Positions 1 through 64,000 of a stretch of DNA of 64,000 nucleotides are shown here, one piece after another. The stretch is from NCBI GenBank assembly GCA_963931065.1, contig OZ006970.1, positions 293,498 through 357,497 on the forward strand. Reading direction: 5' to 3'. The stretch is from an uncultured Bacilli bacterium. GTDB taxonomy: Bacteria; Bacillota_I; Bacilli_A; RF39; UBA660. The position numbers and the translations under genes were made by a program. Every line of letters starts with the position of its first letter. Positions within the stretch are counted from its first letter, which is position 1. The notes beneath the pieces are model-generated. The model ran no database searches, was not told where the DNA came from, and saw only the letters and a program-made list of their open reading frames with translations.

Positions 1-1642
1 CTTTCTCTATTATATGAATAGTATCAGCATCAACAATAGTAGAAAGTCTATGAGCAACTATAATAACAGTATGATCTTTTACTAAATCATCAATAGTCTT
101 TTTAATATATTCTTGAGACTCATTATCTAAAGCACTAGTCGCTTCATCAAATAAAATTATCTTAGTATTTAAAAGAAGTGTCCTAGCAATAGCAAGTCTT
201 TGTTTTTGTCCTCCAGATAAGTTAATACCACCTTCACCAATAATAGTATCATAGCCTTTAGGTAAACTCATTATATAGTCATCTATATAAGCTCTTTTAC
301 AGTACTCTCTTACTTCTTCTAGACTAACATCTTCTTTAACTAATCTAAAATTATCAAGTATTGATAAATTAAATAGAAAAGGGCTTTGTCTAATAATAGA
401 TATATTACCTCTTAAAGACTCTTCAGTTAAATCTTTAATATCAATACCATCTATAGTAATAGAGCCAGTACGCACATCAAAATATCTAAGTAATAAATTA
501 AATATAGTACTTTTACCATTACCACTACGTCCCACAATAGCAATCTTTTTATTAGGAACAATCTCTAAATTAAGACCATTTAAAGTATAATTTTCATCTT
601 CTTTATATTTAAACTTAACATTATTATATTTAATAACACCTTTAGTATTATTAAGTACTTTCTTACCATATACTTCATCTTTATATAAATCATTATTTAA
701 TAACTCTCCAATTCTTTTTAAAGAAACAGTTACTTTATTAAAACTAACTCCAAAATCACTAATACTCTCAACTACTTCATCAATTCTCCAAATATATGAT
801 TCCATCATTAAGAAAATAGAAAGACTAATAACACCATCCAAATAACATTTACCAGTTGTAAACAGTATTAAAAACTGAATCATGAAATAAGCAAGATTAT
901 TAAAACCATAATACCATCTCTCATACTTTCTAACTTTAGCAGTATGAGAAAATAACTTATCAATAACCTTAGAAATGTTACTCTCTATTATCTTAGTAAT
1001 ACCAAGTGACTTAATCTCTCTAATTCCTGTAATATTTTCTGTTGCAACTTTGACATAATCATCACTTTCTTTTTTAATATTTTCTTGACTCTTCTTAATT
1101 TTAGGAAAAAACTTCATCGAAATAAATCCCATAATAATAGCAAGTAACATAATTTCTAAAAACAATACAAAAGATATTCTAATTGCAATAACAATAACTA
1201 TAATTACAACTACTGCTTTACAAATAAGTCTAACCATCTTAGATAATAATTCCATAACTCTATCAGGATCAGTATATAAACGATTAATAAACTCCCCTAC
1301 GCCTATCTCTTCAAAGGCAATAGCAGGTAATTTATCTATTTTCTTATACAAATCTTTACTTACACTTTTTGTAAACTTAATCTCAAAATATGTATATAAA
1401 GCATCTCTTGGTATTTGTAAAAATGTGTAAAAGATAATATAAATACCTTCATAGATTAAAAGATATAAAACAAATGAATTTATATTTTTAGCAGTTAAAG
1501 CTTCTACTGCCACACCCCAAAAATATACAGATATTAAAGCTGGCAAATAAGATAATGCTACTAAGATAATATAAAGAACAAGTCTCAACTTATCATCTTT
1601 AATATAATCAAAAAATATCTTAAAATGTTTTAACTTTTTCAA
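1..1642 (-). CDS. ABC transporter permease/ATP-binding protein (type I exporter, MsbA/LmrA-like). The 3' end runs past the window start, and a TTG start is likely.
   Basis: The minus-strand translation shows an N-terminal 6-TM region, then Walker A, the LSGGQKQRLAIAR signature, ILFDEATSALD Walker B, and an IIVAHRLST H-loop. The reading frame is open to the window edge. A GGGGTGG Shine-Dalgarno sits 5 nt upstream of the TTG. Confidence 0.8.
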   Translation of the reverse strand, partial: MKKLKHFKIFFDYIKDDKLRLVLYIILVALSYLPALISVYFWGVAVEALTAKNINSFVLYLLIYEGIYIIFYTFLQIPRDALYTYFEIKFTKSVSKDLYKKIDKLPAIAFEEIGVGEFINRLYTDPDRVMELLSKMVRLICKAVVVIIVIVIAIRISFVLFLEIMLLAIIMGFISMKFFPKIKKSQENIKKESDDYVKVATENITGIREIKSLGITKIIESNISKVIDKLFSHTAKVRKYERWYYGFNNLAYFMIQFLILFTTGKCYLDGVISLSIFLMMESYIWRIDEVVESISDFGVSFNKVTVSLKRIGELLNNDLYKDEVYGKKVLNNTKGVIKYNNVKFKYKEDENYTLNGLNLEIVPNKKIAIVGRSGNGKSTIFNLLLRYFDVRTGSITIDGIDIKDLTEESLRGNISIIRQSPFLFNLSILDNFRLVKEDVSLEEVREYCKRAYIDDYIMSLPKGYDTIIGEGGINLSGGQKQRLAIARTLLLNTKIILFDEATSALDNESQEYIKKTIDDLVKDHTVIIVAHRLSTIVDADTIHIIEK

Positions 1643-1806
1643 AATAACCACCCCTAACAAGCGAAATAATATTATCACATACATCTTTACAAGTCAAATT
1701 AACTTAAAAGAAAAAATCTACAAAATGAAATGCACCCCTTAGGGTAGACATACAAAAAAAGTCTAATTTATGATAGAATACACCTCCGAAAGGAGGTGTA
1801 TTTCTT

Positions 1807-2103
1807 ATGGCTGAAAAAGTAAATAAAACATATAGATATTCATATGAAGAAAAAATGAAAATAGTAAATGAATATTATAATGTTGGTGGTTCTACATATA
1901 GTCTTGCACGTAAATATAATATTCCTAGAAGTTCATTGTTGAATTGGATAAGAAAAATTAGAAAAAATGGGTATATTGAAAAAGAAGAAACTCGTGGTAA
2001 GTCTAAAAATGGAGGACGAATATCTTTAGAAGATTATAAAGAAAGATATGAAATATTAAAAAAATATCAGGCCTTCCTCAAGGCACAACGAGAGAGAAAG
2101 TAA
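1807..2103 (+). CDS. IS3-family transposase OrfA (helix-turn-helix, leucine-zipper part).
   Basis: 98 aa with an HTH motif (YSLARKYNIPRSSLLNWI). A strong hairpin/SD (ACACCTCCGAAAGGAGGTGT) sits immediately upstream. An A7 slippery run lies near its 3' end. Confidence 0.85.
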   Translation: MAEKVNKTYRYSYEEKMKIVNEYYNVGGSTYSLARKYNIPRSSLLNWIRKIRKNGYIEKEETRGKSKNGGRISLEDYKERYEILKKYQAFLKAQRERK

Positions 2104-2144
2104 CTTTTATTAATCTATATAGAGATAATTATAAGTTATACAAT

Positions 2145-2936
2145 ATGTGTGCCGTATTAGAAATAAGTCCTAAAACTTATTATAAATATAGAAATAAGGA
2201 AGATCCTGATTATTATGATTATTTAATAATTAAAGAAATATTTGATGAGTCTAAAGGCACATATGGATATCGTAGAATTGTGGAAGGCCTAAAAATCAAA
2301 TATGATGTTGTAATGAATGGAAAGAAGGTTTTAAGAATAATGAAAAAATATAATTTAATGCCTAACTATATTAGGAAATCAAAGAAGAAAAATAAGAATG
2401 AAAGAATTGAAGATAATGTTAAGCCAAATTTATTAAATAGGAATTTTACTACTGATGCACCAAATAAAGTTTGGGACACAGATGTAACTTACCTTATATT
2501 TAAAGGTTCTAGAGCATATTTATCAACAATAATTGATTTATATGATAGAAAAGTAATCGCTTATAAAATATCTAAAAGAAATGATAATAAACTTGTTATG
2601 GATACTTTAAATGAAGCGATATCAAAAAGAAAAGATGTATCTGGATTAATCTTGCATAGCGACCAAGGATTCCAATATACATCTTATGAATACAAAGCAA
2701 TTTGTGAATCTAATGGTATTACTATTTCTATGGCCAGAAAAGGTACTCCAATAGATGACTCACCAATTGAGAGTTGGCACTCTCTCCTTAAAAAGGAAAC
2801 TTTGTATAACAATGATATCACATCTTTAGAAAATTACATAGAATTAGTTGAAGAATGGATAGAATTTTATAATACAACTAGAATTAAAGGAAAAAAAGTT
2901 AATAAAAAGAAAGGATATAAGAAAAATGATAAATAA
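2145..2936 (+). CDS. IS3-family transposase OrfB (DDE integrase core). The frame is actually open from 2052, and it is probably expressed as an OrfAB fusion by -1 ribosomal frameshifting at A7 (2058-2064).
   Basis: Contains an rve-type DDE core (DTDVTYL..., HSDQGFQYTS..., the E of ESWHSLLKKE). It overlaps the orfA 3' end in the -1 frame, and the heptamer A AAA AAA is in the orfA frame. Confidence 0.85.
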   Translation: MCAVLEISPKTYYKYRNKEDPDYYDYLIIKEIFDESKGTYGYRRIVEGLKIKYDVVMNGKKVLRIMKKYNLMPNYIRKSKKKNKNERIEDNVKPNLLNRNFTTDAPNKVWDTDVTYLIFKGSRAYLSTIIDLYDRKVIAYKISKRNDNKLVMDTLNEAISKRKDVSGLILHSDQGFQYTSYEYKAICESNGITISMARKGTPIDDSPIESWHSLLKKETLYNNDITSLENYIELVEEWIEFYNTTRIKGKKVNKKKGYKKNDK

Positions 2937-3111
2937 TGATGAATTAAAATATAAATTAGAAACAGTAATAGAGTATTTAAAAGATAATGGTGGATATGAT
3001 TATAAATTATATAATCATATATGTCCAGATATGGGAGAACCTGATTCTAATATTGTTGAATATGCAGAAGATGTTCTATACATGATTAATTTATTAATTG
3101 ATAACAAATAA
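2926..3111 (+). CDS. Small hypothetical ORF (61 aa) carried inside the IS3 element, between orfB and the right inverted repeat.
   Basis: The ORF overlaps the orfB stop in an ATGATAAATAATGA arrangement, and a terminator hairpin lies just downstream. I recognise no homology. IS3 elements normally have under 100 bp after orfB; this one has 313 bp. Confidence 0.3.
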   Translation: MINNDELKYKLETVIEYLKDNGGYDYKLYNHICPDMGEPDSNIVEYAEDVLYMINLLIDNK

Positions 3112-3154
3112 AGACAAGCTTTATTTGAATAAATATTATAATTAAATAATAAAA

Positions 3155-3200
3155 AATCAAGGGTCTAGATGAACTCACTTCGTTCGCCCTTGATTTTTTA
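3155..3200 (+). terminator. Rho-independent terminator hairpin (AATCAAGGG...CCCTTGATT followed by a T-run) inside the right arm of the IS3 element.
   Basis: A 9-bp GC-containing stem is followed by TTTTTTATT. An A-run precedes it, so it may act in both directions. Confidence 0.5.
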
Positions 3201-3266
3201 TTAAAAGAATAGTTCTTTTTATGATGTCTCCTAAATGGGGTTCACATCAAAAACTAAGTAGATTTT

Positions 3267-4214
3267 TTAATTTAAACTATTACCTTTAACTGCATCTAAA
3301 TCAACCCTAATAGCTATACCTTTATCAAAGCTCTTAGGAAGACCCTTATTAAGCAAAATACTATCTTTCTGTATTTCATAACTACTATCTATTCCATTTA
3401 ATTCAAGAACACTAGGATCAACGCTTTGTTGATAATCAGTATCTTCACTTGGTCTTAGTAAAAATTCACTATTATGAATATCAACATATTTTAATGAATC
3501 ATTATATCTAGCTAATCCAGTCAAAATATCAATAGTAAAAGATTTACCTCCTACCTCATATGCATCTTTATTATAATCATATAAATATTTATTTTCTGGT
3601 ATAGCAATAGTAACATTAGGCATAATTTGATCTCCTACTGCCTTTTCAATATTTGAAGGAATTAAAACCGGTTCAGCAACTTCCTTATCATAAACACCTT
3701 TTTGAAGGTTACAACTAAAAGCTTCTTTCATTCCAATAGCAAGTAAATCAGCATGATTATTACCTTTATTATAATTACCAATTACTTTATAATCATCACC
3801 TTCATAATTAGTTAATGCTACAAAACACTCTGTACCATCTTTATTTAATTCATTTATATCTCTAACTTCAACATCAAGACCTGTTGCCGCTAAAGTACTC
3901 TCTGCCTGTTCCATTTGTTCACTACTAATACCATCATTAACAAGAACAACATTAAGAGTTGATAAATCTTCTACACTAGTATCAATAGTATATGAATCTT
4001 CAACAGTAGTAGAAACATCCACTGTTTTCTCATCAGATTTATCTAAAAAATTCTTACATCCAACAATACCTAAACCAACTACTCCAGCAGTAAGCGCAGT
4101 AACACTTCCTCTTACTAGCATTCTTTTAATATATAAATTTCTCTTCTTCCTTTTTCTAGCTTCTCTTATCATCTCAGGAGTAACTCTAAAATTATCAATT
4201 CTTTTATCACTCAT
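3267..4214 (-). CDS. Hypothetical membrane-anchored protein: a basic cytoplasmic N-terminus, one TM helix, then an extracytoplasmic domain.
   Basis: 315-aa ORF with a KRKKRN-rich N-terminus followed by a hydrophobic segment (VTALTAGVVGLGIVG). I recognise no family. Confidence 0.45.
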   Translation of the reverse strand: MSDKRIDNFRVTPEMIREARKRKKRNLYIKRMLVRGSVTALTAGVVGLGIVGCKNFLDKSDEKTVDVSTTVEDSYTIDTSVEDLSTLNVVLVNDGISSEQMEQAESTLAATGLDVEVRDINELNKDGTECFVALTNYEGDDYKVIGNYNKGNNHADLLAIGMKEAFSCNLQKGVYDKEVAEPVLIPSNIEKAVGDQIMPNVTIAIPENKYLYDYNKDAYEVGGKSFTIDILTGLARYNDSLKYVDIHNSEFLLRPSEDTDYQQSVDPSVLELNGIDSSYEIQKDSILLNKGLPKSFDKGIAIRVDLDAVKGNSLN

Positions 4215-4222
4215 AATAAACC

Positions 4223-4564
4223 CTACTTTCTATTAATATTATTAGCAATTACATTAAGTAATCTAATTACTTCTCCAAGTCCATAAATTATACTACAAAA
4301 TACAAAACTACCAAGCCAAAACAATAAAGTCAAAGATAAATTATATTCCGTTTTAGTACAAGTTGCAAATAACTCTGAAGTTTCACTACAAGCTGGAAAT
4401 AAATTACCAACAAGTACTCCTACTATAAACAAAAATATAAATAAACAAACCGCAAGTTGTTGATAAAAATTATAATATCTTTTTTTCTGTACTTCATTAC
4501 TTATCTTCTTTAACTTAGGCAACTCTTCTCTTTCTTCATCTATTTCATCAAATAAATCTTTCAT
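4223..4564 (-). CDS. Small hypothetical membrane protein.
   Basis: 113 aa with two hydrophobic helices. It is tightly spaced with its neighbours. Confidence 0.4.
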   Translation of the reverse strand: MKDLFDEIDEEREELPKLKKISNEVQKKRYYNFYQQLAVCLFIFLFIVGVLVGNLFPACSETSELFATCTKTEYNLSLTLLFWLGSFVFCSIIYGLGEVIRLLNVIANNINRK

Positions 4565-4566
4565 TC

Positions 4567-5265
4567 CTAAACCTCCTCACTCTTTTCCTTTTTAGGTCTA
4601 CCACGTTTTTTTAAAACTTTAACTTCATCTACAGTTTTCTTTTTTACATTAAGAGTTTCATATTCTTTTCTTTCTACATATTCTTTATATAAATAAATAT
4701 ATCTAACAAACATAAACTGATATAATGCCTCTAATAAATAAACAACCACATCTTCAAAACTATTAACAGACACTAAAGATACAATCAAACTAATAGCAAT
4801 TATACCAATTAATAAGTAATAATACTGTCCATTATTAATCTCTGATAAAGGACTATCAGAAAGTTTTAAATCTCTACCTATAACAGTTCTAGTAAAAAAT
4901 GAATAACCAAAATATAATGTAATTAACACATTAAATGCTAAATTCAATAGAGAATCAAATCCAAAAGATTGAAATATTGTAAATAAACTAGCGAAAGTAG
5001 TAAGCAAATAAAATACAAACATAACAACATTTAAATAATCAAAATACTTCTTACCAAACTTAACTCTAATTAAAATAAAATAAATTAAACTAACTAAATA
5101 AATACTATTATGATTAATAATTGATCTAAATACATCTCCAACCCCCATATGACTTTGAATAGCAAAAGATTGTGATAAAATTATTAACACAACTAAAAGT
5201 CCAATCAAAATGTAAGTAATCATACTAGGACTATCAAAGAAATCTTTTTCTTTATTTTTATTCAT
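4567..5265 (-). CDS. Hypothetical polytopic membrane protein with a basic C-terminal tail (KKRGRPKK).
   Basis: 232 aa with multiple TM segments. It starts 3 nt after the stop of the preceding ORF. Confidence 0.45.
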   Translation of the reverse strand: MNKNKEKDFFDSPSMITYILIGLLVVLIILSQSFAIQSHMGVGDVFRSIINHNSIYLVSLIYFILIRVKFGKKYFDYLNVVMFVFYLLTTFASLFTIFQSFGFDSLLNLAFNVLITLYFGYSFFTRTVIGRDLKLSDSPLSEINNGQYYYLLIGIIAISLIVSLVSVNSFEDVVVYLLEALYQFMFVRYIYLYKEYVERKEYETLNVKKKTVDEVKVLKKRGRPKKEKSEEV

Positions 5266-5331
5266 CTAACATACCTCCTTATACTGTTTCTATTATAATT
5301 GTAACAAATTTCTGATAAAAAGTCTTTATTT

Positions 5332-6072
5332 CTATAAAATATTATTAAGTAAATTTCTAAATCTCATTTTTTTACTAATATCACCACTAGAATCAATAAA
5401 CTCTACACTATAACTTTTATTATCAAAAGTAATTCCTCTTTTCTTTAATTGTCTAATAAGTTCCCAACTAACACCTAAAGAACCATCAAAAAACTTAACT
5501 TCTCCTATTATATTTTTAATGTTATTTTTAATTAAAGGATAATGTGTACATCCTAAAACAACATTATCTATATCTTTATATTTATTAAGTTTATTAACCA
5601 AATATTGATTTATCTTATCTTCATTACCTTCTTCTATAAGTTCAGCAAGTCCCTTACAAGGAAGTAGAATTGTTTTATGGTTATTATATTTATTATATAA
5701 AGCTAAAAATTTCTCACTCTTAATTGTCCCTTCTGTAGCCATAACTAAAGTCTTACCTTCTCTATTATAATCATATACCATTTTATAAGCAGGCTCTATT
5801 GCAATAAATAAAATATCAGGATATTCAATTCTTAATCTTTTAACACATATTGCAGAAGCAGTATTACAGGCAATAACTATAGTAATACATCCCATATTTA
5901 AAAGATACTCTACTATTTTCTTAACAATACTATAAACTTCAATATCACTCTTATCTCCATATGGATTATTAACTGAATCAGAATAATATATAAATTTAGC
6001 ATTAATCCCCCGTTTTATAATCTCTCTTAAAACACTAACACCACCAACTCCTGAATCAATAACACCTATCAT
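5332..6072 (-). CDS. murI: Glutamate racemase.
   Basis: The N-terminus MIGVIDSGVGG and conserved segments (CNTAS, the GCTHYP cysteine region) are diagnostic of MurI. Confidence 0.9.
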   Translation of the reverse strand: MIGVIDSGVGGVSVLREIIKRGINAKFIYYSDSVNNPYGDKSDIEVYSIVKKIVEYLLNMGCITIVIACNTASAICVKRLRIEYPDILFIAIEPAYKMVYDYNREGKTLVMATEGTIKSEKFLALYNKYNNHKTILLPCKGLAELIEEGNEDKINQYLVNKLNKYKDIDNVVLGCTHYPLIKNNIKNIIGEVKFFDGSLGVSWELIRQLKKRGITFDNKSYSVEFIDSSGDISKKMRFRNLLNNIL

Positions 6073-6812
6073 ATATCATCCTCCAAAGTAGTCTTAGCAA
6101 GATAAAGTCCACAGGCTTTCGCAGTCGCCCCATTCTTACCTCTTTCTTTACTATCAAGTATCATCTTAACTTCATAAGGCTCTATTTTACCTGTTCCAAC
6201 TTTAAGTAATGCACCTACCATATTTCTAACCTGATATCTTAAAAAACCACTACCTACAAACTTAATATCTAAAATATCTTTTTTTCTAATAATAGATGCT
6301 TGATATATAGTTCTAACACAATTTTCTTTAACATTATTCTCAGTAACAAATGCTCTAAAGTCATGTTCACCTTCAAAATATTGTATTGCTTTTCTCATTT
6401 TACTAACATTAAGTAAATATCCATGTTGATAAACATAGTTTCTCATTAAAGGATTATATTCTCCCATATTTATATAATAATGATATTCTTTACTTAAAAC
6501 ATGATATCTAGAAAAGTAATCACAAGAAACTTCAACAACTGAGTTTATATGTATCTCATCACTCAAATAACTATTCAATGCTCTTTTTAATTTATAAGGA
6601 GTTATAGAAACATCTAAATCTAAATGTGCAACTTGATCTAATGCGTGTACCCCTTTATCAGTCCTAGATACTGCAACTACATTTACTTTAGTACTATTAT
6701 TAATTTTATAAAGGGCATTCTCTAACTCTTCTTGTATTGTCCTATACCCTTCCTGTTTCTGATATCCTTTAAAATTACTCCCATCATAACTAAATCTAAT
6801 TAAAAATCTCAT
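6069..6812 (-). CDS. truA: tRNA pseudouridine(38-40) synthase.
   Basis: The catalytic motif VSRTDKGVHA and the overall TruA architecture. It overlaps murI by 4 nt. Confidence 0.9.
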   Translation of the reverse strand: MRFLIRFSYDGSNFKGYQKQEGYRTIQEELENALYKINNSTKVNVVAVSRTDKGVHALDQVAHLDLDVSITPYKLKRALNSYLSDEIHINSVVEVSCDYFSRYHVLSKEYHYYINMGEYNPLMRNYVYQHGYLLNVSKMRKAIQYFEGEHDFRAFVTENNVKENCVRTIYQASIIRKKDILDIKFVGSGFLRYQVRNMVGALLKVGTGKIEPYEVKMILDSKERGKNGATAKACGLYLAKTTLEDDI

Positions 6813-6816
6813 AATC

Positions 6817-7602
6817 TCACTTCACATTCCAATATATATCTTTAATAAGATCCATAACACTTTTTCTTCTAGGTAATTTAACATTCTTCTTATCTTTAAC
6901 TAATAGTATAAATTCTACTATATCTGGCCTTCTAATATTATATTTACTATCAAAGAAAATATCACTAGTATTTCCTTCTACTAACACTTTATTATTACTA
7001 AGTACTATTAAATAATCAGTATATTGATATAAGTAATTAGGATTATTACTATATATAACAATAGTCTTAGAAAACTTATCTTTAAGTCTATTAATAATTC
7101 TAACAATTTTTTTTCTTACATTCAAATCAAGTCCTCTAAAAGGCTCATCAAATAATATAACTTTAGGATTAGTTAAAAAAGCTAAAGCAAACTGAAGTAG
7201 TTTTAACTCACTAAAAGTTAAAGTAGATATACGTCTATCTAAAATATCTACCTTAAGGCCAACTATTTTTAAAGAATCCTTTATCTTTTTATCAATATCA
7301 TCTACTTCAAGTTTTCTATATCTAATATATTCTCTAAAATACTCATAAATATTATCTATATCAAAAATATTTACAAATCTCTTCTCTACAAGTTCAATAG
7401 TATTTCTAAACAAATAATAATTACGCCTTAACTTTCTAATCTTATTAAAGTAAATAATTCCTTTACTATCATCATCTAAAGATATTAATCTAAGTAATTT
7501 ATCCCCATTATCACCATATATACCAGTAACCTTTCCCTTAGGTATAACAAAAGAAAGATCAGTAAAATACTTACTATTAACATGAGAAAACTTTATTTCC
7601 AT
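6817..7602 (-). CDS. ABC-type ATPase subunit with degenerate nucleotide-binding motifs, possibly the ECF-type EcfA2 position.
   Basis: Has an ABC fold with a canonical ILFDEP Walker B. Its Walker A is degenerate (GIYGDNGDKL) and its signature is FSELK instead of LSGGQ. Confidence 0.55.
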   Translation of the reverse strand: MEIKFSHVNSKYFTDLSFVIPKGKVTGIYGDNGDKLLRLISLDDDSKGIIYFNKIRKLRRNYYLFRNTIELVEKRFVNIFDIDNIYEYFREYIRYRKLEVDDIDKKIKDSLKIVGLKVDILDRRISTLTFSELKLLQFALAFLTNPKVILFDEPFRGLDLNVRKKIVRIINRLKDKFSKTIVIYSNNPNYLYQYTDYLIVLSNNKVLVEGNTSDIFFDSKYNIRRPDIVEFILLVKDKKNVKLPRRKSVMDLIKDIYWNVK

Positions 7603-8363
7603 AAACTCTCCACCATCCCCAAAGGACTCATATTAATCTTAAAGACAAGATTATAATACTCTAATTTAACAGATAAATCCACCATAAAAGGAAGTTCTAA
7701 ACCAATTTTATTTAATAGGCTATCATTACTTAATACATCTAATACCTCACCACTACTAACTATTTTACCTTTATCAAGCACATAAATAATACTATTAATT
7801 GTATAAATAACTTCTTCTAATAAAGAACTACTAACAACAATAGTCATTCCTCTTATTCTTAACTGTTCTAAAAAACCCATAAACTCTTTAGTCTCCAAAG
7901 GAGACAAAAAAAGACAAGGATTATCTAATAATAATAATTTAGGATTACTAATAACTTTAGATGCCAAACAAACTCTAAGTTTCTCATATTCATTTAAATC
8001 TTTAATATTTTTATTAAGTATATTAGTTATTTTTAAATCTTTAGCAATATCTCTAACTAATACGTTAATCTTCTCATCACTATAACCTAATCTTTCTACA
8101 CTATATCTAATATTTTTTAAAACAGTATCATAATTAAAAGTTAAGCTTGCCATATAAGAAATATCGTTATCACTTTTAATAATTTTCCTATCATAAGTAA
8201 TTTTATTTTTTACATTAACAAGTCCTGCAAATACTTTAAGTAATAAACTCTTACCACTATTATTAGAGCCTGTAACAAAGACTAAAGAATTTAAAGGAAT
8301 ATCCATACTAAACTTAGTAAATGGCCCTATCATTAAATTATCAACCGAAACCAAGCTACTCAT
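7593..8363 (-). CDS. ABC-type ATPase subunit, partner of the previous ORF. Its Walker A is canonical, but its signature and Walker B are degenerate.
   Basis: Walker A is GSNNSGKS. Walker B LLLLDNP lacks the catalytic Glu. The start is taken at MSSLVS (8363) to avoid an overlap with the upstream SDR gene. Confidence 0.6.
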   Translation of the reverse strand: MSSLVSVDNLMIGPFTKFSMDIPLNSLVFVTGSNNSGKSLLLKVFAGLVNVKNKITYDRKIIKSDNDISYMASLTFNYDTVLKNIRYSVERLGYSDEKINVLVRDIAKDLKITNILNKNIKDLNEYEKLRVCLASKVISNPKLLLLDNPCLFLSPLETKEFMGFLEQLRIRGMTIVVSSSLLEEVIYTINSIIYVLDKGKIVSSGEVLDVLSNDSLLNKIGLELPFMVDLSVKLEYYNLVFKINMSPLGMVESLWK

Positions 8364-8364
8364 T

Positions 8365-9123
8365 TCATTTTCCTTTCTTTTTTTGAATATTATAATTAAT
8401 ACGTGTAACAAATTTATCAGATAAGAATCTAGTTATAAACTTAACAAACTTCATCTTAAATCCTGGAATAATTACACACTTACCATTAAACATCTTCTCT
8501 ACTGCATATCTTGCTACATAACTACTAGATAAAGCTTTAACCCTAAATTCTACACCCGCTCTTTTATTAAAATTAGTATCAACAGGTCCAGGACATAAAA
8601 CAGATATCTTAACATGACTTTTACGTCTTCTTAACTCTTCATTAATCGCTAAACTAAGACGATACACATAACTCTTAGATGCATAATAACTACTCATTAA
8701 AGGACCCGCCATAAAAGCTGCACTACTCGCTACATTAAGAATAATACCCTTATCTTTTTTAATCATATCTTTTAAATAAAACTTACATAACATATCAAGC
8801 GCTCTAATATTAACATCTATCATATCAAGCTCAGTATTAAGGTCTATATTACAAAATTCTCCAAATACTCCAAATCCTGCATTATTAACAAGTATATCAA
8901 TATCATCATTATGAGTTAAAACATAAAGTTCTTTAACTTTCTGTAAATTAGATAAATCAACAACAACTATCTTAACCTTAACTTTACCATTAATAGTAGA
9001 TTTAACACCCTCTAAGGCTTCCCTATCTCTTCCAACAAGTATTAAATCATATTGAAGTTTTGCAAGATTAAGAGCAATATCACGTCCAATACCACTAGAA
9101 GCTCCTGTAACCATCGCTTTCAA
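8365..9123 (-). CDS. Short-chain dehydrogenase/reductase (SDR) family oxidoreductase.
   Basis: TGASSGIG Rossmann motif, NNAG, and a catalytic Y-x3-K (YASKSY). Confidence 0.85.
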   Translation of the reverse strand: MKAMVTGASSGIGRDIALNLAKLQYDLILVGRDREALEGVKSTINGKVKVKIVVVDLSNLQKVKELYVLTHNDDIDILVNNAGFGVFGEFCNIDLNTELDMIDVNIRALDMLCKFYLKDMIKKDKGIILNVASSAAFMAGPLMSSYYASKSYVYRLSLAINEELRRRKSHVKISVLCPGPVDTNFNKRAGVEFRVKALSSSYVARYAVEKMFNGKCVIIPGFKMKFVKFITRFLSDKFVTRINYNIQKKKGK

Positions 9124-9188
9124 CTAAACCACCTCCGTCATGTCTAATTACATTTTAACACAGAAAAAAAGAGAATACCAGATTCTCT

Positions 9189-11612
9189 TTATACTGTCTC
9201 TATATATTCCATAAGTTTTAAGAATAATTTCATATATTCACGAGATAGCCCATCTTTTCTAAGTTTACGAATAGCAATTCTTTTTTTCTTAATAGGCATA
9301 GAACCAAATATAATATTAGCAAGTTTCTCTTTCAAATAAGTACTAATCTGCAAATCCATTAAAATACTATCTATATCTTCATTAATAAGTCTAACTGCAT
9401 CAATTTCAATATCTTTACCTTTACAATTAATAGTTAACTGTCCAATAGTATTAACATTATTAACCTCAACAACAAAATCATTATCTTCTATATACATAGA
9501 CTCTATTTTAATTTCTTGTTCATTATAATGAGCAGTAACAGACTCTGCCATCTTAGTATTTCTAAATCTAAATTTATAATTACGTCTTATAGGAGCAATA
9601 CCACTCTTACCTTCAATTGACCTTATAATAACAGTATAATTATTCTCTAAATAGTTATAATCTATATCTGTCTTTAAATAATAACCCTCTTTATATAATG
9701 ATGTAAGCCCATCATCTTCATAAAGAGTATAAGTATTAGATATTCCAGGAAATATATGAATTTCCATATCTAAAGGAAGTCCTACGTTATTAACATCACT
9801 TCTATTAGATAAAGGTATAACAGCACCTGCTTTTGCAAAAACAGGATAATCTTCTTCTTTATAGAAAGATACATATTTCTTATCCCCAGGAAATTTCTTA
9901 CCAGTTTTAAAGTCATACCAAACTCCTTCAGGTATATAAAAACGATGTATTGTCCTATTCATAACATTATCTTTTCTTGAAAGTATTGGACAAACTAAAA
10001 GTTCACTTCCTAAAAAATATTGATACTTATAATTATTATCATCTATTACCCATTTGTATTTATAATAAAAAGGTTCTATTAAAACTTTAGCATTCTTATA
10101 ATAATTATAACACTCTGTATATAGATAAGGAATCAATCTATGTCTTAACCGCAAATAATCATTTGCAATAGTTTCTGTTTTAATATCCCATCTCCAAGGC
10201 TCTCTTTTATAATAATTTCCCCTCGCTGCATGAAATCTAAGAATAGGACTAAAAGTACCAAGCTCTACATATCTAATATAAAGTTCACTTATCTCTATAC
10301 CGCCATGATTACCACCTACATCAAAAGACCAAAAAGAAACACCAATATTAGCAGCAGCCATCATACTAGAAGATATTTCTTTAAGTCCTTCCCATGACAC
10401 TTCAGTCTCTCCTGCATATAAAATAGGATATCTATGAGGAGCATAAATACCATTACGACTTAACATAATACTCCTCTTAGCAGGATTACGCCCTATGTCT
10501 TTATAGTTAAAATGATTATAAGCAAGTAACTTAAAAGCATTATTATCCCCTTTATAATCATGAGAGAAAAAATCAACTCCTAAAGATTCTAAAGGATGTA
10601 AAAAGAGTTTAAAATATACATCAAGTAATTTAGGATTTAAAGGATCAAAAACAATTATTTTATTATCATTAATACCTAAATAAGAACAAGCCCTAGCATA
10701 ATATGTCTCATGAGGATAAAGCCCTTCACTAGGATCAATATCAAGACCAAATCTAACATTATGTTCATGTAAAAATTTAGAAACTTCTGAAGGATTAGGA
10801 AATAACTCTTTATTAAAAGTAAAACCTGTATGTAACCCTTTCAAATTACCTACATCCCTATAATGCCAATCTTTATCTAAAAGAAACACTGCTAAAGGAA
10901 CATTACGTCTTTCAAAGTCCAAAACCAATTCTTTAACATCATTTTCATTATAAGTAGTATTACGACTCCACCAATTACCTAAAGCATAACGAGGAATAAG
11001 TTCTGGATTACCAGTAAGACGAAAATAATCTTTTAAAGCCAAAGAGAAATCATCTTTATACATAAATACATATATATCTAAACTACCCTTTTCTCTTTCA
11101 TACAATGTACCATCAGGATTAAATAAAAGACTATTACTATCATCAATACTAGCAAAACCTTCTAAAGAATATAAACCACGCATTAAAGCTCTAGGAGTAT
11201 TAACATCAAGACTAATCATATTCCCACCTAAATTACGTACTTCAGGATGACCATAATACCAATCTCTATCATTTTCACGACCACCCATAAATAGAGTTAT
11301 TTTTAAATTTTTCATAGGATCAACTTTACTACCTAAAAAATGAGCTTCTTTAACATAAGTTAATTTAAAATATTTAGTAGTTATTTCTAAGAATTTAGCA
11401 TCTTGTTTAGTCTGATATTCAGGAAAGTTAAAATACCTGTTAACAGCAAATTGACTAGGAACATCTACAAAAACACCACTAGGACTATATTCAAGTCTAA
11501 CTAGTCTCTCACTTAACATAGTAATACGATAATGTTTACCTTTATAAGTACATTTATCATCGCTTTTAGATTTACTAGTATCTATTTCAAATTGTTTACC
11601 TAGTGGATACAT
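9189..11612 (-). CDS. Glycoside hydrolase family 31 alpha-glucosidase or alpha-xylosidase.
   Basis: An ORF of about 807 aa with the GH31 catalytic region (WSFDVGG..., GNWW, KDWHYRD-like segments). The start is chosen at MYPLGKQ (11612). Confidence 0.8.
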   Translation of the reverse strand: MYPLGKQFEIDTSKSKSDDKCTYKGKHYRITMLSERLVRLEYSPSGVFVDVPSQFAVNRYFNFPEYQTKQDAKFLEITTKYFKLTYVKEAHFLGSKVDPMKNLKITLFMGGRENDRDWYYGHPEVRNLGGNMISLDVNTPRALMRGLYSLEGFASIDDSNSLLFNPDGTLYEREKGSLDIYVFMYKDDFSLALKDYFRLTGNPELIPRYALGNWWSRNTTYNENDVKELVLDFERRNVPLAVFLLDKDWHYRDVGNLKGLHTGFTFNKELFPNPSEVSKFLHEHNVRFGLDIDPSEGLYPHETYYARACSYLGINDNKIIVFDPLNPKLLDVYFKLFLHPLESLGVDFFSHDYKGDNNAFKLLAYNHFNYKDIGRNPAKRSIMLSRNGIYAPHRYPILYAGETEVSWEGLKEISSSMMAAANIGVSFWSFDVGGNHGGIEISELYIRYVELGTFSPILRFHAARGNYYKREPWRWDIKTETIANDYLRLRHRLIPYLYTECYNYYKNAKVLIEPFYYKYKWVIDDNNYKYQYFLGSELLVCPILSRKDNVMNRTIHRFYIPEGVWYDFKTGKKFPGDKKYVSFYKEEDYPVFAKAGAVIPLSNRSDVNNVGLPLDMEIHIFPGISNTYTLYEDDGLTSLYKEGYYLKTDIDYNYLENNYTVIIRSIEGKSGIAPIRRNYKFRFRNTKMAESVTAHYNEQEIKIESMYIEDNDFVVEVNNVNTIGQLTINCKGKDIEIDAVRLINEDIDSILMDLQISTYLKEKLANIIFGSMPIKKKRIAIRKLRKDGLSREYMKLFLKLMEYIETV

Positions 11613-11870
11613 AAATATCACCAATCCTTTTATTCTCTTTAATTTTATCACAATTATAAAAGAAATAAAAGACAAAATAAAGAGTTATATTTTACTAGTA
11701 GCCCCTAATATATATTAAACACTAACACAGTTATTATAACTATAGTTTGAAAGTTACTACCCTAACCATCCACTTCTAATATAAATTTTAAAAAGAATAG
11801 AATAATACTATTCCATTCTCTATTATTTTTAATAATCTCATATTAACATAATTTTTCTAAATGACAATCA

Positions 11871-13013
11871 CTAATCATCTAAAAACATTACATAATACTC
11901 ATCATAAGTAATATTATGTTCCTTAATATATTTAGCAATTTTCTTACCAACATACCTATAATGCCAGGCTTCACACTTATAACCAGTAATATCTTCTTTA
12001 CTCTTAGGATATCTTAATATAAAACCATACTTATAAGCATTATCCATCATCCAAACATATTCATCACTATTAACAAAAGTATCTACACTCTTACTAGCAA
12101 CATCTAAACTCATCGCTGTCTGATGCTCTGAAAAACCAGGTTTCGCTACATAATTATCAACATATTTTTGTCCATAAAGTTCTAAATAAGTATTAGTAAT
12201 CTCTTCTTGATCTTTATAACTCCTATACCCAGAACTTACCATAAGTTCCATACCATCATCTTTCGCTGCCTCTGCCATATCATAAAAAGCCTTCGCTACA
12301 TTTCTTTCTATTTCAATTTCGCCATCAGTCTTAACATATTCATCTTTTATCTTAACTAAATCATCTGGAATATACTTACTACTAAGTTGTCTATGTTTAT
12401 TAACAAGTACATAATCATCAAAATCATCTATCACTAAAGGATCTATATAATCTTCTTTATCAAAGTCCATATTTACATATAAAACTGTAGTCTTAGCATC
12501 ATCATTTTCTTTTTCTTGATATAAAACATATCTATCTAAATTCTCTAGTTTTGCAAAATCCACAGCTAAAAACTCTTCTATATACTTAACTTTATCACGT
12601 TTTACAAAATCACTAACTGATTTATCATCTCCTCTTGAAATTATCAAATTAATCTCATTTACACTATAACCTATATCTAATAGTTTATTAATATTACTAA
12701 TTAAATGTTTTTGATTCTGATAATCTATCTTTGCATAACTATCAAGATTCTCTTTAATATAATCATCACTTTCAAAAGCTTTATTTAAAGTCTTATTTTC
12801 TCCTATATCCATTATATAAGAATATTTAAATTTAAATATTATACTTTTAGCAGAATCTTCACTATAACCTAAACTCTTAAGTTCCCCTATTCTATTAAAG
12901 TAAAATAATAAAATAATTATTATAATTAAAATAACTACACTACATATAACTAAAGGTTTTCTTACATTATTTTTCAACTTTAACTTAGCTTTCTTTTTGA
13001 CCACACTAATCAC
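11871..13013 (-). CDS. VanY-type D-alanyl-D-alanine carboxypeptidase (peptidase M15B), membrane anchored.
   Basis: An N-terminal TM helix, then the M15B motifs SGYRSY...SEHQT...D and a C-terminal His region. Confidence 0.75.
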   Translation of the reverse strand: MISVVKKKAKLKLKNNVRKPLVICSVVILIIIIILLFYFNRIGELKSLGYSEDSAKSIIFKFKYSYIMDIGENKTLNKAFESDDYIKENLDSYAKIDYQNQKHLISNINKLLDIGYSVNEINLIISRGDDKSVSDFVKRDKVKYIEEFLAVDFAKLENLDRYVLYQEKENDDAKTTVLYVNMDFDKEDYIDPLVIDDFDDYVLVNKHRQLSSKYIPDDLVKIKDEYVKTDGEIEIERNVAKAFYDMAEAAKDDGMELMVSSGYRSYKDQEEITNTYLELYGQKYVDNYVAKPGFSEHQTAMSLDVASKSVDTFVNSDEYVWMMDNAYKYGFILRYPKSKEDITGYKCEAWHYRYVGKKIAKYIKEHNITYDEYYVMFLDD

Positions 13014-13090
13014 ATCCTTACTACTATACTAAAGATTATATCATAGTTTTCAAATCTTTTAAACATATGATATAATAAGCTTTCAAGGAA

Positions 13091-14233
13091 GTGATTAATC
13101 TGAAAACAGCAATTGTCTTATCAGGTGGAGGCTCTAAAGGAAGTTATGAATTAGGTGTTTGGAAAGCCCTACGAAAACTACACATTAAATATGATATTGT
13201 AACAGGAACATCAATAGGTGCTTTAAATGGAGCCTTTATGTGCGAAAACTCTTATTTTAAAGCCAAAAAAATATGGAAAAAAATAAATTTAGAATATCTA
13301 TTCAATGAATTACCAAAATCAAATAAAGAAATAGACATTCTTAAACTATTTGGAAGTAATTTTATTAAAAATGGTGGTATGGATATTAAAAAAATAGAAA
13401 CTATTCTAAAAGAGTCTATTAATAAAAGAAAGTTTTACAATAGTAAAATTGATTTTGGCCTAATCACTTATAATTTTACTACTAAAAAGCCTTTAATCTT
13501 AACTAAGAATACCATACCTAAAGATAAACTTATAGACTATCTCATGGCTTCTGCAACCTGTTTCCCTGCTTTTAAAATGAAAGAAATAGATGGCTACAAA
13601 TATATAGATGGTGGTTACTATGATAACTTACCAATTGATCTTGCCATAAAACTAGGAGCAGAATTTCTAATTATTGTTGATTTAGAAGCACCAGGTTTTA
13701 AGAAAAAAGTTAATAAACAAATAGATAATATAATAATAAAACCTAAAAATAACATCTCTTTCTTTTTAAATTTTAATGAAGATTCTACTAAAATAAATAC
13801 TAAATTAGGTTACAATGACACTCTAAAAGCTTTTAAAAAATTAGATGGTAATAAATTTACCTTTAAAAAGAATACTATTAATAAGTATTTTCTTAATAAC
13901 AAAGATATTTTATTAGATACTACTGAAAAAAATTTCTTAAATTCTATAGAACAACTAGGTAAAACATTTAAATTAGATGAAACAAAAATATATAGTTTTA
14001 AAAGTTTTATTAAAGAAATAAATAAAAAAATAAAAATAGAAGATGCCCTAGATAAAGAAATAATTAAAAATATAAATAACTTAACTAAAAAGCTTAATTC
14101 CAAAACATTAATATTATTCTTCTTAAGTCATTTAGAAAATAATAATAACCCTAAAAATTTAAATAAATTTTTTCCTAAAGAATATAAACTAGCTAGGTAT
14201 TTACAAATATTAGGAGTAAGATATGGAAAATAA
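13091..14233 (+). CDS. Patatin-like phospholipase.
   Basis: A GGGSKGSY oxyanion motif, a GTSIGALNG (GxSxG) nucleophile motif and a DGG catalytic Asp. Confidence 0.85.
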   Translation: MINLKTAIVLSGGGSKGSYELGVWKALRKLHIKYDIVTGTSIGALNGAFMCENSYFKAKKIWKKINLEYLFNELPKSNKEIDILKLFGSNFIKNGGMDIKKIETILKESINKRKFYNSKIDFGLITYNFTTKKPLILTKNTIPKDKLIDYLMASATCFPAFKMKEIDGYKYIDGGYYDNLPIDLAIKLGAEFLIIVDLEAPGFKKKVNKQIDNIIIKPKNNISFFLNFNEDSTKINTKLGYNDTLKAFKKLDGNKFTFKKNTINKYFLNNKDILLDTTEKNFLNSIEQLGKTFKLDETKIYSFKSFIKEINKKIKIEDALDKEIIKNINNLTKKLNSKTLILFFLSHLENNNNPKNLNKFFPKEYKLARYLQILGVRYGK

Positions 14234-15179
14234 ATTTAAATATACAATTGATAATAAAAGATATCATACCCTAACTTATTATTATAAAGAAAAATTCAAC
14301 TCTAAAGTCTGTAAAGTAAGTTTAAATGCTAACTTTACTTGTCCTAACATTGATGGTAAAGTTGGGTTTGGTGGTTGTATTTATTGTTCTAAATTAGGTA
14401 GTGGTGAATATGCAGGAAACCCTAAAGATGATTTAATCAAACAATTTGAAAAAGGAAAAGAAATAATGCTAAAGAAATGGCCTAATGCTAAATTTATCGC
14501 TTACTTTCAAGCGAACACTAATACTTATGCTCCTATAGAAAGATTAAAAGAATGTTTTGAGCCATTTATAAATAAAGATGATTGTATTGGCTTATCTATC
14601 GCTACAAGAAGTGATAGTATAACAGATGAATGTTTAAACTATTTAGAAGATATTAATAAAAGAACTTTTTTAATAGTTGAATTAGGACTTCAAACAATTC
14701 ATGAAAAAACAAGTAAACTTATTAATAGATGTTCTACTCTTAATAACTTTGATAATATGGTTAAAAAATTAAAGGAAAAAAATATCAATGTTGTTGTTCA
14801 CATAATTAATGGTCTACCCTATGAAACAAAAGAAATGATGATTGACACTGTTAAACATTTAAATGACTTAGATATTGATGGTATAAAAATACATATGTTA
14901 GGAGTACTAAAAGATACCCCCTTAGAAAAATATTACCAAAAACATAAATTTCATATTCTAACTAAAGAAGAATATGTTAATATAGTAGTAAAACAACTAG
15001 AACATCTAGATGAAAAAATTGTAATACATCGTCTAACAGAAGATCCCAAAAAAGATGATATAATAGAACCAACTTGGCTTACTAAAAAGTTTACAATTTT
15101 AAATGAAATAGACAAAATAATGAATAAAGAAAATCTCTATCAAGGAGACATGATAAAGGAGAAAAAGAAAAATGAATAA
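14223..15179 (+). CDS. Radical SAM protein, TIGR01212-like family.
   Basis: A CPNIDGKVGFGGCIYC cysteine cluster near the N-terminus. It overlaps the patatin gene by 11 nt, which suggests an operon. Confidence 0.8.
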   Translation: MENKFKYTIDNKRYHTLTYYYKEKFNSKVCKVSLNANFTCPNIDGKVGFGGCIYCSKLGSGEYAGNPKDDLIKQFEKGKEIMLKKWPNAKFIAYFQANTNTYAPIERLKECFEPFINKDDCIGLSIATRSDSITDECLNYLEDINKRTFLIVELGLQTIHEKTSKLINRCSTLNNFDNMVKKLKEKNINVVVHIINGLPYETKEMMIDTVKHLNDLDIDGIKIHMLGVLKDTPLEKYYQKHKFHILTKEEYVNIVVKQLEHLDEKIVIHRLTEDPKKDDIIEPTWLTKKFTILNEIDKIMNKENLYQGDMIKEKKKNE

Positions 15180-16014
15180 CTATTACAATTTATTAATGGC
15201 AAGAAGAATCAATATGATTGAACAAAATTTAAATGAAGAATATATAAGAAAATTTAATCTTAGTATTGATACTATTAAAAAGAAAAGAAAAAAGAAGTTA
15301 AAAATTAAAGAACTAGATGAATTAAAATATATTATTAATGATTTACAAACTATCCCTAAAGATGAAAAGTTTAAAGAATATATATTAAGACATCTAAAAG
15401 TATTTCTAATATATGGAAATGTAAAATTAATAGAGAAAAATAATATTGTTTTAGACTTAACAACTGATAAAGAAACTGCTATATTATATATAGAAATTAA
15501 TAAAGATTATATTACCTCTACCCTAAAAGGAAATGATTATAAAGAAGAAACTAGTTATAAAAAATTAGATACTGATTACTATACAACCTTTAAAAGAATA
15601 GAGAAAAATATATATAAAAACAGAAATACAAGTCTACATATAATTGATACTAATGAAGAATTTCATGGTTTTCATAATAACATAGAAACAGTAACAAAAC
15701 TTATTTCTAAACATGATAACTATACTAAAGATAATATAACTGAAACAATTAGTAGAAAAGGATTTGGTGAAAATAATTATAAAGAAATAACTAATTACTA
15801 TCGCCAAGATGGATTCATTGTTAGAAAATATCAAAAAAAATATAAAAATATAAACATAGGTAATCTTTTAAATTATAAAGAATATCAAATTAGTGAAGAT
15901 TATAATAAAGATAATAAATATTTAAATCCAATAGGTTATTATAAAAAGTTTGATAGTAAATTGTATAACCCTTTCTTAAGAGGTAAATGTAATATAAAAA
16001 CTCTATACAAGTAA
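15172..16014 (+). CDS. Hypothetical protein rich in K, N and Y.
   Basis: 280-aa ORF that is translationally coupled to the radical-SAM gene. I recognise no family. Confidence 0.4.
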   Translation: MNNYYNLLMARRINMIEQNLNEEYIRKFNLSIDTIKKKRKKKLKIKELDELKYIINDLQTIPKDEKFKEYILRHLKVFLIYGNVKLIEKNNIVLDLTTDKETAILYIEINKDYITSTLKGNDYKEETSYKKLDTDYYTTFKRIEKNIYKNRNTSLHIIDTNEEFHGFHNNIETVTKLISKHDNYTKDNITETISRKGFGENNYKEITNYYRQDGFIVRKYQKKYKNINIGNLLNYKEYQISEDYNKDNKYLNPIGYYKKFDSKLYNPFLRGKCNIKTLYK

Positions 16015-16025
16015 TAGGAGGAAAT

Positions 16026-16652
16026 ATGAGAAATATTAATATTAAAAAGGCTTTAAAAAAACTAATAGCCTTGGGTTCACTTTCTTTTGTTTTAGTAACA
16101 ACAGGATGTTCTAGTAAAGAAAATAATGTAGAAAAAGAAACTGAAGTGACAACAGAAATAGAAAACAATAACGAACAAGAAAGCACAACAAATACTAATG
16201 AAGAAACTTTTGATAATTTTGAAAGTAAAAGAGAAGAAATTGATAGTTTAATTTATACAGAAAATTTTGAAAAAGTAGATGAAGTTTGGGGAGATTATTT
16301 TATAGATGCAATAGACTTTATATTCTATGGTAAAGAATATAATAACACCAAATTTGCCGATTTAAATCCTGAAACTCAAAAAGAGTGTATTGAAGAACTT
16401 ATTAATACAAAAAACAAAATTGAAAGTATTAATCCTAATTGGCAAGAAGACATAGAAAACATAAAAGGTAGTGCTATAGAAACATACTATAATATTTTAG
16501 AAAAAATAGAACAACTTATAGGAACAGATAATTATAATAATATTGGAGATTTAATTAATAGCCTTAAAGATGGAGGAAAAAACATATTAAACGATATAGG
16601 AGATTCGCTAAATAACTGGTATCAAGGTTACAAAAATCAGCATCAGAAGTGA
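16026..16652 (+). CDS. Putative lipoprotein.
   Basis: A signal peptide with a lipobox (LVTTGCSS), and an RBS-like AGGAGG 6 nt upstream. Confidence 0.5.
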   Translation: MRNINIKKALKKLIALGSLSFVLVTTGCSSKENNVEKETEVTTEIENNNEQESTTNTNEETFDNFESKREEIDSLIYTENFEKVDEVWGDYFIDAIDFIFYGKEYNNTKFADLNPETQKECIEELINTKNKIESINPNWQEDIENIKGSAIETYYNILEKIEQLIGTDNYNNIGDLINSLKDGGKNILNDIGDSLNNWYQGYKNQHQK

Positions 16653-16724
16653 TTATATGTAAAGTAATCACTTTTTACTTGTAAATAGACACTACTTAGA
16701 TTATAATGTTTATAAGAGTAAAGG

Positions 16725-17447
16725 ATGATATATATGGATAAACACGTTAGAATTATAACTGTATCTGCTCTTTCCTTACTTGGAATTCTTTGTATTTCAT
16801 CAGGAATAATGTATAATTCCTTACAAGAAAATAATGTAGAAGAAAAAGTATTAGTCATAGTAGAACAAAAACAAGTAAGTAAAGAAAATGACATTGATAT
16901 AAAATTAAAAAATTTAACTATCGAAGTTAATACTCCTTTAAGTGTAAAGATAATTGACTATTTAGACAGTGCTGTAAGAGATGAAGTCCTAGCCAATTTA
17001 AAGCTTGATACAAGTGCTGTTAATGTTACTAAACCAGGAACTTATAATTATACAGTTAGTTATAAAAAGAAAACATATCAAGGTATTATTATTGTAAAAG
17101 AAAAAGAAATAGTAAATAATACTTTACAAAGTATAACCCTAAAAACTGTAAATATAAATGTAGGTACTGCCCTACCAACTGATGTTAGTAATTATGTAAT
17201 AGAACCTCTAACAGATGAAGTAAAAACTAATATGTTAATTAATCTTAGTAAAGTTAATGTCAATATAGCAGGTAGTTATCAATATACAATTACTTATAAT
17301 AATAGTATATATACAGGTACAATAGTTGTAACTGAAACACAGCCTACCCTATCTACTAATATAGATGAATCTAATACTGAAACAGAAAAAGAAACTGATA
17401 CAAATACTGAAATTGATACAAATAAAACAACTGCTCAAATTAATTAA
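16725..17447 (+). CDS. Membrane-anchored protein with two internal domain repeats of about 70 aa and a T/E/N-rich tail.
   Basis: An N-terminal TM helix, then the repeated motifs (NVTKPGTYNYTVSYKKKTYQG / NIAGSYQYTITYNNSIYTG). Confidence 0.45.
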   Translation: MIYMDKHVRIITVSALSLLGILCISSGIMYNSLQENNVEEKVLVIVEQKQVSKENDIDIKLKNLTIEVNTPLSVKIIDYLDSAVRDEVLANLKLDTSAVNVTKPGTYNYTVSYKKKTYQGIIIVKEKEIVNNTLQSITLKTVNINVGTALPTDVSNYVIEPLTDEVKTNMLINLSKVNVNIAGSYQYTITYNNSIYTGTIVVTETQPTLSTNIDESNTETEKETDTNTEIDTNKTTAQIN

Positions 17448-17480
17448 CATTAAAATTTCTTAAATTTATATGAATTTTAA

Positions 17481-17515
17481 AAATTGACTTAAAAAAAGAA
17501 GTCAATTTTTTATTT
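17481..17515 (+). terminator. Rho-independent terminator.
   Basis: AATTGACTT-loop-AAGTCAATT followed by TTTTTATTTT. Confidence 0.5.
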
Positions 17516-17648
17516 TCTCTAGAGGAATTTATAAAATTAGAGAGTGTTTATACCTCCAAATACTATTTTTCGTAAATTGCAATCTATTTTAACTTATGTT
17601 AGAGTGTAGGCATCTACGTAGAAATATTAAAAATTATTGGAGGTGTTT

Positions 17649-17714
17649 ATGAAAAAAGAAGGAAATAATAAAAAGACTGAGAAAAAATTTATTAGTTTAT
17701 TAAGTTATGGGTAG
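17649..17714 (+). pseudogene. 5' fragment (19 codons plus an RBS) of an Rpn-family PD-(D/E)XK nuclease (TIGR01784-like) gene, severed by the RIT insertion.
   Basis: A strong RBS (GGAGGTGTTTATG). MKKEGNNKKTEKKFISLLS runs straight into the element's left inverted repeat. Joining it to 21117.. restores a 288-aa Rpn-like ORF. Confidence 0.65.
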
Positions 17715-17793
17715 ATAAATATTATGAGAAGTTAAAAGAAAAACTCCTTATTTTATAAGGAATTAGTCTTTATTTACTTCTCATAATGTTTTT
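17705..17793. repeat. Left terminal inverted repeat of the RIT element. It is 89 bp and internally palindromic (ATTATGAGAAG...CTTCTCATAAT).
   Basis: Exact reverse-complement match to 20995-21083. Confidence 0.85.
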
Positions 17794-17834
17794 TGTATTA
17801 TACTCCTGTATTCATAAATACAAAAAGGAGTGTG

Positions 17835-19061
17835 ATGAAAATGAATACAAAACAATTATTTTTAAGGAAAGGAGATTATTTTAGTTATTTAGAAGAACTT
17901 GGAATGTGTAAAAATACAATATGGGTAAATAAGTATGTAATTAATAATTTTGAAAAATATTGTATGACTAATGACATTAGTACAATAAATAAAGATGTTG
18001 TTAAACAGTTTTATTTAAATAGCCTTGATTATGTTAATAAAACGAAAAATTACCAATTCGTTTTAAAAAGACCAATACTAGCCTTTTTAGATTATTGTAA
18101 TACTGGTTCATTCTTAAAAGAATATTCTAATAAGAAAGTAGAACACATAATTATAAATAATGATTTTAAAAAAATATTCAATGAATATAAGAATAATATT
18201 TTACTTCAATCTGAATTATCTAATAAAAGTGTTAATAGAAAAGTTAGAGTTATAACTAATTTACTAAATAATATTTCTAATATGGGTATAAATAAATTAG
18301 AAAGTTTAAATGAACAAATAATAACTACCTATATAAATAGAAATTTAAATATTTATAGTAAAAGTACTATTAATTGTTATAAAAGTATTATAGTTGAATT
18401 TTTAAGTTATCTTCACGATAATAACTTGATATCATTCTCAAAAAAATTAGTAACTTACAAATCATCTAATTCAAGAGATATTGTTGCCAGTAGTTTTACA
18501 ACAGATGAGGTTAAAATGATTTTAGACTCAATCGACACATCAACTAAGCATGGCAAACATCATTATTTAATTATAGTTTTACTAGCATATTATGGACTAA
18601 GAGTTGGGGACATAATGAAATTACAATTTAAAAATATAAATTTTAATACCAACAAAATATCATTAATACAGAGTAAAACAAAGGTAGAACTTGTTTTACC
18701 TTTAGTTGATGAAGTAAAGTTTGCCTTACTTGATTATATAAAAAATAGTAGACCATCTAATACAAATAACGACTACATTTTACTTACAATACATGCACCA
18801 CATAAGGAGTATACTAACATTGACGCTTTTTATACTATTATTAGCAGAATAATTCTAAACTCTGGTATAAGTTTGGATGATAGAAAAAATGGGAGTCGTG
18901 TATTTAGACACAGTTTGGCTACAAACATGATAAATAAAAATGTAGAATTGTATAAGATAAGTAATGTTTTGGGACATAAAAGTACAAGGACAACAAGTAA
19001 ATATATAAGCAGGGATACAAATCTTCTAAAAGAAATAACTTTGGAGGTTAATTATGAATGA
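17835..19061 (+). CDS. Tyrosine recombinase RitA-like, first gene of the trio.
   Basis: A C-terminal catalytic domain with R...HxxR...Y (FRHSLAT...GHKSTRTTSKY). The start is taken at the ATG after the AAAGGAG RBS. The stop overlaps the ritB start in ATGAATGA. Confidence 0.8.
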   Translation: MKMNTKQLFLRKGDYFSYLEELGMCKNTIWVNKYVINNFEKYCMTNDISTINKDVVKQFYLNSLDYVNKTKNYQFVLKRPILAFLDYCNTGSFLKEYSNKKVEHIIINNDFKKIFNEYKNNILLQSELSNKSVNRKVRVITNLLNNISNMGINKLESLNEQIITTYINRNLNIYSKSTINCYKSIIVEFLSYLHDNNLISFSKKLVTYKSSNSRDIVASSFTTDEVKMILDSIDTSTKHGKHHYLIIVLLAYYGLRVGDIMKLQFKNINFNTNKISLIQSKTKVELVLPLVDEVKFALLDYIKNSRPSNTNNDYILLTIHAPHKEYTNIDAFYTIISRIILNSGISLDDRKNGSRVFRHSLATNMINKNVELYKISNVLGHKSTRTTSKYISRDTNLLKEITLEVNYE

Positions 19062-20013
19062 CAATATATATATTCCAAATTTTAAAAGTATTTTTAAAGA
19101 TGAATTATTTGATTTTATTATGTTTAAAAGAAGTAATGGTTATAAATATGGTAGAAGAAAGTGTTATAATTTTATTAGGCTTGATACTTTTTTTATTCAT
19201 TATAAATTAGATGAGAAAAAAATAACTAATGAATGTATTGATGAGTGGCTTAAACAATTTAATAGTTTATCTATTAATACAAAACAACTTTATTATGGTG
19301 TAATTCATATGTTTACAGAATATTTAGTATGCAGAAATTATACAAATATTACTATTCCAAGTATTAATTATTTCAATGGAAAATCTGGATTCGTTCCTTA
19401 TATTTATACTAAGAAAGAATTAAAAGATATATTTAATGAAAGTAAGAATAATGATACTCTTTATATGACATTACATCTACTTTATCATTGTGGTTTAAGA
19501 ATTAGTGAGGTTGGCAATTTAAAACTTTCTGATTTTAATATTTTTAATAAAACTATTATCATAAGGCATAGCAAAAACGATGTAACAAGATTAATTCCTT
19601 TAACAGATGCCATAACCAGTATGTTGCAAAATTATATTGGTTCAAAAAATCTTAATCAAAATGATTATATTTTTGAATGCAAAAATAAAAGACAAACTTT
19701 TCAACTTAAAACTAGAGACAATTTTCATAAAGTTTTAGAAAAAACTCAAATTAAAAAAAGAGAAAATGATAAGTGGCCTCGTCTTCATGATTTAAGACAT
19801 ACCTTTGCGGTGCATGCTTTAGAACAAATGCAAGACAAAGGATTTGATCTATATACATCTTTACCATCATTATCAATTTATTTAGGACACAAATCAATTG
19901 TTGAAACTGAATATTACTTAAGATTTACTTCTTCATACAGTAATAAAGTTTTAACTTCCAATGAATATATAGATGATTTATACATTGAAAAGGAGACATA
20001 TAAAAATGAATGA
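19054..20013 (+). CDS. Tyrosine recombinase RitB-like, second gene of the trio.
   Basis: LHDLRHTFAVHAL...LGHKSIVETEYY catalytic residues. ATGAATGA overlaps at both ends. Confidence 0.8.
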   Translation: MNDNIYIPNFKSIFKDELFDFIMFKRSNGYKYGRRKCYNFIRLDTFFIHYKLDEKKITNECIDEWLKQFNSLSINTKQLYYGVIHMFTEYLVCRNYTNITIPSINYFNGKSGFVPYIYTKKELKDIFNESKNNDTLYMTLHLLYHCGLRISEVGNLKLSDFNIFNKTIIIRHSKNDVTRLIPLTDAITSMLQNYIGSKNLNQNDYIFECKNKRQTFQLKTRDNFHKVLEKTQIKKRENDKWPRLHDLRHTFAVHALEQMQDKGFDLYTSLPSLSIYLGHKSIVETEYYLRFTSSYSNKVLTSNEYIDDLYIEKETYKNE

Positions 20014-21007
20014 TAATTTAAACTATTATATTTCTATATATTTTAAAGATTATCTTCCAAAAGTTATTGGAGTTTCCAAAAATACATTATTATCTTATAG
20101 AGATACATTCTTAATATTGTTAGAATATTTAGAAAATAAACTAAACAAAAATATAAATAAACTTAAAATAAATGATATAACTAGTAATGAAATTAGAAGT
20201 TTTTTAAATTTTCTAGAAGAAAATAAGCATAATAGTATATCAACTAGAAATCAAAGACTAGCGGCTATTCACTCATTTTATAAATTTCTCAAAACAAAAG
20301 AACTATCTTATTTGGATTTATTCACACAAATATTATCGATTCCATTTAAGAAAGCTCCTAAAAATACTATAACATACTTTTCTAAAGATGAAATAAGTAT
20401 TTTAATAAATTGTCCTAATGCTTTAACTAAAAACGGTTATAGAGATTATGTATTATTATTACTTATGTATGAAACGGCTGCAAGGGTACAAGAGATATGT
20501 GATATTAAAAGACATAGTATTCAGTTTAAAGAAACATATACATATGTAACTATAACTGGCAAAGGTAATAAGACAAGAACTGTTCCAATTAATAGTGATC
20601 TTTCATTAATTTTAAAAGATTATTTTGATACCTTTAAAATATCTAATGATGATTATCTATTTAAAAATAAAAATAATAATAAATTAACTACAAAAGGTAT
20701 AAGTTATATTTTTTCTAAATATGTACATAAATCACAAAATAGTTATCCCGAAAAATTTAAAGAACATTATAGTCCTCATAGTATGCGTCATTCTAAAGCA
20801 ATGCATTTATTAGAATCTGGTGTTAATTTAATATATATTCGTGATTTTTTAGGACATGAATCAGTTATTACCACTGAAATATATGCAAAAGCTAATCCTG
20901 TTGTGAAAGAAAAACAAATTATTGAACATGCATATAATATAACTAATGATTCAAAATATACTGATAATACAAAAGAAGAATTGTTAAATTTCTTAAAAAC
21001 ATTATGA
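20006..21007 (+). CDS. Tyrosine recombinase RitC-like, third gene of the trio.
   Basis: HSMRHSKAMHLL...LGHESVITTEIY. The start is at the MNDNL ATG after an AAGGAGAC RBS. The stop lies inside the right inverted repeat. Confidence 0.8.
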   Translation: MNDNLNYYISIYFKDYLPKVIGVSKNTLLSYRDTFLILLEYLENKLNKNINKLKINDITSNEIRSFLNFLEENKHNSISTRNQRLAAIHSFYKFLKTKELSYLDLFTQILSIPFKKAPKNTITYFSKDEISILINCPNALTKNGYRDYVLLLLMYETAARVQEICDIKRHSIQFKETYTYVTITGKGNKTRTVPINSDLSLILKDYFDTFKISNDDYLFKNKNNNKLTTKGISYIFSKYVHKSQNSYPEKFKEHYSPHSMRHSKAMHLLESGVNLIYIRDFLGHESVITTEIYAKANPVVKEKQIIEHAYNITNDSKYTDNTKEELLNFLKTL

Positions 21008-21083
21008 GAAGTAAATAAAGACTAATTCCTTATAAAATAAGGAGTTTTTCTTTTAACTTCTCATAATATTTATCTACCCATAA
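20995..21083. repeat. Right terminal inverted repeat of the RIT element, followed by a 27-bp tail (21084-21110) that holds a third palindromic pair of the ATTATGAGAA motif.
   Basis: Exact reverse complement of 17705-17793. Confidence 0.85.
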
Positions 21084-21116
21084 GATAAATTATGAGAATC
21101 TTCTCATAATTTAAGT

Positions 21117-21926
21117 GATACTACATTTAAACATTTATTTAAAATAGAGGAATATAAAGAGTTTTTTAATACTATTATTAAATCTATTATAGGTATAGAT
21201 ATTTATGATTTTAAGTTATATGATGCTGAGTTAAATAGTGGTAATAAAAAACGTGATTATCGTCTAGATATATTACTAGTGAGTGATTTAGTTGATATAG
21301 TTATATCAATAGAGATGAATCAGTTTCCTAGTGAAGAGACAAAATATAAAAATAGATTATATGTATATGCCTTACTTGCTAAAAGTCTAAATAGTGGAGA
21401 AGATATAAAAAAGAAAAAAGTTATCCAAATAAACTTTAATAACGAAAAGAATCCTTATATTAGTAAAGCATCATATTCAGTTATGGATGTAAATACTCAT
21501 AAAGAAATAAAGGATTTTAAAATACATGAAGTGTATCTTGAAAATTACAATGGAATAAGATATAATAAAGACAATAAAGAAGAAGCATATTTATCTTTAT
21601 TTACTGCTAACTCTTATGAAGAATTAAGAGAAATAGCAGGAGATGATAAGGAGGCATTAAAGATTGTGGATGAATTAGAAAGACTAGGACTTGATGAGAA
21701 GTTTGGCATTGTTTATGATAATGAAGTAATGCAGAAAAAAATGCTTAATACAGCACGTAATTGGGGATATGATGATGGATATGATAATGGATATGATGTT
21801 GGTAAGGAAGAAGGAAAAAAATTAATTGCAAAAAATCTTCTTAAAGATGGTATATCTATAGAAGTAGTATCTAAAAATATGGAATTAAGTATTGAAGAAT
21901 TAGAAGAGTTAAATAAAGAAGCTTAA
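21117..21926 (+). CDS. 3' portion (269 codons) of the interrupted Rpn-family PD-(D/E)XK nuclease gene (YhgA/TIGR01784-like putative transposase).
   Basis: The frame is open from 21096 with no ATG; the ORF track begins at a GTG at 21279. It has DTTFKHLF, RLDILL, IEMNQ (PD-(D/E)XK-like) motifs and the family-typical C-terminus IAKNLLKDGISIEVVSKNMELSIEELEEL. Confidence 0.65.
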   Translation, partial: DTTFKHLFKIEEYKEFFNTIIKSIIGIDIYDFKLYDAELNSGNKKRDYRLDILLVSDLVDIVISIEMNQFPSEETKYKNRLYVYALLAKSLNSGEDIKKKKVIQINFNNEKNPYISKASYSVMDVNTHKEIKDFKIHEVYLENYNGIRYNKDNKEEAYLSLFTANSYEELREIAGDDKEALKIVDELERLGLDEKFGIVYDNEVMQKKMLNTARNWGYDDGYDNGYDVGKEEGKKLIAKNLLKDGISIEVVSKNMELSIEELEELNKEA

Positions 21927-21976
21927 ACGCTTCTTTATTTATTGTATAATTTGAATATATCTAACTAATTAATCTC

Positions 21977-22921
21977 TTATAACATATTTTTCTTTTTTAA
22001 AATAAGGGCAACTATTAATGATAATAACAATGATAATAAAAGTAACAAAACAAAAGCGAAAGGATTATCTGCAAACTTACCAAAAGTAACATTCATTCCC
22101 ATAAAAGATGCTACCATCGTAGGAATAGAAAATACAATCGTAATACCTGCTAAGAATTTCATAATAGTATTAAGATTATTAGAAATAATAGTTGCAACAG
22201 TATCAGTAGTACTAGATAAAATACCTCTATATAAATCAGCCATTTCAATCGCCTGATTATTTTCAATAATAGCATCTTCAAGTAAATCTTCATCTTCTTC
22301 ATATAACTCTATTACATTACCTTTTAATATCTTATCAAGTACAACTCCATTAGATTTTAAAGCTGTAATAATATAAGTCAAACTATTTTCAATAGAAAGT
22401 AAATTTAATAATTCTTGATTTTTAGTAGCATTTAAAATATTAGATTCTGCTATCTCTATTTTATTATCTATTTCTCTTAACATCTTTAAATAAAGTAAAG
22501 CAAGTTTATAAATCATTTGAATAATAAATCTACTTTTCTTATAAGTATAAAACTCTTTAACCTTTCCTTTAGTAAATTCATCAATAATACTATATTTTTG
22601 TAAGCATACTGTTACAATATAATCATTTCTAACAACTAAAATACCTATAGGTAGTGTTGTAATAGTCTTAATATTATTCTTAGTTTCATAAACAGGTACA
22701 TCTAAAAGAAGCATCTTAACCCCATCTTCCTCATCAATACGAGGTTTCTCATCATCATCAATTACACTCATAATAAAGTTTTTCTTAATACCAAGAGCAT
22801 TAACAACTTCATCTATTTCTATTTCCGTAGGATTAACTAAATTAACCCAACTACCTACCTCATATGTATCAATTCTACTAAACTCTCCACTAGTAACATC
22901 AGTATTATATATTTTTAACAT
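21977..22921 (-). CDS. corA: Magnesium/cobalt transporter CorA.
   Basis: Two C-terminal TM helices with the GMN signature (FMGMNV). Confidence 0.85.
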   Translation of the reverse strand: MLKIYNTDVTSGEFSRIDTYEVGSWVNLVNPTEIEIDEVVNALGIKKNFIMSVIDDDEKPRIDEEDGVKMLLLDVPVYETKNNIKTITTLPIGILVVRNDYIVTVCLQKYSIIDEFTKGKVKEFYTYKKSRFIIQMIYKLALLYLKMLREIDNKIEIAESNILNATKNQELLNLLSIENSLTYIITALKSNGVVLDKILKGNVIELYEEDEDLLEDAIIENNQAIEMADLYRGILSSTTDTVATIISNNLNTIMKFLAGITIVFSIPTMVASFMGMNVTFGKFADNPFAFVLLLLLSLLLSLIVALILKKKNML

Positions 22922-22948
22922 AAAACCACTACCTTTCTCTCTTTACTC

Positions 22949-24547
22949 TTAAAATAAACCAACAATCTCTCCTTCAACCAAATCTATATTTTCATAATTT
23001 GGCTTCTTAGGAAGCCCTGGCATTGTATAAATCTTACCACAAAGTACTGTAATAAAACCTGCTCCATTATTTATAATTAAATCTTTTACATGAAGTACAT
23101 TATCTTTAGGATATCCTAATAATTTAGGATTATCACTTATAGAATATTGTGTTTTCGCAACACAAATAGGAAGATAAGATAAACCTAACTTATCTATAAG
23201 TTTTATCTTTTCTTCTGCTAATTCACTATACTCTACATAATTAGAGTTATAAACAAGTCTATTAAGTTTATTTATTTTATTCTTTATATTATCACTTTTA
23301 TCAACTAAAGGTTTAAAATCATTTACTTCATCACATGACTTAATAACTGCGTTAGCAAGATCTATTGCCCCATCTCCACCTTTACTATAAGCATCACTTA
23401 CTTCACAAGTATAACCAAGCTTTAAAATATAACTTTTAACATAATTTATATCTTCTAAAGTATCATCATTAAACTTATTAAGAGAAACTACTATAGGTAC
23501 ATTATAATTTTTTAAATGATTAAGATGTGCATCTATATTACATATACCTTTTTCTAACGAATTATCACCATTATATTTTAAAGCTCTAATAGTAACAACT
23601 AAAACAATAGTAGAAGGTTTAATACCCGCTTTAGGACAAACTATATCAAGAAACTTTTCAGCACCTAAATCGCTACCAAAACCAGCTTCTGTAATAACAT
23701 AATCAGAAAGACTACTAGCAAGCTTTATTGAGGTAATACTACTACAACCATGAGCAATATTAGCGAATGGACCACCATGAATAATAGCAGGAGTTCCTTC
23801 TAAAGTCTGTACTAAGTTAGGTTTAAAAGAATCCTTTAAAAGAACAGTTAAAGCTCCTTCTAATTTTAAATCATGAACATAAATAGGTTCATCCATACTA
23901 TTAAAACCAACTATTATCTTAGATAATCTTTTCTTTAAATCATCTATATCAGTAGCAAGACAAAATAAAGCCATAACCTCACTAGCAGAAGTTATATTAA
24001 AGTGATCTATATATTCACCACTCTTACACTCTAACTTAACATCTCTTAAACTTCTATCATTAGCATCTAAACAACGATTAAAAGTTACTTTCTTAATATC
24101 TAGACTATTTCCTTGCTCTATATGATTATAAACAGCTGCACTAATCAAATTATTAGCAGCACTCATTGCATGAAAATCCCCTGTAAAATGTAAATTAATA
24201 TCTTCCATAGGTACAACTTGACTGTATCCTCCCCCAGTCGCACCACCTTTAATACCAAAAACAGGTCCTAGTGAAGGCTCTCTTAAAGCAAGACATACAC
24301 TTTTATTAAGCTTATTAAAAGCATCAGCAAGACCAATACTAACAGTAGTCTTACCTTCCCCATAAGGAGTAGGATTAATAGCAGTCACTAATATAACTTT
24401 ACCACATTTATCCCCTTTTTCTTTAACAATCTTAGCTTTATACTTACCATACATCTCTATATCATCACTAGTTAAATTCAACTTACTAGCGATTATCTTA
24501 ATATTTTCTAATCTTGTATTATGAGCAATATCTATATCAGTCATCAA
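22949..24547 (-). CDS. fhs: Formate--tetrahydrofolate ligase.
   Basis: 532 aa with the conserved PTPYGEGKTT P-loop and the FTHS architecture. Confidence 0.9.
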   Translation of the reverse strand: MMTDIDIAHNTRLENIKIIASKLNLTSDDIEMYGKYKAKIVKEKGDKCGKVILVTAINPTPYGEGKTTVSIGLADAFNKLNKSVCLALREPSLGPVFGIKGGATGGGYSQVVPMEDINLHFTGDFHAMSAANNLISAAVYNHIEQGNSLDIKKVTFNRCLDANDRSLRDVKLECKSGEYIDHFNITSASEVMALFCLATDIDDLKKRLSKIIVGFNSMDEPIYVHDLKLEGALTVLLKDSFKPNLVQTLEGTPAIIHGGPFANIAHGCSSITSIKLASSLSDYVITEAGFGSDLGAEKFLDIVCPKAGIKPSTIVLVVTIRALKYNGDNSLEKGICNIDAHLNHLKNYNVPIVVSLNKFNDDTLEDINYVKSYILKLGYTCEVSDAYSKGGDGAIDLANAVIKSCDEVNDFKPLVDKSDNIKNKINKLNRLVYNSNYVEYSELAEEKIKLIDKLGLSYLPICVAKTQYSISDNPKLLGYPKDNVLHVKDLIINNGAGFITVLCGKIYTMPGLPKKPNYENIDLVEGEIVGLF

Positions 24548-24610
24548 ATCACCTCCAAAACTACTCTTATTATATGCTAAAACTAAAGAAAAAACTAGTC
24601 TAAAATAAGA

Positions 24611-25267
24611 CTAATTAATAATGCCCTTTACTATAGAATAAACCTCTCTACTTATATCATCAATACTACGTAACACTCCATCTTTACTACATTCTATTAC
24701 TTTAAAGTCATATTTATCTGCAACATATAAACTATTATCATATACTTTATCTAAAAAAACAGTATCTTTCTCATTAATATCTCCTTCTACTCCATCGGTA
24801 TCTCTATTTTTTCTAAGTTCTTTTGCAATAGATTTATCTAGTTTTAAAAAGATAACTAAATCAGGTTTCTTAAGACCTAGTTTATTATATTCATAATCTG
24901 TTACATAGTCTAAAAACTCATCTTTATCTTCAAAAAAAGAGCCCTGATAAATTAAATTAGAAGTAGTATATCTATCTAGTAAAACTATCTTTCCCTCATT
25001 CAATGCTTTTTTTAACTCATTATGATAAACATAAAACCTATCCATTGCATAAAAACTACTAATTGCATAAGGACCTATACCTTCTCTTTTACCTAAATTC
25101 CCCTTTAAGTATTCTTCAACTAAACTTGCTCCTACACTACCATAACTAGGAAAGTGATGATAAACCACTTCCTTTCCAGATTCAACTAATTTATTATACA
25201 ATTCTTTAATTTGTGTAGTTTTACCAACTCCATCACTAACACCTTCAATTACAATTAATTTGCTCAT
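24611..25267 (-). CDS. tmk: Thymidylate kinase-like P-loop nucleotide kinase.
   Basis: The IVIEGVSDGVGKTTQ P-loop, a DRY-type motif (LLDRYTTSNLIYQG) and a lid region. Confidence 0.65.
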   Translation of the reverse strand: MSKLIVIEGVSDGVGKTTQIKELYNKLVESGKEVVYHHFPSYGSVGASLVEEYLKGNLGKREGIGPYAISSFYAMDRFYVYHNELKKALNEGKIVLLDRYTTSNLIYQGSFFEDKDEFLDYVTDYEYNKLGLKKPDLVIFLKLDKSIAKELRKNRDTDGVEGDINEKDTVFLDKVYDNSLYVADKYDFKVIECSKDGVLRSIDDISREVYSIVKGIIN

Positions 25268-25312
25268 ATCTTAACCTCCTATATTTTATAAAGAAAAAGA
25301 GTAAATAGTATT

Positions 25313-26110
25313 CTAATTAGTAAAATCTTCCATTATCTCATCAGTAGTTATTTCTCCCTTACGAGGAAGATGTCTGACTACTAATTTATTATAATAATTA
25401 TCACCAATACTCAATACTAATTTTTCATCAGTATAAGTACTATTATGATAAGTTTCTACTATTTGTTGATATTGTTCATTATTAACATAATAAATTGAAA
25501 GTGATATATTAAATTTATAAAGTTCCTCTAAATCAATAAGTTGCTTAACTTTATTTGCTTCAACATTTTTATCAATACTTTCAGTATTTACAACAATAAC
25601 TGTTACAAATTGCATATATTCAACTTCTATTATATCTAAAGGATTACTATCAACAGGCCAATCTTTACTAGGAACATCATAGAAAAAATAGTTAGCAAAC
25701 TCGTGAATATTTTCATTCCAACTATTATTAATTATTGGTTCAAGTTTTTCTTTTAAATAATCTTCAACTATAGATTTAATTCCACTATCTCTACATTTAC
25801 CAGTTTCTATATTAATTTCAACTATATTTTCATAAGGATTATAAAAATACGCCTGAAACTTACCATCATCTGGTATAAATGGTAAACTAACCTCATAAGA
25901 TTTTCCATATTTTTTTAAAAGATATTTTTCCATTTCTTCTCTTGCTTGCTCTTTACTAGTTATAACAACATCTCTAATATTAGAACTATCTGAAGAATTA
26001 TCAGACTCACCAGGCCACAACATCATAACAACAAACAGAGCGATAATAAATACTATAGCAAAATTACCAAAATAACCAAAACCTTTTAAGATTTTTTTTA
26101 CTTTAATCAT
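25313..26110 (-). CDS. Hypothetical membrane-anchored protein.
   Basis: An N-terminal TM helix (FGNFAIVFIIALFVVMML). I recognise no family. Confidence 0.45.
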   Translation of the reverse strand: MIKVKKILKGFGYFGNFAIVFIIALFVVMMLWPGESDNSSDSSNIRDVVITSKEQAREEMEKYLLKKYGKSYEVSLPFIPDDGKFQAYFYNPYENIVEINIETGKCRDSGIKSIVEDYLKEKLEPIINNSWNENIHEFANYFFYDVPSKDWPVDSNPLDIIEVEYMQFVTVIVVNTESIDKNVEANKVKQLIDLEELYKFNISLSIYYVNNEQYQQIVETYHNSTYTDEKLVLSIGDNYYNKLVVRHLPRKGEITTDEIMEDFTN

Positions 26111-26199
26111 TAAACATTCACCTTATATAAATAATAAAATATAACCACTAAAAAATCAATAAAGCAATAAATAAAATCACACAACTTTACAAAAAATAA

Positions 26200-27908
26200 G
26201 TAACTATTCAGACTATAACACACAAAAGTAAAGAGTAATTATCCGAAAATTGCTCTTTTTAGTTTGCAAATAACACTTCATTATTAAATATAGCTTTAAT
26301 AGATTCAAAAGGATTAATTTTTCTTTTTATAGATGTTTTAATAATACTAATTGCATCACAATATGCTTTAGCACTATCTATATTTTTAAATCCTCCAGAT
26401 ATTTTAGTTTTAATTTTAATAATCCTTAAATCTCTTTCACTTGGATTATTATCAAAAGGAACACTAAAATCATATATAAAAGCCAAGTGATTATCTTTAT
26501 ATTTATCGCATCTTCTAATAAGCTTAAGGGCTTTTTCTTTATAATACGTAGATTTAATATTTTTACTTTCTTTCTTGGCTAATGATATAATCTCATCATA
26601 GTTTGTACTAATTTCATTAGTTTTATTTGAAGAAAATGATTTACTACCTTCTTTTATTAAAACTTTTCTATCATGATATGCTTTAACTAGTAGTTCCTTT
26701 AATTGTTTTGCCCAAGTAACTTCGGAAACATTTTGAATTATTTCTTCTAAATATCTTCCTAAATGAACATTACATTCATAATTATTAGAACCATATTTAT
26801 ACATTGCAGTATCATGATCATGTATAATACCTCCTGTATATCTTGTTAAAATATTATGTTCCTCTATTTGTTTATGTCCTTTATTTTTATGAGGCTTATA
26901 GACTACAGTTTCACTATTACTATAATTTCTTATATACCATTTATTATCATTAGTAGTATCATCTGTATGCATTAAAGACTTATTTAATAAATCATTTTCT
27001 AGATTATCTAAAGTTTTTTTTGACTTTAGACTAAACTCATTTAAAAAGTTAACTAGTGTCCCGTTAGATATATTTATTACTCCTTTAGATAGCACATTAA
27101 ATAAATCACTTAATCTATCTAATGCCACTACATTATATGTTCCAAGTTCAATTGTTAAAGCTTTTATACTATTATCATAAGTCACATCTGTATAAAATTC
27201 TTTTGGTATTTTCTCATCTGTTTTTGGATTATGTTTAAAGATATGTTTTTCTACATAAACATTTACTTCTAAACCTATTTTATATTTAGTAATATCTTTA
27301 CCACTTTTATTATTACTCTCATGATAAATAGTTTTAGTTTCTACAAGTTTATCTTCTATCATTTTTTCAACTTTATCTTTAGTAAGACAATGTCCTTTAT
27401 GACCTTTTTGTCCTCCTATTTTCTTATCTGTCTTTTTTCTAGAATTATATAAATTGGCTCCACTTTTATCTTTCTTACCTGCATCAGTTGAAGGCGGTTT
27501 GCTAGAATTACTACTATCTTTATTTATTTGATTTTTTAATCTATCTATTTCGTTTAGTAATTTCTCTATCATTTCATCTTTTTCTTTTATGCTTTTTTCT
27601 AAATTAGTTATAGTGGTTTTTAATTCTTCTTTTTCTTGTTTGAATTCTTTCTTTAAATCTTGTTTTAATTTTTTTATTTCATTTTTATGAGTAGTATTTA
27701 TATTTTTATTTTCTTTAATTAGTTCATCTAATTTATTACTTAACTCTTCAAATTGTTTATAAAAATCTACTGTTACTGTCATCGTTTTTATATTTGCCAT
27801 AATACCACTATCCTTAACTATTATTATTTTCTCATATATAATTGAAAAAAGCAGCATCGTTGACACTACTTTTTACACTTTATTTTTTTTCATAGTCTGA
27901 ATAGTTAC
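26200..27908 (-). mobile_element. IS66-family insertion sequence (a TnpC-only type) with 17-bp-plus terminal inverted repeats and an 8-bp target site duplication, AAAAATAA.
   Basis: The left end GTAACTATTCAGACTAT (26200-26216) is the reverse complement of the right end (27892-27908). AAAAATAA lies directly outside both ends (26192-26199 and 27909-27916). Confidence 0.75.
26259..27800 (-). CDS. IS66-family transposase (TnpC-like).
   Basis: An N-terminal coiled coil, then a KKIGGQKGHKGHCL zinc-finger region, a DDE-type core (MHTDDTT, HDHDTAMY, CNVHLGRY) and the IS66 C-terminal motif (PFDNNPSERDLRIIKIKTKISGGF). The start is taken at MANIKTM, which follows an RBS. Confidence 0.75.
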   Translation of the reverse strand: MANIKTMTVTVDFYKQFEELSNKLDELIKENKNINTTHKNEIKKLKQDLKKEFKQEKEELKTTITNLEKSIKEKDEMIEKLLNEIDRLKNQINKDSSNSSKPPSTDAGKKDKSGANLYNSRKKTDKKIGGQKGHKGHCLTKDKVEKMIEDKLVETKTIYHESNNKSGKDITKYKIGLEVNVYVEKHIFKHNPKTDEKIPKEFYTDVTYDNSIKALTIELGTYNVVALDRLSDLFNVLSKGVINISNGTLVNFLNEFSLKSKKTLDNLENDLLNKSLMHTDDTTNDNKWYIRNYSNSETVVYKPHKNKGHKQIEEHNILTRYTGGIIHDHDTAMYKYGSNNYECNVHLGRYLEEIIQNVSEVTWAKQLKELLVKAYHDRKVLIKEGSKSFSSNKTNEISTNYDEIISLAKKESKNIKSTYYKEKALKLIRRCDKYKDNHLAFIYDFSVPFDNNPSERDLRIIKIKTKISGGFKNIDSAKAYCDAISIIKTSIKRKINPFESIKAIFNNEVLFAN

Positions 27909-28088
27909 AAAAATAAAATTTATATGAATTTTTAAAATTCAAAAAAAATTTACCTTCAATTTTATAAATTCCCCTAGAGAATTTACAAAATTGACTAAAA
28001 AAACAGCTCGAATTTTAAAAATTCATAATTTGCAAGCTTTCTAAGAAAATGCTAGAGTAAGCCTCGTTAAGAAAAAAGGAGGAATTTT

Positions 28089-29585
28089 ATGAAAAAAATA
28101 ATATTATTCTTAACTCTAAGTTTTATTTATTTAATAAGTTCTATACCCATTGTAAATGCAAGTACAGATTCATTCTATGAAGCAGAATATATTGATAATA
28201 TTTATATGGTTAGATATGATAAAAAAACACAAACTAAATATTATCAAAAAGCAAGAACATATAGAAGAACAAGTGATGGTAAACTTGCATATTGTCTTCA
28301 ACCCTTTAAAGTGTTTAATCCAAATAATAACACATATGAAACAGTAGATAATTTTAAAGATATTAGTAATGAAACTCTAGAAAGAATAAGAGACATTATT
28401 GGATTAGGTTATGGTTATGCCTCACACGGTTATGATATGAAATGGTATGCAGTTACTCAACTTATGATATGGCAAACAGTAGAGCCAGATTGTGAATTTT
28501 ATTTTACTGACACCCTAAATGGCAATAGAATAAACGATTATGATGATGAAATAGCAAGAATAAATGATTTAATAACTAATAGTTACAACACACCAAGTTT
28601 TCACAACAAAACATTTTATGGTATAGTTAATAAACCTATAACTATAGAAGATAGTAAAAACGTCTTATATAACTATGTAATAAGACCTAATGATGTAACA
28701 ATAGATGGAAATAAACTAACTATAGTTAAAGATACTAAAGGTTGTTATGATGTAGAACTATCAAGAAATTATCAACAAGGGCCACCTGTTCTATTTTATT
28801 ACAATCCTAATAGTCAACATTTAGGAACAATGGGAAGTACTACTAATAAAAGTACTAATGTAAGATTTTGTTTTAATGAATTAAAACTAAATCTTAAAAA
28901 AATTGATAAAGATACAGGAACAATGAATAGTCCTGGAGAAGCTTCTTTAAAAGATACAGTATTTACTCTTTATAATAACAAGATGGAAAAAATAACTGAT
29001 ATTACTTTAAATAATAATTTAGAAGCTTCTATATCTAGTAATGATTATGATTTAGACTATGGTACTTACTATCTAAAAGAGACTAAAGTAGGAGTAGGAT
29101 ATTTACCTAATGATAAAGTTTACGAAATAAACTTTACAAAAGATAATACCACTATAAATTTAACTATAGAAAATAAAGTTATTGAAAAAGAAGTAACACT
29201 TAAAAAGTTATATGGAGATAGTCTACTTATGCAAGCAGAAGAAAATATTACTTTTGAAATATATGATAAAGATAATAATCTAGTTAAAAGTATTACAACA
29301 GATCAAAATGGACTTGCCAAAATTACTTTACCTTATGGTCATTATAAAATAGTACAATCTAATACTACTGAAGGATATACTAAGATTAAACCATTTACTA
29401 TTTTTATAGATGATATTAATAAGGATTATATTTATACAATAAATGACTATAAAATACCAAAAGAAGAAATACCTGAAGAAGAAATATCAATAGAAGTACC
29501 AAATACAAGTACAGAAGATAACAACTACCCCTTATTAAGTATAATATTACCTACATATTTAATTGTTAAGAAAAAGTTTAGTTAG
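28089..29585 (+). CDS. Secreted surface adhesin with an N-terminal thioester-like domain and Cna-B/SpaA-type repeats. It is the probable sortase substrate.
   Basis: A signal peptide, then a Cys in YCLQP plus a TQxxIW motif (VTQLMIW) as in TQXA/thioester domains, and prealbumin-like repeats (GTYYLKETKVGVGY). The C-terminus reads VPNTSTED followed by a hydrophobic segment and KKKFS. Confidence 0.55.
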   Translation: MKKIILFLTLSFIYLISSIPIVNASTDSFYEAEYIDNIYMVRYDKKTQTKYYQKARTYRRTSDGKLAYCLQPFKVFNPNNNTYETVDNFKDISNETLERIRDIIGLGYGYASHGYDMKWYAVTQLMIWQTVEPDCEFYFTDTLNGNRINDYDDEIARINDLITNSYNTPSFHNKTFYGIVNKPITIEDSKNVLYNYVIRPNDVTIDGNKLTIVKDTKGCYDVELSRNYQQGPPVLFYYNPNSQHLGTMGSTTNKSTNVRFCFNELKLNLKKIDKDTGTMNSPGEASLKDTVFTLYNNKMEKITDITLNNNLEASISSNDYDLDYGTYYLKETKVGVGYLPNDKVYEINFTKDNTTINLTIENKVIEKEVTLKKLYGDSLLMQAEENITFEIYDKDNNLVKSITTDQNGLAKITLPYGHYKIVQSNTTEGYTKIKPFTIFIDDINKDYIYTINDYKIPKEEIPEEEISIEVPNTSTEDNNYPLLSIILPTYLIVKKKFS

Positions 29586-38403: not shown

Positions 38404-39758
38404 TTATTAGCAGTTATTCTAACTTTTACTTTCTTAGTCTTAGGTGTATAGTTAAGTTTAACATCGTCTCCTCTAACTTTAACTTCTACTTCATGTTCTC
38501 CAACTCCAAGTCCTTCTAAATCTACATAAGCATATATAGTAGATGAATCTATACTATCAATAATAGATTTACTACCAGTAACAACTACAGTAACACGACT
38601 ATCTTCTTCTGATAAAGCCTGTACTCTATAAGAAGAATCTAAATTCTCTGTAGCAATAGAAACATTACTAATTTCTCTAGTTGTAGAATCATCAAGTGTT
38701 ACATTAACAGTAATAGTTTTTTCACTTATCTCAGTAACACCATTAGGACGTTTCAAAGTAACAGTATATTCTTTATCATCATCAAGACCTGTAACATCAA
38801 CTTCAACTTCTAAAGAATCTAACTTTTCTAAAGCCTCTTCACTACCATACACTGTAACACTATCTATATTACTACTAAGTGATCTAATCGCTTTACCAAA
38901 AGCAAGTTCTCCTTTAGGAACAATCTCAATAGGTAATTCTTTAGATGGACTAGAAACCGTTACTTTAGCAGTCACAGACTTAGGAACAATTTCTACATCT
39001 ACCATCTTACCATCAGCATCATATGCAACTAAAGGAACATCTTCAAGAGTAATATCTCCAGCTTCTTGTCTAGGGAAATTATCAACATCAACAAGTGCTC
39101 TAACAGTTGCAACCTCATCAAGCTTATAAGCTGCTCCTTTAACAATCACTTCACTTCTATCAAGCTCTACACTATCTATATTTAATTTAGTATCTAAATT
39201 ATCTTTATGTAATACATCATAAGTAAGTGTTTTAGTAGCACTAACTTTATCATAGATTGTAACAGTAACAGTAGATGGATCAAGTCTATAATCTATTGAT
39301 TTTAATTGTTGTGTATATTTAAGTGTTACTTTATGCTGACCAGGTTTTAAACCCGTCAAGTCAACAGTAACTCCTCCTGTAGGAGATTGTTTTGCCAAGA
39401 AAATATGTCTTTTCTGACCTACTAAAGTTATATCAACACTATCAGGCAATCCTTCAACAACATAAGCCTCTTCATTATATGTAGCCGTAACTTTTTGATC
39501 ATATAAAATTTCTGCATATTGATCAATCATAGTATTACCTTCACTATCAATAATAAAGAAAACTGCTAAAGCCAAGACTAAACTTATCACAATTAAGGTT
39601 TGCTTCTTTCCCATAAGTCGTTCTAAACCCTTACTATTACTTTTAGAAAAATCTATTATTTTAAGAATTAACTTAGTAATAGGAGTAATTAACCACTTAT
39701 CAAAGAATGACCCTATATGACGAAAAAATTTTCCTATACTTCTAATTATCTTCTTCAT
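38400..39758 (-). CDS. cdaR: CdaR/YbbR-like regulator of diadenylate cyclase.
   Basis: An N-terminal TM helix then repeated YbbR-like beta domains. It lies immediately downstream of cdaA and overlaps it. Confidence 0.7.
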   Translation of the reverse strand: MKKIIRSIGKFFRHIGSFFDKWLITPITKLILKIIDFSKSNSKGLERLMGKKQTLIVISLVLALAVFFIIDSEGNTMIDQYAEILYDQKVTATYNEEAYVVEGLPDSVDITLVGQKRHIFLAKQSPTGGVTVDLTGLKPGQHKVTLKYTQQLKSIDYRLDPSTVTVTIYDKVSATKTLTYDVLHKDNLDTKLNIDSVELDRSEVIVKGAAYKLDEVATVRALVDVDNFPRQEAGDITLEDVPLVAYDADGKMVDVEIVPKSVTAKVTVSSPSKELPIEIVPKGELAFGKAIRSLSSNIDSVTVYGSEEALEKLDSLEVEVDVTGLDDDKEYTVTLKRPNGVTEISEKTITVNVTLDDSTTREISNVSIATENLDSSYRVQALSEEDSRVTVVVTGSKSIIDSIDSSTIYAYVDLEGLGVGEHEVEVKVRGDDVKLNYTPKTKKVKVRITANN

Positions 39759-40575
39759 ATATCTCTTCCTCTTCTATTTCTTCTTCATCGTACTCATTAC
39801 TAGTCTTAGGCTTCAATTCATTTATTAACATCATTCTAACATCATCTATTGATAAGTTATAAAAAAGTTCCCCTTTAATAGCAACTGAAAGTCTACCAGT
39901 TTCTTCTGAAACTACTAACGCAATTGCATCAGTCTCTTCAGCAATACCAAGCGCAGCTCTATGTCTTGTTCCAAGTCTTTTATTGATTTTAGTACTACTA
40001 CTAGTAGGGAATACTGCTCCTGCACAAGTTATACGATCTCCTTGAATAATAACTCCTCCATCATGTAAAGGATTACCCTCATAGAATATTGCTATTAACA
40101 AATCACTTGATAAATCTGCATAGAGTTTCTTAGCTTTATCTATATAATTTCCTAAACTAATATCTCTTTCTAAAACAATCAAAGCTCCAATTTTATTTTT
40201 TCTTAAATAATCCATCGCTTGTGTCAATTGATAAACTAAATGTTCTCTTTCGTCGACAGTAAGCACTTTATGTCGACCTAATAATTGATTTCTACCTAAC
40301 TGCTCTAAAATATTTCTAATTTCAGGCTGAAAAATAACAATTAAAGCAAGAGGTCCATACATAATAACATACTCTAAAAGCAAACCAACAGTTGTAAAAC
40401 CACATAAATCACTAATTATTTTTAAAATGATAATAATGATAACTCCCTTAAATAAAAGAGTAAGCTTAACACTATTTCTAATATTTTTTAAAATGATATA
40501 AAACATTAACCAAACAATCGATATATCGACAATTTTCCTTATAATTGTCAAAACACTTGTAACAGTAATAACCAT
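39742..40575 (-). CDS. cdaA: Diadenylate cyclase, the membrane-bound c-di-AMP synthase.
   Basis: Three N-terminal TM helices, then the DAC domain (LHDGGVIIQGDRITCAGAVFP, GTRHRAALGIAEETDA). Confidence 0.85.
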   Translation of the reverse strand: MVITVTSVLTIIRKIVDISIVWLMFYIILKNIRNSVKLTLLFKGVIIIIILKIISDLCGFTTVGLLLEYVIMYGPLALIVIFQPEIRNILEQLGRNQLLGRHKVLTVDEREHLVYQLTQAMDYLRKNKIGALIVLERDISLGNYIDKAKKLYADLSSDLLIAIFYEGNPLHDGGVIIQGDRITCAGAVFPTSSSTKINKRLGTRHRAALGIAEETDAIALVVSEETGRLSVAIKGELFYNLSIDDVRMMLINELKPKTSNEYDEEEIEEEEIYEEDN

Positions 40576-40596
40576 AAAATCTCTCCTAACTGTCTA

Positions 40597-41202
40597 TTAA
40601 ATTGTATTATCATTTCCATCTTGATTAATAGTTGGTATAACTACTTGATTAACTTCACTAGATGGAGTAGTTACATTATTAGTAGCCTGTTCTACCTGCG
40701 GATTGACTACAGTAGGTGTAACTACATTACTAGGTTGTGACACCTCTACTTGTGTTATAACATTTTTTACCTGCGAATCATCTACTGAAGTAGTACTATT
40801 ATCAACAGTATTTAAAGAAACAGCACTTGTAACTTCAGTAATTGTTGGTTCTGCAACAACATTAGTATCATCAACACCACTATCAGAATCAGTATTATTA
40901 ACAATACTAGTTGGAACCTCTTCAGAAACTATAGCATCACTAACAGGCTCATTAATAGGTGTTGTAACAGAAGTACTAGTAACTTGTGTATCATTAACTA
41001 CATTATCTTGAATAACTGCTGTATTATTAGTATCATCAACAGTAGCATATTTTTCCTTCTCATTTTTATTCTTAATACCTTTCTCTGCTAAATATCCAAT
41101 ACAAGCAAAGATAAGAATAACTAAAACTACTACCCAAACGATATAAAAAGGGCCATCAAGTGTATCCCTAAAAAATTCAATAACAATATCCATAAGCACC
41201 AC
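40597..41202 (-). CDS. Hypothetical membrane protein with a long S/T/V/N-rich low-complexity ectodomain.
   Basis: 201 aa with an N-terminal TM helix and then a low-complexity region. Confidence 0.4.
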   Translation of the reverse strand: MVLMDIVIEFFRDTLDGPFYIVWVVVLVILIFACIGYLAEKGIKNKNEKEKYATVDDTNNTAVIQDNVVNDTQVTSTSVTTPINEPVSDAIVSEEVPTSIVNNTDSDSGVDDTNVVAEPTITEVTSAVSLNTVDNSTTSVDDSQVKNVITQVEVSQPSNVVTPTVVNPQVEQATNNVTTPSSEVNQVVIPTINQDGNDNTI

Positions 41203-41286
41203 CTTTTATTCTTACTTTATTATCATAACATGAGGACTTTTCTTTTTCAACAAAAGAACTAAAATTTATAAAATAAAAATAAATTA

Positions 41287-41700
41287 TTTATGCAATTTCA
41301 TGTATATAGTATCAACTTTTTCTCCATTAATAATTGCAATATTCTTATCTACTTTATAAGTCCTAAAACCTAACTTTTTATATAAATGAATTGCTCTATC
41401 ATTATTAGAATAGACACCCAAATAAATTTCCTCCAATTTCAGCACTATTTAAAGTTATGTTATCAAAATCAACATTTCCAATAAAATATCCACTTTTTTA
41501 TCAAACATTGATAATATAATCAAAGTATCAGTTTCCAAAGCTTCTTTTACACACATATACTAAGTATAAGGTTTAGGATTAGCAGTACTACATTTATGTA
41601 TATTAGGATTATTAAATAACTTTAAATATTCATCTATCAAATCATATGAAACATTTACATAATAAATATTATCTGATTCTAATATAACTTCTCTATTCAT
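41287..41700 (-). pseudogene. GNAT-family N-acetyltransferase pseudogene, frameshifted.
   Basis: An MNREVILESDNIYYV... start and the GNAT motif A/B (GVYSNNDRAIHLYKKLGF) are found in different frames. The gene is disrupted around a homopolymer run near 41480. Confidence 0.5.
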
Positions 41701-41758
41701 AAACACTCCAAAAATAACTTTTCAACCAATATAATTATACTACAAAATCAATTAAAAA

Positions 41759-42481
41759 TCACACAGTAATAACTAAATTAGATTTTAAATAATTAATAAT
41801 CGTATCTTTTAAATCAGTAATTTCCACATCTAGCCAATTATTTTTTCTATTACTCATTGTTTTTATATAGTTCTTATCTGATAATACATTATTAACAACC
41901 TTAATAAGTTTTTCCAAAGAATCAATGTCATTTATCCTATGACTAAAAACCTTTTTATTCAAAATCTTAACAACTTTACTACTATCAATATTACCATTTT
42001 TTATTAGCCAATATAAATCATAAAAATCTTTATACCGTGTAGATAGCAATCCAAATTTAATAACTGGAATAAGCTTTTCAACAAAAATTTGTTCTTTAGA
42101 ATTAACCATCAATAATATTCTTTGATTTTCTATACAAGAATCAAAATAGAACTCATCTTGAGCAATATCAAATTCAGTATTAACACCAACATCAATTTTT
42201 GCAGTAATTTCATTACCAAAATTATCTCTTATTATTAATGGAATACGTTTACCCTTATAATCCTGATGGTTTAAATTTACAATTTTCCCCTTATCAACAA
42301 TAATATCAATGCCATTCATTTTATAAGAAGTAAAAATATTATATAAATTATCATCTGATAAAAATATTCTTATTAAATCCAAATCAATATCAATAGTAGC
42401 ACGTCTAATATTATTTGATAGATTATACATTACTATGCCACCTTTAATTGTTATATTATTTTTATACTCCAATTTAAACAA
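41759..42481 (-). CDS. AbiEii/AbiGii-family nucleotidyltransferase, a type IV toxin of an abortive-infection TA pair. The frame stays open upstream without an ATG, so the true start may lie near 42616.
   Basis: An IDIDLDL nucleotidyltransferase-like motif and DUF1814-type architecture. Its in-frame upstream extension overlaps the abiEi stop. Confidence 0.55.
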   Translation of the reverse strand: MFKLEYKNNITIKGGIVMYNLSNNIRRATIDIDLDLIRIFLSDDNLYNIFTSYKMNGIDIIVDKGKIVNLNHQDYKGKRIPLIIRDNFGNEITAKIDVGVNTEFDIAQDEFYFDSCIENQRILLMVNSKEQIFVEKLIPVIKFGLLSTRYKDFYDLYWLIKNGNIDSSKVVKILNKKVFSHRINDIDSLEKLIKVVNNVLSDKNYIKTMSNRKNNWLDVEITDLKDTIINYLKSNLVITV

Positions 42482-42579
42482 ATAAGTTAAAATGATATCT
42501 TGAGCAACTTTTGCAGATGCATATATAGCATCATATCCTTCCTCTATATATTTATTAGTTAAATCTTTAATATTAATTA

Positions 42580-43140
42580 CTAAAGTACTTCCTCTTGTAT
42601 TATTTTCAAATATTTATCTTTACTTTTAAAATTACTAAGATACTCTTGTATTTTTAAAAGATTTAATTCGTCAACAATTAATCTATAATTATTAATAATT
42701 TCTTTATACATATCATAGGACATATTATTTTTATTTCTAACCAATTCTATCAACATCCTTTCTTTATCATATATTTTTATTCTAACATTATCATAATATA
42801 TATAAGTTATTCCGATATTAAAATATCTATCATCCATAAAAGTTTGAATAATTCTATCATCTTTTATTTTTCTAGCTTTCTTCTTAGTTGATAAATAATA
42901 TTTATTTGGAATATTATCAGTAAGTCCATAATAATAAAATGCACTATCAGAATTAAATACAGCATTATCATATTTCTTAGTTATAAATTCTAGTTCAGAA
43001 CATCTTGAATCAAAAGAGTAAAATCCACACTCTAATTTAAATAATCTCTTTTCGTTTAATGCCACTTTTATTTTTTTATCAGTATTAAACTTTTCATTTT
43101 TTAACAATTCACTATATCTATACAACATTCTACCCACCAA
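42580..43140 (-). CDS. AbiEi-family antitoxin/transcriptional regulator.
   Basis: 186 aa with an N-terminal wHTH-like region. It sits directly upstream of the AbiEii-like gene and is coupled to it. An inverted repeat (GTCGGA...TCCGAC) lies in its promoter region at about 43160-43192. Confidence 0.5.
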   Translation of the reverse strand: MVGRMLYRYSELLKNEKFNTDKKIKVALNEKRLFKLECGFYSFDSRCSELEFITKKYDNAVFNSDSAFYYYGLTDNIPNKYYLSTKKKARKIKDDRIIQTFMDDRYFNIGITYIYYDNVRIKIYDKERMLIELVRNKNNMSYDMYKEIINNYRLIVDELNLLKIQEYLSNFKSKDKYLKIIQEEVL

Positions 43141-43579
43141 CTAAATTATAAAGTAAACGTCGGACAAAGTCAACACTAAATCCGACATTTACTTACATAT
43201 ATATTTATTAGTCTTGATAAAAACAATTCATAAGTAACTGTATTTAGAAATTCACACTAAGACCACTTTCTAAGTTAACAATAATATCCTTTTATCAATA
43301 AGTAAACAATATTGTAACTTATTACAATACCTTCTTCATTATTAAAATATAAGCTATTATCCATTTTTTCAAGAATAAAGAAAATCTTTATACTAATCTT
43401 CTGTCATTAAATAAAACCTCGTTTCGAATAAATTACAACATCTTTTGTTTATTTTTATAGTACCTTTTTATTATAAGATTAAACTACTACAATATTTTTC
43501 TAATTCACTAATTAACACTTCTAAATCTCTTAGAATTTTTTTATTATTAAAAAGCCTTTTAATTTGACTAATTTCCATA

Positions 43580-43656
43580 TGGTGCCGACTAAAGGATTCG
43601 AACCTTTGACCTACTGATTACGAATCAGTTGCTCATACCATCTGAGCTAAGCCGGC
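43580..43656 (-). tRNA. tRNA-Thr (anticodon CGT) with an encoded CCA.
   Basis: A cloverleaf GCCGGCT/AGTCGGC acceptor stem, a GCTC...GAGC D-arm, an anticodon stem ACTGA/TCAGT with loop TTCGTAA, and an AAAGG-TTCGAAT-CCTTT T-arm. Confidence 0.85.
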
Positions 43657-43701
43657 ATAAAAACTTTACTAATATAGTATAGCAAAGTTTTAAAAAATAG
43701 T

Positions 43702-46032
43702 CTATTCCGTTCTAAGAGCAATAACAGGATCTTTCTTACTAGCCATACGAGATGGAACAAATCCACTTAAAACTGTCAAAGTTACACTAATTATCAAAAG
43801 AATAATGGCATGGACTGGATTAAGATTAGCAACAGAAGGTAAGTCTGTTAAACTCTCTATTATAGAGTTAATAGGGAAAGTAAAAAGGTAAGCTATAACA
43901 AGTCCTAAAACACCACTACATACTCCAATAATAAATGTTTCTGCATTAAATACCCGAGTAATATCTTTACCTCTTGCCCCAAGTGCCCTTAAAATACCAA
44001 TTTCTTTAGTTCTCTCAAGTACAGAAATATAGGTAATAATTGCAATCATAATACAAGAAACAACAAGAGAAATAGATGAAAATGCTATCAAGACATAAGT
44101 AACTGCATCCATAATACTACCAGATAAAGTACTAATTAAAGATGCATAATCAGTATATAATACTTGATTACTTTCATCTTTATCTTCATTATAGTTATCT
44201 AAATAATCAGTAATATAATCTTTAGTCTCAAAATCTTTTGGATAAATATAAATAATTGAAGGAGTTACTTCGGCCCCCAACACTCCTAAAATATTATCTT
44301 TAGTAATAGTAGAGTTTGTTGTATCAAAATCCCCTCCTGTTAAAACATTATAATCTACTTCTTTCTGTCTATTAACAATCTCACTATCTTTATTTTTATC
44401 AATAACTTCTGAGACTAAAGCAGAATTATAATAAATTCCAGACTGTGTTAAAGAGTTTTTATCTTCCTTACCCCTTATAATAGCAGAAACTTTAACTGTA
44501 ATAGCAGCACTACTATTATACATATCTAAATAATCTTTACTAGGAACAAAATAGCCATTAATCTCATCATAATAAATATCATTAGGAATTACTTTAAACT
44601 CTTTATTTAAAATATCATCAAAAGATATATTACTACTTGTATCAAATCCAAGTTGTTTTAAAGTACCACTATCAAGTTCATTAAAAGAATTAACAGCAAT
44701 CACAACAGAAGGAGTATCTATATCAATAGATCCTGCTAATATATCATAATTATCTTCTAACATACTCTTACCATTAATTTTATCAGCATAAAGATTCCAT
44801 CCCATAACACCAGTCATTGATGTAGTAGACATACTATAATTAGTACTAGTAGGAACTAATCCATAAGTACCATCATATTTTTTTGTAACAACATTTAAAG
44901 TAGTCCCATACTGATAACTAATAGCAGAAATATTTTCTTTATCCATCTTCTCAATATAATTTACATAATCACTATCAATACTATTAATATGTATCATAGT
45001 CTCCAAACTATTTTCCCTAGGATAAATAACTTTCATATTAGAATATTCCTTACGCTTATCTCTAGTTTCTATCATCTCTTGCATTACTTCTTCATTAATA
45101 TTCATAGCCTCTTTACTAATTGTAATAGGCATCTGTGATAAACTATCCGCTTCATACTCATCTATTTTCTTTTGAAATCCATTAGATAATGATAATATTA
45201 AAGCAATACCAATAATACCAATAGATGCTGCAAAAGATGTTAAGAAAGTTCTACCTTTCTTAGTTTTAATATTATTAAAAGAAAGTTTCAAAGCCGAACT
45301 ATATCTAAGTACAGTTTTCTTAATATTTAACTTTTCTTTAGAATTATCTTTATCTTTAACAGGTTTACTATCAGATAAAATCTCTCCATCTTTAAGTTCA
45401 ATAACCCGAGTTGCATAATCCTCTGCAAGTTCTCTATTATGTGTAACCATAATAACTAACTTATCTTTAGAAATTTCCTTAATAAGTTCCATTATTTGAA
45501 GACTAGTAACAGAATCAAGTGCCCCAGTAGGTTCATCAGCTAAAATTATCTCTGGATCATTAACTAAAGCTCTAGCAATAGCAACTCTTTGCATCTGCCC
45601 CCCAGATAATTGATTAGGCTTTTTATGAGCATGATCTTTAAGTCCTACTCTATCTAAAGCATCAAGAGCCTTTTTTCTTCTATCTTTCTTTTTATACCCA
45701 CTAAGTATTAAAGCCATCTCAACATTTTCTAAAACACTAATATGACTAATTAAGTTATATGATTGAAATATAAAACCAACACAATTATTACGGTAATAAT
45801 CCCATTCTACGCTTTTAAACTTCTTAGTACTTTTATTATTAATAATTAAATCTCCACTATCATATCTATCAAGACCACCTAAAATATTTAAAAGAGTAGT
45901 CTTTCCACTACCACTACTTCCTAAAATAGCGACAAACTCACACTTTCTAAACTTTAAACTAACGTCATTTAAAGCGTGTTGAACAAAATCTCCTGTCTTA
46001 TAACTTTTATTTATCTTCTTTAACTCAAGCAT
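43702..46032 (-). CDS. MacB-type ABC transporter, an ATPase fused to an FtsX-like permease.
   Basis: An N-terminal NBD (GSSGSGKTT, LSGGQMQRVAIARAL, ILADEPTGALD) and a C-terminal 4-TM FtsX domain with a large periplasmic loop. Confidence 0.85.
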   Translation of the reverse strand: MLELKKINKSYKTGDFVQHALNDVSLKFRKCEFVAILGSSGSGKTTLLNILGGLDRYDSGDLIINNKSTKKFKSVEWDYYRNNCVGFIFQSYNLISHISVLENVEMALILSGYKKKDRRKKALDALDRVGLKDHAHKKPNQLSGGQMQRVAIARALVNDPEIILADEPTGALDSVTSLQIMELIKEISKDKLVIMVTHNRELAEDYATRVIELKDGEILSDSKPVKDKDNSKEKLNIKKTVLRYSSALKLSFNNIKTKKGRTFLTSFAASIGIIGIALILSLSNGFQKKIDEYEADSLSQMPITISKEAMNINEEVMQEMIETRDKRKEYSNMKVIYPRENSLETMIHINSIDSDYVNYIEKMDKENISAISYQYGTTLNVVTKKYDGTYGLVPTSTNYSMSTTSMTGVMGWNLYADKINGKSMLEDNYDILAGSIDIDTPSVVIAVNSFNELDSGTLKQLGFDTSSNISFDDILNKEFKVIPNDIYYDEINGYFVPSKDYLDMYNSSAAITVKVSAIIRGKEDKNSLTQSGIYYNSALVSEVIDKNKDSEIVNRQKEVDYNVLTGGDFDTTNSTITKDNILGVLGAEVTPSIIYIYPKDFETKDYITDYLDNYNEDKDESNQVLYTDYASLISTLSGSIMDAVTYVLIAFSSISLVVSCIMIAIITYISVLERTKEIGILRALGARGKDITRVFNAETFIIGVCSGVLGLVIAYLFTFPINSIIESLTDLPSVANLNPVHAIILLIISVTLTVLSGFVPSRMASKKDPVIALRTE

Positions 46033-46216
46033 AAATTCCTCCTTAATCTTTCCATAACTATTATATACTATAAATTAATATTTTTATTTATTTTTTTCAA
46101 AGATAATGCTAAAATAAATACAAGGGAGGGATTAATATGTTAAAAGTAAAATCAAACAATATAATCTCTCTATGGCAATACTAAGCTTTGTATTGTCTTT
46201 TTTCATGGAGGAGTAT

Positions 46217-48718
46217 ATGAAAACAGTATTTGATTTTGAAAAAGAAATAATTAATGAATTAAAAGAAAAAGAATATTTAACTATTCATGACTTACAAAAA
46301 AGAATTGGAATACCTTCATACCAAGAACGAAGTAACTTTCTAGAAGCTCTATACAAATTAGAATTAAGAGAAGGTATTTATAATATAAGTAAAGGAACTT
46401 ATACTTTATTTCCAAGTGATTTATATAAAGTTGACTATATAGATGCTACTCCTAACGGACTATATCTAAAAAATTCTAAAGTAATAATAGATGAAAATCT
46501 TAATAAAGGAAAGACAATTTTAAAAGAAGACATAGTTATTGTAACTAATGAAAAAAATCCTAAAATAATTAAAACATTAGGAAGAAATATGTATTTTTTT
46601 AAAGATTATCTTCTAAAAGAATTAGAACATAAAAATTTAACCTATAAACAAATTAAACACCTTGCTATAGCAAGAACTAGTCAAAAGATAACTGAATTAA
46701 AAGAATTATTACATGACCTTGAAAGAACTGGAAAAATATATTATCAAGATAATACTTTTGAAAAATGGAAAGATACTCTAGCTTTAACTAAACTAAAAAC
46801 TGATAGTAATAATAAATTATATTTTGAATTAGATAATAAAAGATACTACAAAGAAGGAGAAGAACTAAACAAAGCTCTTGATGGAGATATTATCGCTGTA
46901 ACAAGAAAAGGTAAACATATTGTAAAAATAATTGAAAGAACAAAAGAAGAGTTAATATTAGAAGTTGTAGAAATTGATGGCGTAAAACAACTAGAACCCG
47001 TACTTTTACCAGGCAAAGGTAAAATAAAAGCTAGAATAAGTTCTAATGATATGAAACATCTTAATATCGGTGATAGAATAAAAGCTAGAATAAGTCTAGA
47101 AGAAACAGATGGCGTTTATGAAGCAGATTATATAAGTACAATAGGTAATATTAAAGATACTGATATTGACATAATATCCATCGCTATCAAACATGGATTT
47201 AATATAGAGTTTAGCGAAGAAGCACTAAAGGAGGCAAGAAATATACCTCAAACTATAAATATAGATGATTATAAAAATAGATATGATTTTACTAAAAGAT
47301 TTAAAACCTTTACTATTGATTGTGACAATACTAAAGATATAGATGATGCAGTTAGCATTACAAAAAATGAAAATGGTAATTACGTTTTAGCAGTACATAT
47401 CGCTCATGTATCTCATTATGTTAAAAGAGGTAGTGCTCTTAATAAAGAAGCTTATGAAAGAGCCCTATCAGCATATCCTGCTAATTCTGTTATTCCCATG
47501 CTTCCTAAAGAACTATCAAATGGAATCTGTTCCCTAAACCCTAATACAAAAAGACTAACAAGAACCTGTATTATGGAAATATCTCCAAGAGGAGAACTAT
47601 TAAACTATAACTTTGCTAATTCTATTATTGAATCTAAAAAGAAAATGTCATATAGCGAAGTTAATAAAGTCTTAGACGAAGGAATAGTTAATGATGAGTA
47701 TTTACCATTTTTAGAAGATTTAACTATCTTAAAAGACTTATCAGACATCCTAACTTTAAAAAGAAAAAGTGAAGGTATGTTAACATTTGTAGAACATGAA
47801 AACACATTTATTGAAGATGAAAATGGTAATGTTACAAGTATAGAAGAAAAAAATAATGGTACTGCTGGTAAAATAATTGAAAATGCCATGATTTTATATA
47901 ATTACTGTGAGTCATTATATTTAAACTATATAATAGGTACATCTATTAATAGAGTCCATGATTTACCAGATCAAGAAAAACTAATAGATGCTTTTGATAA
48001 AATTCATAATCTTGGTTACAATTTACCAAAAATAGGTTCAATGACTACAGCAGAATATATTCAAACAGTATTAAATACTTATCAAAATACAAATGATTAT
48101 CCTATCATTTCAGACATTATCTTAAAATCATTACCAAGAGCCCATTATACTACCAATCCAACAGGACACTTTGGTTTAGGTTTAGACTACTATACTCATT
48201 CTACTTCTCCTATTAGAAGATACCCAGACTTAAAAGCTCAACAGATAATGGATTCATATGAACAAGGAAAACTATATGAAATAGAAGATAATAATACTTT
48301 AGAAGCCATATGTGAACATTGCTCTATGAAAGAACAATCTTCAGAATCTTTAGAAAAAGAAGTAGAGCTAGTAAAGATGTTAAATTATGTAGAAAGACAC
48401 AAAGATAAAAGTTATTATGGCATTATCACAGATATTGATAGTGAAAGAGCATATTTAAAAACTATGACAAATATCCCTGGATATATTGAATATCTTGATT
48501 TAGACGATATAAGATTTATTAAATCTAAAAGATACTTAAAAGATGAAAATGATAATGTTATTTTAAGAATAGGTAATCTAGTTAAAGTAGTAACTAAAGA
48601 TACTAATCATAAAGAATTATTAGTAAACTTTGATGTTATTAAAAATATTACTCTAGAACAACAAAATAAAAAAGGTGCTAATGCTCTTAGAAAAAGTTAT
48701 GTAAAAAGACTATATTAA
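46217..48718 (+). CDS. RNB-domain 3'-5' exoribonuclease (RNase II/R family) with an extended N-terminal region.
   Basis: RNB motifs (HVSHYVKRGSALNKEAYERALSAYP, HFGLGLDYYTHSTSPIRRYPD). The start is at MKTVFD, which follows a GGAGG RBS. Confidence 0.8.
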   Translation: MKTVFDFEKEIINELKEKEYLTIHDLQKRIGIPSYQERSNFLEALYKLELREGIYNISKGTYTLFPSDLYKVDYIDATPNGLYLKNSKVIIDENLNKGKTILKEDIVIVTNEKNPKIIKTLGRNMYFFKDYLLKELEHKNLTYKQIKHLAIARTSQKITELKELLHDLERTGKIYYQDNTFEKWKDTLALTKLKTDSNNKLYFELDNKRYYKEGEELNKALDGDIIAVTRKGKHIVKIIERTKEELILEVVEIDGVKQLEPVLLPGKGKIKARISSNDMKHLNIGDRIKARISLEETDGVYEADYISTIGNIKDTDIDIISIAIKHGFNIEFSEEALKEARNIPQTINIDDYKNRYDFTKRFKTFTIDCDNTKDIDDAVSITKNENGNYVLAVHIAHVSHYVKRGSALNKEAYERALSAYPANSVIPMLPKELSNGICSLNPNTKRLTRTCIMEISPRGELLNYNFANSIIESKKKMSYSEVNKVLDEGIVNDEYLPFLEDLTILKDLSDILTLKRKSEGMLTFVEHENTFIEDENGNVTSIEEKNNGTAGKIIENAMILYNYCESLYLNYIIGTSINRVHDLPDQEKLIDAFDKIHNLGYNLPKIGSMTTAEYIQTVLNTYQNTNDYPIISDIILKSLPRAHYTTNPTGHFGLGLDYYTHSTSPIRRYPDLKAQQIMDSYEQGKLYEIEDNNTLEAICEHCSMKEQSSESLEKEVELVKMLNYVERHKDKSYYGIITDIDSERAYLKTMTNIPGYIEYLDLDDIRFIKSKRYLKDENDNVILRIGNLVKVVTKDTNHKELLVNFDVIKNITLEQQNKKGANALRKSYVKRLY

Positions 48719-48740
48719 AACAGTGATGGTTTCACTGTTT

Positions 48741-49034
48741 TTATTTAATATTTTTTAATCTATGTTTAATATCTAAAATTAAATCCATAGGAGCATTATC
48801 CATTTTATTTAAAACAAGTAAAGCATCTTGTAACTTAGTCTTAACAGGAACTGTATCTTTAATTTTTTGAACTTCAATAGAAAAATCAAAATTAGAACTT
48901 GGATTTTGTCTAACAAACTCTCTAATATAATTTTCTATATCTTTTAAAACATATTCTTTTAAATTATAAGTATCCATTTCCATAACTCCAAAATACCCAC
49001 TTATCATATATCTATAAGTATCATCTATCTCCAT
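48741..49034 (-). CDS. Hypothetical protein.
   Basis: 97-aa ORF preceded by an RBS-like sequence. I recognise no family. Confidence 0.35.
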   Translation of the reverse strand: MEIDDTYRYMISGYFGVMEMDTYNLKEYVLKDIENYIREFVRQNPSSNFDFSIEVQKIKDTVPVKTKLQDALLVLNKMDNAPMDLILDIKHRLKNIK

Positions 49035-49048
49035 TAAGTATCACTCTC

Positions 49049-49546
49049 TCAATCATTTATAACTAACTTTGAAAGCAGTTTATTTATAATAGAATCTATC
49101 TCTTTATCTTTACCTAACAAACTTTTTAAAAATTTATTAGTACTAGTTGATTGTGGCAACATATATCCTGCTTCACGGAATAAATCTTCAACTATTACTT
49201 TATTAGACTGAATTAAAGCCTTATATAAACGTTTAAGATCATCATTACTAGATTTATTCATAAGATATTTTAAAGTCTTAATCTCATCTATCTTCCTATC
49301 AGCAATACTAAATAATTCACTAATAACTCTTTTATCTTTAACTTTTTGTTTAGGATAAACTCTAGGTAACATACTAATAGCTCTCGATGGACAAGAAGCT
49401 GCACAGGCCCCACAACCAATACATTTATCAAAATCTATCTGACCTGTTTCATTATCAGTAGCACCAGTTGGACATACAAAAAGGCATAAGCAATCTTTAG
49501 TACATATTTTTAAGTCACGATAAGCATATCTTTCACTTTTTTCCAT
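49049..49546 (-). CDS. 4Fe-4S ferredoxin-domain protein with a C-terminal extension.
   Basis: CIGCGACAASCP and CLCLFVCPTG cluster motifs. It abuts the upstream rubredoxin-domain gene, which suggests an operon. Confidence 0.7.
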   Translation of the reverse strand: MEKSERYAYRDLKICTKDCLCLFVCPTGATDNETGQIDFDKCIGCGACAASCPSRAISMLPRVYPKQKVKDKRVISELFSIADRKIDEIKTLKYLMNKSSNDDLKRLYKALIQSNKVIVEDLFREAGYMLPQSTSTNKFLKSLLGKDKEIDSIINKLLSKLVIND

Positions 49547-50185
49547 CTAGCACACCTCCAATATCTTAACACTAGGAACACGACACACAGGACATACTTT
49601 AGGAGGATTATCCCCTACATAAATAAAACCACATATATCACAAACCCATATTTTATTATTCTTAATATAATCTATTCCCTTTTCTTTATAAGTATCTATA
49701 ACTACTTTCATAATGTTAGTACTCTTACTAGCCCAATTAACAACTCTCTTAGCCCCTCTATCATCATATTTAGAAAATACTTCCATTGCCTTACTAAAAC
49801 TATTAATATCAGAACTAACCATATCAATAACATCATCTAAACTACCAGTTTTAGCACTTTCTAACTCTTCATAATGTCTAGATAATTCCCTAAATAAATC
49901 TTTTTCTTCTTCCAAATATTGTTTTTCTGAAGCTTTTGCTAAATTAGAACAAATTAAAGATATTTCATAATTAGATAACTCTCTTAAATCATCATCTACT
50001 TCTTCTATAATCTCAACTTTCTCTTCTTCTTTTATTTTCTCTTTTTCTTCTTTAATCTCTTCAAATAAACTCTTAGGTGCCCCACAAGCCGGACACTTCC
50101 AATCATCAGGTAAATCAACAAATTTTACCTTTTCTTTAGAATCATCATAAATATAACCACAAATAGTACAACGATATTTCCTCAT
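49547..50185 (-). CDS. Protein with rubredoxin-like CxxC...CxxC domains at both termini, flanking an alpha-helical core. It is rubrerythrin-related.
   Basis: An N-terminal [12 protein letters not shown]...WKCPACGAP and a C-terminal [10 protein letters not shown]...CPVCRVP. Confidence 0.6.
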
Positions 50186-50255
50186 ACATACCTCCATAAA
50201 TAAATCATATCAAACAAAGAATAATAAATCCACCATATTTTCATACTCAATTTAT

Positions 50256-51170
50256 TTAATTATATCTTTTTCCATTAACTAGAGGCTTTAAAACTCTAAC
50301 CTTAATATTAGGAATATCTATCTTAGGAATAGAATCAATATTTATATTCTCAAAAAGATTAATTTTATCCAATAACTCTTTATCAATACTTTTCTTTAAT
50401 ATATTAAATAATTCTACTTCATTAAGACTATACAAATCATCATAAGTAATATAACCCTTATCAATAGATAGTTTTGTTATATTAGCAAGCAAGTGCATCA
50501 TATAATTATCTTCATTAGTATGACAATACAAATCTATACTTTCACTAACATCTATTATTTTAGAAACAATATCTCTATTATTAAAACCAATCTCATCTTC
50601 ATTATCTTCATTTTTAAATACTCTAACATCATTAATAATTTTTTTAATATCATCTTTAGTAACATTTTTAGTCCATGCTATACCAGTTAAAATAACACCA
50701 TCTAACCTATCAGCACAACACTTTGGTCTATCGTTATCAACAATACTAAAGTTTTTAAAATTAATAATATTATCTACATCTATATTGTCTTCTTTTAAAC
50801 ACTTAAGCAAATACTTATCATTTTTAATAATATCTTCCGTAAGTTCTTCTGTGCTTTCTTGTTTTTCATAATCTTCATTCATATAATCTATAACATGAGA
50901 AAAACAAGGAGTTGCAACATCATGAAATAAAGCTGCTACAGTCATAGTCTTATCATTAGTTACTTTATAAGTTAATAAAGAAGTTGTTAGAGAATGATCA
51001 AACCTACTAATATATTCATCAAAATTATAAACACTTTTAGAAGCAAAATCCATTCCACAAAAATAACCAACACTCATCAATCTAACTAAAGAAGGACATT
51101 TAAGATATTTTTTAAGAAAAAATGGCATATCATTATAATCTAATTGCTCTAAATAATACTTTAATAACAT
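50256..51170 (-). CDS. HD-domain phosphohydrolase family protein.
   Basis: An AALFHDVATPCFSH (H...HD) motif. Confidence 0.65.
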   Translation of the reverse strand: MLLKYYLEQLDYNDMPFFLKKYLKCPSLVRLMSVGYFCGMDFASKSVYNFDEYISRFDHSLTTSLLTYKVTNDKTMTVAALFHDVATPCFSHVIDYMNEDYEKQESTEELTEDIIKNDKYLLKCLKEDNIDVDNIINFKNFSIVDNDRPKCCADRLDGVILTGIAWTKNVTKDDIKKIINDVRVFKNEDNEDEIGFNNRDIVSKIIDVSESIDLYCHTNEDNYMMHLLANITKLSIDKGYITYDDLYSLNEVELFNILKKSIDKELLDKINLFENINIDSIPKIDIPNIKVRVLKPLVNGKRYN

Positions 51171-51260
51171 ATAGAACCCTCCTTAAAAACATAATAACAT
51201 ATTTAATAATAATATACTACAAATTATCTTTTATTAAAATATTACTTATATATCTAAAAA

Positions 51261-51328
51261 TGCACAATATTTTAAAAATATTGTGCATTATATAAAATGA
51301 ATATGCTGTTTTGCACAATCATTGTGCA
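51261..51328. promoter_or_regulatory. Operator pair upstream of the HD-domain gene: a 13-1-13 perfect palindrome TGCACAATATTTT-A-AAAATATTGTGCA plus an 8-1-8 palindrome TGCACAAT-C-ATTGTGCA.
   Basis: Direct reading. The same pair, in the same order and spacing relative to the gene, sits upstream of fic at 52533-52600. Confidence 0.5.
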
Positions 51329-51337
51329 TTTATTACT

Positions 51338-52465
51338 TTATAATTCTCTTCCAACAAATACATTATATATCTCATTATATCTATAACTTAGCTTTGCATA
51401 AGTTGAATCTTGAACTAAAATTCCCATATCTACCAAATTATCTATAATGTTAGATACTGTATTCCTTGACACTCCTGATTCCTCCACTACTTCTTTCTTA
51501 GTAAAAACTACTTGTTTCATAATTACTGGCATTATTCTATATACAGCAGTACTATTTAATTCACTTATTCTTTCCATATCATTAATATAAATTTGTTTTA
51601 TTCTATTTATTTTTGCAATATAATTATTACATTGATCAATAATACATTGTAAGAAAAATTTTATAAAACCTAACATATTTCCTTTTCTACTCTCATTTAA
51701 ATATCTATAATAACTAGGTTTATATAATTCTATTATTTCAGATAAAAACAAAATAGGTTCATCTTCAGTAAGTATAGCCAACTGAATTGGAATTAATGCT
51801 CTACCTAATCTTCCATTACCATCACGATAAGCATGTATAGTTTCAAACTGAGAATGAGATATAGCCATATTAATAAATATAGGATCAATATAGGCATCAT
51901 TCATATATTGAAATAAATTATCTAATAATATAGGAACTTCTTCTGGTATAGGTGGAACAAATATAGCTTCATCAATAGTACATCCCTTAGGTCCCACCCA
52001 ATTTTGAACATCTCTAATCTTACCAGGCTCTTTTTCATTACCTCTAACACTATCTAATAAAATTTTATGAATAGTATTTACAAATTTAATATCAATTTTT
52101 TCTTGTTTTAAATAATCTTTTGCATACTCAATAACTTTTTTCAAATTTTGAATTTCTAAATTATCATCAGTTTTTGGCATATATTTCAAATAATACATTT
52201 CATCTTGAGAAATCTGCGTACCCTCAATTTGTGTAGACTTTAAACTTTCGCTCAATATGACTGAATCAAGAAAAAATTTTGAATCAAATTGACTATTTTT
52301 TAAATTTGATTTATATTCGCCGTATCTTTCATTAGCTTCTGAAATCAAATTTAGTAACTCTTTATCAATATTATATTTTATTGGTAACATATCAACTTTA
52401 ATTGGTTTCATAATAAGCCTCATTCCTTCCACTTCATTTAAGTCATACATAGCCATGAATAACAT
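51338..52465 (-). CDS. fic: Fic/DOC-family protein (AMPylase-type) with a C-terminal winged HTH.
   Basis: The HAYRDGNGRLGRAL Fic motif (HxFx(D/E)GNGRxxR) and a C-terminal wHTH-like region (VSRNTVSNIIDNLVDMGIL). Confidence 0.85.
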   Translation of the reverse strand: MLFMAMYDLNEVEGMRLIMKPIKVDMLPIKYNIDKELLNLISEANERYGEYKSNLKNSQFDSKFFLDSVILSESLKSTQIEGTQISQDEMYYLKYMPKTDDNLEIQNLKKVIEYAKDYLKQEKIDIKFVNTIHKILLDSVRGNEKEPGKIRDVQNWVGPKGCTIDEAIFVPPIPEEVPILLDNLFQYMNDAYIDPIFINMAISHSQFETIHAYRDGNGRLGRALIPIQLAILTEDEPILFLSEIIELYKPSYYRYLNESRKGNMLGFIKFFLQCIIDQCNNYIAKINRIKQIYINDMERISELNSTAVYRIMPVIMKQVVFTKKEVVEESGVSRNTVSNIIDNLVDMGILVQDSTYAKLSYRYNEIYNVFVGREL

Positions 52466-52532
52466 AATTACTTTTTCAAATTAATCATCTAGAAAAAGTT
52501 TAACATAATACAATACTTTTGTAAACAAAAAA

Positions 52533-52600
52533 TGCACAATATTTTGAAAACATTGTGCATTTTTGTCGAAAATTCCTAACTTTTGCACAATCACTATGCA
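52533..52600. promoter_or_regulatory. Operator pair upstream of fic, a near-identical copy of 51261-51328.
   Basis: TGCACAATATTTTGAAAACATTGTGCA and TGCACAATCACTATGCA. Confidence 0.5.
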
Positions 52601-52722
52601 TTTTTTACATTTTTCAGCATAAAGATGCTAAATAGTATTAAATCATTGTAAATGTCAATAACTTTTTGGACAAAAATGTCAATTTCAAAGTTGGACACTT
52701 TTATAATTAAGAGGGAGGAAAA

Positions 52723-53484
52723 TTACTCCCTCTTAAAATTATCTAGTTGTTCAATTTTATTCTTAATACGATATGAATTTCCTTTTATATTTATAACATG
52801 AGAATGATGTAATAATCTATCTAATATAGCATTTGCTAATATATTATCGCTAAATACTTCTCCCCATTCACTAAAAACCATATTGGTTGTTATTATTGTA
52901 GATCTTTTCTCATATCTTTTTGCTATTAATTGGAATAATAGATTAGCTCCTTGTTTATCTACCGGCAAATATCCAATTTCATCTATTATTAATAATTCAT
53001 ATCTACAAAAATGCTTTATTCTTGCTTCTAGTTTATTTTCAAAATGTGCTTTATTTAATTGTGTTATTAAATCATGACAACTTATAAAATATACCGAATA
53101 TCTTTTCTTTGCTGCTGTTATACCTAATGATATAGCTAGGTGTGTTTTACCAACACCTGAACTACCTACAAATAGTATATTTTCATGTTTTTCTAAAAAT
53201 CTCAATGTATTTAAATCTTCTATTTTTTCTTTATCTATTGATGGTTGATAATCAAAATCGAAATCTTTTAATTCTTTTTCATAAGGAAATGCTGATACTT
53301 TTATTTGTATTTTTGATGCTCTTTCATTTCTATATTCTATTTCCTTATTTGTTAATTCTAAAAATGCTTTTTGAAATGGTATTTTTTTACTTGTTATTTC
53401 CTCTAAATAATTGGGTAAATAACTTCTCATCTTTTCTAGCTTTAATATTTCTAAATTATTTAATATGTTATTATATTCATTCAT
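52723..53484 (-). CDS. istB: IS21-family helper ATPase IstB.
   Basis: An AAA+ P-loop GSSGVGKTHLA, a Walker B LLIIDEIGY and a DnaC-like fold. Confidence 0.85.
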   Translation of the reverse strand: MNEYNNILNNLEILKLEKMRSYLPNYLEEITSKKIPFQKAFLELTNKEIEYRNERASKIQIKVSAFPYEKELKDFDFDYQPSIDKEKIEDLNTLRFLEKHENILFVGSSGVGKTHLAISLGITAAKKRYSVYFISCHDLITQLNKAHFENKLEARIKHFCRYELLIIDEIGYLPVDKQGANLLFQLIAKRYEKRSTIITTNMVFSEWGEVFSDNILANAILDRLLHHSHVINIKGNSYRIKNKIEQLDNFKRE

Positions 53485-54709
53485 CTATTTTCACTCCTAA
53501 CAATATATCTTTTTTCTTTAATTCTATTATTTCTTGTATTTCTTCATCTGTTTTATTTCTATATGCTTCACTTTTCATTATTTCTTTTAAATCACTTTCA
53601 TGATAATTTAAATACTTATCACTTATCTCATGTTGGCAAACAAAATCTGTGATGTTATAATATATATTGATTCTGGAATCCATTTCTGATATAGTGACTT
53701 GTTTTCCTATCAGATATGTTGGAACTGAGTATTTTTTACCTTTATACGTTACCATAGATTCTTTTGATACTTTATAAGTTTTTTCGGGCTCATAATAGTT
53801 GATTAATCTATCCCATAACGGTAAAGGATTTAAATACTCTTTTTCTTTTTCATGAATTTTACTCGGAACTATATTTATTCCTTGAACTACTTCATTATTT
53901 ATATCTTCGTTTATTTCTTTTACTATTTCATCCAAATCTTCCCAAGTCTCGAATTCTTCATTATATGGTCTTAATCTTTCCATTATTCTAGCGAGTGTTT
54001 CTACTTTTCCTTTTGTTTTTGGCCTATATCCTACACAAGCGAGAGGAGTAAATCCAGCATCATTACTAAAGCTTTCAAATCTTTTATTAAATACTACTTT
54101 TGTAGTTGTAGTTCTTGCTTTATCTACTACTGTTTTCATATTATCAAACAATATTTCTTTAGGGCTACCATTAAAATAACCAAACGCACTAACCATACAT
54201 TTAAATAAAGTATTTTGATTTCTATCACTTGTAAGTTTAATGTATTTATATCTTGAATATCCCAAAATCATTAGAAATATATTTATTTCAAATACTTCGC
54301 CATATTTATTTACTAATCTCATAGACTCTTTCCAATCAACTTGAGCTTGTAATCCAGGCACTGTTTCAAATCTTATTGTTGCCTTTTTTATTTGTTCATT
54401 TTTATGTTCCTTTATATATTTCCTTACTATACCATATCCTCCAGTATATCCTTGCTTTTTAATGAATTTATAAACATTCATTCCTTTACTTCTGTATTTA
54501 TCTACTTTAGTATCAATTATTTCCTTATAAGGGTCTAGTTTACTAGTTCTAGTTGTTCTTTTTTTAGGTTTTGGATTTTTTAGTCTTTCTTCTCGATTAT
54601 ATATCGTTTGCCTAGAACATCCCATAATTCTTGCCATTTCACTTTTATTAATATTATCACCTCCAATTCTTATAATTTCATTTCTTACATCTTTTCTCAT
54701 TAAAATCAA
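53477..54709 (-). CDS. istA: IS21-family transposase IstA.
   Basis: An N-terminal HTH, then a DDE integrase core. It overlaps istB by 8 nt. Confidence 0.85.
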   Translation of the reverse strand: MILMRKDVRNEIIRIGGDNINKSEMARIMGCSRQTIYNREERLKNPKPKKRTTRTSKLDPYKEIIDTKVDKYRSKGMNVYKFIKKQGYTGGYGIVRKYIKEHKNEQIKKATIRFETVPGLQAQVDWKESMRLVNKYGEVFEINIFLMILGYSRYKYIKLTSDRNQNTLFKCMVSAFGYFNGSPKEILFDNMKTVVDKARTTTTKVVFNKRFESFSNDAGFTPLACVGYRPKTKGKVETLARIMERLRPYNEEFETWEDLDEIVKEINEDINNEVVQGINIVPSKIHEKEKEYLNPLPLWDRLINYYEPEKTYKVSKESMVTYKGKKYSVPTYLIGKQVTISEMDSRINIYYNITDFVCQHEISDKYLNYHESDLKEIMKSEAYRNKTDEEIQEIIELKKKDILLGVKIDE

Positions 54710-55033
54710 CTCCTTACTATCTTTGGAAAAGATAGTTTAATTGTATCAATTAATGAAAAAGAATTGGTACAAACTGTCCAATTTCTAGATTGACATTTTT
54801 GTCCAATTCCATATTAACATTTACAATCATTTCACAAAATCATTGCTTTAAGTTTGCTATTTTTAGATTTTTAATACATCAAGCTCATGTTTTTCTATAA
54901 TCTATTGCCATTTGATTATTTACAAATAATATTCAATTTAAATGTATTAAATATAATAAATTATATCAATTTATATTTCTTAGATTAAAATACTTTTTCA
55001 AACTCTTAAAACATATAAAAACGAACTATTACT

Positions 55034-55058
55034 AGTTCGAATAGATATCAATGTGGTG
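55034..55058. repeat. att-like repeat copy R1 (AGTTCGAATAGATATCAATGTGGTG), part of a 95-bp repeat unit (55033-55127). It is related to the sequence abutting the ssrA 3' end.
   Basis: On the minus strand it reads CACCACATTGATATCTATTCGAACT. Compare the ssrA 3' end plus flank, CTCCACCATTGGCGAATCTGTTCGAACTATTCGAACT. Confidence 0.5.
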
Positions 55059-55259
55059 CCGTTGAGGAAGTTATCTACAACTTATCGGTAATTTAATACA
55101 AGAAGCAATCACTATTTAAACTATAACATACACTCTTGAAATTTTATCAAAAACATTTCTTGTTCTCTTGTTTTATAAATATATTTATTATATAATTCTA
55201 ACAGGAACATTTGATGTGAGTGTCGTCCTCCAATCTTGAGAAAGAAAGGAGGGATAGAA

Positions 55260-55352
55260 ATGAAGAAAAGAACTTTTATAATAAAAGTCCTTCGTCTTAT
55301 TGCTATCATTTTATTACTCCTTACCTTATTGGTAATAGCAATAAAAATATGA
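55260..55352 (+). CDS. Candidate type I toxin-like small hydrophobic peptide (30 aa, MKKRTFIIKVLRLIAIILLLLTLLVIAIKI).
   Basis: A strong RBS AAGGAGGGATAGAAATG. An upstream CCTCC can pair with that RBS. A 7-bp stem GACACTC...GAGTGTC and a T-run lie just downstream. The peptide has a single TM helix. The overlapping 80-aa antisense ORF in the track is probably spurious. Confidence 0.35.
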   Translation: MKKRTFIIKVLRLIAIILLLLTLLVIAIKI

Positions 55353-55506
55353 CACTCTCTCATCTCTGATTGAGTGTCAACCCTAAATTTTTAGAGGCGA
55401 CATTCACTTGCAGAATTAAATGTTCCTCTTTTTTATTTTATGCAAGTTTTCTTGCTTACATACTAATAATATCATAAAAGTAAACTTTTTTCAAGTCATC
55501 TATACA

Positions 55507-55531
55507 TTAACTCATTAGTTCGAGTAAATAT
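55507..55531. repeat. att-like repeat copy R2 (AGTTCGAGTAAATATCAATCTGGTG), part of a 98-bp repeat unit (55506-55603) that is about 70% identical to 55033-55127.
   Basis: Direct comparison. The shared stretch TCTACAACTT...CAATCACTA continues beyond the core. Confidence 0.5.
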
Positions 55532-55699
55532 CAATCTGGTGCGAGTGTCGTAGTAGTCTACAACTTTCTCTAGAGACGATTGGTATAAAAATCAATCACT
55601 AAATATAGTTTACCATCAAAAGAAAAAAGTAGCAATAATTTTGTGCTACTTATTAACCATTTTTAATTTAATTTCACTTGTTTAATTTTTAATCAAAAA

Positions 55700-56659
55700 C
55701 TACAAATAATGTTTATCCAAACTTCTTACTATTTTTTTTACATTTTTATCATTAATTGAAGTGGTAGTGGTTTTTATATCTGGATCATCATCCCAATCAT
55801 ATACACCATCCAATTCATGACTTTCTCTAAAAGTTAATGTTAATAAATCAATGGATAATGATTTATTATATTTACCAAAAGCAATACTAAACAACTTTTC
55901 ATATCCTTGAATTAATAACTTATAATTTGCCATTGCTAGATAACCACCACTAGATGAACTAATTTGTAAATTTCTATCTTGATGATACATAATAGCAATT
56001 CTTTTAGAAATAACGTTATATAGTTCCAGTAATTCTTTTTTAATTGATTTAAGATTAATGATGGTTGATATATCAGTTTCAAGTAAATATTTATTTATAT
56101 CTTTACATTGTCTAGGCCATTCTTGATTTTCAATTAATTTATCTATATGACTTTCCCATATATTTTGAATCATTTGCGCTGCTATATATTTTCCTATTAA
56201 TAAATCATTTTCATCTATATCAATAGTATCATCTATTTTTCTTTTAGGTACATCTGCCAAATATTCTTCAATAACTTTTCTAATTTTAAATGTTTGTCCT
56301 TTAAAATCATCAAACTGACTCATACCACCATCCATAAAATATGTGTTAATAACACTTCTATCATAATTACTTAATTTATAATTTGCTTGAATAATATAAT
56401 CATTACTGCTTTCATCTTCTATCATATTCATATGTGGTTTATTAAACCAATCTCTTTCATTTTTTCTTTCAAAAAAGCGATCGAATAGTTTCTTGTTTTC
56501 GTATAGTGCGTCTTCAACTTCCATTTTTGATTCAAAAAAGTATAAAAAGCTAATAAATTCAGAAGTAGAAAAACTGGGTTCATAACCATTATTAGTTTTA
56601 TACATCATATATTCTACTATTAAATCATCTACTGTTAATTTGTGTTCTAAATTTACCAT
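55700..56659 (-). CDS. Hypothetical protein, island cargo.
   Basis: 319-aa ORF followed by a terminator hairpin (AAGTAGCA...TGCTACTT plus T-run on the minus strand) at about 55625-55660. Confidence 0.4.
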   Translation of the reverse strand: MVNLEHKLTVDDLIVEYMMYKTNNGYEPSFSTSEFISFLYFFESKMEVEDALYENKKLFDRFFERKNERDWFNKPHMNMIEDESSNDYIIQANYKLSNYDRSVINTYFMDGGMSQFDDFKGQTFKIRKVIEEYLADVPKRKIDDTIDIDENDLLIGKYIAAQMIQNIWESHIDKLIENQEWPRQCKDINKYLLETDISTIINLKSIKKELLELYNVISKRIAIMYHQDRNLQISSSSGGYLAMANYKLLIQGYEKLFSIAFGKYNKSLSIDLLTLTFRESHELDGVYDWDDDPDIKTTTTSINDKNVKKIVRSLDKHYL

Positions 56660-56728
56660 AAATCCTCCTTTTCTTCTAATTATTATACCATAATTTTTCT
56701 TTATTTTATCATTAATTTTATATGTTTA

Positions 56729-58117
56729 TTAAATTTCTAAATCAAAATCATCTTTATCTTTATTATCGTGTTCTTTACTGAATACATAAGTATCTTTTAA
56801 ATCCTCAAATGTTTCATCACTAATAATACCTTTTGAGTATAAATCAATAGATACATCTCTATATTTATCTCGTACTTTTCCTCTATCAAAGAGTTTATCA
56901 CTAATAAGATTAATAACACTTAAAAACTTATCTTTCCAAAATTCTAGCTTTTCTCTTAATGAATAATTTTCTTCTTCTAATTCTTTAATTTCTTTAGTTT
57001 TACTTTTAAGGTTTTTAGTTAGAGTTTCTACTCTTAAAGATAAAGCATTATTATTTTCAGTTAGTACCTTAATCTTCTCACGATTTTCTTTTAATTCTTC
57101 ATGTACATTATTTAACGTAACAGACAAAGTTTGTATATTTTTATATTCATTATTTGTTTTATCAACTTTATCTATGAAAGTAATAAGTTTATCTTTATCT
57201 TCTTGCTTTAAAACATATTTATCTTTATTGATTATAGTAGTCTTTAAATTATCAACTATATTCTTAACTTCTTTAGAATTATTATCTAACTCTAAAGACT
57301 TTTTATTTACTATTTCTAATTTTGTTTGATTTTTGGATAGTTCTTGTTTCATAGTTTGATAATTAGTCATATCAGAAACATGAATATCACGATTTCTTCC
57401 TTTTAATTTTTTCTTTAAAGAGTTATTTAGATTATATTCTTTATTAAATGATTCAATACAAAGTATTCTCATTTTATCCTGTAATTTTGTTAAAGACTCT
57501 TTTGTAAACACATCAGACTTTCCAACTTGTTTAGACATACCATTTTTGTTTTTATATTTAATTGGGACTCCTACAATATGAAGATGTGGACTTGTTTCGT
57601 CATAATGAATAATAGCACTAGCTATTTTAAAGTTAGGTAACATTGTTTCTAAATCATCAACTTGGTCTTTATAAACAGAAGTCATACGTTTTTTAAAATC
57701 TAAATCTTTGGTATCCCAATATTTCTTATCTCCAAGTTCAATAATAATCTCACAAGCTAAATCATTTTTTTCATTATTACTGATATTAGTAAAGTAGTCA
57801 TTTATCTTTCTATTTTCTCTAGTTTGTTTAGCATTATATTCAAGTCGTGCTTCTTCAAATTCTTCTTTATATAAATTTCTAACATCATCATACAAAGAAG
57901 AAGTACCTTTTATGATTTCGATATTGTCTTGATCGTTATCATACTTTCTATAATTATGCTTATCTACTCGAGATAAACCTCGTGCATTTTGTATTGCATT
58001 ATTACTCATAGACGTAGAGCCACTTTTATTTGTTTTAGCACTTTTTCTAACATTATTCTTTTTATTTTTATCACTACCCAAATGTAGTGAATAAGCAAGT
58101 TCAGACATATAAATCAC
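56729..58117 (-). CDS. MobV-family (Mob/Pre) relaxase for plasmid or ICE mobilization.
   Basis: The HxDE..PHxH motif (IIHYDETSPHLHIVGVP) and a long C-terminal coiled coil. Confidence 0.7.
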   Translation of the reverse strand: MIYMSELAYSLHLGSDKNKKNNVRKSAKTNKSGSTSMSNNAIQNARGLSRVDKHNYRKYDNDQDNIEIIKGTSSLYDDVRNLYKEEFEEARLEYNAKQTRENRKINDYFTNISNNEKNDLACEIIIELGDKKYWDTKDLDFKKRMTSVYKDQVDDLETMLPNFKIASAIIHYDETSPHLHIVGVPIKYKNKNGMSKQVGKSDVFTKESLTKLQDKMRILCIESFNKEYNLNNSLKKKLKGRNRDIHVSDMTNYQTMKQELSKNQTKLEIVNKKSLELDNNSKEVKNIVDNLKTTIINKDKYVLKQEDKDKLITFIDKVDKTNNEYKNIQTLSVTLNNVHEELKENREKIKVLTENNNALSLRVETLTKNLKSKTKEIKELEEENYSLREKLEFWKDKFLSVINLISDKLFDRGKVRDKYRDVSIDLYSKGIISDETFEDLKDTYVFSKEHDNKDKDDFDLEI

Positions 58118-58329
58118 GCTCCTTTCTTTAAAAATTATTTTGTTATGACAAAATATTTAACCCCCTAGGCATTTTGACGCATGGCATCAAAATAACCTCG
58201 TGGTCTAGGGATTCCCTAGAACCCATTTCTTTATTTCATATTGTTTTAAAACTTCATAATAAAACAAAATTACATAAAGCATTGATGAAAATATTTTATT
58301 GTCATAAAACATTTTCTTTGTAAAAATCT

Positions 58330-60285
<1,956 letters not shown>

Positions 60286-60499
60286 TTATCATCTCCCTTT
60301 TCAAAAAAAGAGGAGTCAAAACCACTAGCATACAACTAATATTTTTAACTCCTCTAATAAACTATTTAAGTTTTTATATAAATCTAATTTGTAAGTTTTA
60401 ACCATAGAGTACCTACTTTCTAATAAAAGACGGATACTGCTTGTCATTTATTGACGAATATAATACAACTTTTTATTTGATTTGTCTAGTATATGAGTA

Positions 60500-60784
60500 T
60501 TAGTTAATGCTTTTGATATAGTTTTCAAGTTCTGATAGTTTAATCTTTTTGCTCAAATTATTGATATAGATTTCATTTGAATAATTAATAGCAAGAAATA
60601 GATTATCTTTAATGATTATTCTATGTGGCTCAATGTATGATAAATTTGTCTTATCAATCTTTCTAATACTACCATTTATAATAGTTGGAGTAGTATTACA
60701 AAAATCACAAATAATTTCTAATCTCTTTCTTAAAGATTCTTCCATATCAATTTCAATTTTCTTTACATTAATCATAGACACCAA
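60500..60784 (-). CDS. Hypothetical small protein, the first gene after the ssrA terminator.
   Basis: 94-aa ORF. I recognise no family. Confidence 0.35.
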   Translation of the reverse strand: MVSMINVKKIEIDMEESLRKRLEIICDFCNTTPTIINGSIRKIDKTNLSYIEPHRIIIKDNLFLAINYSNEIYINNLSKKIKLSELENYIKSIN

Positions 60785-60811
60785 CCTTTCTTTCGATTAG
60801 TTTTTTATATA

Positions 60812-60838
60812 AAACGAAAAAACCAATCATTTCTGATT
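60812..60838 (-). terminator. Rho-independent terminator of ssrA.
   Basis: On the minus strand, CAATCAGAAATGATTG is followed by GTTTTTT. Confidence 0.6.
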
Positions 60839-60873
60839 GATTCTTTATATCAAAAGTTCGAATAGTTCGAACA

Positions 60874-61264
60874 GATTCGCCAATGGTGGAGATGAGGAGA
60901 TTCGAACTCCTGTCCAAAAATAAAGCTACATAAACTTCTACAAGTTTAGATGATTAAGAAACTTCAAACTATTTTCTAGTAACCATCAACTAATAAAATA
61001 GTTCTAGTCTAAAAAATTCCGTCATAGCCTAGACAAACTACAACTATATCCTGCTAAAATAAACCATCTTAACTTAACACAGGAAATTAAGAGAAGACAG
61101 TGCATTTACCTTTTACTAGGCGAAAGCTAACTCAGTATTTTTATTAAATAAGTTAGCAAATGCTGTTTTAATACTGTTTCCAGCTATTTTAATTTAGTTT
61201 GTAACGTAAACAACTCGACTTGCCATTTATGCTCTATTATTCCTGTCGAAACCAAAGCATCCCC
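60874..61264 (-). ncRNA. ssrA: Transfer-messenger RNA (tmRNA, SsrA).
   Basis: The 5' end GGGGATGCTTTGGTTTCGACAGG and the 3' end GGACAGGAGTTCGAATCTCCTCATCTCCACCA match the tRNA-Ala-like tmRNA ends. An internal in-frame tag ORF ends ...NLFNKNTELAFA before a stop. It sits directly downstream of smpB. Confidence 0.85.
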
Positions 61265-61323
61265 AAATACACCTAGATTATATCATAGAAGTATCAAAAA
61301 AGCAAATACCAATAATTACCAAA

Positions 61324-61761
61324 CTATTTATATTTATTAAATTTAGCAGCTTCCCTCTTTAAATCTCTTTCTTTAATACTTTCTCTTTTATCATAGTTTT
61401 TCTTACCCTTACATAACCCAAGTTCTATCTTCGCTTTACCACGTACAAAGTATAGTTTTAAAGGAATAAGAGTATAGCCCTCTAATTTAAGTTTATTATC
61501 TAACTTTTTAATTTCACTTTTATGAAGTAATAACTTTCTACTTCTTGTCTCTTCATGATTAAAGATATTACCTTCCTTATAATGGTCTATAAACATATTA
61601 ACAAGATAAACTTCTCCACTTCTTATAATAGCATAACTATCTTTAATAGAAGCCTTGCCAAGCCTTATAGACTTAATCTCTGTTCCTTTTAAAACAATAC
61701 CTGCTTCATATGTATCTTCAATAAAATAATCAAACTTAGCACGTCTATTAATAATCTCCAT
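61324..61761 (-). CDS. smpB: SsrA-binding protein.
   Basis: Conserved SmpB sequence (NRRAKFDYFIEDTYEAGIVLKGTEIKSIR...). The start is at MEII, which follows a GGAGTG RBS. Confidence 0.9.
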   Translation of the reverse strand: MEIINRRAKFDYFIEDTYEAGIVLKGTEIKSIRLGKASIKDSYAIIRSGEVYLVNMFIDHYKEGNIFNHEETRSRKLLLHKSEIKKLDNKLKLEGYTLIPLKLYFVRGKAKIELGLCKGKKNYDKRESIKERDLKREAAKFNKYK

Positions 61762-61765
61762 AATA

Positions 61766-62950
61766 TCACTCCAAACTAGGCATTTCAATTCTATTATCAA
61801 GAGATAACACTATATTTTTATATGTCTCATAATAATTTTTATAACCAGGTAACAAATCATCATTTAAACTAGTATAAGGATAAACAACAAAGCCTCTCTT
61901 TCTTCCATAAGTAGAATATGTATATAAAAGTTCTGCTTTAGGATTTTTTAACTCTATTGTACTGACACCATTTTCCACAGTTTTGTGGATATCTATACTT
62001 GCCATTAATCCTGTAAGACGTTCTACTCCTTCTTGATCAGATATAAAATTACCTAATGAATATATTACCATAGTATTATTAATAAAGGCAATGGGTTCTA
62101 CTACATGAGGATGACTTCCAATAATAATATCAACACCAAGACTAGATAAGTAGTTAGCAATCTCTTGTTGTGAGGCACTAATACTAGTAGAATATTCTGT
62201 TCCCCAGTGCATCGCTACAATCACAACATCTACATTATCGCGAACTTTTTCAATATCAGCTTTCGCTTTCTCGGGACTATAAACATTATTTAAATATTCC
62301 TTACCACTAGGTGTCTCTAAACCATTAGTCCAAGTTGTATAAGAAAAGAATGAATAAGTAATACCATTAATTTCTTTAATAACCATCTTATCCCTATCAT
62401 CAAAAGATAAATAACTCCCAGCCGTATAAATATCATCTTTACTATTCCAATAGTTTAAAGAGTTAATTACACCTTGTTCTCCTTTATCCATAGTATGATT
62501 TGTTGCAAGACTAACTAAGTTAAATCCTGCATCAATAAAGGCATCTCCTACCTCATAAGGAGAGTTAAATCTAGGATAATTAGATAATCCTAACTCAGTA
62601 CCACCTAATATTGTCTCTTGATTATAATACTTTAAATCATAATCTTGAATAAGAGGTTTAATCTCACTTAACATAGGCTTAAAATCATAACCACTACCAG
62701 TATAAGCATCAGTATATATAGTACTATGGATTAAAGCATCTCCTACCATCACTAAAGACGCATCCATTTCTTCTTTCTTACTAACTACTTCTTCTTCCTT
62801 TTTTTGTTCTTTTACATCATCTTTTTTAACATTATCAGTACTAAGACGATAATAAAATCCTAAACTAATACCAAATAAAGTACCAATAAAAACAATAATA
62901 ACAAAACGTCCTAATACTGTTAATTTTCTCCTCTTCTTTATTTTACTCAT
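61766..62950 (-). CDS. CapA/PgsA-family metallophosphatase-like membrane protein, linked to poly-gamma-glutamate or capsule synthesis.
   Basis: An N-terminal TM helix, then the CapA-family motifs (GDALIHS..., NLVSLATNHTMDKG, AMHWGTEYS, GSHPHVVEP). Confidence 0.7.
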   Translation of the reverse strand: MSKIKKRRKLTVLGRFVIIVFIGTLFGISLGFYYRLSTDNVKKDDVKEQKKEEEVVSKKEEMDASLVMVGDALIHSTIYTDAYTGSGYDFKPMLSEIKPLIQDYDLKYYNQETILGGTELGLSNYPRFNSPYEVGDAFIDAGFNLVSLATNHTMDKGEQGVINSLNYWNSKDDIYTAGSYLSFDDRDKMVIKEINGITYSFFSYTTWTNGLETPSGKEYLNNVYSPEKAKADIEKVRDNVDVVIVAMHWGTEYSTSISASQQEIANYLSSLGVDIIIGSHPHVVEPIAFINNTMVIYSLGNFISDQEGVERLTGLMASIDIHKTVENGVSTIELKNPKAELLYTYSTYGRKRGFVVYPYTSLNDDLLPGYKNYYETYKNIVLSLDNRIEMPSLE

Positions 62951-62951
62951 C

Positions 62952-64000
62952 TTACAACTTCTTAACAATCTCAAAATCAATAGTCTTCGCTTCTTTAGAA
63001 GCTGCCACTACTTTAACTAAGACCCTTTCTCCTATAGTATATTTAATATGACTCCTCTCCCCTACTAAAGTAAGTCTTTCTTCATCAAAAGTAAAATAAT
63101 CATCCATAAGTCTAACAGGAACAAGTCCTTCTACTAAGTTATCAAGTTCTACAAACATACCAAAACTCATAACAGATGAGATCATACCTTCAAACTCTTC
63201 ACCAATATGACTTTCCATATATTCAGCCATCTTCATATCCTCAACTTCTCTTTCACAGTCAACAGATGCTCGCTCCATCGCTGATGAATGATCTGCTACA
63301 AACACTAATTTTTCTTCATAATGATTAATAGTATGACTACTTAAATCATGATTAAATAAGTAAGTTCTAAGAAGTCTATGTACAGTAGTATCAGGATAAC
63401 GTCTAATAGGTGAAGTAAAATGTGTATAACAACCACTACCTAAACCAAAATGTCCAAGATTAGTAGGAGAATATATAGCCTTTTGCATACATCTAAGTAA
63501 TAATGATGTAAGTACTTGTCCTTCTTTCTTATCTTTAACAAACTTAAGTAATTTTTGAACAGCTTTACTCTTATTACCTTTCAAGTCCCCAGTTACTTGA
63601 TAACCAAGATTACTAACAAAACCTAAGAAATCTCTAATTTTTTCTTCCTTAGGACTTTCATGAATACGATAAATAAATGGTAAATCCATATTATATATAT
63701 GAGTAGCCACACACTCATTAGCAGCGATCATAAAGTCTTCGATTAAGTTCTCACCAGTACCTCTATCTCTTTTCGTAATTTCATAAGGAACACAAGCCTC
63801 ATCTACAAGTATTTTCGCTTCATCAACATCAAAATCTAAGTAACCTCTTTCTACTTTAGCTTTTCTAAGTATAGTAGCAAATTCATTCATAGTCTTTAAA
63901 TCAGAAACAAACTCTTCATAACCATCTGGTATAACATTTTTCTCTAATATACTATTAACATTTTTATAAGTCATTTGCTTCCTTGACCTAATTACACTAG
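62952..64000 (-). CDS. rnr: Ribonuclease R, C-terminal part. The 5' end runs past the window end.
   Basis: An RNB motif HFGLGSGCYTHFTSPIRRYPD and a C-terminal S1 domain. The frame is open to the last base of the window. This is the conserved rnr-smpB-ssrA arrangement. Confidence 0.8.
   Translation of the reverse strand, partial: SVIRSRKQMTYKNVNSILEKNVIPDGYEEFVSDLKTMNEFATILRKAKVERGYLDFDVDEAKILVDEACVPYEITKRDRGTGENLIEDFMIAANECVATHIYNMDLPFIYRIHESPKEEKIRDFLGFVSNLGYQVTGDLKGNKSKAVQKLLKFVKDKKEGQVLTSLLLRCMQKAIYSPTNLGHFGLGSGCYTHFTSPIRRYPDTTVHRLLRTYLFNHDLSSHTINHYEEKLVFVADHSSAMERASVDCEREVEDMKMAEYMESHIGEEFEGMISSVMSFGMFVELDNLVEGLVPVRLMDDYFTFDEERLTLVGERSHIKYTIGERVLVKVVAASKEAKTIDFEIVKKL

Follow-up and report, generated by a model that had tools for sequence, protein, structure and literature searches.

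The window analysed here, a 64,000-nucleotide stretch from the 1.52-Mb genome (26% GC; one contig of 1,519,355 bp) of an uncultured Bacilli bacterium, harbours at positions 17705–21115 a recombinase-in-trio (RIT) element of 3411 bp, whose gene content consists only of ritA, ritB and ritC and which splits a gene of the Rpn (PD-(D/E)XK) family between codons 19 and 20. The element follows the order core, IRL, ritABC, IRR, core′, palindrome P and core. The features along the locus are:

17649–17704, plus strand: rpn 5′ fragment, with the start codon, 18 codons and the first two bases of Ser19; joined to 21116 onward in strain L025
17699–17704, plus strand: left junction core ATTAAG, 6 bp separating the left arm of the target from the terminal motif of IRL
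17705–17793, plus strand: inverted repeat IRL, 89 bp, a perfect match to 20995–21083
17705–17714, 17722–17731 and 17777–17786, plus strand: motif copies of IRL (TTATGGGTAG, TTATGAGAAG and CTTCTCATAA, respectively)
17841–19061, plus strand: ritA, 406 aa, matching the first gene of the pHG1 trio best (E 8e-36)
19054–20013, plus strand: ritB, 319 aa, matching the second gene of the pHG1 trio best (E 4e-30)
20006–21007, plus strand: ritC, 333 aa, matching the third gene of the pHG1 trio best (E 1e-71)
20995–21083, minus strand: inverted repeat IRR, 89 bp, with motif copies starting at 21002, 21057 and 21074
21084–21089, plus strand: internal core GATAAA, flanked by the IRR terminus CTACCCATAA and the first palindrome arm
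21090–21109, no strand: palindrome P, two abutted motif copies, TTATGAGAAT followed by CTTCTCATAA
21110–21115, plus strand: right junction core TTTAAG, whose final five bases repeat 17700–17704
21116–21926, plus strand: rpn body, with the last base of Ser19, codons 20–288 and the stop codon

All three co-oriented ORFs contain a Phage_integrase domain (PF00589; E 9e-26, 2e-24 (1.9e-24) and 2e-34), and the catalytic Arg...His-x-x-Arg...His...Tyr set can be read in each protein from the sequences and the RitA alignment: RVFRH ... LGH ... Y in RitA, HDLRH ... LGH ... Y in RitB and HSMRH ... LGH ... Y in RitC. The first His of box II in RitA is Arg in the clade of the window element and His in pHG1 and L014. 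The identification as a RIT, already made in the first-pass annotation, is borne out by positional orthology: in BLASTP comparisons with the trio of Cupriavidus necator pHG1, each protein favours its positional equivalent, off-diagonal E-values being around 1e-10 or worse (best, 4e-11). The trios of Ruminococcus albus and Lachnospiraceae give the same one-to-one pattern, and the alignment shows end-to-end collinearity of RitA with six other RitA proteins. The element is a newly found representative of the already known RIT type. The originally given lengths of 319 and 333 aa stand, as does the identical start/stop overlap at both junctions of the trio, the 8-bp ATGAATGA (19054–19061 and 20006–20013); the 409 aa given for RitA reflect one of three possible starts (GTG 17832, 409 aa; ATG 17835, 408 aa; ATG 17841, 406 aa), and the 406-aa version of the public gene calls is used here. 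Short overlaps (4–8 bp, ATGA type) between the genes are a described RIT feature (PMC3414803, PMC2864759), as are two consecutive core-binding (SAM-like) domains in RitA and an extra C-terminal helix in RitC (PMC8138268). In the RitA of the window, Pfam finds one SAM-like domain (117–195), preceded by an N-terminal 116-aa extension that is collinear with pHG1 RitA and that aligns in register, if weakly, with the SAM-like block in a profile comparison (E 4e-4, probability 35%); in RitC, ~39 residues follow the catalytic Tyr and are conserved with L014 RitC, which would agree with such a helix. The ritC stop codon lies inside IRR.

The two 89-nt inverted repeats are, as first claimed, exact reverse complements by sequence comparison (a repeat finder lengthened the match to 94 nt at 98%), and each is in itself a strong internal palindrome or hairpin (−16.1 kcal/mol, z = −5.0). 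The element is asymmetric, the 32 bp past IRR (21084–21115) being part of it. Its 10-bp motif, TTATNNGNAG, is present in eight copies at fixed spacings; four lineages (RitB identity 46–100%) share these spacings (17/55 and 55/17/16/10) exactly, although the intervening DNA differs. Within the element, three inverted pairs account for six occurrences of ATTATGAGAA; a further one at 33685 brings the window total to seven, versus 0.87 expected (at least seven in 0 of 100 shuffles). Six copies in three palindromic pairs had been noted before; the third pair, then taken for just another binding site, is instead a conserved one-sided palindrome that gives the element its asymmetry. This palindrome, P, is a perfect 10+10 palindrome save one base, is missing from the empty-site allele of L025, and has arms that co-vary in L039 and L043. 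The motif copies frame dif-like 10-6-10 sites, of which CTACCCATAA, GATAAA and the first P arm form a complete one, retained inside the integrated element. The likeness of the target arms to the motif is weak.

The split rpn gene has a ribosome-binding site, GGAGG, at 17640–17644. Deletion of 17706–21116 restores a 288-codon ORF with the junction rebuilt as FISLLS/DTTFKH; this reconstruction, set beforehand as a test, is upheld by 328 homologs of the restored ORF, SLLSD being found at the junction in 119 of the 120 full-length homologs listed. The assignment to the Rpn family is likewise supported. The rebuilt window ORF matches TIGR01784 end to end (profile 3–273 of 273), at 37.5 bits below the cutoff of 52.1, and a Pfam search with it gave no match; two paralogs exceed the cutoff (P0059, 56.9 bits; P0004, 52.5 bits), and P0059 passes PF12784 as well (35.0 vs 27.4). 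These Bacilli proteins are distant from E. coli Rpn. Kingston et al. (2017) are also said to have treated the RpnL/RpnS (YhgA-like) genes. Rpn genes code for PD-(D/E)XK nucleases that belong to the antiphage toxin-antitoxin family RpnL/RpnS, in which variable four-amino-acid repeats precede a C-terminal helix-turn-helix part that can also be made separately, as RpnS (Zhong et al. 2023, PMC10400941). The target gene shares with this family the N-terminal nuclease part, the C-terminal helix-turn-helix part, hypervariable four-amino-acid repeats beginning 8–12 residues downstream of an internal Met, and the occurrence of many paralogs per genome together with stand-alone small copies. Its body contains a dodecamer repeat (21765–21800; GYDD GYDN GYDV) and the RpnS-like part; the repeat units read GYDD/GYDN/GYDV/GKEE/GKAE/GLEE, and their number varies among alleles. 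The only part of the family matched by a separate minus-strand ORF of 64 aa at 32311–32505, formerly described as a truncated Rpn-like tail, is the RpnS-like C-terminus (E 2e-6); this ORF may represent a small stand-alone gene and not a truncated remnant.

The near-identical strain L025 has a natural empty site, which confirms the precise splitting of the gene and in which TTAAGT, whose count in a related strain had been singled out for checking, occurs once. The flanks match those of the window at 99.8% over 2106 nt (left) and 99.3% over 702 nt (right), contiguous and ungapped, and abut at L025 positions 2141 and 2142. The search for further copies, likewise suggested earlier, revealed five in total in the same genome, each in a different rpn paralog at the same codon; the rebuilt ORFs of the five split paralogs comprise 284–300 aa each. 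Over the shared IRL-to-IRR stretch of 3379 bp, 0 mismatches separate four of the copies, and a 1438-bp IS insertion is the only difference of the fifth. Because the copies are identical over this length and the site is occupied or empty depending on the strain, the insertion appears recent and the element is probably active, in line with the initial proposal. The evidence for mobility is comparative throughout, with neither a circular junction nor an excision event observed, and the identical copies point to a gain in copy number, which simple cut-and-paste leaves unexplained.

Orientation and junction sequence go together in these copies: where rit is co-directional with the gene (the window and L001), TTAAG stands at both junctions, and where it is opposed (L002, L003 and L004), TTATC does; P lies on the side of the rpn body in 5/5. 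This rule is based on the five copies. All six distinct uninterrupted alleles with readable DNA, from five loci, carry TTA AGT, TTA TCN was found only at occupied sites, and AGT also stands at the empty loci syntenic to the L003 and L004 copies (L051 and L050; ~90% identical). With AGT in each of these readable alleles, a matching TTATC core in the target is hypothetical; heterologous cores may be tolerated or rewritten. L011, from a MAG of another species, has a TTATC-type site and yet a co-directional rit, and in L010 P is flanked by TC-type cores on either side; fitting these two to the model set out below would take additional inversion or conversion events.

The segment 17705–21115 is, with good confidence, an active or very recently active RIT that entered the 5′ end of rpn through site-specific recombination by tyrosine recombinases. 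It would move in the following manner: Recombination between the two outer cores would restore rpn precisely and release a circle, in which IRR, GATAAA, P, TTTAAG and IRL are contiguous. The circle would bear two inverted 10-6-10 crossover sites, one either side of P. Integration through the TTTAAG site would place rit co-directional with rpn, as in the window and L001, and integration through the GATAAA site would place it in the opposite direction, as in L002, L003 and L004. By either route, P would adjoin the gene body and the core used would be present at both junctions. The motif copies within the inverted repeats would serve as accessory binding sites that assemble the three recombinases, and the target is probably recognised via the DNA encoding the conserved D-x-x-F-K motif (T GAT NNN NNN TTY AAR). 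Insertion would inactivate the long nuclease form and spare the internal RpnS-type reading frame.

The alternative that survives best, although improbable, concerns the intermediate: the long palindromic ends could fold back, and the element could move in a hairpin-ended or single-stranded form and not as a double-stranded circle. Nielsen et al. suggested a fold-back intermediate for Sphingobium RITs, which were enriched in exonuclease-resistant DNA and for which the circle junction was not mappable (PMC5737581). This observation, the hairpin potential of the inverted repeats, the near-perfect palindrome P and the five identical copies, which imply copying, all fit such an intermediate; however, 10-6-10 sites and a precisely restored target are as expected from ordinary site-specific recombination between double strands, and unmapped circle junctions are weak evidence when reads are short and repeats are longer than the k-mer.

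A second point is the nature of the sequence shared by the two junctions. TTAAGT is indeed present at 17700–17705 and at 21111–21116, as originally reported, the repeat common to both junctions being the 5-bp TTAAG (17700–17704 and 21111–21115); its original reading as a target-site duplication has fared less well. Since it is flanked by 10-bp recombinase-type arms and since other RITs carry the core or its reverse complement internally, TTAAG(T) is best read as a crossover core common to element and target. In the RITs of pHG1, Lachnospiraceae (L014) and R. albus (pRUMAL02), a short palindrome abuts one inverted repeat, so that the one-sided palindrome is found there too, and a 6-bp repeat lies at both outer borders (TAGCGC, CATAAG and GAGATT). 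In pHG1 and R. albus, the 6-mer that separates P from the adjacent inverted repeat is identical to the outer repeat read in reverse complement; L014 and L039 agree with it in this sense at 5/6 positions, and in L034 the reverse complement is exact or near. Cut-and-paste or replicative transposition, in which repair of staggered target cuts duplicates 5–6 bp, would account for a 5-bp sequence found once in the empty and twice in the occupied site and differing among copies (TTAAG or TTATC). The element's only genes encode tyrosine recombinases, though, and these act by conservative strand exchange, which leaves no gaps to fill. The repeat also occupies precisely the 6 bp that separate two inverted 10-bp arms, as a crossover site would, only two core sequences are seen among five insertions, and the internal 6-mers matching the outer repeat in other elements are unexpected for arbitrary duplicated target DNA. 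A true duplication ranks just below the fold-back route, at a similarly low probability.

Insertion at this rpn codon is also seen in diverged lineages. Two RIT lineages with RitB only 48–51% identical likewise enter the Rpn D-x-x-F-K motif 1 nt ahead of its Asp codon; the rebuilt targets of L035 and L039 pass PF12784 (that of L039 passes TIGR01784 too), and in both the cut lies, as in the window, 1 nt before the Asp codon aligned to profile position 3–4. Another related lineage (L043) is inserted in a non-rpn gene, and published RIT insertions include radC, interrupted in two species, and an IS66 tnpA (PMC2864759). Insertion of such divergent lineages at the same codon of rpn genes with little or no detectable similarity to that of the window speaks against a single entry into one paralog followed by spread through homologous recombination or gene conversion, without the element's own recombinases. 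The rpn paralogs are ~80–90% identical around the site, and recombination between two RIT copies was seen in one assembly (L006), both of which would favour such spread. Paralog-specific differences lie within 1–6 bp of both junctions (for example, left TTA/CTT, right GAT/GAC), however, so every conversion tract would need to end exactly at the element borders; moreover, co-converted flanking tracts identical between copies were not seen, and conversion cannot yield two orientations with P always on the body side. Spread by conversion is accordingly very unlikely. Least probable of all is a resident invertible or excisable switch regulating rpn by phase variation, which would fit perfect inverted repeats around recombinase genes, a reversed inner segment at the L001 locus in the short-read contig L008 and the prospect of precise excision switching the toxin gene back on. 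It would not fit identical copies in five unrelated places on the chromosome, a gene split by 3.4 kb that contain stop codons in either orientation, or the related lineage in a non-rpn gene, and the orientation seen in L008 is unreliable (assembly k = 87, shorter than the 89-bp repeat).

The RIT elements of Cupriavidus metallidurans CH34 and C. necator pHG1 have reportedly been treated by Van Houdt et al. (2009, 2012) and Ricker et al. (2013). The window element resembles them in its three adjacent tyrosine recombinase genes, which follow the order RitA-RitB-RitC and overlap briefly (ATGA type), in the inverted repeats on either side, in the presence of several identical copies per genome and in insertion inside specific genes; with the pHG1 copy it also shares the one-sided palindrome and the 6-bp border repeat, found in the present analysis. 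It differs in its host, an uncultured 26% GC, 1.5-Mb Bacilli, in its target, the rpn gene family, in a protein identity to the pHG1 recombinases of only 24–38%, and in the cores around the palindrome, which differ by two bases here and are exact reverse complements in pHG1. A Tn554-like transposon was considered and rejected: such elements combine a long tyrosine recombinase (~630 aa) and a second one with TnpC and lack terminal inverted repeats, whereas here there are three recombinases of 319–406 aa, no fourth ORF and 89-bp inverted repeats. Small transposons with two or three tyrosine recombinases share marked target-site specificity and a 6-bp junction core with the window element and have circular forms; the inverted repeats of the RIT archetype are quoted at 34 bp, versus 89 bp of perfect match here (PMC10214605). 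Those small transposons have no long terminal inverted repeats, depend on an additional protein that is not a recombinase (TnpC, Srap or GinD) and is absent here, and carry a 6-bp donor-site footprint, whereas the window element has the same core at both junctions.

The proposed RIT crossover sites have the layout of Xer/dif sites, with inverted arms of ~10–11 bp around a 6-bp centre, and even have CATAA-N6-TTATG in common with E. coli dif. XerC and XerD models are the top scores of RitC, at 176 and 170 bits and under both cutoffs. In contrast to integrative elements that exploit dif, the RIT encodes its own recombinases, its target is a protein-coding motif and not the chromosome dimer-resolution site, and it bears six further motif copies.

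A broader reading is possible but doubtful as a whole: this clade may be a homing element specialised on RpnL DNA encoding the conserved N-terminal D-x-x-F-K motif, whose circle carries two alternative 6-bp cores flanking the palindrome and enters in either orientation, whose recombinases split the work between their own motif and unrelated target arms, and which acts as a precise, reversible off/on switch of the toxin that leaves the internal RpnS antitoxin frame intact; all RITs would have in the one-sided palindrome their general, so far unrecognised recombination site. To our knowledge, RIT movement has never been reproduced in the laboratory, which is what makes this element informative: its related copies and the matching empty site give an unusually clear view of where a poorly understood element cuts and joins DNA.

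The element that interrupts the Rpn-family PD-(D/E)XK (rpn) gene is a genuine and recently mobile recombinase-in-trio (RIT) element, and the account of it in the first-pass annotation is essentially right. RIT elements have been known since 2009 and are widespread across bacteria; the window copy adds a further member to this known kind of element. Its parts are arranged as follows:

17705-21115: RIT element with the recombinase genes ritA, ritB and ritC
17705-17793: left inverted repeat (IRL)
20995-21083: right inverted repeat (IRR)
21084-21089: internal 6-bp core, GATAAA
21090-21109: 20-bp palindrome (P)

IRL and IRR are, as claimed, exact reverse complements over 89 nt; with a repeat finder they reach 94 nt at 98% identity, and each contains a strong internal palindrome (z = -5.0). 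Between them lie the three overlapping tyrosine recombinase genes that had been described, co-oriented ORFs with a Phage_integrase domain in each (E 9e-26, 2e-24 and 2e-34), and both gene junctions indeed use one shared overlap, the octamer ATGAATGA (19054-19061 and 20006-20013). The length of ritA is less firm than the reported 409 aa: GTG 17832, ATG 17835 and ATG 17841 are all candidate starts, the last of which (406 aa) appears in public gene calls. A promoter and terminator scan of 17400-22100 returned 42 promoter-like sites versus 43.8 expected and no terminators, the scan being uninformative in this DNA of 26% GC.

The three proteins match their positional counterparts in the trio of Cupriavidus necator pHG1, a reference RIT host (PMC3414803), with E-values of 8e-36, 4e-30 and 1e-71 (best off-diagonal match, 4e-11), and the same position-by-position pattern is seen with the trios of Ruminococcus albus pRUMAL02 and a Lachnospiraceae MAG. 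RitA is collinear end to end with six other RitA proteins, including its 116-aa N-terminal extension. Two core-binding domains are a feature of RitA (PMC8138268); in the window protein the second is at most tentative, profile comparison of the extension with the SAM-like core-binding block giving an in-register alignment of weak signal (E 4e-4). The catalytic residues are as expected in RitA, RitB and RitC, with the reservation that box II of RitA in the window clade has Arg in place of its first His.

Removal of 17706-21116 restores the predicted uninterrupted ORF of 288 codons. The rebuilt protein has 328 homologs, mostly of 275-299 aa and with a best identity of 87%; of the 120 homologs listed out of the 328, 119 read SLLS|D across the junction and continue with TTFKH or something very similar. 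The empty site was also found: in three metagenome contigs (L025-L027), this locus lacks the element. The left and right flanks of L025 match the window at 99.8% over 2106 nt and at 99.3% over 702 nt, respectively, and these matches abut, ungapped, at L025 2141|2142; the inserted DNA therefore amounts to 3411 bp. The L025 site reads ...AGT TTA TTA AGT GAT ACT..., with TTAAGT occurring once. The insertion is polymorphic among strains with flanks that are more than 99% identical. A further candidate pair, the occupied locus L002 and the empty locus L028, was rejected because the syntenic genes are different paralogs. Searched against Pfam, the rebuilt ORF gave no match at E up to 1, and the family assignment of the split gene is therefore taken from TIGR01784 and from its paralogs, which pass Rpn models. 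No further Rpn paralogs were found in the window by tblastn at E 1e-3. The 240-aa ORF directly upstream of rpn contains two 85-nt segments, 73% identical and 234 nt apart (17019-17337); part of the encoded protein is thereby duplicated internally.

Further copies of the element do exist: a single contig of 1,519,355 bp holds five genes for exactly this RitB, one of the copies (L005) being the window locus. Four of the five are 100% identical from IRL to IRR over 3379 bp; the fifth (L002) is otherwise identical and harbors a 1438-bp ISL3-family IS inside its IRL (L002 3266-4703), with the 8-bp duplication TATTTTAT on both sides. The five copies reside in five different Rpn paralogs, all split between the same two codons, and the rebuilt ORFs (284-300 aa) read (F/T)LLSDTTFK across the junction. 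An origin of the copies by duplication or as conversion tracts was dismissed, as the flanks diverge only a few bases out from either junction; because the paralogs also differ, the five insertions are independent.

Of the window lineage, the scan of GTDB genomes yielded no more than two contigs, both short and repeat-collapsed. In another assembly (contig L006; 1,289,323 bp, ~230 kb shorter), the L003 copy's left flank runs into the right flank that belongs to L002, which fits either a deletion by recombination between RIT copies in direct orientation, 228 kb from each other, or a collapse during assembly. As evidence for an in-situ inversion, contig L008 was discarded: the assembly k of 87 is smaller than the 89-bp repeat, and the left flank is apparently chimeric via an ISL3 copy. 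Mobile elements cluster at the L004 locus, where genes for an IS605-type OrfB (TnpB-like) and for a reverse transcriptase are located just beyond the RIT copy (L004 9901-12838).

The 32 bp that follow IRR (21084-21115), GATAAA - TTATGAGAAT|CTTCTCATAA - TTTAAG, have no counterpart in the empty site. The palindrome P contained in them is one-sided and lies on the rpn gene-body side in all five copies. The six motif copies in three inverted pairs noted earlier were borne out, ATTATGAGAA occurring six times inside the element; its total of seven in the window, versus 0.87 expected, was reached by 0 of 100 shuffles. The seventh copy (33685-33694) is isolated inside a 612-aa ORF with no partner motif near, which fits chance at 0.87 expected per window. 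The 10-bp motif TTATNNGNAG is present in eight copies per element, and the IR termini TTATGGGTAG represent a degenerate motif copy. The spacing of the motifs is the same in three diverged RIT lineages:

Motif spacing in the window element and in diverged RIT lineages (RitB identity to the window copy; motif spacings)
Window: 100%; 17, 55 and 55, 17, 16, 10
L039: 51%; identical
L035: 48%; identical
L043: 46%; identical

The 45 bp separating the inner motif pair show no sequence conservation across lineages; the arms of P co-change (TTATGTGAAG/CTTCACATAA in L039, TTATCAGAAG/CTTCTGATAA in L043). Judged by these sequence comparisons, the motif sites look functional. Each core is thus a 6-bp gap between inverted 10-bp arms, at the sequence level the layout of a tyrosine-recombinase crossover site.

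This layout bears on the apparent 6-bp target duplication of the first-pass annotation. TTAAGT does occur only once in the empty site, as such a duplication would have it; the border repeat is nevertheless read here as a crossover core, because an arbitrary, repair-generated duplication would not be mirrored inside the element. The mirrored 6-mer is found in other RITs as well:

Palindromes and 6-mers in other RITs (short palindrome abutting one IR; 6-mer at both outer borders; internal 6-mer against the reverse complement of the border 6-mer)
C. necator pHG1: 3264-3295; TAGCGC; exact
Lachnospiraceae MAG (L014): 1134-1165; CATAAG; 5/6
R. albus pRUMAL02: 6687-6718; GAGATT; exact
L039: present; TAATGT; 5/6

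The site architecture with its one-sided palindrome is general among these elements, the window element sharing it with the archetypal proteobacterial RIT of pHG1. For the RITs of Sphingobium, Nielsen et al. noted palindromic ends only, and circles could not be mapped (PMC5737581).

The element may move as a circular form with the junction IRR-GATAAA-P-TTTAAG-IRL, in which crossover would be possible at either 6-bp core. In rit orientation, TTAAG precedes IRL and GATAA follows IRR in all five copies. Where rit is parallel to the gene (window and L001), TTAAG is found at both junctions; where it is antiparallel (L002, L003 and L004), both junctions carry TTATC, the reverse complement of GATAA. 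This pattern of orientations and cores is as expected from a circle crossing over at either core. Neither a circle nor an excision event was seen directly, and the P-to-IRL junction pattern had 0 matches in a scan of JGI metagenomes; data with this organism are confined to ENA, Logan and NCBI.

The data do not establish a strict match between the core and the Ser codon of the target: all six distinct readable uninterrupted alleles, from five loci, have TTA AGT, and TTA TCN (N = T, A, G or A) is confined to occupied sites. AGT is also what the empty loci syntenic to the L003 and L004 copies carry, in lineages that are ~90% identical. Starting from one TC core, conservative recombination cannot yield two. 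Possibly, native TCN alleles exist and are unsampled, which the variable third base favors; alternatively, a mismatched core may be tolerated and rewritten by the element. Two further copies fit the circle model only if additional inversions or conversions took place. In L011, the site is of TC type and rit is parallel to the gene. In L010 (860-930, 4290-4330), a 5' rpn fragment lies at the IRR end, the P-side flank is an unrelated 120-aa ORF, and the two P-adjacent cores are of TC type; copies may have rearranged with each other here, or the target may be a secondary one. In L012 (1-30, 3360-3387; species-representative MAG BRZ_LG__bin9), RitB is 99% identical, the IR termini are TTATAGGTAG and GC TAAA follows the IRR side; the core dinucleotide therefore varies between lineages.

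The elements L035 and L039 each split a PD-(D/E)XK gene as well. Both rebuilt ORFs pass PF12784 (30.6 and 29.4 bits versus a cutoff of 27.4), that of L039 also TIGR01784 (55.8 versus 52.1). Their cores stop 1 nt ahead of the GAT codon of D-x-x-F-K, located at profile position 3-4 as in the window. The cores are not shared between lineages (TAGGAT, TAATGT, TTTAAG); the target feature in common is T GAT NNN NNN TTY AAR. In the fourth lineage (L043, 3138-7893; 46% RitB identity, perfect 86-bp inverted repeats), an AlbA_2/HATPase_c_4 gene is split within the motif NAVTH|RSYY, with the same layout, core-IR...IR-core-palindrome-core.

In the split rpn gene, four-aa repeats begin 8-12 residues past an internal Met, ahead of a helix-turn-helix tail. 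Internal-Met repeats and a helix-turn-helix tail are hallmarks of RpnL/RpnS toxin-antitoxin antiphage genes (PMC10400941). The dodecamer repeat at 21765-21800 encodes GYDD GYDN GYDV, and in alleles of the locus from other samples, the number of repeats and the entire C-terminal tail are different (P0001, 299 aa; P0002, 294 aa; here, 288 aa); the variable region corresponds to the hypervariable one reported for RpnS. An insertion at codon 19 is expected to destroy the long nuclease form while sparing the putative internal RpnS frame (antitoxin). The proposed truncated Rpn-like tail at 32311-32505 holds as far as the resemblance goes: this 64-aa minus-strand ORF matches the C-terminal, RpnS-like part only (32% identity to residues 214-284 of the Rpn homolog P0012, E 2e-6, a family link by direct pairwise comparison only). 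It may be an independent small gene of the antitoxin type and not a truncated remnant.

The locus adds a base-precise occupied/empty pair from near-identical strains, a set of five identical copies placed equivalently within one genome, a target conserved across diverged lineages, and an eight-motif, fixed-spacing architecture with a one-sided palindrome. Combined, these data turn the questions of how RITs move and why they have three recombinases into directly testable predictions, providing a concrete model for a class of elements whose movement no laboratory has ever reproduced (PMC10214605). The targeting of an antiphage toxin gene family is of interest for bacterial immunity.

Follow-up and report, generated by a model that had tools for sequence, protein, structure and literature searches.

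Paired palindromes bracketing a SoFic-like fic gene form a probable operator array in gut Bacilli

We found that the fic gene in the window (the whole stretch of DNA analysed, 64 kb in length) is bracketed by two modules of about 84 bp, each consisting of a 17-bp palindrome, a spacer of 23-25 nt and a 27-bp palindrome on the minus (coding) strand. One module is located upstream of fic, the other between fic and an HD-domain gene. The SoFic-like Fic protein, whose gene lies between the two modules, probably uses each of them as an operator array, as suggested by linkage and by analogy with characterised Fic proteins. The module accompanies fic in some 80 genomes of gut bacteria, which makes it most likely that Fic controls its own expression at this site through its DNA-binding tail. 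Autoregulation by Fic is the most likely reading also because the protein has a predicted C-terminal winged helix and the related proteins CccR and SoFic bind their own promoters. Self-regulation of this kind is known; the layout of the sites is new and unusually regular.

Paired palindromes in the window

In the second module the distal 17-bp palindrome (51312-51328, minus strand, TGCACAATCATTGTGCA) is a perfect 8-1-8 repeat and the proximal 27-bp palindrome (51261-51287, minus strand, TGCACAATATTTTAAAAATATTGTGCA) a perfect 13-1-13 repeat. In the fic-upstream module the 17-mer (52584-52600, minus strand, TGCACAATCACTATGCA, in gene orientation TGCATAGTGATTGTGCA) shows two mismatches to the consensus TGCACAATnATTGTGCA, and the 27-mer (52533-52559, minus strand, TGCACAATATTTTGAAAACATTGTGCA), which is flanked by an A-run and a T-run, differs from its counterpart by one arm mismatch and the centre base. 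With these differences, both palindrome pairs reported in the initial annotation are present where it had located them. Both fic and the HD-domain gene are encoded on the minus strand, with the 17-mer distal and the 27-mer proximal to the gene in each case. The offset between the two copies is 1272 nt for both palindromes, so that their order and internal spacing are identical, while the sequence of the inter-palindrome spacer has diverged.

The earlier description of the same order in both places is borne out by this shared offset, but the distances to the start codons, which had been called similar, differ: counted from the 27-mer, the HD-domain gene starts after 90 nt, and fic after 67 nt if its first in-frame ATG (52465) is taken. 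Taking instead the start shared with homologues (MKPIKV, 52411), which follows a ribosome-binding site (GGAATGAGG), the distance for fic is 121 nt. In most homologues the 27-mer is 45-57 nt away from the fic start, and the window lineage has about 66 nt extra. The 17-mer of the second module begins 9 nt past the fic stop codon.

A chance origin of the modules is excluded: the exact half-site word TGCACAAT occurs seven times in the 64-kb window (1.1 expected), all seven inside the two modules, and the 27-mer pattern was matched twice with an expectation of 0.00. Position weight matrices derived from other genomes gave the same picture. Both 27-mers score 38-43 bits, the next best site in the 64 kb reaching -6.8 bits, and the 17-mers score 20-32 bits with a next best site of 4.4. 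Within the fic-upstream module the 17-mer obtains 24.2 of 32.1 bits and the 27-mer 38-40 of 44.7 bits; the 17-mer of the second module obtains the full 32.1 of 32.1 bits.

The fic gene, its promoter and its product

The fic gene (51338-52411, minus strand) was assigned to the class II Fic proteins of the SoFic type from matches to Pfam Fic (E=2.4e-16) and Fic_N (E=3.4e-12), to the PADLOC SoFic model (E=2.6e-87, positions 12-357 of 361, i.e. end to end) and to the PDB entries 7cb8 and 3eqx (SoFic). The entry 7xux, possibly CccR, matched only with E=2e-07. Starting at the upstream in-frame ATG would lengthen the protein by 18 residues. Against the NCBIfam SoFic equivalog NF046030 it reaches 94.5 bits and thus stays below the cut-off of 550; judged by its sequence, it is a family member and a distant relative of the characterised SoFic, not an equivalog. 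Fic proteins of the SoFic type are AMPylases with toxic activity, and reports describe them as anti-phage systems made up of a single gene.

The active-site motif HxFx(D/E)GNGRxxR is present as HAYRDGNGRLGR, with Y replacing F, and residues H193, D197, G198, N199, G200, R201 and R204 are invariant in both alignments (A1 and A2). The N-terminal inhibitory motif (S/T)xxxE(G/N) is found as S59-TQI-E63-G64 and is likewise invariant. Regarding the C-terminus, residues 315-353 give weak matches to Pfam TrmB and HTH_IclR, and the alignment to the wHTH region of SoFic in 3eqx extends to residue 334. The AlphaFold model has a mean pLDDT of 50.9 (shallow alignment), with values of 74-91 only for residues ~260-340. 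Residues 290-343 show the helix-strand-helix-helix-strand-strand topology of a wHTH domain, so the C-terminus is modelled as a winged helix with a confident topology.

A putative fic promoter, recognised by its match to the consensus only, is located at 52497-52525 (minus strand) and consists of a -35 box TTTACA, a 17-nt spacer and a TG-extended -10 box TAAACT. The predicted -35 box begins 6-7 nt beyond the 27-bp palindrome. In fic-upstream modules of other genomes the pattern TTTAC[AT]-17-TGnTAnAAT is kept at a fixed distance after the 27-mer.

Association of the module with fic in public genomes

Public genomes were scanned with a pattern in which part of the 27-mer sequence was fixed, which matched at least 120 blocks of 8 kb. 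Conservation at the outer positions of the 27-mer is partly due to this ascertainment, while the inner 11 positions and the whole 17-mer lie outside the pattern, and modules were kept only if the 17-mer had ≤3 mismatches to the consensus. At least 92 full modules were found in 79 of the 120 blocks listed, mostly from metagenome-assembled genomes of gut Bacilli, and the gap of 24-25 nt between the palindromes is fixed. Among the matches listed there are 1-3 modules per 8-kb block. A SoFic-like fic gene lies within 250 nt of 64 of these 92 modules, 14 are clearly solo and 14 are too near the block end, which gives a fic-adjoining share of 82% (64/78) of the judgeable modules listed. The 27-mer is located directly upstream of fic in about 50 homologous loci among these matches. 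The genomic contexts of the fic-module loci are otherwise unrelated (beside a tRNA gene, near smpB, on various contigs).

Among the matches listed there are 55 distinct fic 3' flanks; in about 20 of these a second module begins within 0-24 nt of the stop codon, and about 30 listed fic loci carry the upstream module only. The genes that follow the second module vary and encode rubredoxin-like, NUDIX, XRE-type HTH, ABC ATPase, radical SAM, DUF421 and other proteins. In the window this position is taken by the HD-domain gene (50256-51170, minus strand, 304 aa, Pfam HD E=4.7e-07). Only two modules upstream of an HD homologue were found among the matches listed. In one of these two cases (L117), module and gene are 516 nt apart with a 149-aa ORF in between; a third HD homologue, in L092, is preceded by a 27-bp palindrome alone, at a distance of about 1 kb. 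In neither L117 nor L092 is a module directly in front of the gene. A scan for consensus promoters found no convincing promoter after the HD-side module at the position used by the fic promoters. The small regulon of HD phosphohydrolase plus Fic that the initial annotation had proposed is weakly supported, and not in the form proposed, as the second module follows fic whatever gene comes next. A coherent regulon was also rejected more generally, the genes downstream of non-fic modules being heterogeneous and mostly singletons. We propose that the second copy belongs to the fic unit and not to the HD-domain gene. The neighbours of solo modules are unrelated housekeeping genes (among them class I Glu/Gln tRNA synthetase, TatD, Fur, HIGH nucleotidyltransferase, peptidase M20).

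On plasmids and phages we found no close relatives, only homologues of ≤35% identity. Four such loci were examined, of which only the one from E. eligens has repeated upstream boxes (GAAATTTCAT); in the other three the candidates were terminators of the upstream genes.

Operator layout in distant Fic clades

Distant Fic-wHTH homologues (26-49% identity) were compared at 66 loci. The 150 nt in front of the gene contain a long, AT-rich inverted repeat in 45% of them, versus 1.4% in shuffled controls and 0% in fic coding sequence. These palindromes are clade-specific in sequence with a modal length of 32 bp. In locus L135, whose protein is 49% identical to that of the window, the predicted recognition helix reads HINTIQ instead of SRNTVS and the half-sites are A/C-CACAAT. 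Despite the changed half-sites a long/short/long layout is retained, and the proximal palindrome extends into the -35 region. The candidate operator hence changes along with the Fic protein.

Long and short palindromes with spacers differing by exactly 10 bp and left edges 41-42 bp apart are present in at least five clades, represented by the window, L135, L137, L160 and L172. An automated search for two inverted pairs was noisy from register slips. In a half-site-anchored test used in its place, the histogram has its maxima at spacer differences of -10 (five loci, L186 being dubious) and 0 (four loci). The use of one half-site at two different spacings, which the initial annotation had singled out as unusual, was described correctly and recurs in other Fic clades.

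These clades bear on the alternative that the modules are operators of another transcription factor encoded elsewhere, with fic simply as its most frequent target. It would account for the 14 clear solo modules beside non-fic genes among the matches listed, and the short palindrome of L135 (ACACAATGAATTGTGA) resembles an NrdR box. We nevertheless consider it unlikely, since fic is the only gene that consistently adjoins the module across differing contexts, and since distant fic clades have different palindromes in the same layout, i.e. the site changes with Fic. NrdR boxes, which precede ribonucleotide reductase genes as 16-bp palindromes in tandem (acaCwAtATaTwGtgt), share the CACAAT core but were rejected, as the spacer of the 17-mer is 1 bp and not 2 bp, the second element is a 27-mer and no nrd gene is present beside the modules whose neighbours were examined.

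Presence and absence of the fic cassette

Two pairs of loci differ by fic together with one module: L115 corresponds to L011, and L117 to the window, in each case minus fic and one module. The junction in L115 is located inside the 27-bp palindrome. In several genomes the modules flanking fic are more alike than modules are between genomes. Such a pattern could be expected if the modules were att-like sites of a small mobile fic cassette moved by a site-specific recombinase, regulation being secondary, and in the window a large serine recombinase, a Mob relaxase and an IS21 element are indeed near the locus. However, no recombinase is consistently linked to the modules and none is near loci L001-L009, about 30 listed fic loci have no downstream partner for their upstream module, and the junction falls where the repeats are identical over the greatest length, which is also where ordinary homologous recombination would cross over. 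We therefore regard att-like sites as quite unlikely. As operator arrays of Fic, the two direct repeats could serve as recombination substrates as well, and solo modules may be what is left after loss of fic and one module. The locus comparison shows the toxin gene to be a presence/absence cassette, bracketed by what are probably its own operators, which may explain the turnover of such genes in defence islands.

Sequence constraint and RNA pairing

Across 98 distinct modules, conservation of the half-site cores amounts to ~95-100%, while the centre bases carry only 0.04-0.16 bits. No compensatory changes between the arms were found in these modules, with 0-1 alternative Watson-Crick pairs per position, and the observed arm pairing equals that expected for independent columns. 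The non-Watson-Crick arm pairs comprise 89 true mismatches versus 36 G-U pairs on the sense strand. Because changes in the arms are never compensated, the constraint is on the sequence and not on hairpin pairing. In agreement with the first interpretation of the palindromes, the conserved half-sites and uninformative centres thus point to predicted protein-binding operators instead of chance repeats or hairpins.

It is very unlikely that the palindromes act mainly as RNA, insulating the toxic fic gene from its surroundings or terminating transcription intrinsically in both directions. The 27-mer of the second module would fold into a 14-bp hairpin followed by UUUUU (-14.2 kcal/mol, z = -4.8) with an A-run on the other side, and about 20 of the 55 listed 3' flanks have a module that begins shortly behind fic, as would suit a terminator. 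Yet single-arm changes are frequent and mostly break the pairing, the same half-site is kept in palindromes of unequal stem length, and the hairpin of the 17-mer would be weak (-7.2 kcal/mol, z = -1.6), with A residues rather than U behind it. For lack of covariation we rejected the hairpin or terminator as the main function; the 27-mer may act as a terminator in a secondary role.

A REP- or MITE-like dispersed repeat without specific tie to fic is highly improbable, since despite solo copies beside unrelated genes the window holds only two copies with a negative next best 27-mer score, 82% of the judgeable modules listed adjoin fic, and the palindromes are conserved while the internal spacer is not. 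The initial annotation had itself stated that copies of a dispersed repetitive element at many unrelated loci would refute its interpretation; this applies in part, as the 14 clear solos do lie at unrelated loci, yet with 1-3 copies per 8-kb block among the matches listed the module is not a high-copy element.

Proposed autoregulation by Fic

We infer the regulator from linkage and analogy. Out of the candidates considered initially, i.e. the C-terminal wHTH of Fic itself or another repressor, the former is the best one, given the 64 of 78 judgeable modules (matches listed) that adjoin a SoFic-like fic gene and the precedent of CccR and SoFic. Fic would dimerise via its N-terminal helix, and the recognition helix in its C-terminal winged helix (residues ~316-328, in which SRNTVS is invariant in the clade) would read the half-sites, TGCAC(AAT). 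In the 27-bp palindrome the TGCAC cores are 22 bp apart (~75 Å) and would be on one face of the DNA, which would fit the distance of ~70 Å in the CccR dimer. In the 17-bp palindrome the cores are 12 bp apart, exactly one helical turn less, and the left edges of the palindromes are 41-42 bp or about four turns apart. All four half-sites would thereby face roughly the same side of the DNA, which suggests cooperative binding by more than one dimer. The stoichiometry is speculative because one rigid dimer cannot fit both spacings.

Occupancy of the array at fic most likely represses the gene, so that a toxic enzyme would hold down its own expression as CccR does; this sign is an extrapolation, and activation would be conceivable too because the array lies upstream of the -35 box and not over the core promoter. 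The second module may aid repression via looping, may end fic transcription by its hairpin and U-run, and may put the next gene under incidental control.

As a tentative extension, SoFic-like Fic-wHTH proteins from many phyla may share an undescribed operator grammar, with a higher-order Fic complex (e.g. a dimer of dimers) assembling on one face of the DNA. In gut Bacilli a second array might let this complex loop out the toxin gene, and solo modules could be decoys or couplers. The operators could also set the activity of Fic, because in relatives DNA binding controls the dimer state and the balance between AMPylase and deAMPylase. If true, this grammar would pair a long with a short inverted repeat, both built from one half-site; their spacers would differ by exactly one helical turn, and half-sites of like orientation would be spaced by about four turns.

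Comparison with known systems

The Fic toxin CccR of Yersinia pseudotuberculosis represses its own promoter, with its C-terminal HTH dimer on an inverted repeat, according to the available text of PMC9755527. As described there, CccR likewise belongs to the class II Fic proteins, its inhibitory motif being N-terminal and its HTH C-terminal. Both have inverted repeats in the promoter region of their own gene, in the window the 27-mer and 17-mer directly upstream of the predicted fic promoter. The DNA-binding helices of CccR are 70 Å apart and its half-sites widely spaced (PMC9755527, available text), and wide spacing is found here too. In contrast, the CccR operator described in the same text is a single pair of 10-bp repeats with a 26-bp spacer near the -35/-10 boxes, whereas the window has four 8-bp half-sites that make up two palindromes of 17 and 27 bp; 24-25 bp separate these two, and the predicted -35 box follows downstream. 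The spacers within these palindromes are 1 and 11 bp, which differs from the single-pair 10-bp/26-bp layout. The half-site sequences are unrelated, and in the window the complete array is repeated behind the gene. The window protein comes from the low-GC genome of a gut member of the Bacilli, whereas CccR is a T6SS effector in a proteobacterium.

SoFic (MloA) of Shewanella oneidensis has the same domain architecture, and the window protein matches the corresponding PADLOC model over its full length. [quoted passage not shown] With 94.5 versus 550 bits the window protein is distant from SoFic, and a role in defence or EF-Tu AMPylation is only putative for it. CbFic2 of Coxiella burnetii, also a Fic-wHTH enzyme, binds DNA via its C-terminal HTH, and binding induces dimerisation and switches the enzyme activity; its target is a host histone, and the available text gives no specific DNA motif or own-promoter site (PMC10628234). 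The candidate sites in the window, in contrast, are highly sequence-specific and attached to the own gene. Autoregulated operators of type II/IV toxin-antitoxin systems (e.g. AbiEi) offer a further analogy, as there a wHTH protein encoded in the module holds down the toxin on inverted repeats of the own promoter. Here, however, the toxin itself carries the DNA-binding domain, and a separate antitoxin gene appears to be absent; for EcSofic a small antitoxin, AS1, has been reported (PMC12249575). For CccR, autoregulation by the wHTH has been demonstrated, and for SoFic it has been suggested; the available texts on both describe no general operator logic. The window locus and its about 90 relatives would provide a precise candidate operator for a large uncultured gut lineage, namely TGCACAAT half-sites arranged as 8-1-8 and 8-11-8 palindromes with a gap of 24-25 bp and ending just upstream of the -35 box. 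The helix-phased long/short layout, occurring with other half-sites in distant clades, could serve as DNA substrate for structural work on Fic-DNA complexes.

The IS21 element upstream of fic

An IS21-family element with istA and istB (52647-54825, minus strand; Pfam rve, Mu-transpos_C_2 and IstB_IS21; terminal inverted repeats) is inserted 46 nt upstream of the fic module, with nt 52601-52646 in between, and is not part of the module. The 5-bp target duplication ATCAT is present at 52642-52646 and 54826-54830. We rejected the terminal repeats of this element as source of the fic-side palindromes: it has its own inverted repeats, ends at 52647 next to the ATCAT duplication, and the module is intact in locus L082, which represents an empty site.

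Two palindromic modules bracket fic

Both fic (51338-52411, or to 52465, minus strand) and the HD-domain gene downstream of it (50256-51170, minus strand) are preceded, in gene orientation, by a 17-bp palindrome TGCACAAT-n-ATTGTGCA, a spacer of 24-25 nt and a 27-bp palindrome TGCACAAT-n11-ATTGTGCA. In the HD-side module (minus strand; 17-mer 51312-51328, 27-mer 51261-51287) both palindromes are perfect; the fic-side module (minus strand; 17-mer 52584-52600, 27-mer 52533-52559) is less regular: its 17-mer carries two mismatches and its 27-mer a single one, within the arms. Both palindromes show a common offset of 1272 nt between the copies, and the intervening spacer has diverged. The window contains seven TGCACAAT words (1.1 expected), all of them inside the two modules, and with matrices trained on other genomes the window's 27-mers score 38-43 bits, against -6.8 for the runner-up anywhere in the 64 kb. 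The shared offset, the word count and the matrix scores confirm the paired palindromes that the initial annotation had placed upstream of both genes, and the feature is real and conserved. On its plus strand the whole window has an extreme, skewed base composition (A 37%, T 36%, C 16%, G 10%), and genes in the second half are mostly on the minus strand.

Distribution of the module

Gut metagenomes contain many close Fic homologues (78-93% identity), and three genomic contexts unrelated to one another have the same module directly upstream of fic. Scanning one genome per species for the pattern gave at least 120 8-kb blocks. The full module is present in 79 of the 120 listed, almost all of them MAGs of uncultured Bacilli, "Tenericutes" and Erysipelotrichaceae; many of the others are unrelated GC-cored hairpins from other phyla, and in some a true 27-bp palindrome is present and the distal element is variant, incomplete or absent. 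Among the matches listed, 64 of 92 modules have a SoFic-like fic gene no more than 250 nt away, 14 are clear solos without adjacent fic, and 14 are too close to a block end to judge. In modules upstream of fic the 27-mer is followed after 6-7 nt by a conserved promoter (TTTAC[AT], 17 nt, TGnTAnAAT), and the spacer contains phased A-tracts.

Variant arrays were noted among the homologous loci L022 (1911-2030), L024 (7308-7426), L089, L125 and L050, either as 27-mer, 17-mer and 27-mer with a shared central 17-mer or as tandem 17-mers repeating every 42 nt ahead of the 27-mer; extension of the module is therefore possible in steps of about four helical turns. In the P0115 context (locus L009 versus L006, about 3780-3900) the fic module lies directly beside the 3' end of a tRNA gene. 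At that position a partial tRNA repeat is all that L009 carries, with ParA/ParB genes ahead of it, a pattern suggesting that an element has integrated at this tRNA.

Predicted autoregulation by Fic

The window Fic contains a Fic_N domain, with STQIEG as inhibitory motif and HAYRDGNGRLGR as Fic motif. Its match to the PADLOC SoFic model (E=2.6e-87) runs from one end to the other, and solved structures of SoFic and Fic-wHTH proteins match as well. Because the protein falls far under the cut-off of the NCBIfam equivalog for SoFic of S. oneidensis, it belongs to the SoFic family as a distant relative. Its structure model is poor overall and confident only for the C-terminal winged helix (residues ~290-343), with residues 316-328 as recognition helix.

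The Fic-HTH toxin CccR of Yersinia pseudotuberculosis represses its own promoter, its dimer binding 10-bp inverted repeats 26 bp apart with DNA-binding helices separated by 70 Å (PMC9755527). SoFic is described as binding the 100 bp immediately upstream of its own gene, solely as a dimer, with no motif defined in that description (bioRxiv 10.64898/2026.07.09.737422), and DNA-induced dimerisation is described as a switch in CbFic2 of Coxiella burnetii (PMC10628234). The toxic EcSofic is kept in check by a small antitoxin (PMC12249575). With 64 of the 92 listed modules beside fic and the precedent of CccR and SoFic, autoregulation through the C-terminal wHTH, a candidate already named in the initial annotation, is the best reading, and the module is best read as a predicted self-operator of SoFic-like Fic. 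This kind of control is already known; new are the bipartite, helically phased layout and the two copies bracketing fic.

The TGCAC cores of the 27-mer lie 22 bp apart (~75 Å), which would fit one N-terminally dimerised Fic, and those of the 17-mer 12 bp apart, one helical turn less. Because like-oriented half-sites are spaced by about four turns, all sites would face one side of the DNA, a layout that suggests cooperative assembly of more than one Fic dimer just upstream of the -35. Such occupancy would most likely repress fic, and the downstream array may contribute through looping or termination, or by placing the following gene under incidental control.

A comparison of 98 distinct modules shows almost no variation in the TGCAC cores, 1.2-1.7 bits at the inner ATTTT/AAAAT positions and next to nothing at the centre bases. 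Each position has 0-1 alternative Watson-Crick pairs, pairing is as frequent as it would be if the columns were independent, and non-Watson-Crick pairs are mostly true mismatches. It is therefore the sequence that is constrained, as would be expected of a protein-binding site. Since the 27-mer as RNA is predicted to form a hairpin (-14.2 kcal/mol) followed by U5, a secondary terminator role is possible for the copy after fic.

Distant Fic-wHTH homologues (26-49% identity) were compared at 66 metagenomic loci. Of these loci, 45% have an inverted repeat, long and AT-rich, within 150 nt upstream of the start, against 1.4% in shuffled sequence and 0% in fic coding sequence; these repeats are clade-specific in sequence, with a modal length of 32 bp. 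Locus L135 (49% identity) has the layout long, short, long palindrome, with half-sites A/C-CACAAT and an altered recognition helix. The window, L135, L137, L160 and L172 each combine a long with a short inverted repeat built on one half-site, with a spacer difference of exactly 10 bp and left edges 41-42 bp apart. In a half-site-anchored test (small sample, preliminary) the commonest spacer difference was -10, and near-perfect second pairs occurred only at -10 or 0.

The second module and gain or loss of fic

Of 55 distinct fic 3' flanks, ~20 have a module in the same orientation starting 0-24 nt after the stop codon, and the second module looks like a 3' companion of fic. The genes that follow vary (rubredoxin-like operon, NUDIX, XRE-type HTH, ABC ATPase, radical SAM, DUF421), and solo modules neighbour class I tRNA synthetase, TatD, Fur, HIGH nucleotidyltransferase and peptidase M20 genes. 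Because an HD gene follows the module in only two of the loci listed and the other 3' genes are heterogeneous, the small regulon of HD and Fic that had been proposed is a weak candidate. In L117 the HD gene lies 516 nt from the module with another ORF between; L092 has only a 27-mer, ~1 kb upstream of HD. The Ca. Onthousia faecigallinarum contexts (L001-L005, about 893-1156 or 1491-1754) carry, upstream of fic, an 89-aa ORF that is 84% identical to the start of the window HD protein and is apparently a truncated HD gene remnant.

Locus L115 is 98% identical to L011 across the left flank, 17-mer, spacer and 27-mer of the fic-upstream module of L011, and then, allowing for indels, follows the right flank of the downstream module of L011; exactly fic and one module are thus missing from L115, and the junction falls within the 27-mer. 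By eye and by blastn segments L117 and the window seem to show the same relation; ungapped identity figures for this pair do not show it, because the module gaps differ (24 versus 25 nt). The direct repeats thus mediate gain or loss of fic, by homologous or site-specific recombination, the data fitting either.

Surroundings of the locus

A complete IS21-family element of 2179 bp (52647-54825; termini TGTAAATG...CATTTACA; istA 53477-54709 and istB 52723-53484, both minus strand) lies upstream, flanked by the 5-bp target duplication ATCAT. As source of the palindromes it was ruled out: 46 nt (52601-52646) separate it from the fic-side module, and locus L082 has the uninterrupted, empty site. Beyond it are a Mob_Pre relaxase (56729-58117), a large serine recombinase (58330-60282) and the tmRNA gene (60884-61264, minus strand) with smpB, so the locus probably lies within a mobilisable island integrated beside ssrA. 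The gene order across 56729-63974 is rnr fragment, PGA_cap, smpB, tmRNA and then directly a 94-aa ORF, the recombinase and the relaxase. In the Ca. Onthousia loci L002-L005 fic likewise lies ~3 kb downstream of smpB.

The window, L010 and L082 carry ~66 extra nt (region 52412-52496) between the conserved fic promoter plus old ribosome-binding site and the MKPIKV start; these nucleotides supply an in-frame ATG further upstream, at 52465, as well as a new ribosome-binding site, GGAATGAGG. A 51-nt direct repeat (55033-55083 and 55516-55566, 78% identity) occupies part of the gap that separates the IS21 element from a 319-aa ORF; a related stretch in L082 resembles the 3' part of a tRNA gene, and ARAGORN found no tRNA at the repeat in the window. 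Upstream of an AbiEii-type nucleotidyltransferase toxin gene (41759-42481), a 186-aa ORF (42580-43140) with no Pfam match may encode the partner antitoxin.

What the first reader, a model, noticed from the sequence alone, without database searches (positions are those of the whole stretch)
55200..55440. Candidate type I toxin: a 30-aa hydrophobic peptide whose RBS is sequestered by a hairpin, unannotated in the ORF track
A plus-strand ORF at 55260-55352 encodes MKKRTFIIKVLRLIAIILLLLTLLVIAIKI, a single TM helix with a K/R-rich N-terminus. It follows an exceptionally strong SD (AAGGAGGG).

An upstream CCTCC (about 55228) can pair with that SD. The 5' region sequence GAGTGTC (55219-55225) is complementary to GACACTC immediately after the stop, and a GACACTC...GAGTGTC hairpin plus T-run follows. 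5'/3' pairing and RBS occlusion of this kind are typical of Fst/TxpA-like type I toxin mRNAs.

The peptide lies within the small repeat-delimited remnant islet next to the ssrA island. The track's 80-aa antisense ORF (55121-55363) overlaps it and may mark the antisense RNA region rather than a protein.
Basis: inference. Interest (0 to 1): 0.5.

Follow-up and report, generated by a model that had tools for sequence, protein, structure and literature searches.

The report
New type I toxin–antitoxin-like RNA module
A 30-residue membrane-type peptide gene, with a tightly self-locked mRNA and a predicted convergent antisense RNA, is conserved in at least 24 uncultured gut Bacillota species and looks like an undescribed type I toxin–antitoxin family that usually sits next to the 3' end of tRNA or tmRNA genes.

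Summary
ORF 55260-55352 (+) encodes MKKRTFIIKVLRLIAIILLLLTLLVIAIKI behind SD AAGGAGGG (55246-53), with anti-SD CCTCC at 55227-31.

The ~235-nt transcript (55203-~55439) folds far better than shuffles (z = -8.7). The SD sits in a local hairpin, and a 21-23-bp helix joins the 5' end to the terminator region.

The module recurs in 24 GTDB species and several metagenome contigs, often in more than one copy. The long-range helices are 93-97% paired, with compensatory changes. The ORF is indel-free, whereas the UTRs are not.

A minus-strand promoter (TTGnnA, 17 nt, TGnTATTAT) is conserved in 25/25 copies. It predicts a ~119-nt antisense RNA (55459->55341) that overlaps the toxin 3' UTR and last codons, as in Gram-positive txpA/ratA- and bsrG/SR4-type systems.

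Two reader details need correction. The 5' GAGTGTC pairs with the terminator arm in the best fold, not with the stop-proximal GACACTC. The GACACTC hairpin is the antisense terminator.

The peptide matches no Pfam or NCBIfam toxin model, and the RNAs match no Rfam family. Toxicity and transcription are untested.

Ten of 24 species carry the module 88-176 nt from a convergent tRNA or tmRNA 3' end.

Verdict: a new family of a known kind.

The parts
55168..55196 (+). Predicted toxin promoter: -35 TTGTTT (55168-73), 17-nt spacer, -10 TATAAT (55191-96). The transcription start is expected near 55203.
   Evidence: Read directly from the sequence. The consensus scan did not list it because the -35 matches only 3 of 6 positions. 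Across 32 copies the -10 is exactly TATAAT in 17 and the -35 starts TTG in 22. The spacer is 17 nt in 25 copies, and the -10 ends 6-8 nt before the 5' helix.
55203..55439 (+). Predicted toxin mRNA, about 235 nt, running from the 5' helix to the terminator T-run.
   Evidence: Fold energy -78.5 kcal/mol, z = -8.7. The nhmmer family profile matches 55203-55435 at E = 9e-68 and finds no other copy in the window.
55203..55225 (+). 5' arm of the long-distance 5'-3' interaction: AGGAACAUUU at 55203-12 and GUGAGUGUCG at 55216-25.
   Evidence: MFE structure. RNAalifold consensus and pair counts give helices 93-97% paired, with compensatory pairs 20:240, 26:229, 35:220 and 36:219.
55227..55231 (+). Anti-SD CCUCC, which pairs with the SD core GGAGG (55248-52).
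   Evidence: Paired in the MFE. P(SD unpaired) is 0.01 in the full-length RNA and 0.02 in the 5' fragment. The same partner is predicted in 12 of 19 homologs. The hairpin persists in every enforced conformer.
55246..55253 (+). Shine-Dalgarno AAGGAGGG, 6 nt upstream of the ATG.
   Evidence: GGAGG or a close variant is conserved at this position in the family alignment.
55260..55352 (+). 30-codon ORF plus TGA encoding MKKRTFIIKVLRLIAIILLLLTLLVIAIKI. Net charge is +6, and residues 13-28 have GRAVY 3.5.
   Evidence: Coding signal: 1 of 90 ORF columns has a gap, against 17 of 64 in the 5' UTR and 35 of 87 in the 3' UTR. The third codon position is the most variable. The ORF is 30 aa in 15 of 19 aligned copies. 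Near-identical peptides P0001-P0006 are in the protein collection.
55350..55379 (.). Hairpin UGACACUC..GAGUGUCA overlapping the stop codon. On the minus strand it is the terminator stem of the antisense RNA.
   Evidence: -13.2 kcal/mol when folded alone. Conserved, with compensatory changes at pairs 171:191, 175:187 and 176:186 and in the minus-strand alignment.
55340..55349 (-). U-tract of the antisense terminator (TATTTTTATT on the minus strand). It is the complement of the C-terminal I-K-I codons.
   Evidence: ATTTTTTTATT or ATATTTTTATT is conserved in the 25-copy alignment.
55393..55439 (+). Toxin terminator: hairpin AGAGGCGACAUU..AAUGUUCCUCU (55393-55429) plus T-run. Both of its arms (55398-55407 and 55418-55427) are also the 3' partners of the long-distance helix.
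   Evidence: The local hairpin conformer is -60.3 kcal/mol against -78.0 for the long-distance fold. Covariation of the 5' arm with the 5' UTR cannot be explained by the local hairpin.
55466..55494 (-). Predicted antisense (antitoxin) promoter: -35 TTGAAA (55494-89), 17-nt spacer, TG-extended -10 TATTAT (55471-66).
   Evidence: Best promoter-like site in the region, 10 of 12 matches with TG. Across 25 copies the -35 is TTGnnA-type (TTGnnA in 23 of 25 copies, with TTGTAC and TTTACA in the other two) in all, the spacer is 17 nt in 20, and TGn precedes the -10 in 24, while the spacer sequence varies.
55341..55459 (-). Predicted antisense RNA of about 119 nt. It has a 5' stem-loop GCAAG-AAAA-CUUGC (55442-55), an A-rich linker, a hairpin complementary to the toxin terminator, and a terminator hairpin plus U-tract. 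It overlaps the toxin mRNA by about 97 nt (55341-55437).
   Evidence: Fold energy -31.7 kcal/mol, z = -3.7. A 5' stem-loop is predicted in 22 of 25 copies, with variants GUAAG/CUUAC, AUGAAG/CUUCAU and CAAA/UUUG. RNAalifold recovers the hairpins. The ends are inferred from promoter and terminator positions, not measured.
55033..55129 (.). Left flanking repeat (D1-1): a terminator-like hairpin followed by a pseudo tRNA 3' end, TGGTGCCGTTGAGGAAGTTATCTACAACTT.
   Evidence: Direct repeat families D1 and D5. Terminator-like site at 55039-55022 on the minus strand. Related sequences occur in L001 and L010. ARAGORN and Rfam call no tRNA here.
55516..55616 (.). Right flanking repeat (D1-2): the pseudo 3' end TGGTGCGAGTGTCGTAGTAGTCTACAACTT. 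It lies where other species have an intact tRNA or tmRNA 3' end.
   Evidence: The same element is found in L026 (2115-2145) and L034 (3149-3178). It shares only TGGTGCGAGTG with the real tRNA-Leu(tag) of L026.

Best explanation
The locus is a compact (about 340 bp) type I toxin-antitoxin-like module belonging to a previously undescribed family.

Shown by sequence and comparison:
- A sigma-70-type promoter would drive a ~235-nt mRNA for a 30-aa cationic, hydrophobic, membrane-type peptide.
- The mRNA is doubly locked. The strong SD is buried in a local hairpin with an upstream CCUCC. This hairpin can form as soon as the 5' UTR is made, which would block co-transcriptional translation.
- The extreme 5' end also pairs with both arms of the terminator region in a 21-23-bp long-distance helix that closes the whole molecule.
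- A conserved convergent promoter 30 nt beyond the toxin terminator predicts a ~119-nt non-coding antisense RNA. It is perfectly complementary to the last ~97 nt of the toxin mRNA (3' UTR, stop codon and last 3-4 codons).
- That RNA ends at the hairpin overlapping the stop codon. The U-tract of this terminator is encoded by the complement of the C-terminal IKI/IKK codons.

Inferred by analogy with bsrG/SR4 and txpA/ratA (PMC8309996, PMC8594479):
- The antisense RNA is the antitoxin.
- It duplexes with the toxin 3' region, displaces the toxin's own 5' end from the long-distance helix, and marks the mRNA for RNase III-type decay.
- It does not act by masking the SD, because the SD stays sequestered whether or not the 3' region is occupied.
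- Peptide made when the antisense RNA runs out would insert in the membrane and arrest growth.

The module is multi-copy in its lineage. It typically sits 88-176 nt from the 3' end of a convergent tRNA or tmRNA gene, or between att-like pseudo 3' ends as in this window. The most likely reason is that it is the deletion-resistant leftover, or the edge cargo, of elements that integrate at those genes.
For: ORF, SD and anti-SD are present.

mRNA structure:
- The fold has z = -8.7, with the SD hairpin and the 5'-3' helix.
- In 19 homologs z is -4.3 to -10, and each has 11-31 MFE pairs between the first 35 and last 55 nt.
- P(SD unpaired) is <= 0.1 in 13 of 19. The exceptions mostly have a mutated SD.
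- On the MAFFT alignment 90.3% of cells are paired, against 35-43% when partners are slid.
- The covariation score is 0.272 against 0.02-0.09.
- There are 54 double-change cells against 3-15, and 0 of 500 shuffles reach the observed value.
- The long-range helices are 93-97% paired, with 6 compensatory pairs.
- Divergent paralogs keep the helix with different sequence. L031b has GUUGGGUGCUUGCC paired with GGUGAGUACUCAAC.

Coding signal:
- The ORF is indel-free, the third codon position is the most variable, and length is conserved at 30 aa.
- TGA is swapped for TAG at the same codon in one homolog.

Antisense RNA:
- The promoter hexamers, 17-nt spacing and TG are conserved in 24-25 of 25 copies, with a variable spacer.
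- The 5' stem-loop lies outside the toxin mRNA and covaries.
- A terminator with a U-tract follows.

Family behaviour:
- The family is found in 24 GTDB species, with tandem or multiple copies.
- The 80-aa antisense ORF is not conserved.
- The organisation matches the Gram-positive type I pattern stated in PMC8594479.
Against: - There is no expression data, so both transcripts and all four RNA ends are predictions.
- Toxicity and neutralisation are untested.
- The peptide matches no Pfam or NCBIfam type I toxin model at E <= 10, and the RNAs match no Rfam family. The assignment therefore rests on architecture, not homology.
- The toxin -35 is weak (TTGTTT).
- Hairpins 2 and 3 of the antisense RNA are the same DNA as toxin mRNA structures, so their covariation does not show which strand is constrained.
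- The SD stays locked in every modelled state, so how the toxin would ever be translated is unexplained.
- Several copies are visibly decayed (L018, L023, L027, L033, L034; SD mutated in L035). This shows the module is dispensable in some genomes.
Confidence: 0.7

Rival explanations
1. It is a small, non-toxic membrane protein gene under cis-antisense and structural control. The gene and both RNAs would be real, but the peptide would have a physiological role, for example modulating a membrane protein, rather than being a toxin. The antisense RNA would then be an ordinary regulator.
For: All of the evidence is architectural. Nothing here measures toxicity. The module persists next to housekeeping genes without an accompanying island in several species. 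There is no homology to any proven toxin.
Against: Several features are typical of type I toxin loci and unusual for ordinary small protein genes (PMC8594479). They are multi-copy and tandem arrangement with divergent paralogs, frequent decay of individual copies, extreme translational locking (P(SD unpaired) near 0.01), a fully closed mRNA, and a dedicated 3'-overlapping antisense RNA.
Confidence: 0.17
2. The conserved unit is mainly a non-coding nucleic-acid element tied to recombination at tRNA/tmRNA 3' ends, that is, an att-site cassette or structured RNA. On this view the 30-codon ORF is incidental.
For: The module lies 88-176 nt from a tRNA or tmRNA 3' end in 10 of 24 species. It is bracketed by att-like direct repeats in the window, L026, L001 and L031. 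Part of the ORF (ATCATTTTATTACTCC) is conserved at nucleotide level beyond what the protein requires, and can pair with the SD/AUG region.
Against: The ORF shows coding-type evolution: no indels against many in both UTRs, the third position most variable, length kept at 30 codons, and a stop-to-stop swap. A strong SD and start codon are conserved at fixed spacing. Divergent paralogs keep a hydrophobic ORF of similar size while the sequence changes. Helices spanning 200 nt make sense for RNA but not for a DNA site.
Confidence: 0.05
3. One reading: the 5' GAGUGUC pairs with GACACUC at the stop codon, and the GACACUC..GAGUGUC hairpin plus T-run terminates the toxin mRNA.
For: Enforcing the 5' GAGUGUC:GACACUC pairing costs only 4.3 kcal/mol relative to the MFE (-73.7 against -78.0) and keeps the terminal helix and the SD hairpin. 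The four segments covary together in the divergent paralog L031b, so a switch between the two pairings is possible. These segments are the 5' GAGUGUC, the stop-proximal GACACUC, the hairpin 3' arm and the terminator 5' arm.
Against: The MFE, the centroid and the RNAalifold consensus all pair the 5' segment with the terminator 5' arm. On the + strand the hairpin is followed by AACCCTAAATTTTT, a 5-T run 9 nt away. A proper hairpin plus TTTTTTATTTT lies at 55393-55439 and is conserved. On the minus strand the GACACTC hairpin is directly followed by a U-tract.
Confidence: 0.08

Closest known systems
bsrG/SR4, bsrE/SR5, bsrH/as-bsrH, txpA/ratA and yonT/SR6 of Bacillus subtilis (Gram-positive type I TA systems with 3'-overlapping antisense RNAs)
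   Same: - A small hydrophobic peptide.
- A convergent antisense RNA on the 3' side that overlaps the 3' UTR and the end of the ORF. This is the organisation stated in PMC8594479.
- An SD sequestered within the toxin mRNA.
- An expected duplex-dependent decay. For SR4/bsrG this is RNase III cleavage plus an effect on the SD (PMC8309996).
- Location on or beside mobile or integrated DNA.
   Different: - There is no detectable sequence similarity of the peptide to any Pfam or NCBIfam model, and no Rfam hit for the RNA.
- The charges are N-terminal (MKKR..K..R), with only a 1-2-residue basic C-terminus.
- The mRNA is closed by a long 5'-3' helix whose 3' partner is the terminator itself.
- The antisense terminator's U-tract is encoded by the last codons of the toxin.
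- The hosts are uncultured low-GC gut Bacillota.
par (fst/RNA II) of Enterococcus faecalis pAD1 and the Fst/Ldr superfamily
   Same: Convergent toxin and antitoxin RNAs, a 5' stem-loop that hides the SD of the toxin mRNA, and a peptide of about 30 aa with a single helix.
   Different: - The Fst motif APxxxG and the acidic or charged C-terminal tail (PMC8309996) are absent. The peptide has no Pro or Gly.
- Fst-type RNAs interact through repeats outside the overlap (PMC8594479). Here the predicted interaction is the ~97-nt overlap itself.
- A search for extra complementarity between the antisense RNA and the toxin 5' region was inconclusive.
hok/sok (plasmid R1) and aapA1/IsoA1 (Helicobacter pylori)
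   Same: The full-length toxin mRNA is kept inert by a long-distance interaction between its 5' and 3' ends together with SD sequestration. Alternative, mutually exclusive helices are possible (PMC6733600, PMC5416894 and PMC8594479, listed). AapA1 is also 30 aa.
   Different: In those systems the antisense RNA targets the 5' or translation-initiation region, and activation is by 3' trimming. Here the antisense RNA covers the 3' end, and no processing step is known. There is no HOK_GEF match. The phylum also differs.

Membership tests
Type I toxin-antitoxin system (general definition) | Small (under 60 aa) hydrophobic peptide ORF with its own SD and start codon | tested here: met
   A 30-aa ORF with GRAVY 1.9 and net charge +6. 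Coding-type conservation is seen across 19 or more copies.
Type I toxin-antitoxin system (general definition) | Antisense RNA gene that base-pairs with the toxin mRNA | tested here: met
   This is a sequence-level prediction only. There is a conserved TG-extended promoter, a covarying 5' stem-loop and an intrinsic terminator on the minus strand, giving a 97-nt perfect overlap. Transcription itself was not testable.
Type I toxin-antitoxin system (general definition) | Toxin mRNA structured so that translation is repressed (SD occluded) | tested here: met
   P(SD unpaired) is 0.01 in the window and <= 0.1 in 13 of 19 homologs. The SD hairpin persists in all enforced conformers.
Type I toxin-antitoxin system (general definition) | Peptide is toxic when over-expressed, and the RNA neutralises it | not testable with these tools
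   Requires experiments.
TxpA/RatA - BsrG/SR4-type families | [quoted passage not shown] | tested here: met
   The predicted asRNA runs 55459->55341 and the toxin mRNA spans 55203-55439. The overlap includes the stop codon and the last 3-4 codons. The definition comes from PMC8594479.
TxpA/RatA - BsrG/SR4-type families | Sequence homology of the toxin peptide or antitoxin RNA to family members | tested here: not met
   None of 18 family peptides hit any type I toxin model in Pfam-A or NCBIfam at E <= 10. There is no Rfam match at gathering score or at E <= 10. Direct alignment to TxpA/BsrG sequences was not run.
Fst/RNAII (par) family | Conserved APxxxG motif in the hydrophobic helix and a charged C-terminal tail | tested here: not met
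   The peptides contain no Pro or Gly in the helix and end in IKI or IKK. The motif is as described in PMC8309996. There is no Fst_toxin hit in Pfam.
Fst/RNAII (par) family | RNA-RNA interaction through complementary repeats outside the terminator overlap | tested here: inconclusive
   The duplex between the toxin 5' 73 nt and the antisense RNA is -32.6 kcal/mol. Shuffled antisense RNAs give -20.5 +/- 3.6, with a best shuffle of -32.7. No clear repeat pair was seen.
hok/sok and AapA/IsoA (long-distance-interaction toxin mRNAs) | 5'-3' long-distance helix locking the full-length mRNA | tested here: met
   23 long-range pairs in the window MFE, 93-97% paired across 19 sequences, with compensatory changes.
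hok/sok and AapA/IsoA (long-distance-interaction toxin mRNAs) | Antisense RNA encoded opposite the 5' UTR or translation-initiation region; toxin in the Hok/Gef or AapA families | tested here: not met
   The antisense promoter and terminator lie at the 3' end. There is no HOK_GEF or other toxin model hit.

The most novel reading that the evidence does not exclude
The module may be more than a new type I TA family. It may be the core of a miniature (~0.4-0.5 kb) integrative cassette.

Such a cassette would be bounded by att-like repeats. Each repeat carries only the last 6-11 nt of a tRNA acceptor end plus a shared ATCTACAACTT arm. The cassette would be inserted precisely at the 3' ends of different tRNA genes and of ssrA, and would accrete in tandem there.

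On this reading, a type I TA would be the sole cargo of a trans-mobilised mini-element. Alternatively, it would act as a 'gatekeeper' that persists at integration hot-spots in uncultured gut Bacillota.
Probability: 0.25. Interest if true: 0.65.

Novelty: new member of a known kind. Interest (0 to 1): 0.47.

Why it matters
**Annotation gap.** Type I toxin-antitoxin loci are almost never annotated, and the known families come from a handful of cultured Proteobacteria and Firmicutes. This locus defines a family in uncultured, low-GC gut Bacillota. Its public records are labelled 'Bacilli', 'Tenericutes', 'Mycoplasma sp.' or 'Clostridium sp. CAG:594'.

**A testable RNA design.** Both promoters, both terminators, the SD lock and a covariation-supported 5'-3' helix are all identified. 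The family is therefore ready to be turned into Rfam or T1TAdb models and to be tested by expression.

**Mechanistic points.**
- The antitoxin would compete with the toxin's own 5' end for the same 3' target.
- The antitoxin terminator is written into the toxin's last codons.

**Genome dynamics.** The strong association with tRNA and tmRNA 3' ends links type I TA modules to integration hot-spots. This may explain small 'orphan' islets and contig breaks in metagenome assemblies.

Tried and rejected
- **Genetic code 4 (TGA = Trp), which would extend the ORF.** Rejected. Long ORFs end in TGA and lack internal TGA, and one homolog has TAG at the same codon.
- **The 80-aa minus-strand ORF (55121-55363) as a gene.** Rejected. 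It has no Pfam hit and is not conserved: stop-free stretches are only 24-37 aa in many homologs.
- **Known RNA families.** An Rfam gathering scan of the window and 20 loci, plus a permissive E <= 10 scan of 54950-55700, gave only tRNA, tmRNA, a T-box and chance-level hits.
- **Known protein families.** Pfam and NCBIfam scans of 18 peptides gave only chance hits.
- **A 30-aa query to the search for homologous proteins.** It was solved by padding with the in-frame upstream translation.
- **Plasmid, phage and IMG/VR searches for the module.** No match.
- **Literature search for the peptide sequence.** No paper found.
- **Exact-protein look-ups to name the source organism.** SmpB and an 848-aa ORF were not on record. 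The IS21 IstB is on many contigs, which is uninformative for naming.
- **Flanking repeats as displaced copies of this genome's own ssrA 3' end.** Rejected. They share only TGGTG and the terminator-like flank with ssrA. D1-2 matches the terminal 11 nt of a tRNA-Leu instead.
- **Upstream neighbours as island genes.** In other species they are housekeeping genes (SepF, DivIVA, YetF, HAD hydrolase, TetR, M50 peptidase), so no integrase accompanies most copies.
- **Extra antisense complementarity to the toxin 5' region (Fst-style).** Inconclusive.
- **Not used, judged unnecessary.** The metagenome-contig scan, the protein-representative search and structure prediction.
Full report
**1. What is in the sequence**

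The plus-strand ORF 55260-55352 encodes MKKRTFIIKVLRLIAIILLLLTLLVIAIKI, with a TGA stop. The other features are:
- SD AAGGAGGG at 55246-53, 6 nt before the ATG.
- CCTCC at 55227-31.
- GACACTC at 55351-57, overlapping the stop codon.
- A second GAGTGTC at 55372-78.

The window has 26% G+C. TGA is a true stop here: 12 of 53 long ORFs end in TGA, and ORFs of 776 and 848 aa lack internal TGA.

The peptide has net charge +6. All charges but one lie in the first 12 residues, and the core is very hydrophobic (GRAVY 3.5 for residues 13-28).

**2. The mRNA is far more structured than chance**

Region 55202-55440 folds at -78.5 kcal/mol, against -43.6 +/- 4.0 for dinucleotide shuffles (z = -8.7). The structure has three parts:

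(a) An SD hairpin. CCUCC pairs with GGAGG, an inner UCUU pairs with AAGA, and the AUG region is also paired.

(b) A hairpin UGACACUC..GAGUGUCA that starts at the stop codon.

(c) A long-distance helix between the two ends. The first nucleotides, AGGAACAUUU (55203-12), pair with AAAUGUUCCU (55418-27). GUGAGUGUCG (55216-25) pairs with CGACAUUCAC (55398-07).

Both 3' partners are the two arms of the intrinsic terminator hairpin (55393-55429, followed by TTTTTTATTTT).

The energies of alternative conformers are informative:

| Conformer | Energy (kcal/mol) |
|---|---|
| Long-distance fold (MFE) | -78.0 |
| Local terminator hairpin enforced | -60.3 |

The terminator must form for termination, so refolding to the long-distance state afterwards is expected. 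In every state the SD hairpin persists. It persists even when the last 97 nt are masked as if duplexed with an antisense RNA.

A promoter with a perfect -10 lies 6-7 nt upstream of the first paired base: TTGTTT, 17 nt, TATAAT at 55168-96. This is my own reading. The consensus scan missed it because the -35 scores only 3 of 6.

**3. An antisense gene on the minus strand**

The best promoter-like site in the region is on the minus strand: TTGAAA, 17 nt, TATTAT with a TG extension, at 55494-55466.

A transcript starting near 55459 would have these parts in order:
- a 5' stem-loop GCAAG-AAAA-CUUGC;
- an A-rich linker;
- the complement of the toxin terminator hairpin;
- the complement of the stop-codon hairpin, followed directly by UAUUUUUAUU.

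That is an intrinsic terminator, giving a ~119-nt RNA (55459->55341; fold z = -3.7). It overlaps the toxin mRNA by about 97 nt, including the stop and the last 3-4 codons.

The U-tract is the complement of the I-K-I codons. This may explain the conserved IKI/IKK C-terminus.

**4. The module is a conserved, multi-copy family**

A padded 45-aa query recovered six near-identical predicted peptides. Their contigs place them in different chromosomal contexts of spore-forming Bacillota.

A peptide-pattern scan of one genome per GTDB species found 24 loci. The records are labelled uncultured Bacilli, Bacillota, 'Tenericutes' or 'Mycoplasma sp.', plus Clostridium sp. CAG:594.

An nhmmer profile finds one copy in the window. 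Second copies, some in tandem, occur in L002, L017, L021, L026, L031, L032 and L024.

The second copies in L031 and L024 are divergent paralogs with different peptides: MHKKDLLIFSLILIIFLLIVLLFTFVK and MNKKDIIIFSLFIIIYSLIIIIFHLM. They keep the same RNA architecture.

Some copies are decayed by frameshifts, by loss of the 5' UTR, or by SD mutation.

**5. Comparative support for the mRNA structure**

On an unguided MAFFT alignment of 19 copies, RNAalifold recovers the long-distance helix.

Counting pairs for a stated structure gives:

| Measure | Stated structure | Control |
|---|---|---|
| Cells forming standard pairs | 90.3% | 35-43% (partners slid 1-3 columns) |
| Covariation score | 0.272 | 0.02-0.09 (partners slid 1-3 columns) |
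| Double-change cells | 54 | 3-15 (partners slid 1-3 columns) |
| Shuffles reaching the observed value | 0 of 500 | - |

- The two long-range helices are 93% and 97% paired.
- Compensatory pairs include G-C/A-U at 20:240, G-C/U-A/C-G at 26:229, and U-A/G-C/A-U at 35:220.
- The pairs between the 5' UTR and the terminator 5' arm cannot be explained by the local terminator hairpin.

Every homolog folds with z between -4.3 and -10 and shows 11-31 long-range MFE pairs.
- The SD is predicted unpaired with probability <= 0.1 in 13 of 19.
- Its partner is the 5' UTR anti-SD in 12, and an ORF-internal CUCC in 4.
- The clearest exceptions have mutated SDs (GUAGG, GGAUG).

RNAalifold also suggests that the SD/AUG region can pair with the nucleotide-invariant ORF segment ATCATTTTATTACTCC. 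That would be a second way of hiding the SD.

**6. Comparative support for coding**
- Only 1 of 90 ORF columns has a gap, against 17 of 64 in the 5' UTR and 35 of 87 in the 3' UTR.
- The third codon position carries the most variation (116 minor-allele cells against 70 and 63).
- Fifteen of 19 aligned ORFs are exactly 30 codons.
- One homolog has TAG where the others have TGA.

The 80-aa minus-strand ORF is not conserved and has no family hit.

**7. Comparative support for the antisense RNA**

In 25 aligned copies:
- the -35 is TTGnnA-type in all (TTGnnA in 23 of 25 copies, with TTGTAC and TTTACA in the other two);
- the spacer is 17 nt in 20;
- a TG precedes the -10 in 24;
- the -10 is TATTAT or a one- or two-step variant;
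- the spacer sequence varies freely, which is the pattern expected of a working promoter.

The 5' stem-loop lies beyond the toxin terminator, so it is not part of the toxin mRNA. It is predicted in 22 of 25 copies, with stem variants GCAAG/CUUGC, GUAAG/CUUAC, AUGAAG/CUUCAU and CAAA/UUUG. The other two hairpins and the U-tract are conserved, but they share DNA with toxin mRNA structures.

**8. Mechanism**

Shown:
- a locked, closed mRNA for a membrane-type peptide;
- a conserved convergent promoter-terminator unit giving a perfectly complementary 3' antisense RNA.

Inferred:
- The SD hairpin forms first and prevents co-transcriptional translation.
- After termination the 5' end captures the terminator arms. 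This closes both ends, which would also shield them from exonucleases.
- The antisense RNA has the same sequence as the toxin 5' end over the helix region. It would therefore outcompete that end and form a ~97-bp duplex.
- That duplex would trigger RNase III-type decay, as described for SR4/bsrG and RatA/txpA (PMC8309996).

The SD stays hidden regardless of the antisense RNA. The antitoxin is thus more likely to act on stability than on ribosome access. The step that would ever activate translation is unknown.

**9. Comparison with known systems**

The organisation matches the Gram-positive pattern in the T1TAdb paper: the asRNA is on the 3' side and overlaps the ORF end (PMC8594479). The long-distance lock resembles hok and aapA1 (papers listed).

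Membership in any named family fails on sequence:
- no Pfam or NCBIfam toxin model is hit;
- there is no Rfam family match;
- the Fst APxxxG motif is absent.

No paper in the library contains the peptide sequence. There is no match in plasmid, phage or IMG/VR collections. I file it as a new family of a known kind.

**10. Context**

The layout of the window is:
- ssrA at 60884-61264 on the minus strand.
- Between ssrA and the module, a ~5.3-kb mobilisable element with a large serine recombinase and a Mob_Pre relaxase.
- The module, bracketed by repeats at 55033-55129 and 55516-55616.
- To the left, an IS21-family element.

The repeats are not copies of this ssrA. They are att-like pseudo 3' ends with this layout: TGGTG, then 6-9 nt of an acceptor strand, then a shared ATCTACAACTT. 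Relatives occur in L026, L034, L001 and L010.

In other species the same position, 88-176 nt beyond the toxin terminator, holds an intact convergent gene:
- tmRNA in L013, L028 and L029;
- tRNA-Arg in L012, Gly in L014, Leu in L026 and L027, Ala in L031 and Thr in L035;
- tRNA-Leu next to the second copy in the metagenome locus L001, which is not one of the 24 species genomes.

The L012-L035 loci in this list give the 10 of 24 species. A rough estimate of my own suggests well under 1% would be expected for random intergenic sites.

Direct repeats containing the tRNA end bracket modules in L026, L001 and L031. The upstream neighbours are housekeeping genes.

The simplest reading is that the module is the surviving edge of elements that integrate at these genes. 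A more novel reading is a self-contained mini-cassette. Neither is proven.

Noticed in passing
L012-L035, L001 (module-proximal 300 nt); window 55516-55566: In 10 of 24 species the module lies 88-176 nt from the 3' end of a convergent tRNA (Arg, Gly, Leu x2, Ala, Thr) or tmRNA gene (L013, L028, L029). A further instance lies next to tRNA-Leu in the metagenome locus L001. The orientation is always the same. The window has an att-like pseudo 3' end at that position instead.
   Followed up: partly
window 55033-55129 and 55516-55616; L026 2085-2145 and 3248-3288; L034 3149-3178; L001 7874-7888 and 8262-8276: The repeats bracketing module copies have a common layout: a terminator-like flank, then TGGTG plus 6-11 nt of a tRNA acceptor end, then a shared ATCTACAACTT. 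They look like att junctions of a tRNA-targeting element, but no cognate integrase was identified.
   Followed up: partly
window 55567-60883: A ~5.3-kb integrative mobilisable element lies between ssrA and the module. It carries a 94-aa ORF, a large serine recombinase (58330-60282), a Mob_Pre relaxase (56729-58117) and a 319-aa ORF with no family. Both ends carry AAAA(T/C)CAATCA.
   Followed up: partly
window 52640-54832: An IS21-family element (IstA 53477-54709, IstB 52723-53484) with 62-nt inverted repeats that are 81% complementary. The identical IstB is listed in 716 index blocks of the protein collection (22 contigs were read), and occurs at two or more places on one 1.5-Mb ENA contig.
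   Followed up: partly
window 60846-60873; L026 2085-2112 and 3248-3275: The same terminator-like sequence, AAGTTCGAATAGTTCGAACAGATTCG, follows ssrA in the window and follows tRNA-Leu (and its pseudo-copy) in another species. The flank therefore travels independently of the RNA gene it abuts.
   Followed up: no
L031 2271-2515; L024 791-1030: Divergent paralogs sit next to canonical copies. They encode different peptides (MHKKDLLIFSLILIIFLLIVLLFTFVK and MNKKDIIIFSLFIIIYSLIIIIFHLM) but keep the same promoter, helix and antisense layout.
   Followed up: partly
L001/L002/L009 about 6037-6275; L025 1453-1645: These copies have the promoter, 5' helix and anti-SD replaced by unrelated sequence, yet keep the ORF, the 3' structures and the antisense promoter. 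They may be inactivated toxins with a retained antitoxin.
   Followed up: no
L005, L007, L008, L018 (contig ends): Several metagenome contigs end inside or just after the module. This fits a repeated sequence that breaks assemblies.
   Followed up: no
window 55340-55352: The last codons of the toxin (ATA AAA ATA TGA) are the complement of the U-tract and stem base of the antisense terminator. This is a dual-use sequence, and it may fix the IKI/IKK C-terminus.
   Followed up: yes
window 60884-61264 (-): The tmRNA carries a long tag peptide, GNSIKTAFANLFNKNTELAFA. SmpB is adjacent (61324-61800). A Fic-domain protein is encoded at 51338-52465.
   Followed up: no
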